Assembly (NCBI GenBank): GCA_903943955.1
Contig: CAJAPZ010000082.1
Location: 2,078 to 66,077, forward strand
Origin: an uncultured Actinomycetes bacterium
GTDB lineage: Bacteria; Actinomycetota; Thermoleophilia; Miltoncostaeales; Miltoncostaeaceae
Direction of reading: 5' to 3'
Length of the DNA stretch: 64,000 nt
The notes under the pieces were generated by a model. The model was not told where the DNA came from. It saw only the letters and a list, made by a program, of their open reading frames with translations, and made no database searches. A program made the position numbers and the translations under genes. Positions 1-64,000 of this stretch are shown here, one piece after another. Position 1 is the stretch's first letter. Every line of letters begins with the position of its first letter.

Positions 1-2
1 AC

Positions 3-443
3 GTGGGAACCATCCGTGGGGGATCGGCCGACAACGTCGTTGCCGAGGAGTGCGTGGTGACGGGCGAGTGCCGGTCGCGCGATCTTGATGCCCTCGACAG
101 GCAACTCACCGCAATGGTTGACGCGTGTACGTGGGCCGGCACTGAGTGCGAGTGCGACGTGGAGGTGCGCGTGAAGCATCACTTCACCGGCTACACGCTT
201 GCCGAGGATGCTCCGCAGGTGGTGATGGCCCGTCAGGCGATTGAGGACTGCGGCATCGAGCCGGCGTTCGTGTCCACCGGGGGCGGTTCCGACGTCAACG
301 CCTTCCTCGTCAACGGATTCGCGTCGGTGAACCTGTGTAACGCCATGGTTGGGGTGCATACCCCCGATGAGCGCATACGCATCGACGATATCGAGCGCAT
401 GGTGGAGATCACCCTGGCCATCGTGGCTCGCGCCACCACCTGA
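3..443 (+). CDS. M20-family metallopeptidase (peptidase T / deacylase-like), C-terminal fragment; 5' end lies outside the window
   Basis: The ORF runs off the left edge. It carries an M20-like C-terminal region, FVSTGGGSDVNAF...NAMVGVHTPDERI. Confidence 0.6.
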   Translation: MGTIRGGSADNVVAEECVVTGECRSRDLDALDRQLTAMVDACTWAGTECECDVEVRVKHHFTGYTLAEDAPQVVMARQAIEDCGIEPAFVSTGGGSDVNAFLVNGFASVNLCNAMVGVHTPDERIRIDDIERMVEITLAIVARATT

Positions 444-450
444 CCCCGGC

Positions 451-1008
451 GTGAGCATCGAACGCATCGACGGGCTCGGCATCGAGTCATCTGAGTCCAT
501 GTACGAGGGTGAAGTCGTAGATCTGTCGGTGGTCCATTACCGACGCCCCAATGGTCTCGTGGTGCGCCGCGAGGTCATCGCACACCCCGGTGCGGTGGTG
601 ATGGTGCCGGTGGATGGTGCCCATGTGCTGATGGTGCGCCAGCCGCGGGAGGCGGTGGGGGAGTACCTGCTCGAACTACCGGCGGGAAAGCTCGATGTAC
701 CGGGAGAGCCGCCGCTGGAGTGCGCGAAGCGCGAGCTGGCCGAGGAAGTCGGGCGCGCGGCTGCCGCATGGGAGAGTCTTGGCGGCTTCTACACGGCCCC
801 CGCGATCCTCGAGGAGTACATCCACTGCTTCTTGGCCACGGACCTCTCAGCGATCGCGCACGAGCCGATTCCCGAGGAGGAGATCACGGTTGTGGCGTGG
901 CCGTTGGCAGATCTGGATTCCCTTGTGAATCGGGTGCGCGACGCGAAGTCGCTCATCGGCCTCATGCGCCTGGCATCCCGGCTGGATGACGGGTCGTTGC
1001 GCGCCTGA
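451..1008 (+). CDS. NUDIX hydrolase (ADP-ribose pyrophosphatase-like)
   Basis: Nudix box GKLDVPGEPPLECAKRELAEEVG. I start it at GTG 451, just after the upstream stop; ATG 499 is an alternative. The track ORF start at 349 overlaps the previous gene. Confidence 0.8.
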   Translation: MSIERIDGLGIESSESMYEGEVVDLSVVHYRRPNGLVVRREVIAHPGAVVMVPVDGAHVLMVRQPREAVGEYLLELPAGKLDVPGEPPLECAKRELAEEVGRAAAAWESLGGFYTAPAILEEYIHCFLATDLSAIAHEPIPEEEITVVAWPLADLDSLVNRVRDAKSLIGLMRLASRLDDGSLRA

Positions 1009-1047
1009 CCCGCGACCACCGTCCGGTCGTGGGGTATCGATCTGGGG

Positions 1048-1818
1048 CTAGCGGTTCTCCAGATGGCGGAGCGGCGCCAGCGCGAAGATCCCGAGCAGGA
1101 TGAGCAGGCCGAACCCCGCTATCAGGCCGGGCCACGTCTCGCTCCAGATGATTGACCCGGTGAGCTCGGCCGAGCGGGACGCGGTGAGGATGTACGTGAC
1201 CGGATTGAATTTGGCCACATTGCCCAGCCATCCGTGGAGAGCACTCAGGGGCACATAGGCGACCGACATGAACACCGAGAGGAACACCACCAACTGCATG
1301 ATGGGGGCGGCCTGGATTGTTCGCGCACGCAGGGCCACGCCGATCGCCCAGCAGGATGCAGAGGCGCCGAAGAGGAGCGCGAATCCATATATGAGGAGCA
1401 GCGGCAGGAGCCCCGGCAGCCAGACACCACCGATCAGTCCGGCGATGAACACAATGGTGGTGGTGAAGATGCTGCGCACCAGCGCGGCGAACATCGGCCC
1501 CATGATCAGCGCCACGCGCGGTGCGGGGCTCGACTGCAAGCGGTCAAAGAAACCGCCTTCCAGATCGCGCGCCACGGTCATGCCGGAGTTGATGCCAGCG
1601 AATCCCGCGCCCATGGTGGCCGCCATGGGAATGGTGAAGGCCAGGTATGAGGCCCCCGCGAACTGCGGGAGCGCCCCGATGCCGTGGAAGGCACCTGACG
1701 TCGCAATGAGGATGAACAGCGGCATGATGAGCGACGGGATGAACACCGACGGCACGCGTCGCACCAGCAGGAGATTGCGCCCGGCAAGCCCCAGGCTCAC
1801 GGCGAGGCCCTTCATCAT
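1048..1818 (-). CDS. ABC-2 type transporter permease
   Basis: Six-TM hydrophobic profile. It overlaps the upstream permease by 4 nt and is the last gene of an ATPase-permease-permease operon. Confidence 0.8.
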   Translation of the reverse strand: MMKGLAVSLGLAGRNLLLVRRVPSVFIPSLIMPLFILIATSGAFHGIGALPQFAGASYLAFTIPMAATMGAGFAGINSGMTVARDLEGGFFDRLQSSPAPRVALIMGPMFAALVRSIFTTTIVFIAGLIGGVWLPGLLPLLLIYGFALLFGASASCWAIGVALRARTIQAAPIMQLVVFLSVFMSVAYVPLSALHGWLGNVAKFNPVTYILTASRSAELTGSIIWSETWPGLIAGFGLLILLGIFALAPLRHLENR

Positions 1819-2606
1819 GCGGCCACCCGCAGTCGTCTGCGAAGCTCGAGTGCAGATGCGCCAACGGTGATGAGGGCGAGGCCGAGAGCGATTCCGATGC
1901 CGGCCAGTGCCGTCCAGATCGTGGCGCCCCCGATGATCTCAAGCCGCATCGACTCCACGAGGTAGGTGATCGGGTTCAGCGCGGCCACGTCGTGGTACCA
2001 GCCCACCATGGTGTCGAGGGGGAAGAAGGCCGACGAGAAGAAGAGGAGCGCGAAGAAGAGCGGGAACATGCCCTGCACGGCTTCGCCGGACCCGGTGCGA
2101 AGCGCGAGAAAGACCCCGAGGCCACCCACAGCAGCGGCGAAGAGCGAGGCGATGACCACCACCACGATGATGCCGATCAGCCCGCCATCGACCCGCGCCC
2201 CGAAGATTGCTGCGATCGCGATGAACAGCAGCGCCTGTCCCACGCCAAGGGCGATGGATGCACCCAGCCGGCCCGTGAGGATGGATGTGCGCGAGGTGGG
2301 GGAGGCCACCAGGCGGTCAAAGAAGCCACCCTCGATGTCGGTGGCGAATGCCGCACCGGCGGTCGTGCCACCGATCAGCACTCCCTGGATGATGGCGCCG
2401 GACACCGCAAAGTCGAGAAAGCTCCGCACAGGGGGAAAGCCCGGGATGGTCCCCGGCGCGCCCCCGAACGAGGCCGTGAAGATGGCCATGAGTACCAACG
2501 GAAAGAAGAGCGCGGGAAACCACGCCTGCGGCAGCCGCACGGTGGTGACGATTGAGCGCCAGGCCAGCGCAGCGGTCTGCCTGATGACGGGGACGGCCGC
2601 CGTCAT
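1815..2606 (-). CDS. ABC-2 type transporter permease
   Basis: Paralogous to the downstream permease (shared GGFFDRL motif). It overlaps the ATPase gene by 4 nt. Confidence 0.8.
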   Translation of the reverse strand: MTAAVPVIRQTAALAWRSIVTTVRLPQAWFPALFFPLVLMAIFTASFGGAPGTIPGFPPVRSFLDFAVSGAIIQGVLIGGTTAGAAFATDIEGGFFDRLVASPTSRTSILTGRLGASIALGVGQALLFIAIAAIFGARVDGGLIGIIVVVVIASLFAAAVGGLGVFLALRTGSGEAVQGMFPLFFALLFFSSAFFPLDTMVGWYHDVAALNPITYLVESMRLEIIGGATIWTALAGIGIALGLALITVGASALELRRRLRVAA

Positions 2607-3568
2607 GCGGTGGCGTCGTCCGATCCTGCAAGGTGACGACCCGTGCTGGCGAGGAATACGTCGTCAAGCGTGGGTTCGGCCAGATCGATCTCCGCGAAGC
2701 GCACACCGGCGTCGTCGAGGGCGCGCACGGCGTCGGCCATGGCGGTCGATCCTCCGGGAAGGCGCACCGCAGCACCACCCTCGCGGGCACCCGGCACCAT
2801 CTCGCCGAATCCGGCGAGCACCCGTGCAACGTCGTCCGGGGTCGACCCCTCGGCAGCCACCACTGAGAGCAACGGGTGACCGATCCCAGCCTTGAGCGCC
2901 TTGGGCGTGCCATCGGCCACGATCTGCCCGCCGTCGATAATGGCGACGCGGTCGGCCAACTGGTCGGCCTCTTCGAGGTACTGGGTGGTGAGGAAGACGG
3001 TGGTGCCGTGCTCCACGTTGAGCCGGCGTACCTCATCCCACAGCGTCACGCGGGACACCGGGTCAAGGCCGGTGGTGGGTTCATCGAGAAACAGCACCAC
3101 GGGCTCGTGCACCAGCGAGAGGGCGAGGTCGAGGCGGCGCCGCATTCCTCCCGAATAGGTGCCAACACGGCGGTCGGCGGCGTCTTCCAGATCGACCCTG
3201 CCAAGCAGCACGTCGGCACGGGCCCGGCACTCGGCACGCTTCATCCCGTGCAGCACACCCTGCAGCCTCAGGAGCTCGCGGCCGGTCATGTAGGGGTCGA
3301 TAGCCGCATCCTGCAGCGCAACGCCGATGCGACGACGCACGACGCCGGGCTCCTTCATCACGTCATGCCCAGCCACAATCGCGGTACCCGACGTGGGCCG
3401 CAGCAGCGTGGTGAGCATGCGCACCATGGTGCTCTTGCCCGCGCCGTTGGGGCCGAGAAAGCCGAAGATGCCGCCGGATTCGACGGTGAGAGACACTCCG
3501 TCAACCGCTTTGACGCCGCCCTTGTACTCCCGGACGAGATCCTGTGTCTCAACTGCTTGATCGCTCAC
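2603..3568 (-). CDS. ABC transporter ATP-binding protein (DrrA/daunorubicin-resistance-like exporter ATPase)
   Basis: Walker A GPNGAGKST, signature YSGGMRRRL, Walker B VLFLDEPTTGLD. Confidence 0.9.
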   Translation of the reverse strand: MSDQAVETQDLVREYKGGVKAVDGVSLTVESGGIFGFLGPNGAGKSTMVRMLTTLLRPTSGTAIVAGHDVMKEPGVVRRRIGVALQDAAIDPYMTGRELLRLQGVLHGMKRAECRARADVLLGRVDLEDAADRRVGTYSGGMRRRLDLALSLVHEPVVLFLDEPTTGLDPVSRVTLWDEVRRLNVEHGTTVFLTTQYLEEADQLADRVAIIDGGQIVADGTPKALKAGIGHPLLSVVAAEGSTPDDVARVLAGFGEMVPGAREGGAAVRLPGGSTAMADAVRALDDAGVRFAEIDLAEPTLDDVFLASTGRHLAGSDDATA

Positions 3569-3633
3569 GTATGCGAGCGTAGCCGCACCGTCACACCCAC
3601 GCCGTCCCCTTGCAGCCTCGCTATGGTTTTGAC

Positions 3634-3981
3634 ATGCCGAAAGAGGATCAGGCCGCCCGACTTGCCCGACTCGCCCGTGAGGCCCACGAACGGGTCGAGG
3701 CCCGTGATCTCGCTGCTGACGGCGCAGGTGCGAGTGATGCCCACCATCATCCGGCAGAGGCGGCGACCGATGCTGATGCCCGTGAGCGGCAGCTGCAGGC
3801 GGCGCTTCGTCTGAAAGTTGAGGAGGAGCGCCTGATCCGGGCAGCCGAGGCGGCGGAGCGGGGCGAATACGGCGCGTGTACCGACTGCGGCGAGCCGATT
3901 CCCGAGGCCCGACTCATGATCGTGCCCGGGGCCGAGCGGTGCGTCGCGTGTCAGGAGACGGCGACCGGGCGCCGTCGTTAG
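3634..3981 (+). CDS. TraR/DksA-family C4 zinc-finger protein
   Basis: C-terminal CTDCGEPIPEARL...RCVACQ four-Cys finger preceded by a coiled-coil-like region. Start is ATG 3634 (possibly leaderless) or TTG 3610. Confidence 0.7.
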   Translation: MPKEDQAARLARLAREAHERVEARDLAADGAGASDAHHHPAEAATDADARERQLQAALRLKVEEERLIRAAEAAERGEYGACTDCGEPIPEARLMIVPGAERCVACQETATGRRR

Positions 3982-4895
3982 GTGTCGCGGCGCACGATGG
4001 GATGCGCAAGTCGCCAGGCGATGACGGTACCCAGCGTCCAGACGATGCCCGCGACGGCCACATGCATCCACACAGTGGCCCACGGCAGCTGCGTGTACCA
4101 CTGCACCTCTCCGAGGATGACCTGTGCGACGAATGCCGGGATAAACAAGAGTGCAGGGACAATGAGTCCGCGATCATCCGTGCGTCCGCGCATCAGCCAG
4201 CCCACGAGGATCGCCACCAACAGAAGGGCGAATACGGCACGTACGTGTACGTATGCGGCGTCATTGAGCATCCCGAAGCGCTTGATGACCTTGGGGTCGC
4301 CCGAATGCGGCCCAGCTGATGTCACGAGCACGCCGGTGACGATGGCGGTGCTGAGCGCCGCCGACCACAGCACGGCCAGCAGCGTGGGACGTCGCGACCA
4401 CGCACGTGCGATGCGGTGCACCACATCGTCGGCGCCCAGGAATGCGACCACGCCACCCGACAACGCGATGAGCGACAGCACGAAGTGTGAGGCCACCAGC
4501 AGCGGGTGGAGGTCGAAGATGACTGTGATGGCGCCCAGTGGGATCTGCCCCACGCTGCCCACGGCAGCGACGACGGCCCCGACCTTGGTCGCCCGGATTG
4601 ATCCGATCGCCTTGAACGCCGCGATGGCTGCGACGATTGCGATGACAATGATGATGGCCGACGCGATGCGGTTGGAATATTCGATCCACGCGTGGTGGTT
4701 GCTGGCGGGGATGATTTGCCCATCTGTGCACAGCGGCCACTTCGTGCATCCCAGTCCGGATCCAGTCAGCCGGACGAATGCTCCGCTCGGGAGGATGAAC
4801 CAGAGCAGCACCATGTTGACGGCGGTGAGCCGACGGAATCCGCGCGCGGTGGTAAGCGCAGCCCACAACCGACGAAAGGGCCCCCGTCGGGGCAT
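3978..4895 (-). CDS. ctaA: heme A synthase (COX15/CtaA family)
   Basis: VRLTGSGLGCTKWPLC motif and a multi-TM body. I trimmed the 445-aa track ORF to ATG 4895 (MPRRGPFRRL...) because the upstream 140 codons are Arg/His/Pro-rich junk. Confidence 0.75.
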   Translation of the reverse strand: MPRRGPFRRLWAALTTARGFRRLTAVNMVLLWFILPSGAFVRLTGSGLGCTKWPLCTDGQIIPASNHHAWIEYSNRIASAIIIVIAIVAAIAAFKAIGSIRATKVGAVVAAVGSVGQIPLGAITVIFDLHPLLVASHFVLSLIALSGGVVAFLGADDVVHRIARAWSRRPTLLAVLWSAALSTAIVTGVLVTSAGPHSGDPKVIKRFGMLNDAAYVHVRAVFALLLVAILVGWLMRGRTDDRGLIVPALLFIPAFVAQVILGEVQWYTQLPWATVWMHVAVAGIVWTLGTVIAWRLAHPIVRRDT

Positions 4896-4997
4896 GGAAT
4901 TCGATCCCTCAGACACGCCCCGATGGTAAACCCGTTCCCACCCGCGGGGCATGGGCCAACCGTCAGTGATGCGGGCGAGGATCCACCCGGACGTGGG

Positions 4998-5489
4998 ATG
5001 TGGTGGGGACTCGGGGTGATCGTGATCGCGATCGTCTTGGCAGTCGCCTTTGGGGTGGCCACGCACGGCTCCGACGATGTGGCCCGTGCCGTGGTGGCGG
5101 CGCAGGTGCGCGGGGCACAATCGGGCGCCCCCCCGGTGAGCCCATCCGGGGCGCCAGCGGTGACGGCCGCCGGGGTGGCGTTCCCCAACCTGATGGATCG
5201 CCTTGGTTGGCGCGCTGTGGGTCGCCGTGACGACACCGTGTCGGACCGCACGGTGACCACGCTCATGTACGAACGCGTCGGCCGGCGCATCGCATATTCG
5301 GTGGTCTCCGGGCAACCTCTCGGCGCACCACCCGGGAGTCGGGTGATCGTGGGACGTGCCCCCGTTGTGTTCGGCTTCGATGCGGACGGCCGTACGGCCG
5401 TCATGCTCACCCGGAGCGGGCGGTCAGTGATCATCTCGGGCCTTGACGCTTCGCCGTCGGCCTTGGTGCGCGTGGCGCGTACACCCTGA
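4998..5489 (+). CDS. hypothetical single-pass membrane protein (extracytoplasmic domain vaguely like anti-sigma factor C-terminal domains)
   Basis: N-terminal TM segment WWGLGVIVIAIVLAVAFGV followed by a soluble domain. It is divergent from ctaA. The start is uncertain (ATG 4998 or ATG 4923). Confidence 0.45.
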   Translation: MWWGLGVIVIAIVLAVAFGVATHGSDDVARAVVAAQVRGAQSGAPPVSPSGAPAVTAAGVAFPNLMDRLGWRAVGRRDDTVSDRTVTTLMYERVGRRIAYSVVSGQPLGAPPGSRVIVGRAPVVFGFDADGRTAVMLTRSGRSVIISGLDASPSALVRVARTP

Positions 5490-5521
5490 CGTGATGGGGC
5501 ACGCGGCTACCATTCACCCCG

Positions 5522-6868
5522 ATGGCTGACGACCGGGCGATGCGGGCGCAGGCCGCCGGCACGCCGGCCGATGGCGCGGCTCCCGGCCCGGCTGACGCGC
5601 TCCCCGGCGACGCGCTGGTGCTCCGCGCGGCGGAGGAGTCCCTGGCGGGGCACCGTCGGGGTGTCCGACGTCTCACACCATTTCTCGGTCCTGCGTTCGT
5701 TGCCGCGGTCGCCTATGTGGATCCGGGGAACTTCGCCACCAACATGGCCGGTGGCGCCCGCTACGGATTCCTCTTGGTGTGGGTGGTGCTGCTGGCCACC
5801 ATCATGTCCATGCTCATCCAGTCGCTCAGCGCCAAGTTGGGTATTGCGTCAGGGATGAACCTGGCGGAGGCCTGCCGGGCTCGCTACCGCCGCCCCGTGG
5901 TGATCGGTCTCTGGATCCAGGCGGAACTCGTGGCAATGGCCACCGACGTGGCCGAGTTCATCGGCGCCGCGCTCGGACTGCACCTCCTGTTCGGGCTGCC
6001 CCTGCTGCCATCGGCGTTGCTCACCGCCGTGGCGGCATTCGTCATCCTTGGCTTGCAGTCGCGTGGAGTGCGCAGGTTCGAGGCGGTCATCGCCGGGTTC
6101 GTGGGGGTCATCGTGCTGGCCTTCGGCGCCCAGGTGATTCTCGCGGCCCCTTCGGGTGCAGACGTGGCGTCCGGGCTTGTGCCGGACTTCGACGGCACGG
6201 GCAGCCTGCTGCTGGCGGTGGGAATCATCGGGGCCACGGTCATGCCCCACGTCATCTATCTGCACTCTGCCCTTACTCAGCGTCGGATCCCGGTGACTGA
6301 TCCCGAATCGAAGCGCAGACTCTTCCGGTTCGAGATGGTGGATGTGATCATCGCCATGACCATCGCGGGGCTTGTGAACCTGTCCATGCTGGTCATCGCC
6401 GCAACCGTCTTCAACAAGTCCGGCATGACCGACGTGGGGGATGACCTCGGTGCGGTGTACACCGCGCTGGGCACAACGCTTGGCAGCCATGCCGAGATTC
6501 TCTTCGGTATTGCGCTGCTTGCCTCGGGCCTCTCGTCGTCGAGCGTCGGCACCCTGGCCGGGCAGGTGGTGATGGATGGCTTCTTGCGCCGTCGCATTCC
6601 CGTTGCGCTTCGCCGCCTCATCACCATGGCTCCCGCAATCATCATCATTGCGATTGGCGTCGATCCGGTCGTGGCCCTCGTTCTGTCGCAGGTGGTGCTC
6701 GCCTTCGGCATCCCGTTCGCGCTCATCCCGCTCATTCACGTGACGCGCGACACGGCTGTCATGGGGCCGCTCGTAAACCGGGTGGGCACCACGGTGGTGG
6801 CGATCGCCATCTCGACCCTGATCATCGCGATGAACATCATCCTGATCGCCCTCTTGCTCGGCGGCTGA
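5522..6868 (+). CDS. mntH: Nramp-family divalent metal (Mn2+/Fe2+):H+ symporter
   Basis: DPGNFATNMAGG Nramp signature and about 11 TM segments. Confidence 0.9.
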   Translation: MADDRAMRAQAAGTPADGAAPGPADALPGDALVLRAAEESLAGHRRGVRRLTPFLGPAFVAAVAYVDPGNFATNMAGGARYGFLLVWVVLLATIMSMLIQSLSAKLGIASGMNLAEACRARYRRPVVIGLWIQAELVAMATDVAEFIGAALGLHLLFGLPLLPSALLTAVAAFVILGLQSRGVRRFEAVIAGFVGVIVLAFGAQVILAAPSGADVASGLVPDFDGTGSLLLAVGIIGATVMPHVIYLHSALTQRRIPVTDPESKRRLFRFEMVDVIIAMTIAGLVNLSMLVIAATVFNKSGMTDVGDDLGAVYTALGTTLGSHAEILFGIALLASGLSSSSVGTLAGQVVMDGFLRRRIPVALRRLITMAPAIIIIAIGVDPVVALVLSQVVLAFGIPFALIPLIHVTRDTAVMGPLVNRVGTTVVAIAISTLIIAMNIILIALLLGG

Positions 6869-8214
6869 TGCAACGCGTATTCGCCACTGCACTCCTCGTC
6901 CTGACGATGTGCGCCACCGCCGCTGCCGCAGCACCGCGTGGGGCCGTGCCGCCGGTGCTCCGCATCGCGGTTGGCACGCCTCTCGAAAGTGCGCTCGCAT
7001 GGGGCGCGGCCAATGGTCCCCACGGGGCGTCGTCTGCCGGTGTGCGGGTGGCCCCAGGCGACCCGGAGGCAATCCTTGTCACCATCCCCCCCGACGGTGA
7101 TGGCACGTACCGGGCTGGCTGGTCGGTGCTTGCTCTTGATGGTCACCCGATCGCAGGCACTACCTCGTTCGTCGTGCGGTCGGCGTATCCGGTGGCGCAT
7201 GCGGTCACCCCGCGCGGTGCCGACGGAATCGGGCCGCTCGGGGTGTTGGCCCGGCTGCTGGTGCTGTGCGGCGTGCTCGGCACCATGGGAATGGCACTCA
7301 CGCGCCGATGGGTGCTGGGCGTGGCATGGCATTCGGGAGGCATCTGGGCCCCGGGCGAGCATGACGCCGCGGGGGTGATGCAGCGCACGGCCCACGTTGC
7401 CGCCGGGCCGGTGCGGGTGTGGTGGCGCACGTGGTGGGCGCTTGCGGTCACGTGGGGCGTTGGCCTTGTGCTCGGCCTCATTGCGCAGGCGTCGTCGCTC
7501 GGGATCAGCGGCGGGCAGGTTGGGACGCTGTTGCGCGATACGCGCTGGGGAATCGCGTGGATGGTGTTGGCGGTGCTACTGGCCATCGCCGCCGTGGCCG
7601 CCACGGTGGCTCGTCGGGGCGAGTTGGCCATGGCGCCATCGAGCGCACGCGCTGTTCTGATGGGTGCCCCGGGTGCTCTCGCGGCGGTGGTCCTCGCGTG
7701 GGCGGGGCATGCGGGAACCGGTACGGATGCCACCCTCGGGACCGCACTTGATGCGCTCCATGGGTGGGCGACAGCAGTCTGGCTCGGAGGGCTGGTGATG
7801 CTGGCTGTGCTCGCCGTACCGATCATCCGCCGCCTCGATGACCACGACGCGGTGCATCTGGGTGCGTCGGTAATCGTGCGGTTCTCAGCGATGGCGGTGG
7901 CGGCGGTCGTTGTGCTGGTGGTCACCGGCGTCTACCGGTCGCTGGCGGAGTTGCCGTCACTCAGTGCGCTGTGGACAACGTCGTACGGGGTCGTCCTGCT
8001 CGTGAAACTCGGAGTGTTCGCGGGCATGCTGGCTCTCGCGGCGTGGAATCGTTTCTCGCTCCATCCACGCGTGGAGCGTGCCGCACTGGGTCTGGGGGGC
8101 GACGCCACCGGTGCGATGTCGGCGCTGCGGGCCAGCGTGCGGGCAGAGATTGTGCTCGCCGCCGCCGTACTCGTCGCCGTGGCGGTGCTGGTGTCAATTC
8201 CACCCCCTGTGTAG
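6868..8214 (+). CDS. copper resistance protein, CopC-CopD fusion (YcnJ-like)
   Basis: Signal peptide, then a CopC-like beta-domain (LVTIPPDGDGTYRAGWSVLALDGHPIAG), then a polytopic CopD-like membrane domain. The ATG shares 1 nt with the mntH stop (TGATG). Confidence 0.8.
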   Translation: MQRVFATALLVLTMCATAAAAAPRGAVPPVLRIAVGTPLESALAWGAANGPHGASSAGVRVAPGDPEAILVTIPPDGDGTYRAGWSVLALDGHPIAGTTSFVVRSAYPVAHAVTPRGADGIGPLGVLARLLVLCGVLGTMGMALTRRWVLGVAWHSGGIWAPGEHDAAGVMQRTAHVAAGPVRVWWRTWWALAVTWGVGLVLGLIAQASSLGISGGQVGTLLRDTRWGIAWMVLAVLLAIAAVAATVARRGELAMAPSSARAVLMGAPGALAAVVLAWAGHAGTGTDATLGTALDALHGWATAVWLGGLVMLAVLAVPIIRRLDDHDAVHLGASVIVRFSAMAVAAVVVLVVTGVYRSLAELPSLSALWTTSYGVVLLVKLGVFAGMLALAAWNRFSLHPRVERAALGLGGDATGAMSALRASVRAEIVLAAAVLVAVAVLVSIPPPV

Positions 8215-8250
8215 CCCGATGCCGTCGGGGGGCGGTGCGATGATCGACCG

Positions 8251-9546
8251 GTGACCGCCGACTCTGAGAGCGCCCGGGTGTTTGAGGTCGACGACGTCGT
8301 GTCGGCCCTTGAGCGTGTGATCGGTGCGCACACCAAGACGGTTCGCATGCGCGGCGAGGTGGTCAACCTCAGATCCGGACGCGGCGACCGTATGTTCTGG
8401 TTCCGGCTTGAGGACCCGCGCGATGGCATGGACGCGCGTATCGACTGCTTCGCGTGGTCCAATGACGTGGGTGCGGGGTATGCCCTGGCCGATGGCGACG
8501 TGATCGAGGCGGTGGCGCGACCCGAATTCTCGCGTCGGGATGGGCGCCTTGTCGTGCGGCTGCACCGCATCGAACCTGCAGGCGAGGGGGAGATCCTCCG
8601 CACTATTGAGGAGCGCCGGCGCCGACTTGCCGCGGAGGGCCTGTTCGATGTCGCAAAGAAGCGCCCACTCCCCTTTGTGCCGAGGGGCGTTGGCCTGATC
8701 ACGGCCCGCGCAGGGGCAGCACGCGCCGACGTGCTGCGGCGCATTGAAGCGCGGCTCCCCGTACCCGTGGTTGTTGTTCAGGCGGCCATGCAGGGCCCTG
8801 CGTGCACGGGTGAGGTCATCAGGGGGCTCGCGCTACTCGACAGCGATCCGCGCGTGGATGTCATCATGATTGCCCGGGGCGGGGGCTCGCTGCAGGACCT
8901 ACTCCCGTTTAGCGACGAGTCCATGGCCCGGGCCATCCGGGCATGCGGCACTCCCGTGGTCGCGGGGATCGGCCACCAGCCTGATGTGACGCTCGCGTGC
9001 CTGGCGGCAGATGCCCAAGGGGCCACGCCCACCGCCGCCGCCGACTTGGTTGTGCCCGATCGGGATGCACTCGGGGAGGATCTGGTCGCCCTGCGCCGTC
9101 GCCTGGCCGGTGCCACGCGGCGTCTGGCGTCGCGGGCGCGCCGCGAGCTGGATCTGGTGGGCGCACGCCCTGGTCTGCTGCGGCCCCACGAGGCGGTGGT
9201 GCGCCGTCCCCGCGACCGTGTGAGCGGCCTCGGAATGCGCCTGCGCCGTGAGATCCGCGATGCGGCGGATGGCCCGGGCCGCGACCTCGCCGGCCTTGTC
9301 GCGAGGCGCCGCCGCGCGGGCGCGGCTGCCACGGCGTCTGCGACGTCGCGCCTTTCGGTGCTGCGTGCGCGGTGCGCCGGACGCGACCCGGCGCGCCCAC
9401 TCGCCGAGGGATTCGCGCTGGTGCGCGACATGTCCGGGATCGCGGTCACGTCGGCTGCGGCCGCCGTACTCGCGGGCGACGTCACGCTCACATTTGCCGA
9501 TGCAACGGTGCCCGCACGGGTGCGGGCCGACCAGGAGGACCGATGA
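8251..9546 (+). CDS. xseA: exodeoxyribonuclease VII large subunit
   Basis: N-terminal OB-fold region (VRMRGEVVNLRS...FWFRLED) plus a catalytic core (ITARAGAARADV...IARGGGS). It is followed by xseB with an ATGA overlap. Confidence 0.85.
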   Translation: MTADSESARVFEVDDVVSALERVIGAHTKTVRMRGEVVNLRSGRGDRMFWFRLEDPRDGMDARIDCFAWSNDVGAGYALADGDVIEAVARPEFSRRDGRLVVRLHRIEPAGEGEILRTIEERRRRLAAEGLFDVAKKRPLPFVPRGVGLITARAGAARADVLRRIEARLPVPVVVVQAAMQGPACTGEVIRGLALLDSDPRVDVIMIARGGGSLQDLLPFSDESMARAIRACGTPVVAGIGHQPDVTLACLAADAQGATPTAAADLVVPDRDALGEDLVALRRRLAGATRRLASRARRELDLVGARPGLLRPHEAVVRRPRDRVSGLGMRLRREIRDAADGPGRDLAGLVARRRRAGAAATASATSRLSVLRARCAGRDPARPLAEGFALVRDMSGIAVTSAAAAVLAGDVTLTFADATVPARVRADQEDR

Positions 9547-9821
9547 GCGACAACGGTGGCCCGCTGAACGGGGTGAGCATCATGCTGCAGGACGATGTGC
9601 CCGAGGGCACCACGTTTGAGGACGCCATGACCGAACTCGAGCGCTGCGTCGATGCACTTGAGGCCGGTGAGGTGGGGCTCGAGGAGGCCCTGGTGCTGTT
9701 TCGGCGAGGCGCCGCTCTGGAGGCGTGGTGTGCGACGCGCCTGGATGCCATCAGCGCGAGCATTGAGGAACTGACCGCCGATGGTGCGCCGGCTGATCCG
9801 TTTGACGGTGACGCGGGCTAG
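9543..9821 (+). CDS. xseB: exodeoxyribonuclease VII small subunit
   Basis: FEDAMTELERCVDALEAGEVGLEEALVLFRRG helical hairpin motif. The ATG overlaps the xseA stop. Confidence 0.8.
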   Translation: MSDNGGPLNGVSIMLQDDVPEGTTFEDAMTELERCVDALEAGEVGLEEALVLFRRGAALEAWCATRLDAISASIEELTADGAPADPFDGDAG

Positions 9822-9822
9822 T

Positions 9823-10341
9823 TCAGGCGGACTGGTCGGCGCTCGCGCGCACCCACATCTGCGCGCGCGATGTTGCGAAGGGGAGGGGCGTCGTGGCCCG
9901 CAGGATTGTCACACCCCGCGACTCCTCATCGCCGGTGATCCACGAGCGTGATCGCAGATCGGTGGCACCGGCACCCATTGCGAGCCCCGCGACGATGGGT
10001 GCAAAGGGGGCGACCGCAAGCAGCGCCAGCAGCAGCAGCGCCAGGGCGACGATGGTGGGGAGGCCCGCCCGTCGCAGTTGTTCGGAGGACGATTCGATCA
10101 CGAGGTCGTGCGGTGCGTCGGGCGCGGTGTCGATGGTATTTCTCAGCCACCCACCGCCGACCACGACTTGGGCCAGGCTGAGGACCACCAGCACGATGAT
10201 CCAGGGGACGATCACCCGGGTTGCACTTCCGCCCAGCACGACGATGGACGCCACGAGCCCCACAATGCCGACGACCGATAGGCCGATGCCATTGATGGTG
10301 AGGTCCCTGGAGAGTGGCGCGGCGGTCTGCACGACGGGCAT
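9823..10341 (-). CDS. hypothetical integral membrane protein
   Basis: About four hydrophobic segments. It lies 32 nt downstream of the repeat protein on the same strand. I trimmed it to ATG 10341. Confidence 0.5.
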   Translation of the reverse strand: MPVVQTAAPLSRDLTINGIGLSVVGIVGLVASIVVLGGSATRVIVPWIIVLVVLSLAQVVVGGGWLRNTIDTAPDAPHDLVIESSSEQLRRAGLPTIVALALLLLALLAVAPFAPIVAGLAMGAGATDLRSRSWITGDEESRGVTILRATTPLPFATSRAQMWVRASADQSA

Positions 10342-10373
10342 ACTTTCAGATCGCGCCGTTCGGGGATACTGGG

Positions 10374-11966
10374 TTAGCGGACCACCACAACGAGCGAGCG
10401 ACTGGTGCCACCGCGTGGCGTGGCGGTGAGGCGCCACCGACCGCGCCCGAGGGCCGCACCGCCGAGACCGCCTTCAAAGGTGATGGCATTGGCCCCGTCT
10501 GCACCGCTCAGCGAGAGTGCTCCTACCTCGCGGCCACCTGCCGATGGTGTGATGGCCAGCCGCACGCGGGAGGGGTTGGAGAGCCCGAAGGTGACCCTGA
10601 AGCGCTGGCCGGGGCTCACAGTCGCGGGGCGTGCCCGGAGGTCCACCAGAATCGCCGGACCCGGCTGGTCGGAACCGGCCAGACCTGTGGCCGACGACAC
10701 ACCCGCCTGCGCGATGGATGGGTCGAGTGCCGGGTCGGTCCACTGCCACATAACGGGTGCGATGCCGTCATCCCCGATGACGCCCTCAGGGGCAATTGCC
10801 GGAAAGCGCGGATCGGAGATGGTGGCCGGTGCGCCGAAGTCGGCGGTGGCGGCGCGGAGCGCAGCCTGGGCTAGGTACGAGGTGCCGGTGGTCGCGGGCC
10901 AGGTGACCAGCGCCGCGCCCCCTCCGCTCACCGACAGACGGGGTGTTCCCGCGGTCACGGAGCCGTCTGATAGATCGCGGGGCGGACCCCAGGGCTGGCC
11001 AGCAACCCGCGTGGCCGCCTCCACCACGCCGGAACGAACCCATGTGGCAACCGCGTTGCCCCGGGCATCGGTGGCCACCTGCGCCCCCCGGGCCTGCGTG
11101 CCAGGTCGCGAGATGTCATCCGGCTTGGTCCACACACCGCCCACCGGAAGCGAAGCGGCCTGGGTGATGACGTCGGCACCGCGCAGGAGGGTCCATGCGG
11201 CGACTACGTCGCCGGATGGCGCTATGGCGATCGCTGGGTCAACAAAGACTGAAGAGCTCGTCTGAGATACGTCGGCCGGAACGCTGAACGATCCGTCGCG
11301 CTGGCGCATGGCCGCGCGCACGCGGTGCTGATCACCCTCGTCGCGGCGCCAGGCGATAACCGATCCGCCTGGGCTGGCGGCAATGGCTGGGGTGAACGCG
11401 AGCTCATCCGGCTGCGAGACCGGTCGGGTGGCCGCGAAGCGCCCCGATGAAGACGCGCAGGCCGACTCGATCGTATTGGCGCCACCCGTCACCGCTTCGC
11501 CCGACCATGCGACCAGCGGGGCACACGCGCCGCCAAGCGCCACGACCGGGGTGGTGGCAATGCGGCCCGGAAGCGACAGTGCGGTGGCGGGAAGAAAGCG
11601 GCGACGGGCCGGGCGCAGGCTCACCCGCACACGGCCCCCCTCGATCCATGTGACCGCCGCCTGCCCGCCTGTGGTCATGGCAACGGCCACCTGCGTGGCA
11701 CCGCGGCCACTTCCCGGTACGCGTACCGGCTGGTACCACGGGCCGCCCGGGGTACGCAGCGTTGTGACGACACCGGTCGGGGTGGCCCAGGCGGCGACCG
11801 CCCGACCATCGTCGTTGCCTGCGACGGCGGGCGCACCGGTGCCCCTGACCTGCCCGGCGAGGGGCGACGGTGGGAGCCACTGCGTGGCGGCGCTCGCCCC
11901 TGCAGGCAACGCTGCGAGTGCGAGAAGGGTGATGGCGGTGCGGTTCACAACCCCCATGGTGCCCAC
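10374..11966 (-). CDS. secreted repeat protein (about 8 beta-propeller-like blades plus a C-terminal Ig-like domain), function unknown
   Basis: Signal peptide AITLLALAALPAGASA. Eight repeats with the motif hhh(A/T)W fall at residues about 60, 106, 154, 206, 258, 309, 356 and 407, spaced 46-52 aa apart. Confidence 0.6.
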   Translation of the reverse strand: MGTMGVVNRTAITLLALAALPAGASAATQWLPPSPLAGQVRGTGAPAVAGNDDGRAVAAWATPTGVVTTLRTPGGPWYQPVRVPGSGRGATQVAVAMTTGGQAAVTWIEGGRVRVSLRPARRRFLPATALSLPGRIATTPVVALGGACAPLVAWSGEAVTGGANTIESACASSSGRFAATRPVSQPDELAFTPAIAASPGGSVIAWRRDEGDQHRVRAAMRQRDGSFSVPADVSQTSSSVFVDPAIAIAPSGDVVAAWTLLRGADVITQAASLPVGGVWTKPDDISRPGTQARGAQVATDARGNAVATWVRSGVVEAATRVAGQPWGPPRDLSDGSVTAGTPRLSVSGGGAALVTWPATTGTSYLAQAALRAATADFGAPATISDPRFPAIAPEGVIGDDGIAPVMWQWTDPALDPSIAQAGVSSATGLAGSDQPGPAILVDLRARPATVSPGQRFRVTFGLSNPSRVRLAITPSAGGREVGALSLSGADGANAITFEGGLGGAALGRGRWRLTATPRGGTSRSLVVVVR

Positions 11967-12011
11967 GTGCCGGGCTGAAGTCCACGCGTTGGGTCACGTT
12001 CGTGCGGATTT

Positions 12012-12845
12012 GTGGAAGGGTCGGGGCGTGCTGCGTCGAAACAATCGCTCGTGCCGCCTGACGCAAATGAACTCGCAGAGGTCCTCCGCCGTGACTACGA
12101 GCGCTTCAGCCCTGCGCAGAAGTCGCTTGCGCGCTACCTGATCGATCACCTGGCGGAACTTCCGCTGGTGTCGGCGCATGAGGTGGCCCACGCGGCACAT
12201 TGCAGCCCCGCGACCGTGGTGCGCTTTGCGCAGGCGCTCGGATACGCCGGATATCCGGAGATGCAGCGGACCATCCGGCAGGCGCATCGCCCCGGTCTTG
12301 GTGTGCGCGCCGTCGGCGGTCTGCCCCAGGGTCGCGTGCAGGTGCTCGACGCCGACCGTCTCGCCCTCGAGGATGCCGCCGCCCGTCTGGGCCCCGATGG
12401 GGTCACCCCGCTGGCAAGCGCACTCGCCGGTCGGCACCCCATCATTCTTGCCGGCGACGCCACCGCACGACCCGTGCTCGCCTTGCTGGAGGAACGACTC
12501 TCCCGCGCCGGACGCGAGACGCTGGTGGTCGATTCAGTCGAGCCCCGGATCCGCATGCGCCTGGGTGCGCTCGCACGCGGCGGCGCGCTCATCGCGGTTG
12601 CGGTGGGCAAGGACACCCGCGTGGCCGAGTACGCCGTGGCCGCCGCCCGTGCAGCCAGTGCACCGGCTGTGGCGCTGGTCGATTCCAGTCTTTCCGCGGC
12701 CGCACGTGCCCCGCATGTGCGGGTGATTCCCGCTGAGGAGCGTGGTGGGGAGCCCAGTCTCACGGCATTCGTCGCCGTTGCTCAGGCACTCGCGCAGTCG
12801 CTTGCATCGCAGCCAGTCGCACGTCGCGCGCTCTCCGCTGCCTAG
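12012..12845 (+). CDS. RpiR/MurR-family transcriptional regulator (HTH_6 + degenerate SIS domain)
   Basis: ARYLIDHLAELPLVSAHEVAHAAHCSPATVVRFAQALGYAGYPEM helix-turn-helix, with a C-terminal SIS-like alpha/beta region. Confidence 0.75.
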   Translation: MEGSGRAASKQSLVPPDANELAEVLRRDYERFSPAQKSLARYLIDHLAELPLVSAHEVAHAAHCSPATVVRFAQALGYAGYPEMQRTIRQAHRPGLGVRAVGGLPQGRVQVLDADRLALEDAAARLGPDGVTPLASALAGRHPIILAGDATARPVLALLEERLSRAGRETLVVDSVEPRIRMRLGALARGGALIAVAVGKDTRVAEYAVAAARAASAPAVALVDSSLSAAARAPHVRVIPAEERGGEPSLTAFVAVAQALAQSLASQPVARRALSAA

Positions 12846-12897
12846 CCGAGGCCTCCGTTTCGCCTCACTGATCCGGTCCGGGGCAGGCTTCTTCCCA

Positions 12898-12943
12898 TCC
12901 GGTGACATTCATTCTCCCCGTCCGGTGTCATTGATTGTCCCCG
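12898..12943. repeat. tandem direct repeat, 2 x 23 bp (20/23 identical), upstream of pdxS
   Basis: tccggtgacattcattctccccg / tccggtgtcattgattgtccccg, followed by TAGACT (12951-12956) and the SD gaggagag before the pdxS ATG. Confidence 0.8.
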
Positions 12944-12980
12944 GCCGTTCTAGACTGCCGCCGATGTCTGACGAGGAGAG

Positions 12981-13895
12981 ATGAAGGTGAGCGACAACGC
13001 CGGCGCCAATGGCGCGACGGGTACCGACGCGGTCAAGGCAGGCCTCGCCCGCATGTTGAAGGGCGGCGTCATCATGGACGTGGTGGACGCTGAGCAGGCA
13101 AAAATCGCCGAAGAGGCCGGTGCCTGCGCGGTGATGGCCCTTGAACGCATCCCGTCTGAGATCCGCAGGGTTGGCGGCGTGGCACGCATGTCGGACCCCG
13201 AGATGATCATCGGCATTCAGGAGGCCGTGAGCATCCCGGTCATGGCCAAGTGCCGCATCGGTCACCACGTCGAGGCGCAGGTGCTCCAGGCACTCGAGGT
13301 CGACTACATCGACGAGTCCGAGGTCCTGACGCCCGCCGACGAGGCCAGCCACGTCGACAAGCGTCGATTCACCATTCCGTTCGTGTGCGGTGCCACCAAC
13401 CTGGGGGAGGCGCTTCGCCGCATCTCCGAGGGCGCCGCGATGATGCGCACCAAGGGCGAGGCAGGCACCGGCAACGTTGTCGAGGCCGTGCGCCACATGA
13501 AGACCATCACGCAGGGCATCCGCCGCGTGGCCAGCGCCACCCCCGATGAACGGTTTGCCATCGCCAAGGAGATGGCGGCACCACTCGACCTCATTGAGTG
13601 GGTGGGTGAGCACGGCCGTCTGCCGGTTGTCAACTTCTCGGCCGGTGGCATCGCGACCCCCGCCGATGCGGCACTGATGATGTACCTGGGTGCCGAGGGC
13701 GTGTTTGTGGGCAGCGGAATCTTCATGAGCGAGGATCCGCCCGCCCGTGCCCGTGCGATCGTGGAGGCCACGACACACTGGGATGACCCAGAGGTGGTCG
13801 CCCGTGTGTCGCGTGGTCTGCGCGAGGCCATGCCGGGTCTCGAGATCGCCCAGATCGCCGCCGAGGGCGGCCTGCTGCAGACCCGGGGCTGGTGA
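12981..13895 (+). CDS. pdxS: pyridoxal 5'-phosphate synthase, lyase subunit
   Basis: [36 protein letters not shown] and the rest of the highly conserved PdxS sequence. Confidence 0.95.
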
Positions 13896-14542
13896 GCGCA
13901 GCCGATCTGACGCGGCCCCGGATCGGGGTCCTAGCCGTGCAGGGCGCGGTGTCCGAGCACGAGGCCGCGCTCGCCGACGTGGGGGCCCGCACGACCCGGG
14001 TTCGGTTGCCCCATGAGCTCGATGGCCTTGACGGCCTGGTCATCCCCGGAGGCGAGAGCACCACGTTCGGTCTGATTGCCGGCCGCTCCGGGTTGCTCGG
14101 CGCCTTGCACGAGCGCATTGCCAGCGGGTTGCCGGTGTTCGGCACGTGTGCGGGTCTCATTATGCTTGCCAGCCGCATCGACGGCGACGGTGATCAGGCG
14201 TTGATCGGTGGCATGGACATCGTTGTGCGGCGGAATGCCTTCGGTCGCCAACTGGCCTCATTTGAGGCCGACGTGGTCGTGCCGGTGCTCGGTGATCCGC
14301 CCATGCGCGGTATCTTTATTCGGGCGCCATGGGTCGAGAAGGTTGGTCCGTCGGTGGAGGTGCTCGCTGAGCACGCTGGCCACATTGTGGCGGCGCGAGA
14401 TCGCACACGGATCGTGTGCGCGTTTCATCCGGAGTTGACGGGCGACCGGCGATTGCACAGACTGTTCGTAGACGGGGTCCGCGGGGCCACGGCTCCGGCG
14501 GACGAAGATCTCAAGGGGGGCATCCGTGTCGGGTCACAGTAA
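13892..14542 (+). CDS. pdxT: pyridoxal 5'-phosphate synthase, glutaminase subunit
   Basis: [13 protein letters not shown], catalytic Cys in [10 protein letters not shown], and a GTGA overlap with pdxS. Confidence 0.9.
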
Positions 14543-15278
14543 GTGGGCCACCATCAAGCGGAAGAAGGGCGCCGCCGACGCCAAGCGCGGGCAGCTCTTC
14601 TCCAAGCTCACCCGGGCAATCATGGTCGCGGCGCGTGAGGGCGGTGGCGATGCGAATTCGAATGCCACGCTCGCCGGGGCGATCGAAAAGGCCCGTGCCC
14701 TCTCGATGCCCAAGGACAACATCGAACGCGCCATCCAAAAAGGCATCGGTGGCGCCGATGGTTCCGTGGACTACGAGACGGTCACGTACGAGGGCTACGG
14801 GCCCGGTGGAGTGGCAATCCTTTGCGTTGCCCTCACCGATAACCGCAACCGCACTGCAAGCGACGTGCGTCACGCCTTCACCAAGTGCGGATCCGAGCTG
14901 GGCACGCCCGGCAGCGTCGCGTGGCAGTTTGAGCGCAAGGGCGTCATCGTTGTGGATGGCGAGGGCATCGACGAAGAGGCCCTCATGGATGCGGCCCTTG
15001 AGGCCGGGGCACAGGACATCTCCCCGGACGGCTCGCACTGGCAGGTGGTCACCGACCCGGTGGAGCTCGCGCAGGTGCGCGAAGGGCTCCAGGGCGCAGG
15101 AATCATGCTGGCGTCGGCGGACATCACGATGCTCCCGAAGACCACCGTGGAGACCGGCGAGAAGGAGGCGCGTCAGTTGCTGCGCCTGCTTGACGACCTG
15201 GAGGACAACGACGACGTCCAGGACGTGTACGCCAACTTCGATATCTCCGAAGAGGTGATGGAGGCCGTGGCCTCCTAG
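14526..15278 (+). CDS. yebC: YebC/PmpR-family DNA-binding regulator
   Basis: N-terminus [22 protein letters not shown] is the family signature. Confidence 0.95.
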   Translation: MSGHSKWATIKRKKGAADAKRGQLFSKLTRAIMVAAREGGGDANSNATLAGAIEKARALSMPKDNIERAIQKGIGGADGSVDYETVTYEGYGPGGVAILCVALTDNRNRTASDVRHAFTKCGSELGTPGSVAWQFERKGVIVVDGEGIDEEALMDAALEAGAQDISPDGSHWQVVTDPVELAQVREGLQGAGIMLASADITMLPKTTVETGEKEARQLLRLLDDLEDNDDVQDVYANFDISEEVMEAVAS

Positions 15279-15776
15279 ATGCTGGTCCTCGGCATCGACC
15301 CCGGGCTCGCCAACACGGGATACGGCGTGGTGCGGGGGGTGGGCAGCCGCATTGAGGCGCTCGCCTGGGGGACCATCCGTACCCCCGCCAAGCAGCCCGT
15401 GGAGCAGCGGCTGCTCACGCTGAACGAGGGGCTTGCGGCGGTGCTCGCCGAGCATGCCGTGGATGGTGCGGCGCTGGAGTCATTCTTCATCCATCCGGTG
15501 AGCACCGCCGCCATGGGTATGGCCGCGGCCCGGGGAGCCCTTCTGGTGGCCTGCGCGAGTGCTGGGGTCGCTGTGACCGAATACACGCCCAATCAGATCA
15601 AGCAGTCGGTCACCGGTAATGGCCGCGCCGACAAGGATCAGGTGCGGGCGATGGTGACGCGCCTCACGAAGGCCGAGACCGACACCGACCATGCCGCCGA
15701 TGCACTGGCCGCGGCCATCTGCCACGCCTCCGCCGGGCCGTTGCAGGCGGCCATCGGCATCCGTGGCGGCCGATAG
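15279..15776 (+). CDS. ruvC: crossover junction endodeoxyribonuclease RuvC
   Basis: LGIDPGLANTGYGVV catalytic Asp motif, in yebC-ruvCAB order. Confidence 0.9.
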   Translation: MLVLGIDPGLANTGYGVVRGVGSRIEALAWGTIRTPAKQPVEQRLLTLNEGLAAVLAEHAVDGAALESFFIHPVSTAAMGMAAARGALLVACASAGVAVTEYTPNQIKQSVTGNGRADKDQVRAMVTRLTKAETDTDHAADALAAAICHASAGPLQAAIGIRGGR

Positions 15777-15785
15777 CCTGCGGCC

Positions 15786-16367
15786 ATGATTCGCTTCGTC
15801 ACCGGCCAACTGGCCGAGCAGGACGCCGATGGCGTGGTTATTGGCATGGGCGGGATGGGGTTTCTCGTGCGCGTGTCCGATTACACCCGGGGCCTGTTGC
15901 CACCCATCGGTGGCGAGGTGACGTTGAAGACGCACCTCGCCGTTCGCGAGGACGCCCTTGACCTGTACGGATTCGGTGACGACGCCGAGCGCGTGCTGTT
16001 CATGCAACTCGTCGGGGTGAGCGGCATCGGCCCGCGCATGGCACTGACCATTACCGGGCTCACCACTCCCCAACTTCTTGCCAACGCCATACGCGGGGGC
16101 GAGGTGGCATTTCTCACGCAGGCATCCGGGGTGGGGAAGAAGACCGCCGAACGGGTCATTCTGGAACTGCGCGACAAGGTGGGGGGCACGGGGGCCATTG
16201 CACCTGCACCGGGCAGCGGTCACCGCGGCGGCGCGCGCGATGGCCTGCTCGCCCTCGGGTTCACCGAGGCAGAGGTGGATCACGCACTGTCATCGGCCGA
16301 TGACGGACTGGACGAGGAGAGCCTCATCCGCCACGGGCTCGCAGCGCTCGGTCGCGCTCGCGCATGA
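15786..16367 (+). CDS. ruvA: Holliday junction branch migration complex subunit RuvA
   Basis: [10 protein letters not shown]-terminus and HhH motifs [11 protein letters not shown] and [12 protein letters not shown]. Confidence 0.9.
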
Positions 16368-17416
16368 CCGAGGAGCGCTTGTCCGACCCGGATCCCCTCC
16401 GCGAGGAGGTGGAACTCGACACCTCGCTGCGACCCAAGTCGCTCGAGACCTTTGTGGGGCAGAAGTCGGTGTGCGACCAGCTGTCAATCTTCCTGCAGGC
16501 GGCCCGCCTGCGCAGTGAGCCGCTCGACCATGTGCTGCTGGCCGGCCCGCCGGGGCTCGGCAAGACGTCGCTCGCCCTCATCCTGGCGGCCGAGATGGGC
16601 GTGGAGATCACCATCACCAGCGGCCCCGTGCTTGAGCGCAAGGGCGACCTCGCAGCAATCCTCACCGCACTCGCGCCGGGTGATGTGTTGTTCGTCGACG
16701 AGATCCACCGCCTTAACCGTTCCGTGGAGGAGGTGCTCTATCCCGCGATGGAGGACTTCCAGCTGGACATGGTGCTGGGGCAGGGCCCACAGGCACGCAC
16801 GCTGCGGCTTGACCTGCCCCGGTTCACTCTTGTGGGTGCCACCACCCGATCAGGGCTGCTCACCACGCCGCTTCGCGACCGCTTCGGGGTGGTGCAGCGC
16901 CTCGACTATTACGGGCCATCCGATCTGGCCCAGATCGTCATGCGGTCAGCCGGGCTCCTGGACGTGCAGATCACCGAGGATGGGGCGCTTGCCCTGGCGA
17001 GCCGCTCACGCGGCACCCCGCGTATCGCCAACCGTCTGCTGCGCCGGGTACGTGATGTGGCGCAGGTGAAGGGCATGGGCACGGTGGATCGCGCCAGCGC
17101 CGAGCAGGCGCTGGTCATCCTCGAGGTGGATGCCGCAGGCCTCGACGATCTGGACCGCAAGATCCTCACGCACCTCGCCGTGACGTTCTCGGGGCGCCCC
17201 ACCGGCCTCGGCACCCTCGCCGATGCCGTGGGCGAGTCGCCGGACACCATCGAGGACGTCTACGAGCCATTTCTGCTCCAGCAGGGGCTGCTCGCACGGA
17301 CACCGCGTGGGCGCATTGCGACGCCGCGCGCCTACGTGCACCTCGGTCTCGAGATCCCCAGAGGGGCTGAGGCCCAGTCGTCGCTGTTCGGATCCGGGGA
17401 CGCCACGGGGGCGTAG
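16364..17416 (+). CDS. ruvB: Holliday junction DNA helicase RuvB
   Basis: Walker [12 protein letters not shown], Walker B FVDEIHRL, sensor [17 protein letters not shown]. Confidence 0.95.
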
Positions 17417-17425
17417 CCCGCGGGA

Positions 17426-18613
17426 TCAGCTGGTGGTGCCCGCCATGGGGTGGGTGGACCGGCGCTTGGCGGTGAGCACCTCGCGGTAGATCTCCTCGAT
17501 TCGGTCGGTCACCCGCGGCCAGTCGAACTCGCGCTCCACGGCGACGCGTCCCTGCACGGCGATCCTGGCGGACTGCGCGGGGTCATCCAGCAGGTCACCG
17601 ATGCCCGCCGCCAGTCCGGCGCCGTCGTGGGGTGGCACAAAGCGACCCGGCACGTCGCCGCGGATGACCTGACGGAATCCGATGTTGTCTGCCGCCACGA
17701 CTGGGGTACCTGATGCGAGCGCCTCGAGAAGGACGACACCGAACGAGGCAAGGACGCACGGCGCTGCCATTACATCAGCCTGACGATAGTAATGCGGGCG
17801 CTCCTCGTTGAGCAGGCCGAGCCACTCGATGCGATCCCAGATCCCGAGGCTCTTCGCCTTCTTCTCATACATCGGGCGAGTGGGACCGTCACCGATAACC
17901 TGTACGACGAATTCCCGGCCCTCGCGCTTCAGGATTGCGGCGGCCTCCAGCAGGTCACCGAGGGCGTTACGGGGGTCGAAGCGCCCCACGAACAGGATCC
18001 GCGGTGGCCCCGGCTCACGCTCGTCCGGCCCGGTGAGCGGTCGGTACAGAGCGCAATCAATGCCGTTCGGAACAACATCCCACTCGCCGGGAAAGTATGG
18101 CGACAGAGCCTGGATACATGCATCGGAGACCGCAATCCGGCGGTCAAGGCGATCGAGCGCGGCACGCACATATCGCCCGAGGCCACGATAGGCCCAGTGC
18201 CCACCATCGAAGTAGGTGTGGAACGTCCCCACGGTGACCGGCGCGGTGGACACTCGTAGGCACAGTAGCGGCAGGGTGGGTGACGCCAGCGCCTGGGAGT
18301 GCACCACATCCACGCCGCGTATGGCGTCGGCCATCTGCGGCTTGAGACCCACTCCGACGGTGAGCCGTGCAATGGACCCGTTGGACACCACGGGGATAGA
18401 CCGGCCGACGCGGCGCGTGCGGTAGCCGCCCTCACGGAAGGCCGCACGGTCCATCTCGGCGACCTCACCGGCATCGCCGAGATTTCCGGTGACGATGGTG
18501 ACGTCGTGGCCGCGCGCCGCGAGTTCACGCGAGAGAAAGTGCACGTGCTCGCTCACCCCGCCCAGCGTGGGGTACACGTACTCGCTGACCATCGCGATGG
18601 TCAGGCTGCTCAC
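17426..18613 (-). CDS. GT4-family glycosyltransferase (PimA/PimB-like)
   Basis: N-terminal IAMVSEYVYPTLGGVSEHV and C-terminal GVVLLEALASGTPVVA GT-B motifs. I start it at GTG 18613; the track ORF start at 18694 adds non-homologous residues. Confidence 0.8.
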   Translation of the reverse strand: MSSLTIAMVSEYVYPTLGGVSEHVHFLSRELAARGHDVTIVTGNLGDAGEVAEMDRAAFREGGYRTRRVGRSIPVVSNGSIARLTVGVGLKPQMADAIRGVDVVHSQALASPTLPLLCLRVSTAPVTVGTFHTYFDGGHWAYRGLGRYVRAALDRLDRRIAVSDACIQALSPYFPGEWDVVPNGIDCALYRPLTGPDEREPGPPRILFVGRFDPRNALGDLLEAAAILKREGREFVVQVIGDGPTRPMYEKKAKSLGIWDRIEWLGLLNEERPHYYRQADVMAAPCVLASFGVVLLEALASGTPVVAADNIGFRQVIRGDVPGRFVPPHDGAGLAAGIGDLLDDPAQSARIAVQGRVAVEREFDWPRVTDRIEEIYREVLTAKRRSTHPMAGTTS

Positions 18614-18754
18614 GCGCGCGCTGCCGGTGTTGCGGGGTGCCTCACGGAGCGCCACGGTACCAGCGCCGACGGGGGCCCCGGCCCGGCACACCACCCCGTG
18701 CGGCGCTGCTACCCTCCGCCGGTCCGGAATCCAAGAACTGAGGCCGAATTCCGC

Positions 18755-19048
18755 ATGTCGGGACTCCTTCTTCCTGTTTACATCATCGTCTTTGTCGCCC
18801 TGATCTACTTCGTCGCAGTGCGCCCGCAGCAGAAGCGCCGCCGCGAGATGGAGCAGTTGTCACGCACGCTCGAGCCCGGTGACGAGGTCGTCACAACGTC
18901 GGGCATCTACGGAATCGTTTCGGAGATGGAGGACGGCGGCACCGTGCTCATTCAGGTTGCCGAGGATGTGGATATCCGCATCGCGCAGTCCGCCATCGCC
19001 CGCAAGGTCACCGCCGAGCCGGCCGCGGACCAGCCCGCCGCCGACTAG
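18755..19048 (+). CDS. yajC: preprotein translocase subunit YajC
   Basis: TM segment followed by RPQQKRRREMEQL...GDEVVTTSGIYGIV. I trimmed it to ATG 18755. Confidence 0.85.
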   Translation: MSGLLLPVYIIVFVALIYFVAVRPQQKRRREMEQLSRTLEPGDEVVTTSGIYGIVSEMEDGGTVLIQVAEDVDIRIAQSAIARKVTAEPAADQPAAD

Positions 19049-19087
19049 GGCAGCCACCATCATCATCATGGTTTTGGGCGTGCGCCG

Positions 19088-21904
19088 ATGAACCTGCGCC
19101 GCCGCTCCGTCCTCTTTCTCGCGGTCGTCGTCGGGCTGATCGCGGCATCCGCCGTGGTCGTGGCCGTGAAGCCCGTGGTACTCGGCCTCGACCTGCAGGG
19201 CGGCGTCGAGGTGGTGCTGCAGGGCAAGCCCACGCGCGATTCCCAGGTGACGCCCGAGGCCATCGCGCGCTCGGTTGAGGTCATTCGCAACCGAGTGGAC
19301 TCGTTTGGTGTGTCGGAGCCCGAGATTCAGACGCAGGGCAGCGACCAGATCGTGGTCTCGCTGCCTGGCGCAAAGAATCCGGATCAGGTGGTGGAAGACC
19401 TCATCAAGCCGGCGCAGTTGGTGTTCACCGACTACGAAGCCAACTTCGTGGCCAGCGACCCGAGCCTGTGGAAGATGGTGCAAAAGGCGCAGACCACCAC
19501 GCCGACACCTCCTATCGAGGGTTCTGCGTCGTATTACCTGTTCAAGACGAACGCGACCCACACCCTGGTGGCGGGGCCTGATGTGGAGCGGGTGAGCCTG
19601 CTGCAGCCCTACGGCGGCAAGGTGCCCCCGAAGAGCGAGATCGAGAAGGTGCCCGCTGGTCTGGTGATCTATTCCGATCAGCAGAAGCTCGATCCGACCA
19701 AGGCCGACAGTCCGTCACGCACGGTCTACGTATTGATGCAGGACAAGCCCGGGCTCAGCGGGAGCGACATCACATCGGCGTCGCAGAGCTTTGACAACAG
19801 CGGTGGCGGGGGCAGTCAGGAGCCCATCGTCACCATGGCGTTCACCGATGCCGGGGCCGAGAAGTTCCAGGACGTCACGCGTGACCTCGCGCAGCGCGGA
19901 TCGCTACGTAAGGAGTTGCAGAGTTTCGCCATCGTGCTTGACGGCACGATTATCTCGACCCCCACGATCGACTACCGCCAGTACCCCAACGGCATCAGTG
20001 GCAGCGGCGGCGCGCAGATCTCGGGCAACTTCACCAGTGAGACCGCGCGCACGCTGTCTGACCAGCTGAACTCGGGTGCGATACCCATTCGTCTGGATGT
20101 CATCAGCCAGAAGCAGGTCTCGGCCACTCTGGGCGCCGAATCGCTGAGCCAGGGGCTCATCGCTGGTCTGGCCGGTCTCATAGTGGTGATGATCTTCCTC
20201 ATCGTCTGGTATCGGCTGCTCGGCGTCATCGCCGCCGCCGCGCTCATCATCTACGCACTGTTCTACCTCGCAGTGGCCGAGCTCGTGCCAATCACGCTCA
20301 CCCTGCCCGGCATTGCGGGTGCCATCCTCACCATCGGCGTGGCGTCTGACGCCAACGTGGTCATATTCGAACGAATACGCGAGGAAGCCCGGGCCGGGCG
20401 GACCGCCAAATCGGCGATCCTCACCGGCTATACGAAGGGCGTCAGCGCGATTATCGACGCGAACGTCGTCACGTTCATGACGGCGGCAATCCTCTTCCTG
20501 TTCGGCACCGCCGGGCCGAAGGGCTTTGCGTTCGTGCTGATGATCGGCGTGCTGCTCTCGCTGTTCACCGCCGTGCTGGTGACCCGCGTCGTCATCGAGA
20601 TGCTGGCCGGCACCAAGGTATTCCAGAACGAGAAGGTCATGGGTCTCACCGCCCGCGAGCCGAAGTGGAAGTTCGACTTCGTTGGCAAGTGGCGCACGTG
20701 GCTCGCCATTTCGTTCATCCCGATTGCATTCGGTGCCGTGTTTATCGGTATCAAGGGGCTCAACCTGGGCCTCGACTTCAATAGCGGCACGCGCATTGAA
20801 GTGGCCTTCGTCAAGGGAACGCCCACTGAGGGCCAGGTGCGATCGGTCGTGGCGGCCGACGGCTACCCGGAGGCCAAGGTGCAGGTGACCACCGACACCG
20901 CGACCGGTCGCACGGGATTCCAGATTCAGACCCCCACGCTGCAGCCGGCGCAGCTCAACCAGCTGAAGCGCGACCTCGACCAGAAACTCGGGGGTGTCGA
21001 CGAGCGTGCCTACGTGGTGGAGACGGTCGGTCCCACCTTCGGGCGAGAGGTGGTGAAACGGGCGGCCTGGGCCATTGCGCTCTCGTTCCTGCTCATCATC
21101 GTGTACCTGACGATCAGATTTGAGTACCGCCTGGCGCTCCCGGCGTTGCTCTCGGTGGTGCATGACGTGTTTCTGTCGCTTGCCATCTACTCGATCACCG
21201 GCAGGGAGGTGACGAGTGCGACGGTGGCCGCGCTGCTGACCATCCTCGGTTACTCGCTGTACGACGTGGTTGTGGTCTTCGACCGCATCCGCGAAAACGG
21301 GCCGCTCATGCGTAACGCGCGCTACAAGGACGTGGTCAACCGGTCTGTGCACGAGACCCTGACCCGTTCTGTGATCACGGGCCTCACGGCCATCGTGCCC
21401 GTAGGGCTGCTGTTTATTTTCGGTGGCAACACGCTGCGCGACTTCGCGTTCGCACTGCTCATCGGCCTGCTGGCGGGCGGAATCTCATCGGTGCTCATTG
21501 CGGCCCCGCTCGCCGCCATCTGGAAGGAGCGCCAGCCAGAGGGGCGCAAGCGGGCCGCAAAGGCGCACAAGCGCACGTCGCGGGAGACTAGGTACGCGCA
21601 GGACGGCGTGGACATGGTTGCCCTTGAGCGCGCAGAGGCCGCGCTGATGGCCGACGACGCCATGCCATCGCTCATGCAGGAGTCGTCGGGGAAAGACGCC
21701 AATGACGACGAGCCCGACGCGCCCGACGAGCCCGACGAGCCCGACGAGCCCGACGCGCCCGCCGGGGATGCGTCATCATCAGACCTGCCGCCGACCGCAC
21801 CCGCGGGAGACGGCGGCGAGCCGGGTACGTCCCGTCCCGCCCCGACGCCGCCGCCTGAGCGGCAGCGTCGCCACGGCCAGGTCCGTCGCAGGAGGAAACC
21901 ATGA
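19088..21904 (+). CDS. secDF: protein translocase subunit SecDF (fused SecD-SecF) with a low-complexity C-terminal tail
   Basis: One 938-aa ORF holds the SecD periplasmic domain and 6 TM, then the SecF region (LDFNSGTRIEV... and 6 TM). The last ~130 aa are Asp/Pro/Arg-rich. Confidence 0.9.
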   Translation: MNLRRRSVLFLAVVVGLIAASAVVVAVKPVVLGLDLQGGVEVVLQGKPTRDSQVTPEAIARSVEVIRNRVDSFGVSEPEIQTQGSDQIVVSLPGAKNPDQVVEDLIKPAQLVFTDYEANFVASDPSLWKMVQKAQTTTPTPPIEGSASYYLFKTNATHTLVAGPDVERVSLLQPYGGKVPPKSEIEKVPAGLVIYSDQQKLDPTKADSPSRTVYVLMQDKPGLSGSDITSASQSFDNSGGGGSQEPIVTMAFTDAGAEKFQDVTRDLAQRGSLRKELQSFAIVLDGTIISTPTIDYRQYPNGISGSGGAQISGNFTSETARTLSDQLNSGAIPIRLDVISQKQVSATLGAESLSQGLIAGLAGLIVVMIFLIVWYRLLGVIAAAALIIYALFYLAVAELVPITLTLPGIAGAILTIGVASDANVVIFERIREEARAGRTAKSAILTGYTKGVSAIIDANVVTFMTAAILFLFGTAGPKGFAFVLMIGVLLSLFTAVLVTRVVIEMLAGTKVFQNEKVMGLTAREPKWKFDFVGKWRTWLAISFIPIAFGAVFIGIKGLNLGLDFNSGTRIEVAFVKGTPTEGQVRSVVAADGYPEAKVQVTTDTATGRTGFQIQTPTLQPAQLNQLKRDLDQKLGGVDERAYVVETVGPTFGREVVKRAAWAIALSFLLIIVYLTIRFEYRLALPALLSVVHDVFLSLAIYSITGREVTSATVAALLTILGYSLYDVVVVFDRIRENGPLMRNARYKDVVNRSVHETLTRSVITGLTAIVPVGLLFIFGGNTLRDFAFALLIGLLAGGISSVLIAAPLAAIWKERQPEGRKRAAKAHKRTSRETRYAQDGVDMVALERAEAALMADDAMPSLMQESSGKDANDDEPDAPDEPDEPDEPDAPAGDASSSDLPPTAPAGDGGEPGTSRPAPTPPPERQRRHGQVRRRRKP
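21710..21760 (+). repeat. in-frame 9-nt tandem repeat (gag/gcg-ccc-gac) x5 encoding (E/A)PD repeats in the SecDF tail
   Basis: gagcccgac gcgcccgac gagcccgac gagcccgac gagcccgac gcgccc, read directly. Confidence 0.9.
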
Positions 21905-22251
21905 TCGGTGTGCGCGAAGCGGTTGAGCAGGCGATATTCGTTGCGGTTGGTGCCGCGGCGCTCACCCGCGAACGTGCCGAGGCCATCGTGTCCGACCTGG
22001 TGCGGCGTGGGCAGCTGGGCGAGGATGAGGGACGCCTTACGGTGGACCGCCTGATGGAGCGCGCACGCGACGCCAGTGGCGGCGCATCGGGCTTTGTCGG
22101 CAAGATCGAGGGTGGGGTGCAGGGCGTGTTGCGCGAATTCGGCATCGCCCAGCGCGATGACCTGGCCGAGGTGGATCAGCGCATCAGCGACCTTGAGCAC
22201 CGCATCCGCCTTCTCGAGGAGTCGGGCAGCAGTACTCCCGGCGTCGAGTAG
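21901..22251 (+). CDS. phasin-like / COG3937-like small helical protein
   Basis: A 116-aa all-helical protein. The pattern ERAEAIVSDLVRRGQLGEDEG...DDLAEVDQRISDLEHRIRLLEE resembles PHA-granule-associated phasin-family proteins. It overlaps secDF by ATGA. Confidence 0.5.
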   Translation: MIGVREAVEQAIFVAVGAAALTRERAEAIVSDLVRRGQLGEDEGRLTVDRLMERARDASGGASGFVGKIEGGVQGVLREFGIAQRDDLAEVDQRISDLEHRIRLLEESGSSTPGVE

Positions 22252-22290
22252 CACCGCGGCTGGCGGCGGGGCCACTGGTACCGTGACGCC

Positions 22291-23928
22291 ATGAGCAGGG
22301 ACGACAAGCGCGGCAGCATCTCGCGGCTGCGCGATATCGCGCAGATCGCCACCAAGCACGGCTTCGGATATGTATTTCGCCGTGGCGGTTCGAGTGATGC
22401 GTCCGATGATCGCTCCACCCGCGCCGTTCGACTGCGGGAAATGTTTGAGGAGCTCGGGCCGACATTCGTGAAGTTCGGGCAGCTGCTGTCCACACGCCCG
22501 GACCTGGTGCCCCAGGACATCATCGACGAACTGCGCCGCCTGCAGGACAGCGCCCGCCCCGAGCCATTCGAGGCGATCCGCGGGGTGGTGGAAGACGAAC
22601 TCGGCCTCACGCTCGAGCAGGCATTTGAGTGGTTCGACGAGGAGCCCATCGGTGCGGCATCGGTGGGGCAGGTGCACGTGGCGGGCCTCCCCGGCGGCCA
22701 CGAGGTGGTGGTAAAGGTGCAGCGCCCCGGGGCCGCCGCCACGCTGGCAGCCGACATCGAGCTGCTCTACAAACTTGCGGCGTTGGCCAAGGATCGCGTG
22801 AAGCGGCTGTCGTTCATCGACCTCACCAGCTTGGTGGATGAGTTCGCGCGCACTGTGCGTCACGAGCTTGACTATCGCAACGAGGCGCGCAACTGCGAAG
22901 CCGTTCGTGTCCAGTTCGCGGGGAATGAGCACGTCGACGTTCCAAAGGTGCACTGGCGCCGCACGAGTGAGCGGGTGCTCACCATGGACCGGGTGGCCGG
23001 GCGTCCGCTGGCCCATGTCGATCTCGAGACGATGACCACCGACGAACGGCGCCTGCTGGCCGCACGGATCGCCGAGAGCTGGATGCAGATGGTCTTCGCG
23101 GACGGCTTGTTTCATGCCGATCCGCATCCCGCCAACATTATGGTGATCGGCCCCGACCACATCGGGTTGATCGACTTCGGCATGGTGGGGGTGCTTTCGA
23201 AGGGCGACCGCGAGTCCGCCGTGCGCCTGTTCGGGGACATCCTTGAACAGAACATGGAACGCATTCCGCGCGACTTGAAGTCGCTGGGAATCAATTACCC
23301 GCGTGAGGTCGAGGCGGAGTTCTCGGAGCGCCTTACTCTGGTCATGGCGCAGTACGTCGGCGCCTCGATGGATGAGATCGACGTGCGCGGGGTGCTGCAC
23401 GACATCTTCGGCCTCATCTACGAACTTGAGATCACGCTCCCGGCGCGCTGGATCCTGCTGGACAAAGCGCTCGCCACGCTGGCTGGCGTGGCCCTGGAGA
23501 TCTCACCCGACTTCAACGTGTTTGAGACCGCCCGGCCCTACGCGCGACGGTTGTACCTCGAGCGGTTCAGCCCCGATCGCATCGCGTCTCGGATGAGTGG
23601 GGATCTGGGGAAATACGCCAGCGCGCTCCTCGGCTATCCATTTCAGGTGTCGGAGCTTCTCGACGAGTTCAAGGATGGCGAAGTGCGTATCGCCATCAAC
23701 CTCGAGGAACTCCGGGCGGCCAGCGATAAGGGGCTGGCCGCGGCCAACCGCGTGGCGGTGGCGTTGGTGACGTCCGCGGTGATCGTGGGCTCAGCCCTCA
23801 TCGGCACCTTCGTGAAGAGTGGCCCGCACATCTTCGGGCTTGCGTGGATCGGCGTGCCGGGCTTTGTGGCGGGGCTCGTACTGTTTGGATGGCTCGTCAT
23901 CGGGATGATCCGCTCGGGCGCCTGGTAG
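22291..23928 (+). CDS. ABC1/UbiB-family atypical protein kinase
   Basis: ABC1 motifs IGAASVGQVHVA, VVVKVQRPG, HADPHPANIMV and LIDFGMVG, plus C-terminal TM segments. Confidence 0.85.
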   Translation: MSRDDKRGSISRLRDIAQIATKHGFGYVFRRGGSSDASDDRSTRAVRLREMFEELGPTFVKFGQLLSTRPDLVPQDIIDELRRLQDSARPEPFEAIRGVVEDELGLTLEQAFEWFDEEPIGAASVGQVHVAGLPGGHEVVVKVQRPGAAATLAADIELLYKLAALAKDRVKRLSFIDLTSLVDEFARTVRHELDYRNEARNCEAVRVQFAGNEHVDVPKVHWRRTSERVLTMDRVAGRPLAHVDLETMTTDERRLLAARIAESWMQMVFADGLFHADPHPANIMVIGPDHIGLIDFGMVGVLSKGDRESAVRLFGDILEQNMERIPRDLKSLGINYPREVEAEFSERLTLVMAQYVGASMDEIDVRGVLHDIFGLIYELEITLPARWILLDKALATLAGVALEISPDFNVFETARPYARRLYLERFSPDRIASRMSGDLGKYASALLGYPFQVSELLDEFKDGEVRIAINLEELRAASDKGLAAANRVAVALVTSAVIVGSALIGTFVKSGPHIFGLAWIGVPGFVAGLVLFGWLVIGMIRSGAW

Positions 23929-23950
23929 CCCGCGGCCGCATCCGTTCGCG

Positions 23951-26641
23951 GTGGTACGGTCGGATGGGCTGATGGCAGACCCTAAAATAATCCCCAGCGA
24001 GCCCCCGTGGCGCACAACCCGCGTGCGCTACGCCGACGTGCGTCGGCTGCAGCTGGCGCTCGGGTGCCCCGAGCCCATGGCCTGGATCATGGTGCGACGT
24101 GGACTCGCGGATGTCGCGGCGGCCCACGCCTTTCTCGCCACCGACGGTGACCTCGGGGACCCTGAGGCCATTGACGGCATCTCCGCCGCCGCCGACCGCC
24201 TGGTTGAGGCCATCGCCAAGGGCGAGCGCATCGCAATCCACGGCGACTACGACTGCGATGGTGTGTGCTCCACGGCGATTCTCGCCGGGGCGCTTCGTGC
24301 CCGGGGGGCGGACGTCGTCACCTTTCTTCCCAGCCGCTTCACTGATGGATACGGGGTGTCGGAGGCCACTGTGGAGCGGTTGGCCGATGAGGGCGCGCGG
24401 GTGTTCACCACCGTGGACTGCGGAACGTCGAGCGTGGAGGCCCTCACCCGCGCCCATGAGTTGGGCATGGATGTGATCGTGCTCGACCACCACCTGGCGG
24501 GCGGCGCGCGCCCACCAGGCATCATCGCCAACCCGGCACTCGGGCGGGGGATGGAGGCACTTCCCGCCGCTGCGGGCGTGGTATTTGATGTCACGCGTGC
24601 CATCGCCCTGCGCCTGGACGGCGACCTGCTGTCGCCGTCCGCAGAGATGGGGATTGACCTCGCCGGCCTCGCCACGGTCGCCGATGCAGTGCCGCTCATC
24701 GAGGGGAACCGGCGACTGGTGCACCGGGCGATTGCGGCCATACGTCGCGGCGAGCGTCCGGGCATCAACGCGCTGTGCGCGGTGGCGGGCTCCAATCACC
24801 GCGTCATCACACCCCGTGGCCTGTCGTTCACGCTGGCGCCGGCAATCAACGCCGCCGGCCGTCTGGGTGACCCCGGGCGGGCCCTCGAACTGCTGCTCGC
24901 AACTGACGAGCGCGAGGCCCGTGCGCTTGCTGAGGAGCTCTGGGCCCTCAACACCACGCGGCGTGACGTCGAGCGACAGGTCACGGCGGAGGCCATCGCG
25001 ATTGTGGAGGCCGAGACCGGTCAGCGAGCCGATGCCGCCATCACACTGGTGGCGGGCGAGGGGTGGCATGAGGGTGTGGTGGGCATCGTGGCCTCGCGCA
25101 TGGTGGAGCGGTTTGGGCGACCCGCAATCGTGCTCGCCACCTCCGGGGACGAGGCCAAGGGGTCTGGCCGCAGCCTTCCCGGAGTGGACCTGCATGCGAT
25201 CGTGGCCGACGCCGATGCTCTGCTCACGCGCTGGGGTGGTCACGCGGGCGCCGTGGGGGTATCGCTGGCCACCGATGACATCGCCGCATTCCGTGAGGCG
25301 CTCGAGTCGGCCGTGGCTGGGCGCAGGGGCGAGATCTCGCGGGCACGCACACGATCCGTGGATGCCGTCGCCGGTGGTCCCGACCTCACGCTGGCGACTG
25401 CCGAGGCCCTTGAGGCGCTGGCCCCATTTGGCCGCGGCAACCCTGAGCCCCGCATTGTGGTGCCCGGCTGTGCGATCACGGGCATCTCACGTGTGGGTGG
25501 TGGCAAGCACCTGAAAGCCCGGCTCTCCGCTGGGGGTGTGATGGCACCCGCGATTGGCTTCCAGATGGGGGACCAGGGCCCGGAACTGAAGAGTGCAGGC
25601 GAGGATGCGCGCTACGACGCCGTGGCGCGCCTCGAGGTGGAGCGCTGGCAGGACACCGTGGGGCCGCGGGTGACGCTCGAGGCCATCGTGCACCTACCTG
25701 ATGGCCCACTCGTTCCTGGTGGCTGTGCCACTGCCTGTGACGTCACATGCCAGGACCGCGTGCACATGTCCGGACTGCGCCGCCTGCTGGATTCACCATT
25801 TCCTGCCGCCGTGTCCTCGGCGCACCTCGAGCCGCCTGCGGACGTCGTGGACCGCCGGGGCGAGGGGCGGGCGCTTTCGCTCATCGCCGCACTTGCCGGT
25901 GCTGACGGTGGGGTTGTTGCGGTGGTGGCCGACGTGCCGCGCCGACGCGCCGCCCTGTCGGAGGTCCTGTTTCCGGGGAGGCTCGGGGTCGAGGTGGCAA
26001 TTCTCGGCGGTGACCGTTGCGACCGTGACGCGATGGCGTCGCGCCTGGCCCTTGCACGGGGCGGGCCGCTGCTCGCGCTCCTCGATCCCCGCGCGCTGGT
26101 CGACCTGGTACTGCCGGACGACGTGCACCTCGTGGTGGTTGACCCGCCGGTGTTCGACGCGGACATCGTGGCGCTTCGCACGGCGGGTGCGGGGCGCACG
26201 GTGCATCTGGCGTGGGGTGAGGATGAGGCCCGTTATGCGCTCGGGGTGGCCGAGGCCGATCTCTCGGTGCGTGATGTCGCCCGTGGGCTCTGGCCGTCGC
26301 TGAAGGCCGCCAGTGCACTCATGCCATGGGATTCCGACCTCGACCACCTGCTCGCGGGGGATGGGGCCGTCTCGCGGTCGCCACGCGCAATTGCGATCGC
26401 ACTTGCTGCGCTTCGCGAGGCGGGACTCATTACGGTTGACGATGCGGGCATCACGGTGTGCGACGGGGTCGGGCGATCTGACCTTGAGACCACCCAAACG
26501 GGTCTGCATGCGGCTGCCCTGCTCGACCAGGCACGGCAGCTCACGGCGCGCGCGATGACCCTCGACATCTTCGGAGCACTGCCCGAGTACGCAAGTGGCT
26601 CCGTGGAGGGTCCGACTTTCCCCGCCGGCGCGTTATCGTAG
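23951..26641 (+). CDS. recJ: single-stranded-DNA-specific exonuclease RecJ with ~300-aa C-terminal extension
   Basis: DHH motifs IAIHGDYDCDGVCS, VDCGTSS and VLDHH, plus DHHA1 GGHAGAVG. The start is GTG 23951 or ATG 23972. Confidence 0.85.
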   Translation: MVRSDGLMADPKIIPSEPPWRTTRVRYADVRRLQLALGCPEPMAWIMVRRGLADVAAAHAFLATDGDLGDPEAIDGISAAADRLVEAIAKGERIAIHGDYDCDGVCSTAILAGALRARGADVVTFLPSRFTDGYGVSEATVERLADEGARVFTTVDCGTSSVEALTRAHELGMDVIVLDHHLAGGARPPGIIANPALGRGMEALPAAAGVVFDVTRAIALRLDGDLLSPSAEMGIDLAGLATVADAVPLIEGNRRLVHRAIAAIRRGERPGINALCAVAGSNHRVITPRGLSFTLAPAINAAGRLGDPGRALELLLATDEREARALAEELWALNTTRRDVERQVTAEAIAIVEAETGQRADAAITLVAGEGWHEGVVGIVASRMVERFGRPAIVLATSGDEAKGSGRSLPGVDLHAIVADADALLTRWGGHAGAVGVSLATDDIAAFREALESAVAGRRGEISRARTRSVDAVAGGPDLTLATAEALEALAPFGRGNPEPRIVVPGCAITGISRVGGGKHLKARLSAGGVMAPAIGFQMGDQGPELKSAGEDARYDAVARLEVERWQDTVGPRVTLEAIVHLPDGPLVPGGCATACDVTCQDRVHMSGLRRLLDSPFPAAVSSAHLEPPADVVDRRGEGRALSLIAALAGADGGVVAVVADVPRRRAALSEVLFPGRLGVEVAILGGDRCDRDAMASRLALARGGPLLALLDPRALVDLVLPDDVHLVVVDPPVFDADIVALRTAGAGRTVHLAWGEDEARYALGVAEADLSVRDVARGLWPSLKAASALMPWDSDLDHLLAGDGAVSRSPRAIAIALAALREAGLITVDDAGITVCDGVGRSDLETTQTGLHAAALLDQARQLTARAMTLDIFGALPEYASGSVEGPTFPAGALS

Positions 26642-26646
26642 GACCT

Positions 26647-28872
26647 GTGGGAACACCGCTCGCCGACCTTGGACTGACGCCGGCGACCGGCCCCTCGGAA
26701 CTCGAGGAGCTGGTACGCGAGGTGCTGTCCAATCACCCCGATACCGACGCCGACGCCATTCGGCGCGCATACGCGTACGCCGATGAGCGCCACCACGACC
26801 AGCTTCGCCAGTCGGGTGCGCCGTACATCACCCATCCGCTCGGGGTGGCGCGGATCTGTGCTGGACTCGGCCTCGATGGCGAGACCATCCAGGCGGCCCT
26901 GCTGCACGACACGGTGGAGGACACCGCCGCCACGCACGAGGACGTCGAGGGCCAGTTCGGTGCCGAGGTGGCCGCTTTGGTGGATGGGGTGACCAAGCTC
27001 ACGCGAATCCACTTTGAAAGCCAGGAGGAGCGGCAGGCCGAGAACTACCGCAAGCTCATCGTCTCGATGTCGAGCGATATCCGCGTGTTGCTCGTGAAGC
27101 TCGCGGACCGCCTGCACAACATGCGCACGCTTCAGTACATGAGCAAGGCGAAGCAGGTGCAGAAGGCGCGCGAGACCCTCGAGGTGTACGCGCCGCTCGC
27201 GCACCGGCTTGGAATCCAGTCCCTCAAGTGGGAGCTTGAGGATCTGGCGTTTGGGGCGCTGCACCCCAAGCGCTACGCGGAAATCCAGCAGATGGTCAAT
27301 CAGCGCAGGGTGGACCGCGAGGAGTACGTGGCGGAGGCTGGCGGATACCTGGCGGACGAACTGCGGAAGGTGGGCGTGGAGCCGGTGGAGATCATCGGCC
27401 GGGCCAAGCATTTCTATTCGATCTACGAGAAAATGACCCGCAAGGGCAAGGAATTCAACGAGATCTACGACCTCACCGCGATGCGGGTGATCGTGGACTC
27501 GGTAAAGGACTGCTACGGCGCGGTGGGCACCATCCACTCGCTGTGGAAGCCCATTCCCGGGCGATTTAAGGACTACATCGCCATGCCGCGGCTGAACATG
27601 TACCAGTCGCTGCACACCACGGTGATCGGGCCTCAGGGCACTCCGCTCGAGATCCAGATCCGCACACTGGAGATGCACCGCACGGCCGAGTACGGCGTGG
27701 CCGCCCACTGGCTGTACAAGGCAGAGAATCGCGCCCACGAGACTGCATCTGACGACCGGCTCGAGTGGCTGTCACGCATGATGGACTGGCAGCGCGACAC
27801 CACGGACCCCGGCGAGTTCATTGAGTCGCTCAAGGGCGATCTGTACTCGCAGGAGGTGTTCGTATTCACGCCCAAGGGCGAGGTGCGGGCGCTTCCCGCA
27901 GGTTCCACGCCACTCGACTTCGCCTACGACGTGCACACCGACGTGGGGCACCGGTGTGTGGGTGCGAAGGTCAACGGCCGCATCGTGCCGCTCACCCAGC
28001 ACCTCGAGTCGGGCGACTTCGTGGAGATCCTCACCTCCAAGCAGCCCCGCGGCCCATCGCGCGACTGGCTGGGCGTGGTGCAGACCTCAAAGGCCCGCTC
28101 GCGCATCCGGTCGTTCTTCAGCCGGGAACGGCGTGAGGATGCCGAGCACCATGGCCGTGAACTGCTGCAGGACGCCCTGCGAAAGGCCGGGCTTCCCAAT
28201 CAGCGCATCGTGGGGTCACCGCTGTTTGCGGGGGTGATTGAGGAGATGGGCTTCAAGCGGGCCGAGGACTTCTACATCTCGCTCGGCCTTGGCAAGACCT
28301 CCTCTCAGGTGGTGGTGAACAAGATCATTTCGTCTCTCAAGGCACAGGAGGGCGGGGTTGAGTCCCAGCCCACCGCGCCCGAGGGCCGCAATAACCGCAT
28401 GCGCCAGGGCGGCGTGTCCACAGATCTCGGAATCGAGATCGAGGGCGTGGCCGATGTGATGGTGCGACTCGCCAAGTGCTGCAAGCCGGTTCCCGGGGAT
28501 GACATCGTGGGGTACATCTCGCTTGGACGCGGTATCACGATCCATCGTGAGGACTGCCCGAATACGCGCGCGCTCATGCGGTCCCCGGAGCGATTCACGC
28601 CCGTGGCGTGGGGCGGGGAGAGCCGGCACGCCTTTGGCGTGGAGCTCGCCGTGGAGGCCTGGGATCGCCATCGCCTGCTCGAGGACATCTCACGCACCAT
28701 CGCCGAGAACGGGGTCAACATCCTTTCGGCGCAGTGCCAGGTTGATGATCAGATGGCCCGGCATCGCTTTGTGCTGGAGATGGCCGATATCGACACCCTG
28801 CGGGTGCTCACGGGGCACCTGCGAAACGTCGAGTCGGTATTTGACGCGTACAGGGTGACGCCGGGCGCCTGA
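26647..28872 (+). CDS. rel: bifunctional (p)ppGpp synthetase/hydrolase RelA/SpoT (Rel)
   Basis: HD domain HPLGV...HDTVEDT, synthetase RAKHFYSIYEKM, and TGS and ACT regions. Confidence 0.95.
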   Translation: MGTPLADLGLTPATGPSELEELVREVLSNHPDTDADAIRRAYAYADERHHDQLRQSGAPYITHPLGVARICAGLGLDGETIQAALLHDTVEDTAATHEDVEGQFGAEVAALVDGVTKLTRIHFESQEERQAENYRKLIVSMSSDIRVLLVKLADRLHNMRTLQYMSKAKQVQKARETLEVYAPLAHRLGIQSLKWELEDLAFGALHPKRYAEIQQMVNQRRVDREEYVAEAGGYLADELRKVGVEPVEIIGRAKHFYSIYEKMTRKGKEFNEIYDLTAMRVIVDSVKDCYGAVGTIHSLWKPIPGRFKDYIAMPRLNMYQSLHTTVIGPQGTPLEIQIRTLEMHRTAEYGVAAHWLYKAENRAHETASDDRLEWLSRMMDWQRDTTDPGEFIESLKGDLYSQEVFVFTPKGEVRALPAGSTPLDFAYDVHTDVGHRCVGAKVNGRIVPLTQHLESGDFVEILTSKQPRGPSRDWLGVVQTSKARSRIRSFFSRERREDAEHHGRELLQDALRKAGLPNQRIVGSPLFAGVIEEMGFKRAEDFYISLGLGKTSSQVVVNKIISSLKAQEGGVESQPTAPEGRNNRMRQGGVSTDLGIEIEGVADVMVRLAKCCKPVPGDDIVGYISLGRGITIHREDCPNTRALMRSPERFTPVAWGGESRHAFGVELAVEAWDRHRLLEDISRTIAENGVNILSAQCQVDDQMARHRFVLEMADIDTLRVLTGHLRNVESVFDAYRVTPGA

Positions 28873-28934
28873 CCCCGCATTTCGGGCTGTCGGTGGCGTC
28901 GGGCATCGGGGCCTGCTGGTAGCGTGGCCTGCCA

Positions 28935-29846
28935 GTGGACCTGCTGGACATCATCATCATCGCGGCTGCCGCAATCGGCGTCGTGGCGTTTATCGCCCTC
29001 ACCGTGGTGATCGTCCGTCAGGGGCGATCGCTGAAGCGGCTGGAGGATCGCATTGGGCCGCCCGTGCCCATGGCCGCAGCACCCTCGCTGGAACGGGTCC
29101 GGGCGATTACCACGTCGCCCGAGGTCCGCGTTGAGACCTCCGATGCCCAATTGGCGGCACAGGCAGACGCTCTGCCCGGGTCTGCCCCGAATGCCGCAGC
29201 AGATGCGGCGGTACGTGACGCCGCCGGTGGTGCCGCCGCTGCTGCCCAGGCGCAGCCACGGTCCACGGCTCGGGCGCGCGCCAATGCCAAGAGCAGCACC
29301 TCGCGGGCGAAGGCCGGACCAGGCACAAAGAACGCCAAGTCGGGCGGGGGAAATGGCGCGCTCGTGGTGCTAATTGCCGTGCTCGCCGTGGCGATCGTGG
29401 CAGGTGGCGTGTGGTTCTTCCTCCTGCGTGGTGATGGCGGGTCGTCCACACCGGCAAGTGCCGGGGCATCGACGAGTGCGACGTCCGGCACCACCGGCAC
29501 CACTGTTGACGTGGGCGGGACGATCCCCGAAGTGGTGCCTCCACTGGCCAACAAGGCTGCGTACACCGTGGCCGTGCTCAACGCGAGTGGCGTGTCTGGT
29601 GCAGCAGCCAACCGCGTGGCACCACGCGTGCAGGCGGCCGGATACACCCTTGGGGTCGTGGATAACGCCGCGAAGCAGGACCTGCCGACGTCACAGATCG
29701 AATATCTGCCCGGTCGCAAGGAAGTGGCCTGGAACCTGGGCAAGGATCTGGGCATCACCACTGCTGTGCCGGTCGATGCGCTGGCGGAAGGGCGTATCGG
29801 CACCGCCGATGCCGTGGTGGTTGTGGGCAAGGACCTCGCCAAGTAA
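28935..29846 (+). CDS. LytR_C domain-containing membrane protein
   Basis: Two TM segments, an Ala/Lys-rich linker, and a C-terminal YTVAVLNASGVSGAAANRVAPRVQAAGYTLGVVDNA LytR C-terminal-type domain. Confidence 0.65.
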   Translation: MDLLDIIIIAAAAIGVVAFIALTVVIVRQGRSLKRLEDRIGPPVPMAAAPSLERVRAITTSPEVRVETSDAQLAAQADALPGSAPNAAADAAVRDAAGGAAAAAQAQPRSTARARANAKSSTSRAKAGPGTKNAKSGGGNGALVVLIAVLAVAIVAGGVWFFLLRGDGGSSTPASAGASTSATSGTTGTTVDVGGTIPEVVPPLANKAAYTVAVLNASGVSGAAANRVAPRVQAAGYTLGVVDNAAKQDLPTSQIEYLPGRKEVAWNLGKDLGITTAVPVDALAEGRIGTADAVVVVGKDLAK

Positions 29847-29862
29847 CACCCGCAGGGTGCAG

Positions 29863-31392
29863 TCAGGCGATGCCGTGGCCCCCGCCGCCGGGCGTGCGCT
29901 GCTCAATAACCGAACCGGCGGAGATGCGGCCACGCCATTTGCCGCTCACCGGCGCATCGTCGATGCGCGTCGAGCCCGGAGTGCCGTCGCTCCCGCCGCC
30001 GAGCCCACGGGGTGCCGAGCGACGTCGCTCCGCGATGAGCGACACATCGGCATCTTCGAGGAGCCGGATGCGACGCACCACACCGTCGCCGCCGCGGTGC
30101 AGACCGGTGCCGCCCGATCCACGCCGGACCGAGTAGCGCTCCACACGCACGGGCATTGCCACCTCCAGGGCCTCAACCGGAGTGTTGAGCGTGTTGCTCA
30201 TCGTGACGTGTACGGCATCAGGCCCGTCGCCACGCGGTGAGGCTCCCTGGCCTCCACCGAGAGTCTCGAAATACACCCGGCCCGGGAACCCGAGCGTGAG
30301 GTTGTTCATGGTCCCCTGCCCCTGGGCCGGCACATCGGTGGCACCCGACAGAGCGCCCATCACCGCGTCGGTGATTCGGCTCGAGCCCTCCACGTTGCCC
30401 GCCGCAACTGCGCTGGGCGGGCGGGCGTTCACCACGCTGCCTTCGGGGGCGATGATGGTGACCGGGGCGAATGCACCCGCAGATGCCGGGATGTCAGGGT
30501 CAATCGCCACGCGCACAGCGAAGTACACCGCTGACCGCGTCACGGCGATGGGGCAGTTGAGGTTGCCCGGTCCGGCGGGGTCGCTGCCGGTGAAGTCCAC
30601 GGTCATCGCATCGCCGCTGATGGTGACCGCCACGCGGATAACGATGTCGTCATCGGTCACGCCGTCGCCCTCAAGGCATTCGAGGCCGGTCCAACGGCCG
30701 TCGGGAAGTGCGGAAATCGCCGCACGTGTGCGTCGCTGCGCGTAGGCGAGAATGTCGTCCATCACTGCCGCGATGGCATGCACACCGCCGCGTCGCAGTG
30801 CCAGATCGTCCATCCGCGTCTGAGCGAGGCGGTGTGCGGACAGCTGAGCCGCCAGATCGCCCCGGCGCTCATCCGGCGTGCGGGAATTCGCGAGGATGAG
30901 ATCGACAAGGCCCTGATCAACGCCACTTGGTGATGCCAGACGCATTGGCGGAATGATCAGGCCCTCCTGAACAATCTCCCGGGCCCCCGCCGGCATGGAT
31001 CCAGGTGCCATGCCGCCGACATCCGCGTGGTGGGCGCGTGTGACCGCGTGTGCCACGGTGGTGCCATCAACGGCAATGGGGGAGACGATCGTGATGTCTG
31101 GCAGGTGCGTGCCGCCCCGAAACGGGTCGTTGATGATCCACGCCTCGCCCGGCAGCGCACCGCGGGCCATCACGGCAGCGACCGCCTCGGGCATGGCACC
31201 CAGGTGCACGGGGATCGAGTCCGACTGCGCCACCATTTGCCCATGCGCATCAAAGATTGCCGTGCTGCAGTCGCGACGCTCCTTGATGGTGACGCTGAAG
31301 GCCGCGCGCACCAATGCGGCCTGCATCTCGTCGGCAACCGCGCACAGAGTGGCGTTCCAGACCTGGAGGCCGATCGGGTCAAGACCACTCAT
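29863..31392 (-). CDS. hyuB: hydantoinase B/oxoprolinase family protein
   Basis: N-terminus DPIGLQVWNATLCAVADEMQAALVRAAFS and the family-typical body. I trimmed it to ATG 31392. It overlaps the hyuA stop by ATGA. Confidence 0.85.
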   Translation of the reverse strand: MSGLDPIGLQVWNATLCAVADEMQAALVRAAFSVTIKERRDCSTAIFDAHGQMVAQSDSIPVHLGAMPEAVAAVMARGALPGEAWIINDPFRGGTHLPDITIVSPIAVDGTTVAHAVTRAHHADVGGMAPGSMPAGAREIVQEGLIIPPMRLASPSGVDQGLVDLILANSRTPDERRGDLAAQLSAHRLAQTRMDDLALRRGGVHAIAAVMDDILAYAQRRTRAAISALPDGRWTGLECLEGDGVTDDDIVIRVAVTISGDAMTVDFTGSDPAGPGNLNCPIAVTRSAVYFAVRVAIDPDIPASAGAFAPVTIIAPEGSVVNARPPSAVAAGNVEGSSRITDAVMGALSGATDVPAQGQGTMNNLTLGFPGRVYFETLGGGQGASPRGDGPDAVHVTMSNTLNTPVEALEVAMPVRVERYSVRRGSGGTGLHRGGDGVVRRIRLLEDADVSLIAERRRSAPRGLGGGSDGTPGSTRIDDAPVSGKWRGRISAGSVIEQRTPGGGGHGIA

Positions 31393-33311
31393 GAGCGCTC
31401 CAGCGTAATTGCACCACCAGGGTGTGCTGTGGCAATCCATCCGTCGGCGACCCAGCACGTGCTGCCGTCCATGGGAATGCTGATGGGACCGGAAATCGGG
31501 GGGCCTGCGGGTGCCGCGACACCCCCGGGAATCTCCGGGCCGTCGCAGATGGCCGCGACACGGAGCGACACAACCTCGACGGCCCGACCCGGCATGGCCC
31601 CGCCGGATGCGCGCTCGTGGGCAGCATGAAATGCGTCCGCGAGTCCAGCGCCCGGGGCCTGCGGGTCCCATGGGATGGTCAGCGCATGGCTCTGTCCGAT
31701 GTAGCGGCAGTCGGCGTGGGCCTCAAGGCGCCCGCCGGGGACATCTGCCATGGCCATCACGACTAGTGGGGCGGCCGCGCGAGCAAGCGATGCGTGATCT
31801 GCGGCGGGAAGAAGCACCGTCTGCACGTAGTCGCAGCGCTCCCCAGCCACCACCATGCCCAGTGCGGCCAGCACACCCGCGGATGCCGGACATACGATGC
31901 GCGCGATCTGAAGCGAGTCGGCCACGTCGCAGGCGTGCATCGGCCCGGCGCCACCAAACGCGATCAGTACGCCGCACCGGGGATCGATGCCGCGTTCCAC
32001 GCTCACCACGCGGAGCGCCCCCACCATTTGCGAGACGGCCACAGCGATGATGCCCTCGGCGCATTGCACCGGGCGAAGACCGAGTGTCTCACCGAATGCC
32101 GTCACAGCCTCGAGCGCCCGCACCTGATCGAGGTGTATCTCGCCCCCGGCACCGAGATCCCCGGTCACGCGACCGAGCACCACATTGGCGTCGGTGACCG
32201 TGGGCTCCGTGCCACCGAGGCCGTATGCGGCGGGTCCCGGAACCGCCGCGGCCGAGTGCGGCCCCACACGCAGGGCGCCGCCGCCATCTGCCCACGCGAT
32301 GCTGCCGCCGCCAGCCGACACCGTGTGGATGTCGAGCATGGGCAGGTGGACCGGGTGTCCGGCGACGGAGCGCCCCGGCGCCCGCGCGGGTTGGCCGTCG
32401 TCGATGAGGGCGACATCGCATGATGTTCCACCCATGTCGAACGCCAGGGCGAGCGGCTCATGAATACTCGCTGCAACTGCCGCAGCACCCACCAGGCCGC
32501 CCGCGGGACCAGACAGGACGGTGCGCGCAGCATGCGTGGTTGCCACACCGAGGCTCATCAGGCCACCGCTCGACTGCATGATGGAGGGCTCCGGTAGGCC
32601 GGCCGCTGCCGTACGGCCCGAGAGGCGCTTGAGATAGGTGAGGAGCACGGGCGCGAGGTAGGCGTCAAGGGCCGTGGTGGCAACGCGCTCGTACTCCCTG
32701 ATCTCCGGGAGCACCTCAGATGAGATGGAGATGGGGACACCCGGAAGTGCTGCGCGTATGGCGCGTGCGAGCGCGGCCTCGTGTGATGGATCCCGGTAGG
32801 CAAAGAGCAGGCCGATCGCCACCGACTCGGGGTTGAGTGCCACCACTGCGGCGACCACCTCACGAATCGCATCGTCGCTGAGTGGCAGTTCGATACCAGT
32901 GGGGGTCATGCGCTCTCTGGCGCCCACCACGTGGTCTGCGCGCACGAGCGGGGTCGGATGCTGCTGCCAAAGGCGGTACAGCGCGGCCCGGTCCTGCCGG
33001 CGCAGTTCGAGGATGTCCTCAAAACCCTGCGTGGTGATCAGACACACCCGGGCGCCGCGCCGCTCGAGGAGTGCGTTGGTGCCCACCGTCATGCCGTGGG
33101 CGAGCGACCGGACCTCCGCGCCGGTCACCCCGGCGGCGTCGAGCGCGGCTGCCACCGCGGCAACGACGCCCTCCCCCTGATCGTGCGGGGTGGTGGGAAC
33201 CTTGGCCGCGAAGACGCCGTGCGCCGACACCACGACGGCGTCGGTGAATGTGCCGCCGACGTCGACGCCGACCCGAGTGTGCGGGGTCTCCCCCCGAATG
33301 GGATCTACCAT
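31389..33311 (-). CDS. hyuA: hydantoinase/oxoprolinase family protein (A subunit)
   Basis: N-terminal VGVDVGGTFTD ATPase motif 10 residues after ATG 33311. The upstream 458 codons of the track ORF are antisense shadow. Confidence 0.85.
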   Translation of the reverse strand: MVDPIRGETPHTRVGVDVGGTFTDAVVVSAHGVFAAKVPTTPHDQGEGVVAAVAAALDAAGVTGAEVRSLAHGMTVGTNALLERRGARVCLITTQGFEDILELRRQDRAALYRLWQQHPTPLVRADHVVGARERMTPTGIELPLSDDAIREVVAAVVALNPESVAIGLLFAYRDPSHEAALARAIRAALPGVPISISSEVLPEIREYERVATTALDAYLAPVLLTYLKRLSGRTAAAGLPEPSIMQSSGGLMSLGVATTHAARTVLSGPAGGLVGAAAVAASIHEPLALAFDMGGTSCDVALIDDGQPARAPGRSVAGHPVHLPMLDIHTVSAGGGSIAWADGGGALRVGPHSAAAVPGPAAYGLGGTEPTVTDANVVLGRVTGDLGAGGEIHLDQVRALEAVTAFGETLGLRPVQCAEGIIAVAVSQMVGALRVVSVERGIDPRCGVLIAFGGAGPMHACDVADSLQIARIVCPASAGVLAALGMVVAGERCDYVQTVLLPAADHASLARAAAPLVVMAMADVPGGRLEAHADCRYIGQSHALTIPWDPQAPGAGLADAFHAAHERASGGAMPGRAVEVVSLRVAAICDGPEIPGGVAAPAGPPISGPISIPMDGSTCWVADGWIATAHPGGAITLERS

Positions 33312-34404
33312 GGGCGGGCAATCTATCCCCGACCCGGGAATCGCCGTCCGAATCGTTTCCGCAACGCTCGTCGCAACGCTCGTCATCGTCGCCTCTGCCG
33401 GCGCCGCTCCGGCTGGTGTGCCGCTTGGCCCGGCGTCCGATCTTCTGGCGGTGCCCAACGGCGATCTGCTGTCAGGACTCGTCGGCTGGGGCGTTATGGG
33501 CCCTGCGACCTCGATGGTGCTCGCCGATGGCCCCGTTATCTCGGCATCAGACAACACCACCGTGCTGGGCCCCGTGGTGGCCATCCCACAGGGGGCGCAG
33601 GTGATGCCCGTGAGCATCGGCGTGCCGGGTGCGAATGCGTTCGTGCAGGTGCGGGCGCGACCAGAAGGCGGTGGGCCCGACATCCCGCTCATCACGCTCG
33701 TGCCGGACCGGGGCGTGCGCTCAATGGATGTACCGGTCGGCGCTGTTGCCGGGCAGACGGTGCGCATCGTGCTCGACCCGGTGTCATCGTTCGGTCGGCG
33801 TCTGCTCGTTGGTGGCATGGGTCCGGTGCGGGCGGTGCTGGCGGGGTGGTCGGTGGCCGGAGGGCTCCCGGTGGTTGCGCGCTCGTGGGGTCGCTCGGCC
33901 ATCCGGGTGGATGACGGAATGCTCACCGCCACGACCCCAGAAGTTGCAATGAGTGGTGCCTCCCGGTATCTCGGCGTCGCGGTGCGGGGGTCAGGAACTG
34001 TCGTCGCATCCGCGGGAGGGGCACAGACGCGCCTCACGGCAAGCGACGGCTCCTGGACGTGGCTGCATGTGCGGGTGGCAGGTGCTGAGGGTCGCATGGC
34101 GATCACGGCCACTACGACAGAAGGCGGAAGGCTTGCGCTCGGCCCGGTGGCCACTCTGGCGCGCGGCGTGTCGCTGTCCGCGCTGCGGGCATCGGCGGGG
34201 CGCGTGACCGCAAAGGTGGGGCCTTTGGCGACGGGCTTACGGGTGCAGGTTCGCGTGGGAGCGCGCATTGTGGGCACAGCCCGCGTGGCGCCGTCGGGGA
34301 TGGTGTCCATCGCCACGTCTGGTGCGCGGGGGCGCGGCAGTGTGGTGGTGCTCGGCGACGCCTCACGGGCGGGCATCACACGTGCGATCCGCCTCACCCG
34401 CTGA
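33310..34404 (+). CDS. hypothetical secreted protein
   Basis: Signal-peptide-like N-terminus (IAVRIVSATLVATLVIVASAGAAPAG), balanced composition and beta-rich repeats. The opposite-strand reading is Arg/Pro/Ser/Thr-rich junk. Confidence 0.5.
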   Translation: MGGQSIPDPGIAVRIVSATLVATLVIVASAGAAPAGVPLGPASDLLAVPNGDLLSGLVGWGVMGPATSMVLADGPVISASDNTTVLGPVVAIPQGAQVMPVSIGVPGANAFVQVRARPEGGGPDIPLITLVPDRGVRSMDVPVGAVAGQTVRIVLDPVSSFGRRLLVGGMGPVRAVLAGWSVAGGLPVVARSWGRSAIRVDDGMLTATTPEVAMSGASRYLGVAVRGSGTVVASAGGAQTRLTASDGSWTWLHVRVAGAEGRMAITATTTEGGRLALGPVATLARGVSLSALRASAGRVTAKVGPLATGLRVQVRVGARIVGTARVAPSGMVSIATSGARGRGSVVVLGDASRAGITRAIRLTR

Positions 34405-34422
34405 GGCGCACCAACCCGGCTG

Positions 34423-35304
34423 TTACGAGGAGATCTCGCGCGGGTATGAGCCGGGGTACGTGCCCACGAGCGACCGCGCCTGTGAGAGTGCCTCAGATTT
34501 GGTGGTGAAGACTCCCGAGAACACCACCCAGTACCCGGGACGAAGCGACGGATGGTCGGTGCTGAACAGCACCCCACCCGGCTGACCAGACGACTGGAGC
34601 TTCGATGCCGCCGATCGCGCGGCCGCCTCGTTCTTGACGCTCGACACGATGGCAGTCCAACCGCTGGTCCCTGACGGCCAGTCATCGGACCCGGTGGCAG
34701 ATGAACCGCTGCCTGACGAACCAGTTGAGTCGCTCGTGGTGGGCAATTCGCTGGTGGTCTGCCCGTCCACCCCAGGGCCAGTCACCGTGAGCACACCGGA
34801 GTCGCCGGTGGTTGCAGTGGTGTCAACAGGAAGGCCGCCAGTGGTGCCCGTGGTGTCTGGCAACAATCCACTCGTGTCGGTGGGGAGGGTGCCCATCGTG
34901 TCTCCGGGCAGGCTTGAGTCGGTGCTGGTGGTGGGAATCGCCGTCGTGGGCACCGTGATGACCGGCGCCGTGCTGACCATGGGCACCGGAACCGCTCCAG
35001 GGCCACCATCGTCGTTGGACGCCACGTAGGCGAGGGCACCTGCGCCAGCGCCAAGGATTGCCAGCCCGATTGCCACGCTTGCGAGGCCACCAGCGCCGCG
35101 CCGCATCTTGGGGGCGAGCGGAGTCGGTGATCCGCACTCAAGGCAGTAGGTCTGCGCGGGGTCAAGTTCGCAACCGCACACCGAGCAGGTGGGAGGCGGC
35201 GCGGGTGTCTCGACCGTGCCGGCGTCATCACCGGATGAGGCGCCGCCCGCGGGATCTGGGAGCGGCGGATCGACGCCCGGGTACGGGCTGTCGTGCGGAG
35301 TCAC
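34423..35304 (-). CDS. zinc-ribbon / TM / Thr-rich linker / SPOR domain protein
   Basis: CSVCGCELDPAQTYCLECG ribbon, one TM (LASVAIGLAILGAGAGALAYV), a Thr/Gly/Ser-rich linker, and a C-terminal SPOR-like region GWTAIVSSVKNEAAARSAASKL...GYWVVFSGVFTTKSEALSQARSL. It overlaps the upstream gene by GTGA. Confidence 0.65.
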   Translation of the reverse strand: MTPHDSPYPGVDPPLPDPAGGASSGDDAGTVETPAPPPTCSVCGCELDPAQTYCLECGSPTPLAPKMRRGAGGLASVAIGLAILGAGAGALAYVASNDDGGPGAVPVPMVSTAPVITVPTTAIPTTSTDSSLPGDTMGTLPTDTSGLLPDTTGTTGGLPVDTTATTGDSGVLTVTGPGVDGQTTSELPTTSDSTGSSGSGSSATGSDDWPSGTSGWTAIVSSVKNEAAARSAASKLQSSGQPGGVLFSTDHPSLRPGYWVVFSGVFTTKSEALSQARSLVGTYPGSYPREISS

Positions 35305-35954
35305 GACTTCGACTCACTCTCGCCGGGCATCGGAATGGCCTGCGTGGCCTGAGGATCGTCGGCGCCGCTGGCGATGACTTGCGTGGGCTGCTCGGGCATA
35401 TCGGTGATGACGATGGTGTCCTGCTCCACCTCCACCACCTCCGTGACGATGGCGAGGGGTACTCCGCACTCGGCACAGAAGTTGGCCCCGGACTTGCAGC
35501 GTGCTCCGCACGACGGGCAGGTGATGCTGGCGCCGCGACCGGACTGGCGCCGTTCGGCACGGGACGACTTGATGCCGTCCAGTTGATCATCCACCTGATG
35601 CACCTGACCACGAAGGTCGCTCACCTCGGCAGCGCGTCGGCGCATCACCTCTTCAGCCAGCAGCCCGCGGCCATATAGCTCAAGGGCAAGGCCACCCAGA
35701 TCAAAGATCCCCTGCTCGTACTGGCCGAGGAGCATGCGACGACGTCGCCGCAGCACGCCGGGGCGGATGCGTTCGGGCGAGTCGGCCTCGATCATCTCGG
35801 TGTCGCTGGACTCAACTACGACGTCCGGAGACGCCGGGGTCACCACGGTGCGGCGCCGGAAGAGCCGACGCTTCTCGGGGGCGGAATCCACGACCTCGGC
35901 GTCATGCGACACAGGGTCCGGGGCGATGGGCTCGTCGGCAGCGGAATCGATCAT
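35301..35954 (-). CDS. zinc-ribbon coiled-coil protein, function unknown
   Basis: Disordered N-terminus, a coiled-coil segment, then a CPSCGARCKSGANFCAECG ribbon paralogous to the one in the downstream gene. Confidence 0.55.
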   Translation of the reverse strand: MIDSAADEPIAPDPVSHDAEVVDSAPEKRRLFRRRTVVTPASPDVVVESSDTEMIEADSPERIRPGVLRRRRRMLLGQYEQGIFDLGGLALELYGRGLLAEEVMRRRAAEVSDLRGQVHQVDDQLDGIKSSRAERRQSGRGASITCPSCGARCKSGANFCAECGVPLAIVTEVVEVEQDTIVITDMPEQPTQVIASGADDPQATQAIPMPGESESKS

Positions 35955-36041
35955 TGAACGGGCGGATCGTAACCAGCCGCATCGGACGACGTGCCCCGAA
36001 ATGTTTCAACGTTTCAAAATCGCGTGAGTTGGGCAATGCGT

Positions 36042-36071
36042 TTGACGCGGCGCGGGTTGCTCCGCTAGCGT
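36042..36071 (+). promoter_or_regulatory. putative sigma-A-type promoter (TTGACG-N18-TAGCGT) for the riboswitch transcript
   Basis: The hexamers were read directly. The -10 element ends about 7 nt before the P1 helix. It lies in a locally AT-richer stretch. Confidence 0.3.
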
Positions 36072-36074
36072 GCT

Positions 36075-36180
36075 GCCTGCATCAAGAGCGGTGGAGGGTA
36101 TGGCCCTTTGAAGCCGCGGCAACCAGCGAATACTCGTCAGGTGCCAATTCCAGCAGGCATTCATGCCTGGGAGATGCGAT
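36075..36180 (+). promoter_or_regulatory. SAM-I (S-box) riboswitch
   Basis: Core aucAAGAGcGGuGGAGGGuauGGCCCuuUGAAgCCgcgGCAACC...GGUGCCAAuUCC...gggAGAUGcg. P1 pairs GCAUC 36079-36083 with GAUGC 36173-36177. Confidence 0.85.
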
Positions 36181-36239
36181 GGTCGACGTGCAGGTTCGCA
36201 CCGTGACCCTCGACTCCCGGCACCGATTGGGAGATTGGG

Positions 36240-37505
36240 ATGGGACACACGGAAGGGCGCGTCACAGGAGCACGTGGGCTCCGCTGCAAGGAGTGCGGCG
36301 AAGAGCTGCCGTTGGGCGCGTCGTACGCCTGCGAGTTCTGCTTCGGCCCGCTCGAGGTCGTGTACGACCTCGACTATCTGCGCGCCAACGTCACCCGTGA
36401 GTCCATCGAGGCCGGCCCCCAGTCAATCTGGCGGTATGCCGATCTGCTGCCCTGCGCGCCGATTGACACCCAGGTGGGCCTGCCTGTGGGCATGAGCCCG
36501 CTTGTGCCCGCCCCGCGCCTGGCTGCCCGCCTGGGCCTCGGCGAAGTATGGGTGAAGAACGAGACGGCCAACCCCACGCACTCCTTTAAGGACCGCGTGG
36601 TGAGCGTGGCGCTGCAGAAGGCCCGTGAACTCGGGTTTGAGGTTGCCGCGTGCGCATCCACCGGCAATCTGGCCCAGTCGGTGGCGGCACATGCTGCGGC
36701 CGCAGGCATGGAGAGCTTCGTGTTTGTGCCGAGCGACCTCGAGTCTCAGAAGATCGTTGCCACGGGTATCTACGGCTGCACGCTCGTGGCCGTTGATGGC
36801 AACTACGACGACGTCAACCGGCTGTGTATGGAGCTGGCCGCCGATCGCCCGTGGGCGTTCGTCAACGTCAACGTGCGGCCGTACTACAGCGAGGGCAGCA
36901 AGACCCTCGCCTACGAGACGGTTGAGCAACTCGGCTGGACGCTGCCAGATCGCTGCATCGTGCCCATCGCCTCCGGCTCCCTGTACACCAAGATCCGCCG
37001 CGGCTTCGGGGAGTTTCTCGAGCTTGGTCTGGTTGAGGGCAACGTGCCGCACATGAATGGCGCCCAGGCGCAGGGATGCGGACCCGTGGCGGCGGCGTAC
37101 GAGGCCGGGCTTGACTTCGTGACCCCGGTGCGTCCCGACACCATCGCCAAGAGTCTCGCCATCGGCAACCCGGCCGATGGGGTCTTCGCGCTGGATGTTG
37201 CCCATGAAACCGGCGGATCAATCGACGCGGTCTCTGAGCGCGAGATCACCGACGGAATCTGCCTGCTGGCAGAGACCACGGGAATCTTCACCGAGACCGC
37301 GGGCGGCGTGACCACCGCAGTGCTCAAGCGCTTGGCGGACCGTGGCGAGATCGGCGCCGACGAACGCGTGGTGCTCTACATCACGGGTGACGGACTGAAG
37401 ACCCTCGACGCAATCGCCGATCGCGTGGAGCCAGTCACAATCAGCCCCACCGTGGGCGACTTCGAGGCTGCTGTGGCAGGCCGCGGCACCCCTCTTCCTG
37501 CATGA
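36240..37505 (+). CDS. threonine-synthase-fold PLP enzyme with N-terminal Zn ribbon (candidate MetM-type homocysteine synthase rather than ThrC)
   Basis: CKECGEE...CEFC ribbon, PLP-lysine motif NPTHSFKDRVVS, and a fold-type-II body. The functional call comes from context (SAM riboswitch upstream, CysO-like gene downstream). Confidence 0.8.
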   Translation: MGHTEGRVTGARGLRCKECGEELPLGASYACEFCFGPLEVVYDLDYLRANVTRESIEAGPQSIWRYADLLPCAPIDTQVGLPVGMSPLVPAPRLAARLGLGEVWVKNETANPTHSFKDRVVSVALQKARELGFEVAACASTGNLAQSVAAHAAAAGMESFVFVPSDLESQKIVATGIYGCTLVAVDGNYDDVNRLCMELAADRPWAFVNVNVRPYYSEGSKTLAYETVEQLGWTLPDRCIVPIASGSLYTKIRRGFGEFLELGLVEGNVPHMNGAQAQGCGPVAAAYEAGLDFVTPVRPDTIAKSLAIGNPADGVFALDVAHETGGSIDAVSEREITDGICLLAETTGIFTETAGGVTTAVLKRLADRGEIGADERVVLYITGDGLKTLDAIADRVEPVTISPTVGDFEAAVAGRGTPLPA

Positions 37506-37533
37506 TCAACCCGACGACCCTGAGGATTCCCCG

Positions 37534-37806
37534 ATGAGCGTGACCGTTCGCATTCCATCTCCACTTCGACCGCTCACCGGCAATGCCGGCACGGTTGAGT
37601 GCGCACCCGGCACGGTGGCGGCGATCATCGACGAACTTGAGGCCAATCACCCCGGCTTCCGTGATCGTGTGACGCAGGACGGCAAGCTGCGCCGCTTTGT
37701 GAACGTGTTCGTCGCCGGGCAGGACGTCCGCTTTGAGCAGGGCATCGACACAGCAGTGGCCGACGGCCAGGAGGTCACCATCCTCCCTGCCGTCGCAGGG
37801 GGCTGA
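37534..37806 (+). CDS. MoaD/ThiS-family sulfur-carrier protein, CysO-like, C-terminal GG
   Basis: 90 aa ending ILPAVAGG-stop. The motifs IPSPLRPLTG, LEANHPGF and RFVNVFVAGQDVRF parallel M. tuberculosis CysO as I recall it. Confidence 0.85.
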   Translation: MSVTVRIPSPLRPLTGNAGTVECAPGTVAAIIDELEANHPGFRDRVTQDGKLRRFVNVFVAGQDVRFEQGIDTAVADGQEVTILPAVAGG

Positions 37807-37817
37807 CGGCCACGGCA

Positions 37818-38651
37818 CTGGGAACGGCCTTCGTCACCGGCGCCACCGGCCTCATCGGCGGCGCAGTGGTGGATGCACTCCTCGAGCAGGGTGTGGAGGT
37901 AACGGCGCTTGCCCGTACCGATCGGGGCGCGTGGGCGCTTCGCGATCGTGGCGCCACGACCATCCGGGCTGACATCGGGGAGTCGATCCAGTGGGACCGT
38001 GCGGCACAGGACGCCGAGGTTATCTTCCATCTGGGCCTCCCGCGCATTACGCCACCGGTACGCGGGCGACACCTGCGCAAGTTGGAGCGTGAGGCCCAGG
38101 CCGGCGCAGAGATCATTCACGACATCGCCGCCGGCCGGGATGTGGTGATGGGCACGTGCGCGATTGGCGACGCAGATGGTCCTCTCGATATCGCCCGCCC
38201 GGGCCTGGCGGCTGAGCGTGCGCTGGTGGGTCCCGGTGTACGGATCGTGCGCCTGCCCTGGGCCTATGGCCCCTCCGGATTTATCTGCGACATGTCGCGC
38301 GGGCTGCAGATGCGTCGGTTTCGCATTGTGGGAGCGGGTGACAACCCCATCGCGGTCATCGGCGCCCGTGACGCCGCCGCGGCAATCATCGCGGCATCGG
38401 CAGCGCCAGAGGGCACCTACACAGTGGCCGAGGAGTCGATGCCCACGCAGGTCGAGTTGGTGCACCTCATGTGCACCACACGGGGCGTACCCCGCCCCGA
38501 CCACCTGCCGGCGCGTATGGCGTCAATGGCCATGGGGGGAGTCATCGTCGAGGCCCTCACCGCGCATCAGCGGGTCGAGATGGCGCCACCGCCGGGCTTC
38601 ACGCACTCCCAGCGATGGGACGACGACCTGATGGACGCCCTCAGGACCTAG
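37818..38651 (+). CDS. NAD-dependent epimerase/dehydratase (SDR) family protein; start codon unresolved (non-canonical start or damaged 5' end)
   Basis: The in-frame FVTGATGLIGGAVVDALLEQG Rossmann loop is encoded at 37830-37892. The first canonical start after the in-frame stop at 37734 is GTG 37866, inside that loop. I placed the start provisionally at CTG 37818. Confidence 0.55.
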   Translation: MGTAFVTGATGLIGGAVVDALLEQGVEVTALARTDRGAWALRDRGATTIRADIGESIQWDRAAQDAEVIFHLGLPRITPPVRGRHLRKLEREAQAGAEIIHDIAAGRDVVMGTCAIGDADGPLDIARPGLAAERALVGPGVRIVRLPWAYGPSGFICDMSRGLQMRRFRIVGAGDNPIAVIGARDAAAAIIAASAAPEGTYTVAEESMPTQVELVHLMCTTRGVPRPDHLPARMASMAMGGVIVEALTAHQRVEMAPPPGFTHSQRWDDDLMDALRT

Positions 38652-38965
38652 CTGTCGGCGTCGAGTGCTTCCGGCGGAATGATGGGAAGTTCGGTGGCGT
38701 GCTGCACGCGTCCGCCCACCTGGTAGCGCAGGTCAACCACGTCGGCCTTCTGGTCGCCGTAGACGCCCACGCCGGCCAGAAGCGCCATCTTGCGGCCGAA
38801 GCCCTTCGACTTGACCTTCGGAACGAGGGGGGTGGTGAACCGGAGCCACCGTCCCTCAACGGTGTAGTGCTCGCCCTCGTGCCGTGGTTCGCCATTTACC
38901 CACACGCTGAACGGTGTCTCGGCACCTTCGGGCAGGGCCACATTCCATGTGCGGGAGTCGGCCAT
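38648..38965 (-). CDS. hypothetical protein (105 aa)
   Basis: Balanced composition with no recognisable motif. It is convergent with the SDR gene and shares the CTAG stop tetranucleotide with it. I trimmed it to ATG 38965. Confidence 0.4.
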   Translation of the reverse strand: MADSRTWNVALPEGAETPFSVWVNGEPRHEGEHYTVEGRWLRFTTPLVPKVKSKGFGRKMALLAGVGVYGDQKADVVDLRYQVGGRVQHATELPIIPPEALDADS

Positions 38966-39002
38966 TCGAACGACATTAGCGGCCACCCGTAGACTTCCGC
39001 GT

Positions 39003-39461
39003 ATGAGAAACCGCACGGTTCGCGCCCTGGCCATCGGTATTGCGTTGGCAGCCATCCCCGCAACGATCGCATCTGCCGAGGCGGTGCGCGAGCTGGTATC
39101 AAGCTCTCCGGCCCAGGGAGCCCCCGGCTATGTGCTCAATATGTACAAAGTCACGATCCCCAAGGGCACCACTCTGCCGCTGCATTATCACCCGGGTACA
39201 CAGCTCGTGCGGGTGCAGCAGGGGGACCTGACCTACACGGTGGAGCGCGGTACCGCGTACCTCAGCATCCCCCGGGCCGGAATGGATCCGAAGAAGATTC
39301 CCATCCGCCCGGGGCAGACGCGGGTGGTGCATCCCGGGCAGGGTGTGGTGGAGCCAGCCGGCATGCGCCACTTCGCCAGCGCACCCACGAGCACCGTGAT
39401 CCTGGTGGTGTCCATCCTCAAGCCGAAGGCCTCGGCGGGCACGATCAACGTCGCCCCGTAG
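39003..39461 (+). CDS. secreted cupin-domain protein
   Basis: Signal peptide ALAIGIALAAIPATIASA, plus cupin motifs LPLHYHPGTQLVRV and GVVEPAGMRHFA. Confidence 0.65.
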   Translation: MRNRTVRALAIGIALAAIPATIASAEAVRELVSSSPAQGAPGYVLNMYKVTIPKGTTLPLHYHPGTQLVRVQQGDLTYTVERGTAYLSIPRAGMDPKKIPIRPGQTRVVHPGQGVVEPAGMRHFASAPTSTVILVVSILKPKASAGTINVAP

Positions 39462-39512
39462 GGCCACCACGAGGGGCATGGCCAGACGGGGGGTCTACAC
39501 TCAGGCCAGCAA

Positions 39513-39585
39513 GCGCGCGTAGCTCAGTGGATAGAGCACTGGCCTCCGGAGCCAGGGGTCGCAGGTTCGAATCCTGCCGCGCGTA
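39513..39585 (+). tRNA. tRNA-Arg (anticodon CCG), no encoded CCA
   Basis: I folded the cloverleaf by hand. The acceptor pairs GCGCGCG with CGCGCGT (G1-U72 wobble). The D arm is GCTCAGTGGATAGAGC. The anticodon stem pairs CTGGC with GCCAG around the loop CTCCGGA. The T arm is GCAGGTTCGAATCCTGC and the discriminator is A. The next bases are ctc. Confidence 0.9.
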
Positions 39586-39603
39586 CTCGTTCGGAGGCAC
39601 TTC

Positions 39604-40146
39604 TTGCGCATCGCGTTGCTTGGCGATACCCATTTCCCGCGGGGGCTGTCGCGTCTCCCCGATGCGTGTCTGGCCGAGTGCCAGGTAGCGGATGCCATTG
39701 TCCACACAGGCGACCTCGCCGACATGGACTGCTTCACCCAGCTGACGGCAATCGGCCCCCCGGTGGTTGCGATCAATGGCAACGCTGATGACGACGCGGT
39801 GAAGGCGTTGCTGCCAGCCACGGCAGAGGTGGAGTTGCCCGGCGGGCGCCGGCTTGGCCTGGTGCACAACGGGGGCCCCGAGACGGGCCGGCTCGCGCGC
39901 CTTCGAAAGCGGTTTCCCGGCTGCACCGCCGTCGCGTTCGGGCACTCGCACATTCCCCTGTGTGCCACCGCGCCCGACGGCTTCATGATCATCAACCCCG
40001 GTAGCGCCACCGACCGGCGCAGGCAGCCGCACCACTCGATGGTGGTGATCGAGGTGGAAGGCGATGGGCCTCTTACTCTGCGGTTTGTGAATCTGGATGA
40101 TGACGGAGCCAATCTTCCGGCCGAACTCATCCGCACTGTGCAATAG
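39604..40146 (+). CDS. YfcE/MJ0936-family metallophosphoesterase
   Basis: Motifs LLGDTHFP, HTGDL, GNADD and GHSH, with a TTG start. Confidence 0.8.
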   Translation: MRIALLGDTHFPRGLSRLPDACLAECQVADAIVHTGDLADMDCFTQLTAIGPPVVAINGNADDDAVKALLPATAEVELPGGRRLGLVHNGGPETGRLARLRKRFPGCTAVAFGHSHIPLCATAPDGFMIINPGSATDRRRQPHHSMVVIEVEGDGPLTLRFVNLDDDGANLPAELIRTVQ

Positions 40147-40155
40147 GGTCAGCGC

Positions 40156-41175
40156 GTGGATCTCCAGGTCACATTCATCGGCACGTCTGCGTCAGTGCCG
40201 AGCGCCGCACGGGGCACGTCGGCCACGCTGGTTGCCCGTGGCGGTGCACGGTGGCTGATCGACTGCGGCGAGGGAACCCAGCGCCAGTTGCTGCGCTCGG
40301 GGCTCGGACTCACCGACGTCGACGCCATCCTGCTCACGCACCTGCACGGCGACCACTTCCTCGGGCTCCCCGGAATGTTCAAGACCTACGGGCTGCGCGG
40401 GCGTGAGCGCGAGCTGCTCCTTGTGGGCCCACCGGGTCTTGAGGCCCTGCTCGACACGTTGCACCCGGTCATCGGCCGACTGCCCTTCCGCCTCGACGTG
40501 ATGGAGGCCTCCCCGGGCGCCGTCATCCGGGAGGACGGCATGGAGCTTCGGGCCTTCCACACCGACCACGGCATCCGCTCCTTGGGGTACGCCCTTGCGG
40601 AGGAGGACCGTCCCGGGGCGTTTGACGTGGACGCGGCCCGTGCGCTGGGCGTGCAGTCGGGACCCGACTTCGGAGTGCTGCAGCGTGGCGGGGAGGTGCG
40701 CGCTGCCGATGGCGCGGTGGTACGTCCGGATCAGGTGATGGGGGAGGCCCGCGAGGGCCGCACCGTCGTGTTCTCGGGCGATACCCGTCCGTGCGCGGGC
40801 ACGGCGGACGCTGCGATGGGTGCCGACCTGCTGGTGCACGAAGCCACGTTTACGTCGGAGGATCGTGACCGGGCGATTGAGACGCGTCACAGCACTGCAG
40901 AGGAGGCCGGCACCTTGGCGCGTGATGCCGGGGTGCGCATGCTCGCGCTCACACACATCAGCACGCGCGTACAGCCGCGCGAGGTGCGACGTGAGGCCGA
41001 GCGGATTGTGAAGTCCGTGGTGGTACCCCGCGACTTTGATCAGGTTGAGATCCCGTTCCGCGAGCGCGGCGAGCCGCGGCTTGTGCCGGTGCAGGAGCGA
41101 CTCGGCCGGGGGGCCCGCGAGGATGGACAGGCAGCCGCGGAGGCTCCTGCTACGCTGCCCGACGCAACCCTTTAA
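40156..41175 (+). CDS. rnz: ribonuclease Z (MBL-fold tRNA 3' endonuclease)
   Basis: VTFIGTSASVPSAARG...WLIDCGEGTQRQLL...LLTHLHGDHFLGLPG. Confidence 0.8.
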   Translation: MDLQVTFIGTSASVPSAARGTSATLVARGGARWLIDCGEGTQRQLLRSGLGLTDVDAILLTHLHGDHFLGLPGMFKTYGLRGRERELLLVGPPGLEALLDTLHPVIGRLPFRLDVMEASPGAVIREDGMELRAFHTDHGIRSLGYALAEEDRPGAFDVDAARALGVQSGPDFGVLQRGGEVRAADGAVVRPDQVMGEAREGRTVVFSGDTRPCAGTADAAMGADLLVHEATFTSEDRDRAIETRHSTAEEAGTLARDAGVRMLALTHISTRVQPREVRREAERIVKSVVVPRDFDQVEIPFRERGEPRLVPVQERLGRGAREDGQAAAEAPATLPDATL

Positions 41176-41177
41176 CG

Positions 41178-41202
41178 CCGGTCCTGTGAGGCCGGGAAGG
41201 AG
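41178..41202 (+). promoter_or_regulatory. PyrR-binding-loop-like hairpin abutting a strong Shine-Dalgarno
   Basis: The CCGG-UCCUGUGAGG-CCGG hairpin at 41178-41195 has a loop resembling the PyrR binding-loop consensus UCCAGAGAGG. The SD GGGAAGGAG at 41194-41202 overlaps the 3' arm. Confidence 0.55.
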
Positions 41203-41209
41203 CAGTCAC

Positions 41210-41260
41210 ATGAGCGCACCCCAGTCCCTGCACGGGCTTTTCGCACCCCCGAACGGGTAG
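41210..41260 (+). CDS. putative 16-codon pyr leader ORF (MSAPQSLHGLFAPPNG)
   Basis: The ATG lies 7 nt after GGAG, and the TAG stop ends 4 nt before the pyrR ATG, which lacks a good SD of its own. Confidence 0.35.
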   Translation: MSAPQSLHGLFAPPNG

Positions 41261-41264
41261 CGCC

Positions 41265-41813
41265 ATGGCTGCCAAGGTTTTGATTGACGCCGAACAGTGC
41301 CGGCGGACGATCGCGCGTATCGCCCACGAGATCGTGGAGCATCACCCCGACCCATCCGCCATCGCGCTTGTGGGGCTGCACACACGCGGCGTTCCACTGG
41401 CCGATCGCCTCCGCGCACTCATCACCGAGTTCTCGGGGGCCACCCCGGCCATCGGGTCGGTGGACATCGCCCTGTACCGCGACGACGTCGGTGTGGGCGG
41501 CGGACGCCGCGGCGTTGTGCCGGTGGTGGGTGAGACGGTGCTCGACTTCGACATCGGCAAGCACTCGGTCATTCTGGTGGACGATGTCCTGTTCACGGGG
41601 CGCACAATCCGCGCCGCCATCGACGCGGTGTTTGATTACGGTCGGCCCCCGCTTGTGGAACTCGCGGTGCTCGTTGACCGGGGGCACCGTGAGCTGCCCA
41701 TCCGTCCCGACTACGTGGGCCGCAACCTGCCCACCGGGCCGGGCGAGCGCATCACGGTGCATCTGGCTGAGATCGACGGGTCTGACGAGGTGCTGTTGGA
41801 GGCAACCGCATGA
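41265..41813 (+). CDS. pyrR: bifunctional pyr operon regulator / uracil phosphoribosyltransferase PyrR
   Basis: IARIAHEIVEHH and the PRPP-binding loop VILVDDVLFTGRTIRAA. Confidence 0.9.
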   Translation: MAAKVLIDAEQCRRTIARIAHEIVEHHPDPSAIALVGLHTRGVPLADRLRALITEFSGATPAIGSVDIALYRDDVGVGGGRRGVVPVVGETVLDFDIGKHSVILVDDVLFTGRTIRAAIDAVFDYGRPPLVELAVLVDRGHRELPIRPDYVGRNLPTGPGERITVHLAEIDGSDEVLLEATA

Positions 41814-42766
41814 GCGCGCGCTCGTCGCTCATCCGCATCGGTGACCTCGACGTCGATGGGATCGGGCGCATTCTTGGTACGGCCGAGCGCTTTGGCGAGG
41901 TGATGGAGCGGGATATCAAGAAGGTGCCCACGCTCCGGGGGCGCACGGTCATCAATCTGTTTCTCGAGCCATCCACCCGCACGTCGACATCATTCGAACT
42001 CGCGGCCAAGCGGCTGTCGGCCGACGTGGTGAGCATCAAGGGCGCCGGCACCAGCATGGACAAGGGTGAGACCCTCAAGGACACCATTCGCACACTCGAG
42101 GCCTACGACCCCGACGTGTTCGTGGTGCGCCACCCCCAGGTTGGTGCCTGCGACGTTGTGGCCCGGCACACCAGCGCAGCAGTGGTCAACGCTGGTGACG
42201 GCACCGGGGAGCACCCCACTCAGGCACTGCTTGACCTCTACACGGTGCAGCGTGAGATCGCTCCCATCGAGGGATTGCATGTGGCATTCGTGGGTGACGT
42301 GCTGCATTCACGGGTCGCACGGTCGGGCATCTCGGCATTTCGCATGATGGGCGCGAAAGTCACGGTTGTCGCGCCCCCCACTCTCGTGCCCCGCTACCTC
42401 GGCGAAGCCCTTGGCACCGAAGTGTCCGCCGATATCCGCGACATCGCAGATGCCGACGTCGTGTACGTACTTCGTATGCAGCTCGAGCGCATGGGCACCG
42501 GCGGGTTTGTGCCCTCGCTTGAGGAGTACGCACGTATGTATCAGGTCAATCACAGCCGGCTGCGTACCGGCCAGCGGGTGATGCACGCAGGTCCTGTCAA
42601 TCGCGGGGTCGAGATCAGCGGAAAGGTGGTCGACGATCCGTCGACGCTCATTGAGGCCCAGGCCGGAAATGGATTGGTGGTGCGCATGGCGGTGCTCTAC
42701 GACGTGCTGAGCGAGTCGCAGACGGCGGCCCCGGGCGTGCCCGGCGTCACATTGGAGGCGGCATGA
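41810..42766 (+). CDS. pyrB: aspartate carbamoyltransferase catalytic subunit
   Basis: EPSTRTSTSFE, HPTQALLD and HSRVARS motifs. Confidence 0.95.
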   Translation: MSARSSLIRIGDLDVDGIGRILGTAERFGEVMERDIKKVPTLRGRTVINLFLEPSTRTSTSFELAAKRLSADVVSIKGAGTSMDKGETLKDTIRTLEAYDPDVFVVRHPQVGACDVVARHTSAAVVNAGDGTGEHPTQALLDLYTVQREIAPIEGLHVAFVGDVLHSRVARSGISAFRMMGAKVTVVAPPTLVPRYLGEALGTEVSADIRDIADADVVYVLRMQLERMGTGGFVPSLEEYARMYQVNHSRLRTGQRVMHAGPVNRGVEISGKVVDDPSTLIEAQAGNGLVVRMAVLYDVLSESQTAAPGVPGVTLEAA

Positions 42767-44091
42767 GCACCTACGTGCCTAATTCGCGGGTGCGGCTGCC
42801 GCAGCGCCCCGGTGCGCGTGCGAACGTCGTCATTCGCGGCGCGCGGATCCTTGATCCGGCCGCCGGAATCGACCGCGAGGGCGATCTGGTCGTCCGTGAC
42901 GGTGTTATCGGGGGCGACCCAGACGGCCTTGAGGTGGTTGACGGCAGGGGGCTCACCGTCATTCCCGGCCTTGTCGACGTGCACGTGCACCTGCGCACGC
43001 CGGGCAAGGAGCATGCCGAGGACATTGCCACCGGCACCGCCAGCGCTGCGGCCGGCGGTGTGGTGACCGTGCTCGCCATGCCCAACACCCAGCCGCCAAC
43101 CGACAGCCCGAGCATTCTCGGCTCGCTGCTCGACCGCGCCGCGCGCGAGGCCGTGGTTCCAACCGGCTTCATTCCCGCAATTACGGTGGGGCAGATGGGC
43201 GACCAGCTGACCGAGCACGGTGATCTGGCCGAGGCCGGCGCCGCGGCACTGTCGGATGACGGTGTGCCTGTCGCCAATGCATCAGTGATGCGCCGGGCTC
43301 TCCAGTACCAGAAGGCTGCAGACCTGCTCTTCACGTTGCACGAGGAGGACATGAGCCTCTCGGGGGCCGGTGTGATGCATGAGGGCGTTATCTCCGCGCG
43401 CATCGGGCTGGCTGGGATCCCCGGCGTGTCGGAGGCGGTTCAGGTGGCGCGCGACTGTTCGCTGGCGGCATACGAAGATGCCCGGATCCATATCTGTCAT
43501 GTGTCCGCACGCGAAACGGTGGAGGAGATCCGCCTGGCGAAGGCCCGCGGGGTGTCCGTGACCGCTGAGGTCACGCCACACCACCTGCTGCTCACCGATC
43601 AGGTGGTGGGTGACGACCCCGACCCGGCCAAGTTCAAGATGAACCCGCCACTGCGTGGATCGGACGACCGGGAGGCGCTCATCGAGGCGCTCATCGACGG
43701 CACGCTCGACTGCATTGCCACCGACCACGCGCCGCACCCGGCAGATGAGAAGGAGAACCCGTTCGCGGCTGCGCCGTTTGGTGTGATCGGGCTGGAGACG
43801 GCCTTCGCGGCGTGCCACACCGAGTTGGTGGTGGGAGGTCGGATGGATCTTTCAGACCTGGTGCTGCGCATGAGCACCAACCCGGCTCGCATCTTCGGGC
43901 TTCCGGTTCCCTCCCTCGCCGATGGCGCACGCGCAGACCTCGCTGTTGTCGATCTTGCCGCCACCGATGTGGTGGGCGAGCGGCCGTACGCAAGCAAATC
44001 AACCAACGCGGCCTTCGTCGGCATGCAACTCACCGGACAGGTCGTCATGACCCTCGCCGGTGGCCAGGACGTCTATCGGAGGAACGCGTGA
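42763..44091 (+). CDS. pyrC: dihydroorotase
   Basis: GLVDVHVHLRTPG metal-binding HxH, and ATDHAPH. Confidence 0.9.
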   Translation: MSTYVPNSRVRLPQRPGARANVVIRGARILDPAAGIDREGDLVVRDGVIGGDPDGLEVVDGRGLTVIPGLVDVHVHLRTPGKEHAEDIATGTASAAAGGVVTVLAMPNTQPPTDSPSILGSLLDRAAREAVVPTGFIPAITVGQMGDQLTEHGDLAEAGAAALSDDGVPVANASVMRRALQYQKAADLLFTLHEEDMSLSGAGVMHEGVISARIGLAGIPGVSEAVQVARDCSLAAYEDARIHICHVSARETVEEIRLAKARGVSVTAEVTPHHLLLTDQVVGDDPDPAKFKMNPPLRGSDDREALIEALIDGTLDCIATDHAPHPADEKENPFAAAPFGVIGLETAFAACHTELVVGGRMDLSDLVLRMSTNPARIFGLPVPSLADGARADLAVVDLAATDVVGERPYASKSTNAAFVGMQLTGQVVMTLAGGQDVYRRNA

Positions 44092-44651
44092 GCATCCGTC
44101 ACCCCGCGCTGGCCCGTCGCGAGGACGCGGGCCTCATCATTATTGACGTCCAAGATGCGTTTCGGCCGGTCATCGACGGCTTCGACTCCGTGGTTGCCAA
44201 CTGCGGTCTGCTGGCGGAGGGCTTCGGCGTGATGGGTCGCCCGGTCATCGTCACGGAGCAGTACCCGAAAGGGCTCGGCCACACGGTGCCCGAGCTTGCT
44301 GAGCGCCTGCCCGAGGGGACGCCGGTCATTGAGAAGACCCGGTTCTCGGCCTGTGGGGTGGAGGGGTTTGAATCGGCCTACGACGCTGCCCGGTGCGAGA
44401 CCTGGGTGGTGTGCGGCATTGAGGCCCACGTGTGCGTCAACCAGACGGTGCACGACCTGCTCTCACGTGGGGCGTCGGTGCACGTGGCAGCCGACGCCGT
44501 GAGTTCGCGCACCGCGGCCAACCGCGACGCCGGGCTCGCGAAGGCCGCCCAGGCGGGCGCCCATGTGACATCAGCCGAGATGGTGCTGTTCGAGATGCTT
44601 GGCCAAGCGGGCGGACCGGAGTTCAAGGCGATCTCGGCGCTGGTCAGATGA
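44088..44651 (+). CDS. isochorismatase-family cysteine hydrolase
   Basis: D-K-C triad context: LIIIDVQDAF, EKTRFSA and VVCGIEAHVCVNQT. It overlaps pyrC by GTGA and carA by ATGA. Confidence 0.8.
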   Translation: MSIRHPALARREDAGLIIIDVQDAFRPVIDGFDSVVANCGLLAEGFGVMGRPVIVTEQYPKGLGHTVPELAERLPEGTPVIEKTRFSACGVEGFESAYDAARCETWVVCGIEAHVCVNQTVHDLLSRGASVHVAADAVSSRTAANRDAGLAKAAQAGAHVTSAEMVLFEMLGQAGGPEFKAISALVR

Positions 44652-45705
44652 GCGCGGTCATCGTGCTGGAAGATGGCCTGGTGCTGCCGGCGCGCGCTGC
44701 GGGTGCGCGCGGAACGGCGCTTGGTGAGATGGTGTTCACCACCGGCATGATTGGCTATCAGGAGGCGGTCACCGACCCGTCATACATGGGGCAGATTCTC
44801 ACCTTCAGCGCTCCCATGATTGGCAATTACGGCACAGGTGACCGGTGTCTCGAGAGCCCGCGCGTGTGGCCGGAGGCGGTCATCGCCACGCGCATCGGTG
44901 ACTCCCCGGGGGTGGCAGGTGGCACGGGGTTCAGGTCGTGGCTCATCGCGCAGGGCGTGGTGGCGGTGGAGGACGCCGACACCAGGCGCCTTGTACGTCA
45001 TCTGCGCGACAACGGCGCCATGCGTGGCGGGGTGAGTACCGAGATGGGCGCTGAGGAGCTTCTGGCGTTGGTGCGCGAGCACCCGTCGCTCGATGGCCGC
45101 GACCTCGCGTCAGAGGCCGCCGGGGTTGCCCGCACGTTGGGCGACGATGGCCCCCGCATCGTGGCGGTGGATTGCGGCATGAAGGAGGGGATCCTGCGCG
45201 GACTCGCCGGAGCCGGGATGCGCGTTGAGGTGGTACCCGCCGGCATTACGGCAGATGAGATCCTCGCCCTTGGCCCCGACGGGGTGTTCATCTCCAATGG
45301 GCCTGGCGATCCCGCTGCGGTCACGCCGGTCATTGAGGCGGTCCGGGGCGTGCTGGGTCAGGTTCCGCTGTTCGGCATCTGCCTTGGCCATCAGATGCTG
45401 GCCCATGCGCTCGGGCTGCGCACCGAGAAGTTGCCGTTCGGGCACCGTGGCGCCAATCACCCCGTTCAGCGGGCAGAGGACGGAGTTGTGGAGATCACTG
45501 TGCAAAACCATGGGTACGCGGTGGCAGCAGATTCACTGCCGGACGGCGTGCAGGTCACCCGCACAAGCCTTTTCGACGGCTCGGTGGAGGGTCTGGCGGC
45601 GCCGGAGCTACTGGCGGCATCGGTGCAGTACCACCCCGAGGCGCGGCCGGGGCCGCATGACGCGGCGTATCTGTTCCGCTCGTTCCGCGATCGGGTGGTG
45701 GCCTG

Positions 45706-45706
<1 letters not shown>
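44648..45706 (+). CDS. carA: carbamoyl-phosphate synthase small (glutaminase) subunit
   Basis: [18 protein letters not shown] and catalytic [10 protein letters not shown] trimmed it to ATG 44648. Confidence 0.95.
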
Positions 45707-48885
<3,179 letters not shown>

Positions 48886-48984
48886 TCTGGCAACACTCTC
48901 CTGCTGAAAGCGAACTTCGTCATGGAAAGTTGGGTCATCGGGCGGGTTGCCAACGGCGGTGCCGCGTGGGTACGCTGACGCCTG

Positions 48985-49317
48985 ATGGCGACTCCTTCAA
49001 AGACGGCACAGACGCCGCAGCGCTCGCTCGACCAGCGTCTGGACGCTCTGCGCCGGGCAAATGAGATCCGCTCGCTTCGCGCGAAGCTGAAGAAGGATCT
49101 GAAGTCCGGGGGGGAATCGGTGGACGAGGTCATCAAAGCGCCTCCCGAGTACGTGCTCACCGCGAAGGTGTTCGACATCATCGTGGCGGCCCCGAAGTAC
49201 GGGAAGGTCAAGGCCACCCGCTTGCTCAATCAGTGCCGCATCTCTCAGGGGAAGACCCTCGGGGGGCTGTCCACACGCCAGCGTGACGAACTGGTCAACC
49301 TGCTCAAGCAGCGATAG
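48985..49317 (+). CDS. mihF: actinobacterial integration host factor mIHF
   Basis: RRANEIRSLRAKLKKDLKSG...KVKATRLLNQCRISQGKTLGGLSTRQRDEL, positioned before gmk. Confidence 0.85.
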   Translation: MATPSKTAQTPQRSLDQRLDALRRANEIRSLRAKLKKDLKSGGESVDEVIKAPPEYVLTAKVFDIIVAAPKYGKVKATRLLNQCRISQGKTLGGLSTRQRDELVNLLKQR

Positions 49318-49337
49318 CCACGGCGCACCGGGTCTTC

Positions 49338-49877
49338 GTGGTGTCCGGCCCATCCGGGGCTGGCAAGGGGACGCTCATCCGGGGCGCGCTTGAGCAGGTT
49401 CCCGCGCTGGCGGTGGCGGTGTCGTGCACCACGCGCGCAATGCGCCCCGGCGAGATTGACGGCCGCGAGTACCACTTCATGAGCCGCGCTGAGTTCGCCC
49501 GCCTGGTGGATCAGGGGGCATTCCTGGAACACGCTGAGTTCGCCGGAAACCGGTATGGCACGCTGGCCAGCGAACTGGACCGCATTCTCGACGGCGGGCG
49601 TTCGGTGATTCTCGAGATCGAATTGCAAGGCGCGCGCAACGTGCGGGCCCTTCGACCTGACTCGATCTCAATCTTCATCGCCCCGCCATCGCTTGAGGAA
49701 CTGGGGCGGCGCCTGCGTGAGCGCGCAACCGACGCCGATGAGGAGATCGCCGAGCGTCTTGAGGTCGCCCGCGTGGAGATGGGTGCCGAGTCGGAGTTCG
49801 ACCATCAGATCCTCAATGACGACGCCTCGCGCGCCACTCACGAGCTGGTGAAGATCATCCGGTCCGCAACGGCCTGA
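49338..49877 (+). CDS. gmk: guanylate kinase (true start possibly upstream at a non-canonical codon)
   Basis: P-loop SGPSGAGKGTL and the REGE-like REYHF region. The first canonical start, GTG 49338, leaves only one residue before the P-loop serine, while the in-frame upstream sequence encodes HRVF. Confidence 0.85.
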   Translation: MVSGPSGAGKGTLIRGALEQVPALAVAVSCTTRAMRPGEIDGREYHFMSRAEFARLVDQGAFLEHAEFAGNRYGTLASELDRILDGGRSVILEIELQGARNVRALRPDSISIFIAPPSLEELGRRLRERATDADEEIAERLEVARVEMGAESEFDHQILNDDASRATHELVKIIRSATA

Positions 49878-49934
49878 TCAGTTCTGCAACGCCACACGGA
49901 TGCGCGTGGGCGTAATTGGCGATAGCGTTTTCGA

Positions 49935-51155
49935 ATGGCCGAGATCCTTCTTGGGGTGACCGGCGGCATTGCCGCCTACAAGTCACTCGACGTCCTCCGC
50001 ATGCTGCAGCGCCACGGGCATGGTGTGAGCGTGGTGATGACCCACACCGCCGAGCGGTTTGTGGGGGCCGCGTCGTTCGCCGCGCTGTCACGGCGCGAGG
50101 TGGGCACCACGATGTTTGGCGATGACGATCAGCCGGGGTACCACCACCTCGATGTGAACGACGGCATGAACCTGATGCTGGTGGCACCGGCCTCGGCGAA
50201 CTCCATCGCCCAGATGGCCTCGGGGATGGCCACCAATCTGCTCACGTCCTGCTATCTCGCGTTCCGCGGGCCGGTGGTCGTGGCACCCGCCATGAACACC
50301 TCAATGTGGCTGCACCCCGCCACGCAGCGAAACATCGAATCCCTTCGTGCATTTGGCGTGCACATCATTGAACCCGAGAGCGGCCTGCTCGCCGATGGGG
50401 CCACCGGACCGGGTCGACTCGCAGAGCCCACCGTCATTGTGGATGCTGTTGAGTCGGTGCTTCGCGGGGTCTCCCACCATGGCGACCTCGCCGGCAATCA
50501 GGTATTGATTTCCGCTGGCGGAACCCGCGAACCGATCGATGCCGTGCGGTTTGTCGGCAACCGCTCGAGCGGTCGCATGGCATGGGCGCTGGCTGCCGCC
50601 GCCCACGACCGGGGTGCGGAGGTGACGGTGGTGCAGGCGAACGTTGACCTGCCTCGCGAGGAGGGCATCACCTACCTCGATGCGCCGACTGCCGCCGAGA
50701 TGCGAGAGGTATGCCGCGCGCAGTTCCCAGACACGGACATGCTCATCATGTGTGCCGCTGTGGCGGACTACCGCCCGGTAGACCAGCGGGCCGGCAAGCT
50801 CGACAAGTCGGCGGCAGATTCGCTGACGGTGCACATGGAGCGCACGACCGACATCCTCGCCGAACTCTCAGCGCTGCGCGACGAGCAGGTACTCGTAGGG
50901 TTTGCGGCCGAGCACGGGCCCGAGGGGCTCGAGCGGGCGCGCACGAAGCGCGTGCGTAAGGCGGTGGACATGGTGGTGCATAACGATGCCGCCGTGGACG
51001 GCGCGGCGTTTGAGGGACCCGACAACATCATCACCATCATCGGGCCCGGGGACGCCGAGGTGGCGCTGCCCCGGATGAGCAAGCGCCAGTGCGCCGACGC
51101 CATCCTGGATGCCGTGCTGCCACTCGTGAGTGGCGGAGCACCAGTCACCGCATAG
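49935..51155 (+). CDS. coaBC: bifunctional phosphopantothenoylcysteine decarboxylase / phosphopantothenate-cysteine ligase
   Basis: Flavoprotein N-terminus LLGVTGGIAAYK and C-terminal CoaB region ISAGGTREPIDAVRFVGNRSSG. Confidence 0.95.
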   Translation: MAEILLGVTGGIAAYKSLDVLRMLQRHGHGVSVVMTHTAERFVGAASFAALSRREVGTTMFGDDDQPGYHHLDVNDGMNLMLVAPASANSIAQMASGMATNLLTSCYLAFRGPVVVAPAMNTSMWLHPATQRNIESLRAFGVHIIEPESGLLADGATGPGRLAEPTVIVDAVESVLRGVSHHGDLAGNQVLISAGGTREPIDAVRFVGNRSSGRMAWALAAAAHDRGAEVTVVQANVDLPREEGITYLDAPTAAEMREVCRAQFPDTDMLIMCAAVADYRPVDQRAGKLDKSAADSLTVHMERTTDILAELSALRDEQVLVGFAAEHGPEGLERARTKRVRKAVDMVVHNDAAVDGAAFEGPDNIITIIGPGDAEVALPRMSKRQCADAILDAVLPLVSGGAPVTA

Positions 51156-51214
51156 GGGTTCGACCGGCGCCGTTCCCTCTGCGGCGGCCGAGGTCAGTGC
51201 GTACCATTGCGCCG

Positions 51215-51544
51215 ATGAGCGAGGTCGGCGCGTATGAACACTTTCAGCGGGGGAGTGAGCTCCTGGCATCCCGCGACTTTCACCAGGCTGCTCTGGCGCT
51301 GGAGATGGCCAAGCGGATAGAGCCGGACAAGGCGTCCATTCGTGAGGCACTCGGGCGGGCGTACCTCTCGGTGCGCGAGTACGCGAAGGCAGCCGAGGAG
51401 TTCGAGGTGGTGGCCGAGATCGCACCCACCGACCATTACGCGCAGTACTGCCTTGGCCGGGCGTATCGTGGCCTGGGCGATGGGGACCGTGCGGCCCGCG
51501 CCTTCGAACTGGCCAGGTGTCTCGGCTCGCCGCTCGTGCGTTAG
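51215..51544 (+). CDS. tetratricopeptide-repeat protein (109 aa)
   Basis: Three TPR-like helix pairs (ALALEMAKRIEPD, REYAKAAEEFEVVAEIAPTD, LGRAYRGLGDGDRAARAFELA). I trimmed it to ATG 51215. Confidence 0.6.
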   Translation: MSEVGAYEHFQRGSELLASRDFHQAALALEMAKRIEPDKASIREALGRAYLSVREYAKAAEEFEVVAEIAPTDHYAQYCLGRAYRGLGDGDRAARAFELARCLGSPLVR

Positions 51545-51601
51545 GCCATCTGCACCGCATGCTTGGAATGGCCCCGACCCCGGGGTCGCAGTACATGTGG
51601 C

Positions 51602-52054
51602 TTACGCGTCCGGCTCCCGGCCGTGCACCTGCATGCTGTCGGGGACATCGAACCCGAGCCGGAGGGCGCTCTCAAACGTCTCGTCCACGTAGGTGGAGAG
51701 CAGCCCGAGCAATCCGTCGAGCCCGGCAGCACCGAGCACTGACGTCTCTGCATCGGCGAGCAGCCACAGGTCGCCCGCATCGTCGAGCGCGAAGCGCCAC
51801 GAGCGCATTTCGAGGTTCTTCATGAGGAGACGGCGGAAGACCCCCTCGCGGTCCCGGTCCGGTCCGCGCATGAAGAACGCACGCAACAGCAGGGTGCGCT
51901 CGCCCACGTGCACCGCCACGGCGATGACCTCACGCTTGATGGTGGGAACGCGGATGGTCCAGTTGCGGTCGTCGACGCGCTCGTGGTCGACGCCGATCAT
52001 TCCGAGCCAGGTGTTGACGACTGCCGGTGCGCTGTCCACGTGGGCAACGTACAC
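51602..52054 (-). CDS. YbjN-domain (putative sensory-transduction regulator/chaperone-like) protein
   Basis: NWTIRVPTIKREVIAVAVHVGERTLLLRAFF...LLMKNLEM...FALDDAGDLWL pattern typical of YbjN/DUF1821-type proteins. Confidence 0.55.
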   Translation of the reverse strand: MYVAHVDSAPAVVNTWLGMIGVDHERVDDRNWTIRVPTIKREVIAVAVHVGERTLLLRAFFMRGPDRDREGVFRRLLMKNLEMRSWRFALDDAGDLWLLADAETSVLGAAGLDGLLGLLSTYVDETFESALRLGFDVPDSMQVHGREPDA

Positions 52055-52077
52055 CCGGGTGCTCGTACGATCGCGGA

Positions 52078-52536
52078 GTGCGGATTGTGCTTCAGCGCGT
52101 CTCGGGCGCCTCGGTCGTGGTGGGGGATGATTGCATCGCCTCCATCGGGCACGGACTCGTGGTGCTGGTGGGCGTCCAGGATGGCGATGACCTGGCGGTG
52201 GCGCGTCGCATGGCGTCGAAGGTGGCGAGACTGCGGGTATTTGCGAACGGCGAGCGGGGATTTGACCGCACCGTGTCCGAGGTGGAGGGTGCTGTGTTGG
52301 TTGTCAGTCAGTTCACGCTGATGGGGGATGTCCGGCGCGGCAATCGGCCATCGTGGACGGGGGCCGCCGCACCAGGTGTCGCCGCGCCGGTGGTGGAGGC
52401 CTTCGCCGAGGCACTTGAGACAGCGGGGATCGAGGTACAGCGTGGCCGCTTCGGCGCGATGATGGATGTGGCGCTCGTGAATGATGGCCCCGTGACTCTT
52501 GTGCTGGAGAGCGACGAGGTCGCCCCCTCCGCCTGA
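52078..52536 (+). CDS. dtd: D-aminoacyl-tRNA deacylase
   Basis: MRIVLQRV-type N-terminus (GTG 52078), SQFTL, and NDGPVTL. Confidence 0.9.
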   Translation: MRIVLQRVSGASVVVGDDCIASIGHGLVVLVGVQDGDDLAVARRMASKVARLRVFANGERGFDRTVSEVEGAVLVVSQFTLMGDVRRGNRPSWTGAAAPGVAAPVVEAFAEALETAGIEVQRGRFGAMMDVALVNDGPVTLVLESDEVAPSA

Positions 52537-52621
52537 CGGTCGACTGTGCGGTATTTCGGCCCGATTTGGCCCTGTGCTACCCTCGTGCGGTCGCCGGAGG
52601 GGAATGGCGACACCCGGAGGA

Positions 52622-52648
52622 GCGGGTCGAAAGACCCGCTTTTTCTTT
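52622..52648 (+). terminator. rho-independent terminator / possible attenuator upstream of rimP
   Basis: GCGGGUC-GAAA-GACCCGC perfect 7-bp stem followed by UUUUUCUUU. This is the only clean stem plus U-tract terminator I found in the window. Confidence 0.7.
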
Positions 52649-52683
52649 GGCATGAACCAAATCGGAGCACCCTGAAGACCACG

Positions 52684-53154
52684 TTGGCCACTGGTATCGA
52701 GAAGCAGGTGGAGGACCTCCTCGCACAGGAGCTCCCGGAGGTTGACCTTCGGGCGGCGACTGCGCGCGGTCGCGAGGGATCCGCTGTGCTGACCGTGTTC
52801 ATCGACCACCCTGATGGGGTGGACCATGAACTGTGCGTCAAGGTCACACGGGCCCTCGAGGGGGCCGGAATCCGGGATCGCTACGCGGTGGAGGTATCAT
52901 CACCGGGGCCGGAGCCGCCGCTCCGCGTGACCCGGCACTTCCTTGCCGCCGTGGGTGAGCAGGTCAAGTTGGTCGTCAAGCCGGGAACTCTCCCGGCCGG
53001 GGCGAAGTCGGTGTCGGGGACGCTGACCGGGGTGACCGAAGCGTCGCTCACGGTGGAGTCGTCGGCGGGTGTGGCGGTCGTGCCGCGTGACGCGGTGCGG
53101 GGTGCCCGGATGGTAAAGGTGCAATGTGGCGATGACGGCAGGAGCCTGAAGTGA
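52684..53154 (+). CDS. rimP: ribosome maturation factor RimP
   Basis: LTVFIDHPDGVDHELCVKVTRAL and AVEVSSPG motifs. A TTG 52684 start gives an N-terminus of the same length as E. coli RimP. The track start at GTG 52546 would read through the terminator. Confidence 0.75.
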   Translation: MATGIEKQVEDLLAQELPEVDLRAATARGREGSAVLTVFIDHPDGVDHELCVKVTRALEGAGIRDRYAVEVSSPGPEPPLRVTRHFLAAVGEQVKLVVKPGTLPAGAKSVSGTLTGVTEASLTVESSAGVAVVPRDAVRGARMVKVQCGDDGRSLK

Positions 53155-54701
53155 ACCGCGAGATCATCGAGGCGATCAAGCAGATCGAGCGCGAAAAGGG
53201 GATCAATTCAGAAATCCTCCTGGTGGCGCTTGAGGATGCTCTGCTCGCGGCGTACCGCAAGACGCCCGGTGCAGTTGAGTGGGCGCGCGTGGATATTGAT
53301 CGCGAAACCGGCGAAATGCAGGTAAATCGGCTGGTGCTCCCTGAGGGCGCCGAGCTGGTCACCCTCCCACGGCCTGAGCCAGAGATTCCCGAGGGAGTCG
53401 ATCCGGAGGAGTTTGAGCCGCCGCCGCCGGACATCGACTGGTCGGCCTATGGGCCCGAGCAGATCGAGCCAGTGAGCCTGACGACCGAGAACTTCGGCCG
53501 CATCGCGGCGCAGACCGCCAAACAGGTGGTGCTACAGCGTATTCGCGAGGCGGAGCGCGAGATGATGTACGACGAGTACGTCGATCGCGTGGGTGAGGTC
53601 GTCAACGGCATCATCCAGCAGAGCGATCACCGGTACACGCTTGTGGATCTGGGTCGCGTTGAGGCGCTTCTCCCTGCCAGCGAGCAGGTCCCGGGCGAGC
53701 GATACGACCACGGCGCCCGCATCAAGGCGGTCATCGTTGACGTGCGCGCAAGCAACAAGGGCCCGCAGGTCATTCTGAGTCGCCGCTCCGACGAGATCAT
53801 CAAGCGACTCTTCGAGCTTGAGGTTCCCGAGATCGCTGACGGTCTCGTGGAGATCCGCAACGTTGCCCGTGAGGCTGGATGGCGGTCAAAGATCGCCGTC
53901 ATCTCGAACGTGCAGGGCGTGGACCCCGTCGGTGCGTGCGTGGGCCCCCGCGGCTCACGCGTGCGCATGGTCGTTTCGGAGCTGCGCGGCGAGAAGATCG
54001 ACATCATCCCGTTTAACGACGAGCCCGCGCGCTACGTGGCCAAGGCGCTGTCGCCGGCCCGCGTGCGCGAGGTGCTTGTAGATGACGAGGCTCGGCAGGC
54101 GGTGGTCATCGTCCCCGACGACCAGCTCTCGCTGGCCATTGGCAAGGAGGGCATGAACGCCCGTCTGGCTGCCCGTCTCACCGGTTGGCGCATCGACATC
54201 AAGAGTGAGTCCACGTTCGCCTCGGAGGAGGAGAACAGCGATTACGCCGACGAACTTGAGGGTGGGGTCGCGCGGTGCGCCTTCATTCTCCAGAATGGTC
54301 GCCGCTGCCCCAATGCTGTGCTGTCGGGTACGCGCTACTGCGCACTGGAGGGGCACACCGCCGAGGCGTCGGCCGCCAACATGGAGGCCTTTGAGGCCGC
54401 CCAGGCTGCGGGCACGATCGTGGCGGACGACGTCCGGTTTGAGTCCGATGCTGAACTTGAATCCGAGGTTATGGCTGAGGTCGAGGCCGAGGTGCTCGCC
54501 ACCGATGGCGACGCCAGCGCTCTGGGGGATGCGCCGGTAGTGGGGGAGGTCGTCACAGAAGAGGCCGTCATCGCGGCTGACGCTGTGGCCGAAATTCCTG
54601 TTGCCAGTGAGGTCACCGCCGATGAGGTCGTGGCCACCGAGATCGTCTCGGATGAGACCGTGGCCGATGAGGTCAGTTCCGAGGAGGCTGCGGACGAGTG
54701 A
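53151..54701 (+). CDS. nusA: transcription termination/antitermination factor NusA with Cys-rich and acidic C-terminal extension
   Basis: N-terminus [18 protein letters not shown], then S1 and two KH regions ([10 protein letters not shown]..., [11 protein letters not shown]). The extra ~150 aa are described in the findings. Confidence 0.95.
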
Positions 54702-54708
54702 TTCCGCT

Positions 54709-54987
54709 TTGCCCACGCCGCACGTTCCCGAGCGCATGTGCGCCGGGTGCGGACGTCGTGCGCCCAAGGGCGACCTGGCGCGTTTCACGCCCGTGCGTGA
54801 TGATGACGAGCTGGTCGCGGTGCGCGACGACAAGGCGGTGCGGGCGGGCAGGGGTATCTATACGTGCAGGTCACGTGAGTGCTTCGATCGGGCTGTGGAA
54901 CGGCGGGGCTTCGCGCGCGGCGCACGGGGCAAGGTGAGGGTCGACGTGACGATGGCGGACGAGCTGGGCGACGAGAGGCACGGATGA
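54709..54987 (+). CDS. ylxR: YlxR-family (DUF448) RNA-binding protein
   Basis: ERMCAGCGRRAPKGDLARF...GRGIYTC, located between nusA and infB. The start is TTG 54709 or ATG 54736. Confidence 0.75.
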   Translation: MPTPHVPERMCAGCGRRAPKGDLARFTPVRDDDELVAVRDDKAVRAGRGIYTCRSRECFDRAVERRGFARGARGKVRVDVTMADELGDERHG

Positions 54988-57908
54988 GCACCAAGAAGAG
55001 GGTCTACGAGATCGCGAAGGAGGAGGGGTTGCCGAGCGCCAGCGTGCTCGCGCGTCTCCAGCGGGGTGGTCTCGACGTAAAGACGGCCTCGTCGACGGTG
55101 GATGAGGACTGGGCACTGCACCTCCTGTCACCCAACCGCCACCCGAAGCCGGATGGCGAGATGCCTCAGCCGCCGCCGCCGAGGAAGAAGGCCGCCCCGA
55201 AGAAGACCGAGCCGGTGGAGGAGCCCCCGGTTGTCGAGGCGACACCCGTGGCGACCACTCCGCCCGCCGCTCCGGTGGCCAAGAAGGCCGTCCCGGCTCC
55301 TGCCGCACCGGTCGATCCGGTTGCCGCCGAGCCGGTCGCCGCCCCGACCGAACCAGCCCAGCCAGTTGCGGCCGCTCCGCCAAAGCCGCCAGCGGTGAAG
55401 ACGCCCGCCGCCGAGCCGCTCGCACCTGCGGAGCAGCCCGCGGCAGTTGCGCCCGTTGTGGCCGCGGAGCCGGTGCCTGCGGTTTCGGCCCCCGTCGTGG
55501 CCGATGCGCCCGTCAGCGAGACACCTGCAGACGAGATGCCAGACGCCGATGCGTCTGGCACGACGACGCCGGCTGCTGTAACCCCGGCTGCAGACACGCC
55601 CGCAGTAGAGACGACTGCAACAGAGACGCCCGCGACAGAAAAGCCTGTCGCCGGGAAGCCGAAGGGACAAGAGCGGATCCCGCCCAAGCGTGCACCCGAG
55701 AAGATCGTGCTGCCGGCGCCCCGTCGCGATTCCCCGCCGCCGCCCCCGCCGCCGAGGAGTGGTCCTGCAGGCGGTTCCGCGGCCGGCGGGACCTCTGGTG
55801 GTGCGCGCGACGCCGGTGGCGCCCGTGACCCCGGTGGTACCAGTGGCCCGGGTGGCAACAGCGGGCCTCCGGGATCGGGCGCACCGGGCGACCGCGGCCG
55901 GTCGGGCACGCTCCCACCCCGCGGAACGGGTGGTATCGGCCGTCCCGGCGGCGGCGCTGCCCGGGGCCGCAAGCGCCGTGTGGTGATCGATGCGCAGGCA
56001 AGTCGCCGTCAGGGCGGTGGCCCGCGTGATCGTGGTGGCCGTCGCGGGCAGCGCCAGGATCAGTCGGACCAGTCGCTGCTGCCGGAGATCAACCCGGCAG
56101 ACATGCCACCGGCTGAGATCCGGTCGGGCGGGACGGTCAAGGATGTCGCTGAGGGTCTCGGCATTCCCACCGCACAGATCATCAAGTTTCTTATGACCAT
56201 GGGCGAGCTGGCGACCATCACACAGTCGCTGTCGGACGAGGCCATTGAGCTCATCGCTGCCGACATTGAGCGCAGGGTCATCATCATCCACGCCGAGGAG
56301 GAGCCCGACCTCGAGACGGTGTTCGACGACGACCCTGCGGCGCTCGTCGCGCGGGCCCCGGTGGTGACGGTGATGGGGCACGTTGACCACGGAAAGACGT
56401 CGCTGCTCGACGCGGTGCGTCGTACCGAGGTGGCCGCAGGTGAGGCCGGCGGAATTACGCAGCACATTGGGGCCTACCAGGTGCACCATGGCGCACGCGA
56501 AGTCACGTTTCTCGATACCCCGGGCCACGAGGCGTTTACAGCTATGCGTGCGCGCGGCGCCAAGATCACCGACGTGGCCATCATTGTGGTGGCGGCCGAT
56601 GACGGCGTGATGCCGCAGACCATCGAGGCGATTGACCATGCGAGGGCGGCTGACGTGCCGTTCGTCGTGGCCATCAACAAGATGGACAAGGAGAACGCCA
56701 ACCCCGACAAGGTGAAGCAGGAATTCGCCAGCCGAGACGTGATTCCGTCGGATTGGGGTGGTACCACCGAGTTCGTCAACGTCTCCGCGCACAGTGGCCT
56801 CGGGCTGGATGACCTCCTCGAGACGGTGCTGCTCGTGGCCGACGCCGACGCTGAGCCCAAAGCGAATCCGACTCCCGAGGCATCGGGCACCGTGGTGGAG
56901 TCGCGACTCGACTCAGGCCGTGGCCCCGTGTGCACCCTGTTGGTGCAACGCGGCACGATGCGTATCGGCGACATTCTCGTGGTGGGCGAGACATTCGGCC
57001 GCGTGCGGGCGATGCTCGACTACAACGGTGAGGCGATGGTCACGGCCGGGCCGTCCGTACCGGTAGAGATTCTCGGTCTCGACGGGGTCCCCGCTGCGGG
57101 TGAGAAGTTCCGCGTGGTAGAGAACGAGCGGCTCGCGCGCCAGATTGCAGCAACCCGCAGTCAGCGTCTGCGTGCGGAGGATCTGGCAAACCGGCGACCG
57201 GTGTCGCTGGAGGACCTGTTCGCCCGTATTTCTGAGGGTGGGCTCAAAGAGCTCAACATCATCATCAAGGGTGATGTGCAGGGTTCGGTGGGTGCACTTG
57301 CCGACGCCCTCAACAAGGTTGAGCAAACCGAGGTCCGGCTGCGAATCATCCACACTGGTGTGGGTGCCGTCACCGAGTCGGATGTCAACCTTGCGTCCGC
57401 ATCACAGGCGATCATCATCGGGTTTAACGTCCGCCCGAGGCCCGAGGCCAAGATGTTGGCCGAGCGCGAGGGCGTGGACGTACGGACCTACCGCGTGATC
57501 TACCGCGCCATCGAAGACGTGCGCGACGCGCTTGTGGGCTTGCTTGAGCCGGACATCGTGGAGGAGCCCATGGGCGCCCTTGAGGTGCGCGCCATCTTCA
57601 GGGCGAGCCGCCTTGGAACCATCGCCGGCTGTTATGTCACCGACGGGCTGGCCAAGCGCGGAGCGGATTGCCGCCTTGTGCGTGACGGCACGGTGGTGCA
57701 CGTGGGCAAGATCGGTTCGATCCGTCGCGTGGATGACGACGTGCGCGAGGTCCAGCAGGGCTTCGAGTGCGGCGTGCTCATCGATGATTTCAATGACGTC
57801 AAGGAAGGCGACGTGATCGAGGTCTTCGAGCTCAAGGAGGTCGCGCGCACCGCGCAGGCCGCCACGGCCCCGCCCGGTCCCGTCACGCCCACTCCGGCGT
57901 CCGAGTAG
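54984..57908 (+). CDS. infB: translation initiation factor IF-2
   Basis: N-terminal MSTKKRVYEIAKE domain, a Pro/Ala/Gly-rich linker, and G domain motifs MGHVDHGKTSLLD, DTPGHEAF and NKMD. The ATG overlaps the ylxR stop. Confidence 0.95.
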   Translation: MSTKKRVYEIAKEEGLPSASVLARLQRGGLDVKTASSTVDEDWALHLLSPNRHPKPDGEMPQPPPPRKKAAPKKTEPVEEPPVVEATPVATTPPAAPVAKKAVPAPAAPVDPVAAEPVAAPTEPAQPVAAAPPKPPAVKTPAAEPLAPAEQPAAVAPVVAAEPVPAVSAPVVADAPVSETPADEMPDADASGTTTPAAVTPAADTPAVETTATETPATEKPVAGKPKGQERIPPKRAPEKIVLPAPRRDSPPPPPPPRSGPAGGSAAGGTSGGARDAGGARDPGGTSGPGGNSGPPGSGAPGDRGRSGTLPPRGTGGIGRPGGGAARGRKRRVVIDAQASRRQGGGPRDRGGRRGQRQDQSDQSLLPEINPADMPPAEIRSGGTVKDVAEGLGIPTAQIIKFLMTMGELATITQSLSDEAIELIAADIERRVIIIHAEEEPDLETVFDDDPAALVARAPVVTVMGHVDHGKTSLLDAVRRTEVAAGEAGGITQHIGAYQVHHGAREVTFLDTPGHEAFTAMRARGAKITDVAIIVVAADDGVMPQTIEAIDHARAADVPFVVAINKMDKENANPDKVKQEFASRDVIPSDWGGTTEFVNVSAHSGLGLDDLLETVLLVADADAEPKANPTPEASGTVVESRLDSGRGPVCTLLVQRGTMRIGDILVVGETFGRVRAMLDYNGEAMVTAGPSVPVEILGLDGVPAAGEKFRVVENERLARQIAATRSQRLRAEDLANRRPVSLEDLFARISEGGLKELNIIIKGDVQGSVGALADALNKVEQTEVRLRIIHTGVGAVTESDVNLASASQAIIIGFNVRPRPEAKMLAEREGVDVRTYRVIYRAIEDVRDALVGLLEPDIVEEPMGALEVRAIFRASRLGTIAGCYVTDGLAKRGADCRLVRDGTVVHVGKIGSIRRVDDDVREVQQGFECGVLIDDFNDVKEGDVIEVFELKEVARTAQAATAPPGPVTPTPASE

Positions 57909-57924
57909 CGGGACGGCCCGCCTG

Positions 57925-58314
57925 ATGGGGGCGCCGCGTCAGCGGCAGCGGCGGGCCAATGAGGCCATCCGCGAGGTGGTGGGCCAGGCCCTCCTCACGG
58001 AGCTGTCGGACCCCCGCCTGCAGATGGTCACCATCACCGCGGTGGAGAGCAGCCCTGATCTTGGTCGGGCAAAGGTGTACTGGACCGCGCTCGACCCGAA
58101 GCGCGTCGAGGGTGCGGGTGCGGCACTTGAGGCCGCTCGCGGGCTTCTGCAGGGCCGCGTCGCCCGCGTGCTCAAGTCGCGGCTCACACCGCATCTGGTC
58201 TTCGTGCATGACGGCCTCCAGGACGAGGCCCGTCGCCTCACCGAACTCATCGACCGGGTTGCCCCCGACGGGCCGCTACCAGACCCGGAACCCGAACCGG
58301 ACCCGCAGCCGTGA
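57925..58314 (+). CDS. rbfA: ribosome-binding factor A
   Basis: RANEAIREVVGQALL...DPRL..VTITAVESSPDLGRAKVYW. Confidence 0.9.
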   Translation: MGAPRQRQRRANEAIREVVGQALLTELSDPRLQMVTITAVESSPDLGRAKVYWTALDPKRVEGAGAALEAARGLLQGRVARVLKSRLTPHLVFVHDGLQDEARRLTELIDRVAPDGPLPDPEPEPDPQP

Positions 58315-59315
58315 GCCACCATCATCACCACACGCATGTGATGGGAGAGGAGGTGGACGCCGCCCGGATCGCACAGTTGCTTGCGCCCCCCGGACGCAAA
58401 GTGCTGGTGACGACGCACCGTAAGCCCGATGGCGATGCCGCTGGATCGATGATCGGGCTCACGCGCATTCTCCGGGAGCTCGGCCACGACGTCGTCATGT
58501 GGCATGTGGAGGGTCCGGGTCTGCCGGAAGACCTACGGTGGTTGCTCGGCCCGGATGAGGTCGTGGTTGGGGGCCCCGTGACGGACCACGAGGAGCGCCT
58601 GGTGGTGAGTGTTGATGCCGCCACCTCACACCGCATGACCGACGACGACCCGAGCGCGCTCGGGGGACCGATCATCAATATCGACCACCACCACGACAAT
58701 CCGTTGTGGGGTCACTACAACTTTGTGGACGGCGGGGCATCGAGTTCGGCCGAGATGGTGGTGCGGGTGGCCGACGCGCTGGGTGCCGAAATCACGCGTG
58801 AGGTGGCGCTGCCGCTGTACGTCGGACTGGTCACCGATACCGGCCGATTCAGCTACGGCAGCACAGGGGCTCAGGCGCACGTGGTAGCAGCCCGCCTCAT
58901 CGACGCCGGCGTAGACCCGGCCGCGGTATTCCGTCGCGTATACGAGGGCGTCCCATTCGGCGACGTACGGCTGGTCGGCCGTGCGCTGGCGGGTGCCAGA
59001 TCAGAACTCGAGGGGCGCCTGATCATCGCGGTGATCACCGACGACGACGTGACCGAGGCGGGTGGCCAGAATTCGGATGGGGTGGTGGAGGCCCTTCGCG
59101 CGGTGGCGGGTGCAGAGGTGGCTGCGGTCATCCGGCAGGCACATGGGGCGTGGCGGGTGTCGGTGCGCGCATCCGGCGATACGGTCGACGTATCGGCGAT
59201 TGCCGCCCTCGAGGGCGGGGGAGGGCACCGCGCGGCGGCCGGATTTACATCGCAGCGCGATCCCGACGCCATCATCGCGCTCATCCGCAACGCCGTCGTG
59301 GCGCAGGACAGCTGA
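58311..59315 (+). CDS. nrnA: DHH-family phosphoesterase (NrnA-like oligoribonuclease / pAp phosphatase)
   Basis: [19 protein letters not shown] and DHHA1 [11 protein letters not shown] motifs, in the position between rbfA and truB. Confidence 0.8.
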
Positions 59316-59316
59316 G

Positions 59317-60186
59317 GTGGATGTTTCGGCAGACGCACCCCGCGCGATTCTCGTGGATAAGCCCGCGGGGCCGACGTCGCACGACGTGGTGAGCACGGTG
59401 CGGCGCGCGCTTGGACGTACGAAGGCTGGACATACGGGCACGCTCGACCCCTTCGCGACAGGCCTCCTCGTGGTACTGACTGGTCGCGCCACCCGCCTCG
59501 CGCCATTTCTCACGGGTCTCGACAAGACCTACCAGGCCACCATCCGGCTGGGAGAGCGGTCGGAGTCGGGTGATCCAGAGGGCCCCATCACGCCGGGCGG
59601 GCCAGTGCCCGACGAGGCCGCGGTGTGTGCTGCGCTTGCCGAAATGACCGGGGTGATTGAGCAGCAGGTCCCTGCCCTGTCGGCCGTGAGAGTGGACGGC
59701 GAGCGCTTGTACGCGCGCACCCGGCGCGGCGAAGAGGTCGAACGGCCCCGCCGCGAGGTGGTCGTGCACCGCGCTCATCTGATCTCCTATGACCTTGTGA
59801 ATGGACTGGCCGAGATCGAGATCCGCTGTGGGTCGGGCACCTACGTGCGACAGATCGCCGTTGACCTGGGCGAATCGCTTGGTTGCGGCGGGTACTGCTC
59901 TGCGCTCCGGCGTACTGAGGTGGGCGACCTGTCAGTGAATTCCGCGCTCGCTCCCGAGGATGTGCAGCCGGGATGCGGAATCTCGCTGCTCGAAGCCGTG
60001 GGGCACATCCCGCGGGTGGATCTGGATGAGGCCGGTCTGGCTGAAGTGGTGCACGGGCGACGGGTGCAGGCATCGGGCATGGTCGGCATGGGCACTGTGG
60101 CCCTCGCTGCAGACGACGAGCTTGTGGCCATCGGTCTGGCGGACGACGACGGCGTGGTACGGCCGAAGGTGGTGCTCATCTCATGA
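59317..60186 (+). CDS. truB: tRNA pseudouridine(55) synthase
   Basis: [15 protein letters not shown] and catalytic GHTGTLDP. The start is GTG 59317. Confidence 0.9.
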
Positions 60187-61127
60187 GGCGATACGAATCA
60201 CTCGGTGACCTTCCTCTCAACGGTGCGCGGCGCGTGGTGGCCATCGGCACCTTCGATGGCGTGCACATCGGCCACCAGGCAATCATTGGCAGTGCGATCG
60301 AGCGCGCCAAAGAGCGTGGCCTCGAGTCGATGGTGCTCACGTTCGAGCCCAATCCGCTCACGGTGCTCCGGCCCGATCTCGCTCCCACCGTGCTGACCGA
60401 GCCCGGGTTCAAGGCGCAGCTCATTGAGGCACTGGGCGCTGACGCACTTCTCGTCGTTCCCTTCACTCGCGCGTTCTCGCGCATTCGGGCCGACCGATTT
60501 GCCGAGATGCTCTGTGCGGCGCCGCTCACTGCCGAATCGATTGTGGTGGGGGCGAACTTCCGGTTTGGCCTTGGCGGCACCGGCACCGTGTCATATCTCC
60601 AGCGGCTGGGGCGCGCGAAGGGGCTCATCGTTGAGAGCCCTGAAACTGTGGTGACCCCAGACGGGAAGCCTGTGTCGTCCACACGAGTTCGGCGCCTTGT
60701 GACCACCGGGCAGGTCGCCGAGGTCGTCGCCCTGCTCGCCCGCCCGCACTCGGTGGAGGGGATGGTGGTGCCCGGCGAGCAACGTGGGCGAGAGATGGGG
60801 ATGCCAACGGCGAACGTCGCGGTGGCGCACGACGTCGCGCTCCCCGCCCGGGGCGTGTACGCGGGCCGCGTGGTCACGGCCGAGGGCCGTTTTGCGGCCG
60901 CAATCAACCTGGGATACTCCCCGACCTTTACCGAAGGAACCAACCCGGACCTTCGCCTTGAGGCATTTCTGCTCGACTACGGAGGGGGTGAGCTCTACGG
61001 GCAGCGAGTGCGCGTGGAGTTCCTCCAACGGCTGCGGGACGAGCGCAGATTCAGCAGTGCGGACGAGCTGGTGGTGCAGGTGGAGGAGGACGTACAGCGC
61101 ACCCGCGAGGTGGCCGCCGCCGCCTGA
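60183..61127 (+). CDS. ribF: bifunctional riboflavin kinase / FMN adenylyltransferase
   Basis: IGTFDGVHIGHQ, and the kinase region GMPTANV...INLGYSPTF. Confidence 0.95.
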   Translation: MRRYESLGDLPLNGARRVVAIGTFDGVHIGHQAIIGSAIERAKERGLESMVLTFEPNPLTVLRPDLAPTVLTEPGFKAQLIEALGADALLVVPFTRAFSRIRADRFAEMLCAAPLTAESIVVGANFRFGLGGTGTVSYLQRLGRAKGLIVESPETVVTPDGKPVSSTRVRRLVTTGQVAEVVALLARPHSVEGMVVPGEQRGREMGMPTANVAVAHDVALPARGVYAGRVVTAEGRFAAAINLGYSPTFTEGTNPDLRLEAFLLDYGGGELYGQRVRVEFLQRLRDERRFSSADELVVQVEEDVQRTREVAAAA

Positions 61128-61268
61128 TACCGATGATCTCGGAGGTGGTGCTACCCTCCCGGACGTTCGCGAGATCGCGGACCCCCGCCCGCCCTACATA
61201 GGTAGCGCGAGGTGGAGGAGTTGACCCGGAGCGGCCCTGGCTGCTCCGCGGCCGGATCAGGAGCACAC

Positions 61269-61535
61269 ATGCTTGACAAGGAATCCAAGGCCGGCGTCAT
61301 GGCGCCGCACCGTCAGCACGACACGGACACGGGTTCGCCCCAGGTTCAGGTCGCGATTCTGACCGAGCGGATCAATCAGCTGACCGAGCACCTCAAAGTG
61401 CACGCGAAGGACCACCACTCACGTCGTGGCCTTCTCACCATGGTCGGTCGCCGCCGCCGCCTCCTCTCGTACCTTCAGAGGAAGGACGTGGAGGCCTACC
61501 GCGAGCTCACGACCTCGCTGGGTATCCGCAGGTAG
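61269..61535 (+). CDS. rpsO: 30S ribosomal protein S15
   Basis: [46 protein letters not shown]. Confidence 0.95.
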
Positions 61536-61547
61536 CACGCAATACCG

Positions 61548-61620
61548 GGGCGCATTCGCGCCCGTGACGGCGGGCCACCAGAGGGTGGTGCCGCAAGATG
61601 AGCCACGTCGGGTGACGTGG
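61548..61620 (+). promoter_or_regulatory. three GC-rich stem-loops in the rpsO-pnp intergenic region (terminator/processing/autoregulatory leader candidates)
   Basis: GGGCGC-AUUC-GCGCCC (61548-61563), CCACC-AGAG-GGUGG (61575-61588) and CCACGUC-GGGU-GACGUGG (61603-61620). None has a U-tract. Confidence 0.4.
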
Positions 61621-61641
61621 CATGAGGGATGAGGGACACGA

Positions 61642-63852
61642 ATGGCAGATCAGGGACCTGACGCAACGCGCGTCGTCGCCGACATCGGCGGCCAGGAGAT
61701 CATCTTCGAGACTGGACGCCTGGCGAAGCAGGCAAATGGATCGGTGCTCGTGCGCTCGGGTGACAGCCTTGTGCTGGTCACCGCAGTGGGCGCCCGGGAG
61801 CCACGGGAGGGGACGGACTTCTTCCCCCTCACCGTGGACGTCGAGGAGCGTATGTACGCCAAGGGGGCAATCCCCGGCGGCTTCATCAAGCGTGAGAGCC
61901 GCCCAAGTGAGCGCGCGATCCTCACGTGCCGCATGACCGACCGACCGCTTCGTCCGCTGTGGCCCAAGGGCTTCCGCAACGAGGTGCAGATCGTCACGAC
62001 GGTGCTCAGTATCGACAAGGTCAACGCATTCGACATCCTGTCGATGAACGGCGCATCAGCCGCGCTCATGCTCAGCGAGCTGCCGTTCCAGGGGCCCGTC
62101 GGGGCCGTGCGCATCGGCATGATCGATGACGACTTCGTCATTAACCCCACCCTGCAGGAGCTTGAGGAGTCCACGCTTGACTTGGTGGTCGCTGGTACCC
62201 GCGAGGCCATCTCGATGGTCGAGGCGGGCGCGAACGAGGTGAGCGAGGACGACCTTCTCGAGGCCCTCCAGATTGCGCACGACGAAATCAAGAAGCTCTG
62301 CGATGTGCAGGACGAGCTGCGGAAGCTCGCCGGAAAGCCGAAGTGGGACATTCAGGCGAAGACGGTGGACCCCGCGATGCTGGCGAAGGTCGAGAAGGCC
62401 GCGCTGTCGCAGATCGAGGAGGCCACCCGCGAACAGGGCAAGCTTGAGCGTCGCGACAAGATCTCAGACGCCAAGAACGCCGCCCGGGCCGCGATTCTGG
62501 GCGATGCGCCCACGTCTGAGGACAAGGCCGCATTTTCGGAAGCGTTCGACTCGATCATCAAGAGGACCATCCGTCACCGCATCGCGGTGGACAAGCACCG
62601 TCCCGACGGCCGCACGGCCGAGGAGATCCGCCCGATCTGGGTGGAGACGGGTCTTGCTCCCCGCACGCACGGATCAGGTCTCTTCACCCGAGGCGAGACG
62701 CAGGTGCTCACGCTCCTCGCCCTCGGCACAACCAAAGAGGCCCAGCGCATCGACGATCTCTCGATCGACACGACCAAGCGCTACATCCACCACTACAACT
62801 TCCCGCCGTTCAGCGTGGGTGAGACCGGCTTCATGCGCGGTCCCAAGCGCCGTGACATCGGGCACGGAGCCCTGGCTGAGCGCGCGCTCCTGCCGGTGAT
62901 CCCCACCGATGAGGCCTTTCCATACACGCTGCGGCTTGTGTCGGAGACGCTTGAGAGCAACGGCTCGTCGTCCATGGCGTCGGTCTGCGGTTCGACCCTC
63001 GCCCTGCTCGACGCCGGCGTGCACATCACACGCCCGGTGGCCGGTATCGCGATGGGACTCATCAAGGAGGGCGATGACCACATCGTGCTCACCGACATCC
63101 AGGGCGACGAGGACCACCTCGGCGACATGGACTTCAAGGTCGCGGGTACGTCCGAGGGCGTGACCGCCCTGCAGATGGACATCAAGATCAACGGTGTGAC
63201 CACCGAGATCATGACCCAGGCCCTCACGCAGGCCAAGGATGCGCGTCTCGCGATCCTCGGCATCATCAACGAGGCCATGCCCGGCCCCCGCGAGGAACTG
63301 TCGCCGTGGGCGCCGCGCATCACCGCCATCAAGATCGATCCGGACAAGATCGGAATGGTCATCGGTAAGGGTGGCGAGACCATCCGCGGCCTCGAGGCAG
63401 ACTTCGAGGTGGAGATCTCCATCGAGGACGACGGCACCGTGAGCGTGTACGGCGTGCAGGGTGAGAAGGCCGATCAGTGCGTCGAGCGCATCCGCTCGAT
63501 GACGAAGGACGTCGAGGTTGGCGACACGTACACCGGTGCGAAGGTTGTAAAGACCACCACCTTCGGCGCATTCGTCGAGCTCGCCAAGGGCGTTGACGGC
63601 CTGTTGCACATCTCAAACCTCGGCTCCGGCCGCGTGGAGAAGGTGGAGGACGTCATCAACCGGGGTGACTCGGTTGACGTGGTGGTGGAGGAAGTAGACC
63701 GCGCACGCGGTCGCATCGGCCTTCGCCTGCTGAACGGCGACTCGGCATCCGAGGCATCCGGCGAGTCCGGCGGCACCGAGAGCCCCGAGGGCGACGCCGA
63801 GCGCCGTCCGCGCCGCCGCCGCAAGGTCTCCACGGACGATCTGGCCGAGTGA
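61642..63852 (+). CDS. pnp: polyribonucleotide nucleotidyltransferase (PNPase)
   Basis: Two RNase PH domains ([21 protein letters not shown]), then KH ([11 protein letters not shown]), S1, and a basic tail. Confidence 0.97.
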
Positions 63853-64000
63853 CGACGGGGGGACGATCCCTCAACACGACCGCGGAGGGGCTCCGAGTGA
63901 TCTCGGAGCCCCTCCCGGGAGTGCGTTCCGTGGCGCTCGGCCTGTGGATTGGCGTTGGCTCACGGTTTGAGCACGCGGGCGAGGCCGGTGTGTCGCACTT
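63849..64000 (+). CDS. M16-family (insulinase/pitrilysin-like) zinc peptidase, N-terminal fragment; 3' end outside the window
   Basis: The GTG overlaps the pnp stop (GTGA). The sequence ...GLRVISEPLPGVRSVALGLWIGVGSRFEHAGEAGVSH is the region that precedes the HxxEH motif. Confidence 0.7.
   Translation, partial: MTTGGRSLNTTAEGLRVISEPLPGVRSVALGLWIGVGSRFEHAGEAGVSH

Follow-up and report, generated by a model that had tools for sequence, protein, structure and literature searches.

In the CysM/CysO system of Mycobacterium tuberculosis, a fold-type-II PLP enzyme carries an intermediate derived from a phosphorylated amino acid, and a protein thiocarboxylate attacks it. A protein-thiocarboxylate pathway to methionine in Wolinella succinogenes (HcyS/HcyD/HcyF/MetY), which is said to have been described by Krishnamoorthy and Begley in 2011, reportedly uses a ThiS-like protein thiocarboxylate to deliver the homocysteine sulfur. 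The MetM/MetO system itself is already known, from Streptomyces and since 2024, through the work on Streptomyces albulus of Hasebe, Adachi, Maruyama and Hamano (2024, Appl Environ Microbiol 90:e01247-24), as relayed by PMC12172450 and by the GapMind 2026 preprint. According to these two sources, MetM is a homologue of threonine synthase (ThrC) that is frequently misannotated and that has MetO, MoeZ and Mec as partners; S. albulus metM has a SAM riboswitch upstream; the Streptomyces metM/metO pair is shown genetically to supply methionine; and the pathway is already encoded in GapMind 2026.

Here comparative sequence analysis is used to examine a locus of this kind within a 64,000-nucleotide stretch of DNA from an uncultured Thermoleophilia bacterium (the whole of which is termed the window). 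An earlier note on this DNA had proposed that the locus encodes a MetM/MetO-type route to homocysteine under direct SAM feedback, pointing to a ThrC-homologue/sulfur-carrier pair reported in Streptomyces. The existence of that pair is borne out by the literature. The feedback proposal stands insofar as the riboswitch is real, but it is not a new twist, because a SAM riboswitch already belonged to the published system. The locus is in all probability a SAM-I riboswitch-led three-gene transcription unit, the first two genes of which would be orthologues of Streptomyces metM and metO, with regulation and chemistry as proposed below; the predicted orthology to the characterised system runs via other Streptomyces species rather than via the S. 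albulus MetM sequence itself. Judged by sequence, the gene pair most likely makes homocysteine, a methionine precursor, from O-phosphohomoserine via a small sulfur carrier. The unit comprises the following features:

36043-36072, plus strand: putative promoter, read from the sequence and with a presumed function, consisting of TTGACG (36043-36048), N18 and TAGCGT (36067-36072).
36076-36180, plus strand: SAM-I (S-box) riboswitch aptamer (RF00162), at 83.6 bits against an Rfam gathering score of 44.4.
36240-37505, plus strand: metM-like gene for a 421-aa PLP enzyme of ThrC fold with an N-terminal Cys4 Zn ribbon (PALP, 227.7 bits), a predicted homocysteine synthase.
37534-37806, plus strand: metO-like gene for a 90-aa beta-grasp carrier of CysO/ThiS type (ThiS, PF02597, 56.4 bits) ending in ...ILPAVAGG-stop, with its own Shine-Dalgarno (SD) sequence GAGGA at 37522-37526.
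37803-38651, plus strand: gene for an atypical SDR of the NAD-dependent epimerase family (Epimerase Pfam), with an apparent CTG start that overlaps the metO stop (cTGA).

In the proposed route, MetO would be encoded with a free Gly-Gly end, which a MoeZ-type enzyme encoded elsewhere would convert to a thiocarboxylate; MetM would eliminate phosphate from O-phosphohomoserine and add the carrier sulfur at the gamma carbon; and the product would be homocysteine, the precursor of methionine and SAM. The metM-like product is, in other words, a predicted homocysteine synthase dependent on O-phosphohomoserine and on the carrier thiocarboxylate, an activity assigned by analogy with Hasebe et al. 2024, as relayed by the two sources above.

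By its covariance-model match, the metM leader is a bona fide SAM-I riboswitch. The RF00162 model, which the earlier note had suggested running over 36000-36250, having read a full S-box core at 36075-36180, matches along its entire length (positions 1-108/108, E = 2.8e-18 in the 64-kb window), and this is the sole riboswitch that Rfam matches in the window. Helix P1 pairs 36078-36083 with 36173-36178, a pairing that contains the GCAUC/GAUGC helix previously pointed out. The aptamer ends 59 nt before the metM ATG on the same strand, and orthologous aptamers, all above the gathering score at 56-93 bits, occur in 13/13 metM-carrying relatives scanned with Rfam. The sequence TTGACG-N18-TAGCGT does precede the aptamer, as had been claimed; its -10 hexamer agrees with TATAAT in just 3 of 6 letters, and a strict sigma-70 promoter scan passed no site in the window, TAGCGT being too weak a -10. 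The promoter call is based on the recurrence of the hexamers among relatives: in 14/15 close relatives the aptamer is preceded by a TTGAC[GC] -35 hexamer with a -10 of the TAnnnT type after it, and stronger sites that pass the scan, TTGACC-N18-TATACT and TTGACG-N18-TATGAT, occur in two relatives (L001, L092).

Between the aptamer and metM lie the elements of a predicted expression platform, which was analysed for the window clade only:

36165-36184, plus strand: arm A, made up of the aptamer's 3' side (P4-3', J4/1, P1-3') and 4 nt more, which a duplex computation predicts to be the anti-sequestor partner of arm B without SAM.
36181-36208, plus strand: GC-rich spacer hairpin with no U-tract, which by folding fits both conformations.
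36206-36221, plus strand: arm B, the shared switching arm ACCCUCGACUCCCGGC, which includes the anti-SD CUCCC (36214-36218) and can pair with arm A or arm C.
36227-36243, plus strand: arm C, the ribosome-binding region, comprising the SD GGGAG (36229-36233), spacer and AUG (36240-36242), with predicted sequestration by arm B when SAM is bound.

At high SAM the aptamer would be locked, with 36165-36178 held in P4 and P1, so that arm B (36206-36221) would be free to pair with the SD, spacer and start codon (36227-43) and thereby block metM translation. At low SAM, arm B would pair with the undocked 3' side of the aptamer (GCC.GGGAG...CGA / UCG.CUCCCGGC), and the metM ribosome-binding site would be exposed. 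The starting point for this model was the earlier suggestion of a translational OFF platform, which had pointed to the U-tract-free hairpin and to CUCCC, GGGAG and ATG; each of these is where it had been placed, and the platform is supported, and extended, by duplexes compared across the window subclade. The A:B duplex (GCC/GGC, GGGAG/CUCCC, CGA/UCG, GGU/ACC) has a computed energy of -18.7 kcal/mol and recurs in 9/9 subclade members, with energies from -16.7 to -20.4 kcal/mol. On the other side of the switch, the local hairpin 36207-36243 is computed at -14.5 kcal/mol, and 9/9 members preserve the B:C duplex, whose energy ranges from -13.6 to -21.8 kcal/mol and whose arms vary in sequence among relatives (CUCGACUCCC/GGGAGUCGAG in L085, CUUGGCUCCC/GGGAGACCGG in L088). 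All nine members thus have both helices, A:B and B:C, which exclude one another, and shuffled arms usually score far worse; in two members the B:C duplex is not clearly better than shuffled controls (L088, 45/300; L084, 20/300). In line with a switch between two states, the fold with the aptamer enforced and the anti-sequestor fold have almost equal energies (-73.6 vs -74.0 kcal/mol). Such arm-to-arm duplexes with shuffled controls took the place of paired-column counts, the MAFFT alignment of the platform being out of structural register; they were likewise used instead of the unconstrained minimum-free-energy (MFE) fold of the leader, which was rejected as a platform model with its spurious long-range pairs and a folding z-score of only -1.76.

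Whether this platform acts upon translation or upon transcription is a question on which the sister Miltoncostaea subclade bears directly. There, U-rich tracts occur in 5/5 leaders, and the homologous CCUCCC arm forms the 5' half of a terminator hairpin that is followed by a U-tract, as in L092 (GCCCTCCCGGCGGAGGGC-TTTTTT). The same genes could accordingly be controlled here, too, at the level of transcription, through Rho-dependent termination or polymerase pausing rather than through hiding of the ribosome-binding site. Folding does not discourage such a reading: the aptamer-enforced MFE structure pairs UCCC with GGGA at 36242-45 and leaves the SD in a hairpin loop, and thermodynamic folding alone does not single out SD pairing. 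Moreover, a translation block in bacteria often exposes mRNA to Rho, so that both effects may coexist. Against it, a scan of 35800-38900 detected no terminator-like site and hence no intrinsic terminator at the GC-rich hairpin, 0/10 leaders in the window subclade have a U-tract, and in 9/9 members the OFF hairpin takes the SD and spacer themselves as its 3' arm. A purely transcriptional mechanism is for these reasons considered somewhat unlikely, and metM control in the window lineage looks translational. Going by the sequences compared, the use of the arm B homologue in a terminator by the sister clade, as opposed to its predicted hiding of the ribosome-binding site here, is a lineage-specific point.

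A second lineage-specific point, on the same kind of comparison, is the SDR gene that follows metO. Whereas metO would be translated from its own SD, the SDR gene is probably co-transcribed with metO and translationally coupled to it via the CTG start. That start is apparent from the Rossmann motif TGATGLIGG, which lies upstream of the first ATG/GTG/TTG, and from the Epimerase Pfam score, which drops from 43.5 bits to 19.8 when the N-terminus is left off; having no canonical start, the gene is probably reliant on ribosomes that finish translation at the metO stop. About a dozen relatives show the same coupling, and the SDR gene lies 3' of metO in 13/13 close relatives whose contig extends beyond metO. 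It might be supposed from this that the SDR is a genuine, clade-restricted third component, SAM-controlled via CUG termination-reinitiation and aiding the thiocarboxylate route (by providing reducing equivalents or a precursor, for example). This is regarded as quite unlikely, and the SDR was downgraded as a pathway component: the catalytic Tyr/Lys pair (Tyr-x-x-x-Lys) is not conserved in the SDR family, and, because locus L163 keeps the SDR gene in the absence of riboswitch, metM and metO, it can be argued to be simply a resident neighbour. It is probably non-obligate for the pathway.

The association between riboswitch, enzyme and carrier was examined in a comparison set of 161 related loci, 145 of which are testable for the aptamer and 134 for the carrier. 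A SAM-I aptamer lies upstream of the metM-like gene in 137/145 testable loci (78/78 genome-derived and 59/67 metagenome-derived), and a carrier lies downstream in 107/134 (51/77 genome-derived and 56/57 metagenome-derived); aptamer, enzyme and carrier occur together in 22/22 Streptomyces loci compared. Together with the separate, monophyletic family formed by the enzymes (below), these counts support the claim that the locus encodes a MetM/MetO-type route. In some relatives (Micromonosporaceae and others, L002-L026), no carrier is found within 6 kb of the riboswitch and enzyme, and therefore the enzyme family may be able to do without a carrier.

As had been read from its sequence, the metM-like product is a ThrC-fold enzyme with a Zn ribbon and an HSFKDR lysine motif: in addition to the PALP match, 158/158 relatives have the Zn-ribbon cysteines C16, C19, C31 and C34 without variation, the extra Cys4 Zn-ribbon N-domain being found in all family members, and K117 of the HSFKDR motif aligns with the PLP lysine K61 of Thermus thermophilus ThrC. 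It had also been anticipated that automated annotation would call the gene thrC; TIGR00260 (thrC) accepts the enzyme at 264.3 bits against a cutoff of 167.1, and every named public match is labelled 'threonine synthase', the longer equivalog NF006050 giving a score (275) below its cutoff (303). The phylogeny against ThrC that the earlier note had advised places the enzyme within a monophyletic family, on a stem branch of 0.19, apart from canonical ThrC. The enzyme shares 53-55% identity with the riboswitch-linked proteins of the 22 Streptomyces loci, and 36-38% with four solved ThrCs; these ThrCs come from four phyla and are 55-61% identical among themselves.

A further distinction concerns the phosphate-site residues of ThrC that serve product-assisted water addition, which we take to be T88, N154, S155, R160 and N188 of the T. 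thermophilus enzyme (the numbering was checked against 1UIM); the roles of these residues are said to have been described by Omi et al. in 2003 and by Murakawa et al. in 2011. All four of the solved ThrCs carry T, N, S, R and N at these five positions, whereas the window enzyme has L144, N209 (kept), N211, Y216 and S245. Four of the five residues are thus replaced family-wide, with T88L, S155N, R160Y and N188S (T. thermophilus numbering) fixed in at least 157 of 158 family members.

These replacements bear upon the possibility that the enzyme is a real threonine synthase, and possibly also a threonine deaminase, with SAM partitioning O-phosphohomoserine between threonine and methionine and with the carrier unrelated or accessory. 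Such an assignment would fit the TIGR00260 score, the PLP lysine and overall fold held in common with ThrC, and the fact that no canonical thrC is seen among the scanned window ORFs, among which Pfam likewise detected no hom or thrB nearby. It would also fit a cyanobacterial family member, 51.6% identical and located beside a metO-like gene, which is reported to have threonine-synthase and threonine-deaminase activity in vitro and, when highly expressed, to give no rise in cellular methionine. Yet it has to be set against the family-wide loss of four phosphate-site residues, the low identity to solved ThrCs relative to that among the ThrCs themselves, and the tight linkage to a SAM riboswitch and a carrier resembling CysO. 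This linkage extends to Streptomyces, in which the pair is reported to have been shown genetically to supply methionine. It would, furthermore, require a ThrC switched off by SAM, so that threonine synthesis would be cut at high SAM, which is the opposite of the known logic in plants, where SAM activates ThrC. Threonine synthesis is consequently a very unlikely primary role, and homocysteine synthesis remains the preferred assignment.

The carrier gene begins 28 nt after the metM stop and encodes the 90-residue protein with an AVAGG end that had been described. It matches M. tuberculosis CysO (3DWG_C, from the CysM-CysO complex) end to end (E = 3.2e-24) and is 52-60% identical to its equivalents in the 22 Streptomyces loci. 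The C-terminus (I/L)PAVAGG is conserved across the genome-derived loci compared; among related loci overall GG is the commonest carrier end, and GG-Cys occurs in 10 loci, several of them from Streptomyces. Pfam finds no MoeZ-like (ThiF/rhodanese), Mec or JAMM protein among about 50 window ORFs, in agreement with the statement that a MoeZ-like partner is absent from the window. The further statement that no JAMM protease is needed holds for maturation of the carrier C-terminus, but not necessarily for product release: by analogy with CysO and Mec, a hydrolase could still be needed to free the product from a carrier adduct. A crude JAMM-motif scan of about 4 kb around metM/metO in the related loci gave two hits, both spurious, and did not tie GG-X carriers to a protease encoded beside them.

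That the pair makes some other sulfur compound (for example cysteine from O-phosphoserine, as with M. tuberculosis CysM/CysO, or a cysteate-like or thio-metabolite), with the carrier as a CysO orthologue and not a dedicated MetO, is extremely unlikely. In its favour, the carrier's best structural relatives are M. tuberculosis CysO and then a thiosugar-synthesis CysO (4N6E_B), and certain cysteine genes of Firmicutes, too, are under SAM-riboswitch control. Yet the enzyme does not belong to the CysK/CysM type; of the characterised enzymes, those nearest to it are ThrCs, whose substrate is O-phosphohomoserine; its match to the cysteate synthase model TIGR03844 is weak and far under the cutoff (75 bits vs 325); and its Streptomyces orthologues are the homocysteine synthase characterised in the literature cited above.

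The preferred reading, a MetM/MetO-type homocysteine synthase under SAM control, has consequences for annotation. All public relatives with a name are labelled 'threonine synthase' and the NCBI thrC model accepts the window protein, and therefore metabolic reconstructions of Thermoleophilia and of many other Actinomycetota will overlook a route to methionine and may count too many threonine synthases. As a simple re-annotation rule, one can look for the combination of the L144/Y216/S245 signature with an upstream SAM-I aptamer and a downstream GG carrier. Current understanding is not overturned, and the chemistry is a prediction, but the pathway reported from Streptomyces in 2024 would be extended to another actinobacterial class, with riboswitch, enzyme and carrier travelling together very widely. 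The apparent exchange of the expression platform between sister clades, with the aptamer and the competing strand fixed, would provide a natural example of riboswitch evolution.

Compared with S. albulus MetM/MetO, as relayed by the two sources, the window has the same arrangement of a ThrC-homologous PLP enzyme adjoining a small GG carrier with a SAM riboswitch upstream, and the enzyme is labelled threonine synthase in both cases. The host differs, being a Thermoleophilia bacterium rather than an Actinomycete; the window carrier ends at GG, whereas that of S. albulus apparently needs Mec for removal of a terminal Cys; and the window, unlike the S. albulus pair, has an SDR-family third gene coupled downstream.

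With the M. tuberculosis CysM/CysO/Mec/MoeZ pathway, the proposed route has in common the logic of a thiocarboxylate and a fold-type-II PLP enzyme, as well as an end-to-end homologous carrier with the C-terminus TILPAVAGG. The partner enzyme is CysM there and ThrC-like with a Zn ribbon here; the predicted substrate is O-phosphohomoserine (gamma-replacement) as opposed to O-phosphoserine; and, unlike in M. tuberculosis, there is no adjacent mec or moeZ in the window and control would be by a SAM riboswitch. The Wolinella pathway reportedly also takes homocysteine sulfur from a ThiS-like protein thiocarboxylate, as is proposed for the window, but its PLP enzyme is said to be MetY, of fold type I and acting on O-acetylhomoserine, and its carrier reportedly needs proteolytic maturation and has its activating genes clustered with it, unlike in the window.

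Canonical ThrCs (1UIM, 2D1F, 2ZSJ and 6CGQ) share with the window enzyme their fold, the SFKDR PLP lysine motif and, probably, the substrate O-phosphohomoserine; they are without its N-domain, a Zn ribbon of about 60 aa, and their T88, S155, R160 and N188 correspond to L, N, Y and S. Classical Bacillus-type S-box leaders, finally, have the same aptamer family and work on the same principle, in that an arm further downstream is contested by the aptamer's 3' side. The Bacillus-type platform, however, is a terminator/antiterminator, whereas the predicted OFF helix of the window has no U-tract and hides the SD and start codon; the sister Miltoncostaea subclade has retained a terminator version like that of Bacillus.

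The evidence supports reading this locus as a SAM-riboswitch-controlled metM-metO pair, a known system found here in Thermoleophilia. The earlier note had proposed a SAM-I riboswitch in front of a ThrC-fold enzyme and a sulfur carrier with an exposed Gly-Gly end, and a covariance search recovers the aptamer over the full model, the sole riboswitch match in an Rfam scan of the whole window, while both ORFs match the expected Pfam families; the features lie where the note had placed them.

Features of the locus (window coordinates)
34423-35304, - strand: SPOR-domain protein gene, divergent from the riboswitch promoter
35301-35954, - strand: Zn-ribbon protein gene, divergent from the riboswitch promoter
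36076-36180, + strand: SAM-I aptamer (RF00162, 83.6 bits against a gathering threshold of 44.4, E = 2.8e-18, model 1-108 of 108)
36078-36083 with 36173-36178, + strand: P1 helix, within the aptamer
36165-36184, + strand: arm A, aptamer 3' side
36206-36221, + strand: arm B, proposed shared switching arm, ACCCUCGACUCCCGGC
36227-36243, + strand: arm C, Shine-Dalgarno (SD) GGGAG, spacer and AUG
36240-37505, + strand: metM-like ORF, 421 aa (Pfam PALP, 227.7 bits)
37534-37806, + strand: metO-like ORF, 90 aa, 28 nt past the enzyme ORF, ending AVAGG-stop (Pfam ThiS, 56.4 bits)
37803-38651, + strand: epimerase-family SDR gene directly after metO (Rossmann motif TGATGLIGG)
39513-39586, + strand: tRNA-Arg, anticodon CCG (RF00005, 72.1 bits)

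The nearest relatives are Thermoleophilia (Miltoncostaeaceae); the Zn-ribbon and SPOR-domain pair also precedes the locus, in the same order, in Miltoncostaea marina and in the related locus L162. A cupin-domain gene (38949-39461) lies upstream of the tRNA. Elsewhere the window carries housekeeping genes (ruvCAB, secDF, recJ, relA, hydantoinase, pyrR/B/C, carAB, gmk, coaBC, nusA, infB, truB, ribF and pnp). Among the window ORFs scanned with Pfam, none was found to encode a ThiF/rhodanese or JAMM protein, and neither hom, thrB nor a second thrC turned up, in agreement with the earlier statement that a MoeZ-like partner is absent from the window.

The locus was compared with 80 genome-derived loci, 80 metagenome-derived loci and that of M. 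marina. An S-box aptamer lies just 5' of the enzyme gene in 78 of 78 genome-derived and 59 of 67 metagenome-derived testable loci, and was confirmed at the Rfam gathering threshold in all 13 scanned relatives carrying metM; a homologue of the window carrier lies just 3' of the enzyme gene in 51 of 77 and 56 of 57 testable loci, respectively. All three parts are present in each of the 22 Streptomyces loci compared. Loci L002-L026, L028, L033, L041, L045 and L054 (Micromonosporaceae, Geodermatophilaceae, Jatrophihabitans and others) have a SAM-I aptamer and a metM-like gene, but neither a metO-like gene nor any other small ORF with a GG end was found within about 6 kb; there the enzyme may take its sulfur from a borrowed CysO or from free sulfide.

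Automated annotation calls this enzyme thrC, as predicted: it passes the NCBIfam thrC equivalog TIGR00260 (264 bits; cutoff 167), and all relatives that carry a name in the protein database are labeled "threonine synthase". Its relationships, together with the linkage to aptamer and carrier, support the MetM/MetO-type reading. Its identity is 53-55% with the 22 Streptomyces proteins and 36-38% with four solved ThrCs; the latter can be aligned to it only from residue ~60 and, though drawn from four phyla, share 55-61% among themselves. The riboswitch-linked Streptomyces proteins likewise share only 33-37% with the solved ThrCs. The riboswitch-linked family forms a single clade in a neighbour-joining tree (stem branch 0.19), and its extra N-domain has four Cys that are invariant in 158 of 158 members.

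The PLP lysine of T. thermophilus ThrC, K61, has its aligned counterpart in K117 of the window enzyme (ThrC residue numbering was checked against 1UIM). ThrC residues T88, N154, S155, R160 and N188 are reported (Omi et al. 2003; Murakawa et al. 2011) to hold the substrate or product phosphate, by means of which the enzyme is said to direct water addition. T88, S155, R160 and N188 give way to L144, N211, Y216 and S245 in at least 157 of the 158 family members, and R213 and K304 are newly conserved; between the solved ThrCs and the family, TGNT becomes TGNL, N-SVNPxR becomes NVNVRPYY, GNAGN becomes ASGS, ATAI becomes AKSL and PASW becomes PADG. Such a remodelled phosphate site would be expected of a gamma-replacement enzyme. 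The family-fixed residues L144, N211, R213, Y216, S245, K304 and G314, which we take to lie at or near that site, could be specificity determinants and could also serve as an annotation signature; the main practical value of this analysis lies in fixing the widespread "threonine synthase" misannotation.

Homology of the window carrier to M. tuberculosis CysO (3DWG_C, from the CysM-CysO complex; E = 3.2e-24) extends from end to end, and the two have the C-terminus TILPAVAGG in common. All 51 carriers from genome-derived loci and M. marina possess an (I/L)PAVAGG end, which in nine is followed by a Cys. Counting every locus, 96 carriers stop at GG and about 21 (about a fifth) have one extra residue: C in ten (L044, L055, L056, L066, L069, L072, L076, L077, L079 and L150), A in five (L097, L111, L133, L135 and L139), K in four (L154-L156 and L160), or else F or V. 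These GG-X carriers would need C-terminal trimming; a crude motif scan found no JAMM-type gene adjoining them.

The leader bears out two further points of the earlier note, namely that it contains no terminator-like hairpin with a U-tract and that a CUCCC can pair with the SD. Arm B would act as a shared switch, pairing either with the aptamer 3' side (A) or with the SD/AUG region (C). The B:C hairpin (12-14 bp, -14.5 kcal/mol) buries the SD and start codon; the A:B duplex (GCC/GGC, GGGAG/CUCCC, CGA/UCG and GGU/ACC; -18.7 kcal/mol) stacks beneath a hairpin at 36181-36208. Both are kept in all nine distinct window-subclade sequences (A:B from -16.7 to -20.4, B:C from -13.6 to -21.8 kcal/mol), and pairing is retained despite changes in arm sequence (CUCGACUCCC/GGGAGUCGAG in L085, CUUGGCUCCC/GGGAGACCGG in L088). 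Most of these duplexes are far better than shuffled arms, the weakest being the B:C duplexes of L088 (45/300) and L084 (20/300). The aptamer-enforced and anti-sequestor folds are nearly isoenergetic (-73.6 versus -74.0 kcal/mol), and therefore ligand binding could tip the balance. The exact register is not fixed by minimum free energy: with the aptamer enforced, UCCC pairs with GGGA at 36242-45 and the SD sits in a small loop; in either register the ribosome-binding region is predicted to be occluded. Rho-dependent effects may occur in this leader; control at the level of translation is nevertheless the reading that we consider reasonably probable.

The homologous arm (CCUCCC) of the sister Miltoncostaea subclade forms the 5' half of a hairpin that is followed by a U-tract (L001 9940-9975 and L091-L095; for example L092 2935-2962, GCCCTCCCGGCGGAGGGC-TTTTTT). 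U-rich tracts occur in 5 of 5 sister-subclade leaders, in 0 of 10 from the window subclade and in at most 1 of 79 actinomycete genome loci. The sister-subclade structure is a putative intrinsic terminator, whereas in the window subclade the same arm would sequester the SD; the expression platform thus appears to have been swapped between close relatives.

The Rossmann motif of the SDR gene lies 5' of its first in-frame ATG, GTG or TTG, which leaves just two in-frame start candidates: CTG 37803, overlapping the metO stop (cTGA), and CTG 37818. The Pfam Epimerase score is 19.8 bits (below cutoff) without the N-terminus so gained and 43.5 bits with it. About a dozen relatives (noted in L001 11552-12457, L082, L083, L085, L086, L088-L091 and L094) likewise have a CTG over the metO stop, either as the sole in-frame candidate upstream of the motif or as the one nearest to it; L092 and L093 have ATG or GTG instead. 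The overlapping CTG is the likely start, an arrangement that points to termination-reinitiation at a non-canonical codon. In public databases most gene calls of this small family are truncated (261-267 aa, without a Pfam match); among solved proteins nothing comes closer than YtfG (E = 1.6e-5), and the family lacks a conserved Tyr-x-x-x-Lys. At locus L163 (4687-5909), in a related genome, the SDR retains its neighbours (hydantoinase, SPOR-like gene, CLIPPER), but riboswitch, metM and metO are all absent; in their place stands a 107-aa HTH-like ORF, the stop of which overlaps the GTG where the SDR begins. Hence the metM-metO cassette comes or goes as a unit ahead of the SDR, which is treated as a resident neighbour now controlled by the operon and is not counted as a proven component of the pathway.

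According to the GapMind 2026 preprint, O-phosphohomoserine is converted to homocysteine by a thiocarboxylate pathway comprising the carrier MetO, the [MetO]-L-cysteine hydrolase Mec (required for maturing the carrier terminus), the sulfur ligase MoeZ and MetM. PMC12172450 places a SAM riboswitch upstream of S. albulus metM and reports a Microcystis homologue without one, which showed ThrC and deaminase activities in vitro and did not raise methionine. The arrangement proposed in the earlier note, direct SAM control included, is therefore the one already published, and the note's interpretation is supported. The activity is predicted from orthology with proteins of other Streptomyces species rather than with the characterised S. 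albulus protein itself. What stand out as lineage-specific are the pre-matured GG carrier, the apparently SD-sequestering platform (a terminator in the sister clade) and the probably CUG-coupled SDR gene. The extra Cys seen at the end of some carriers explains the Mec maturation step of S. albulus; the window carrier, which ends at the Gly-Gly itself, requires no trimming of that kind.
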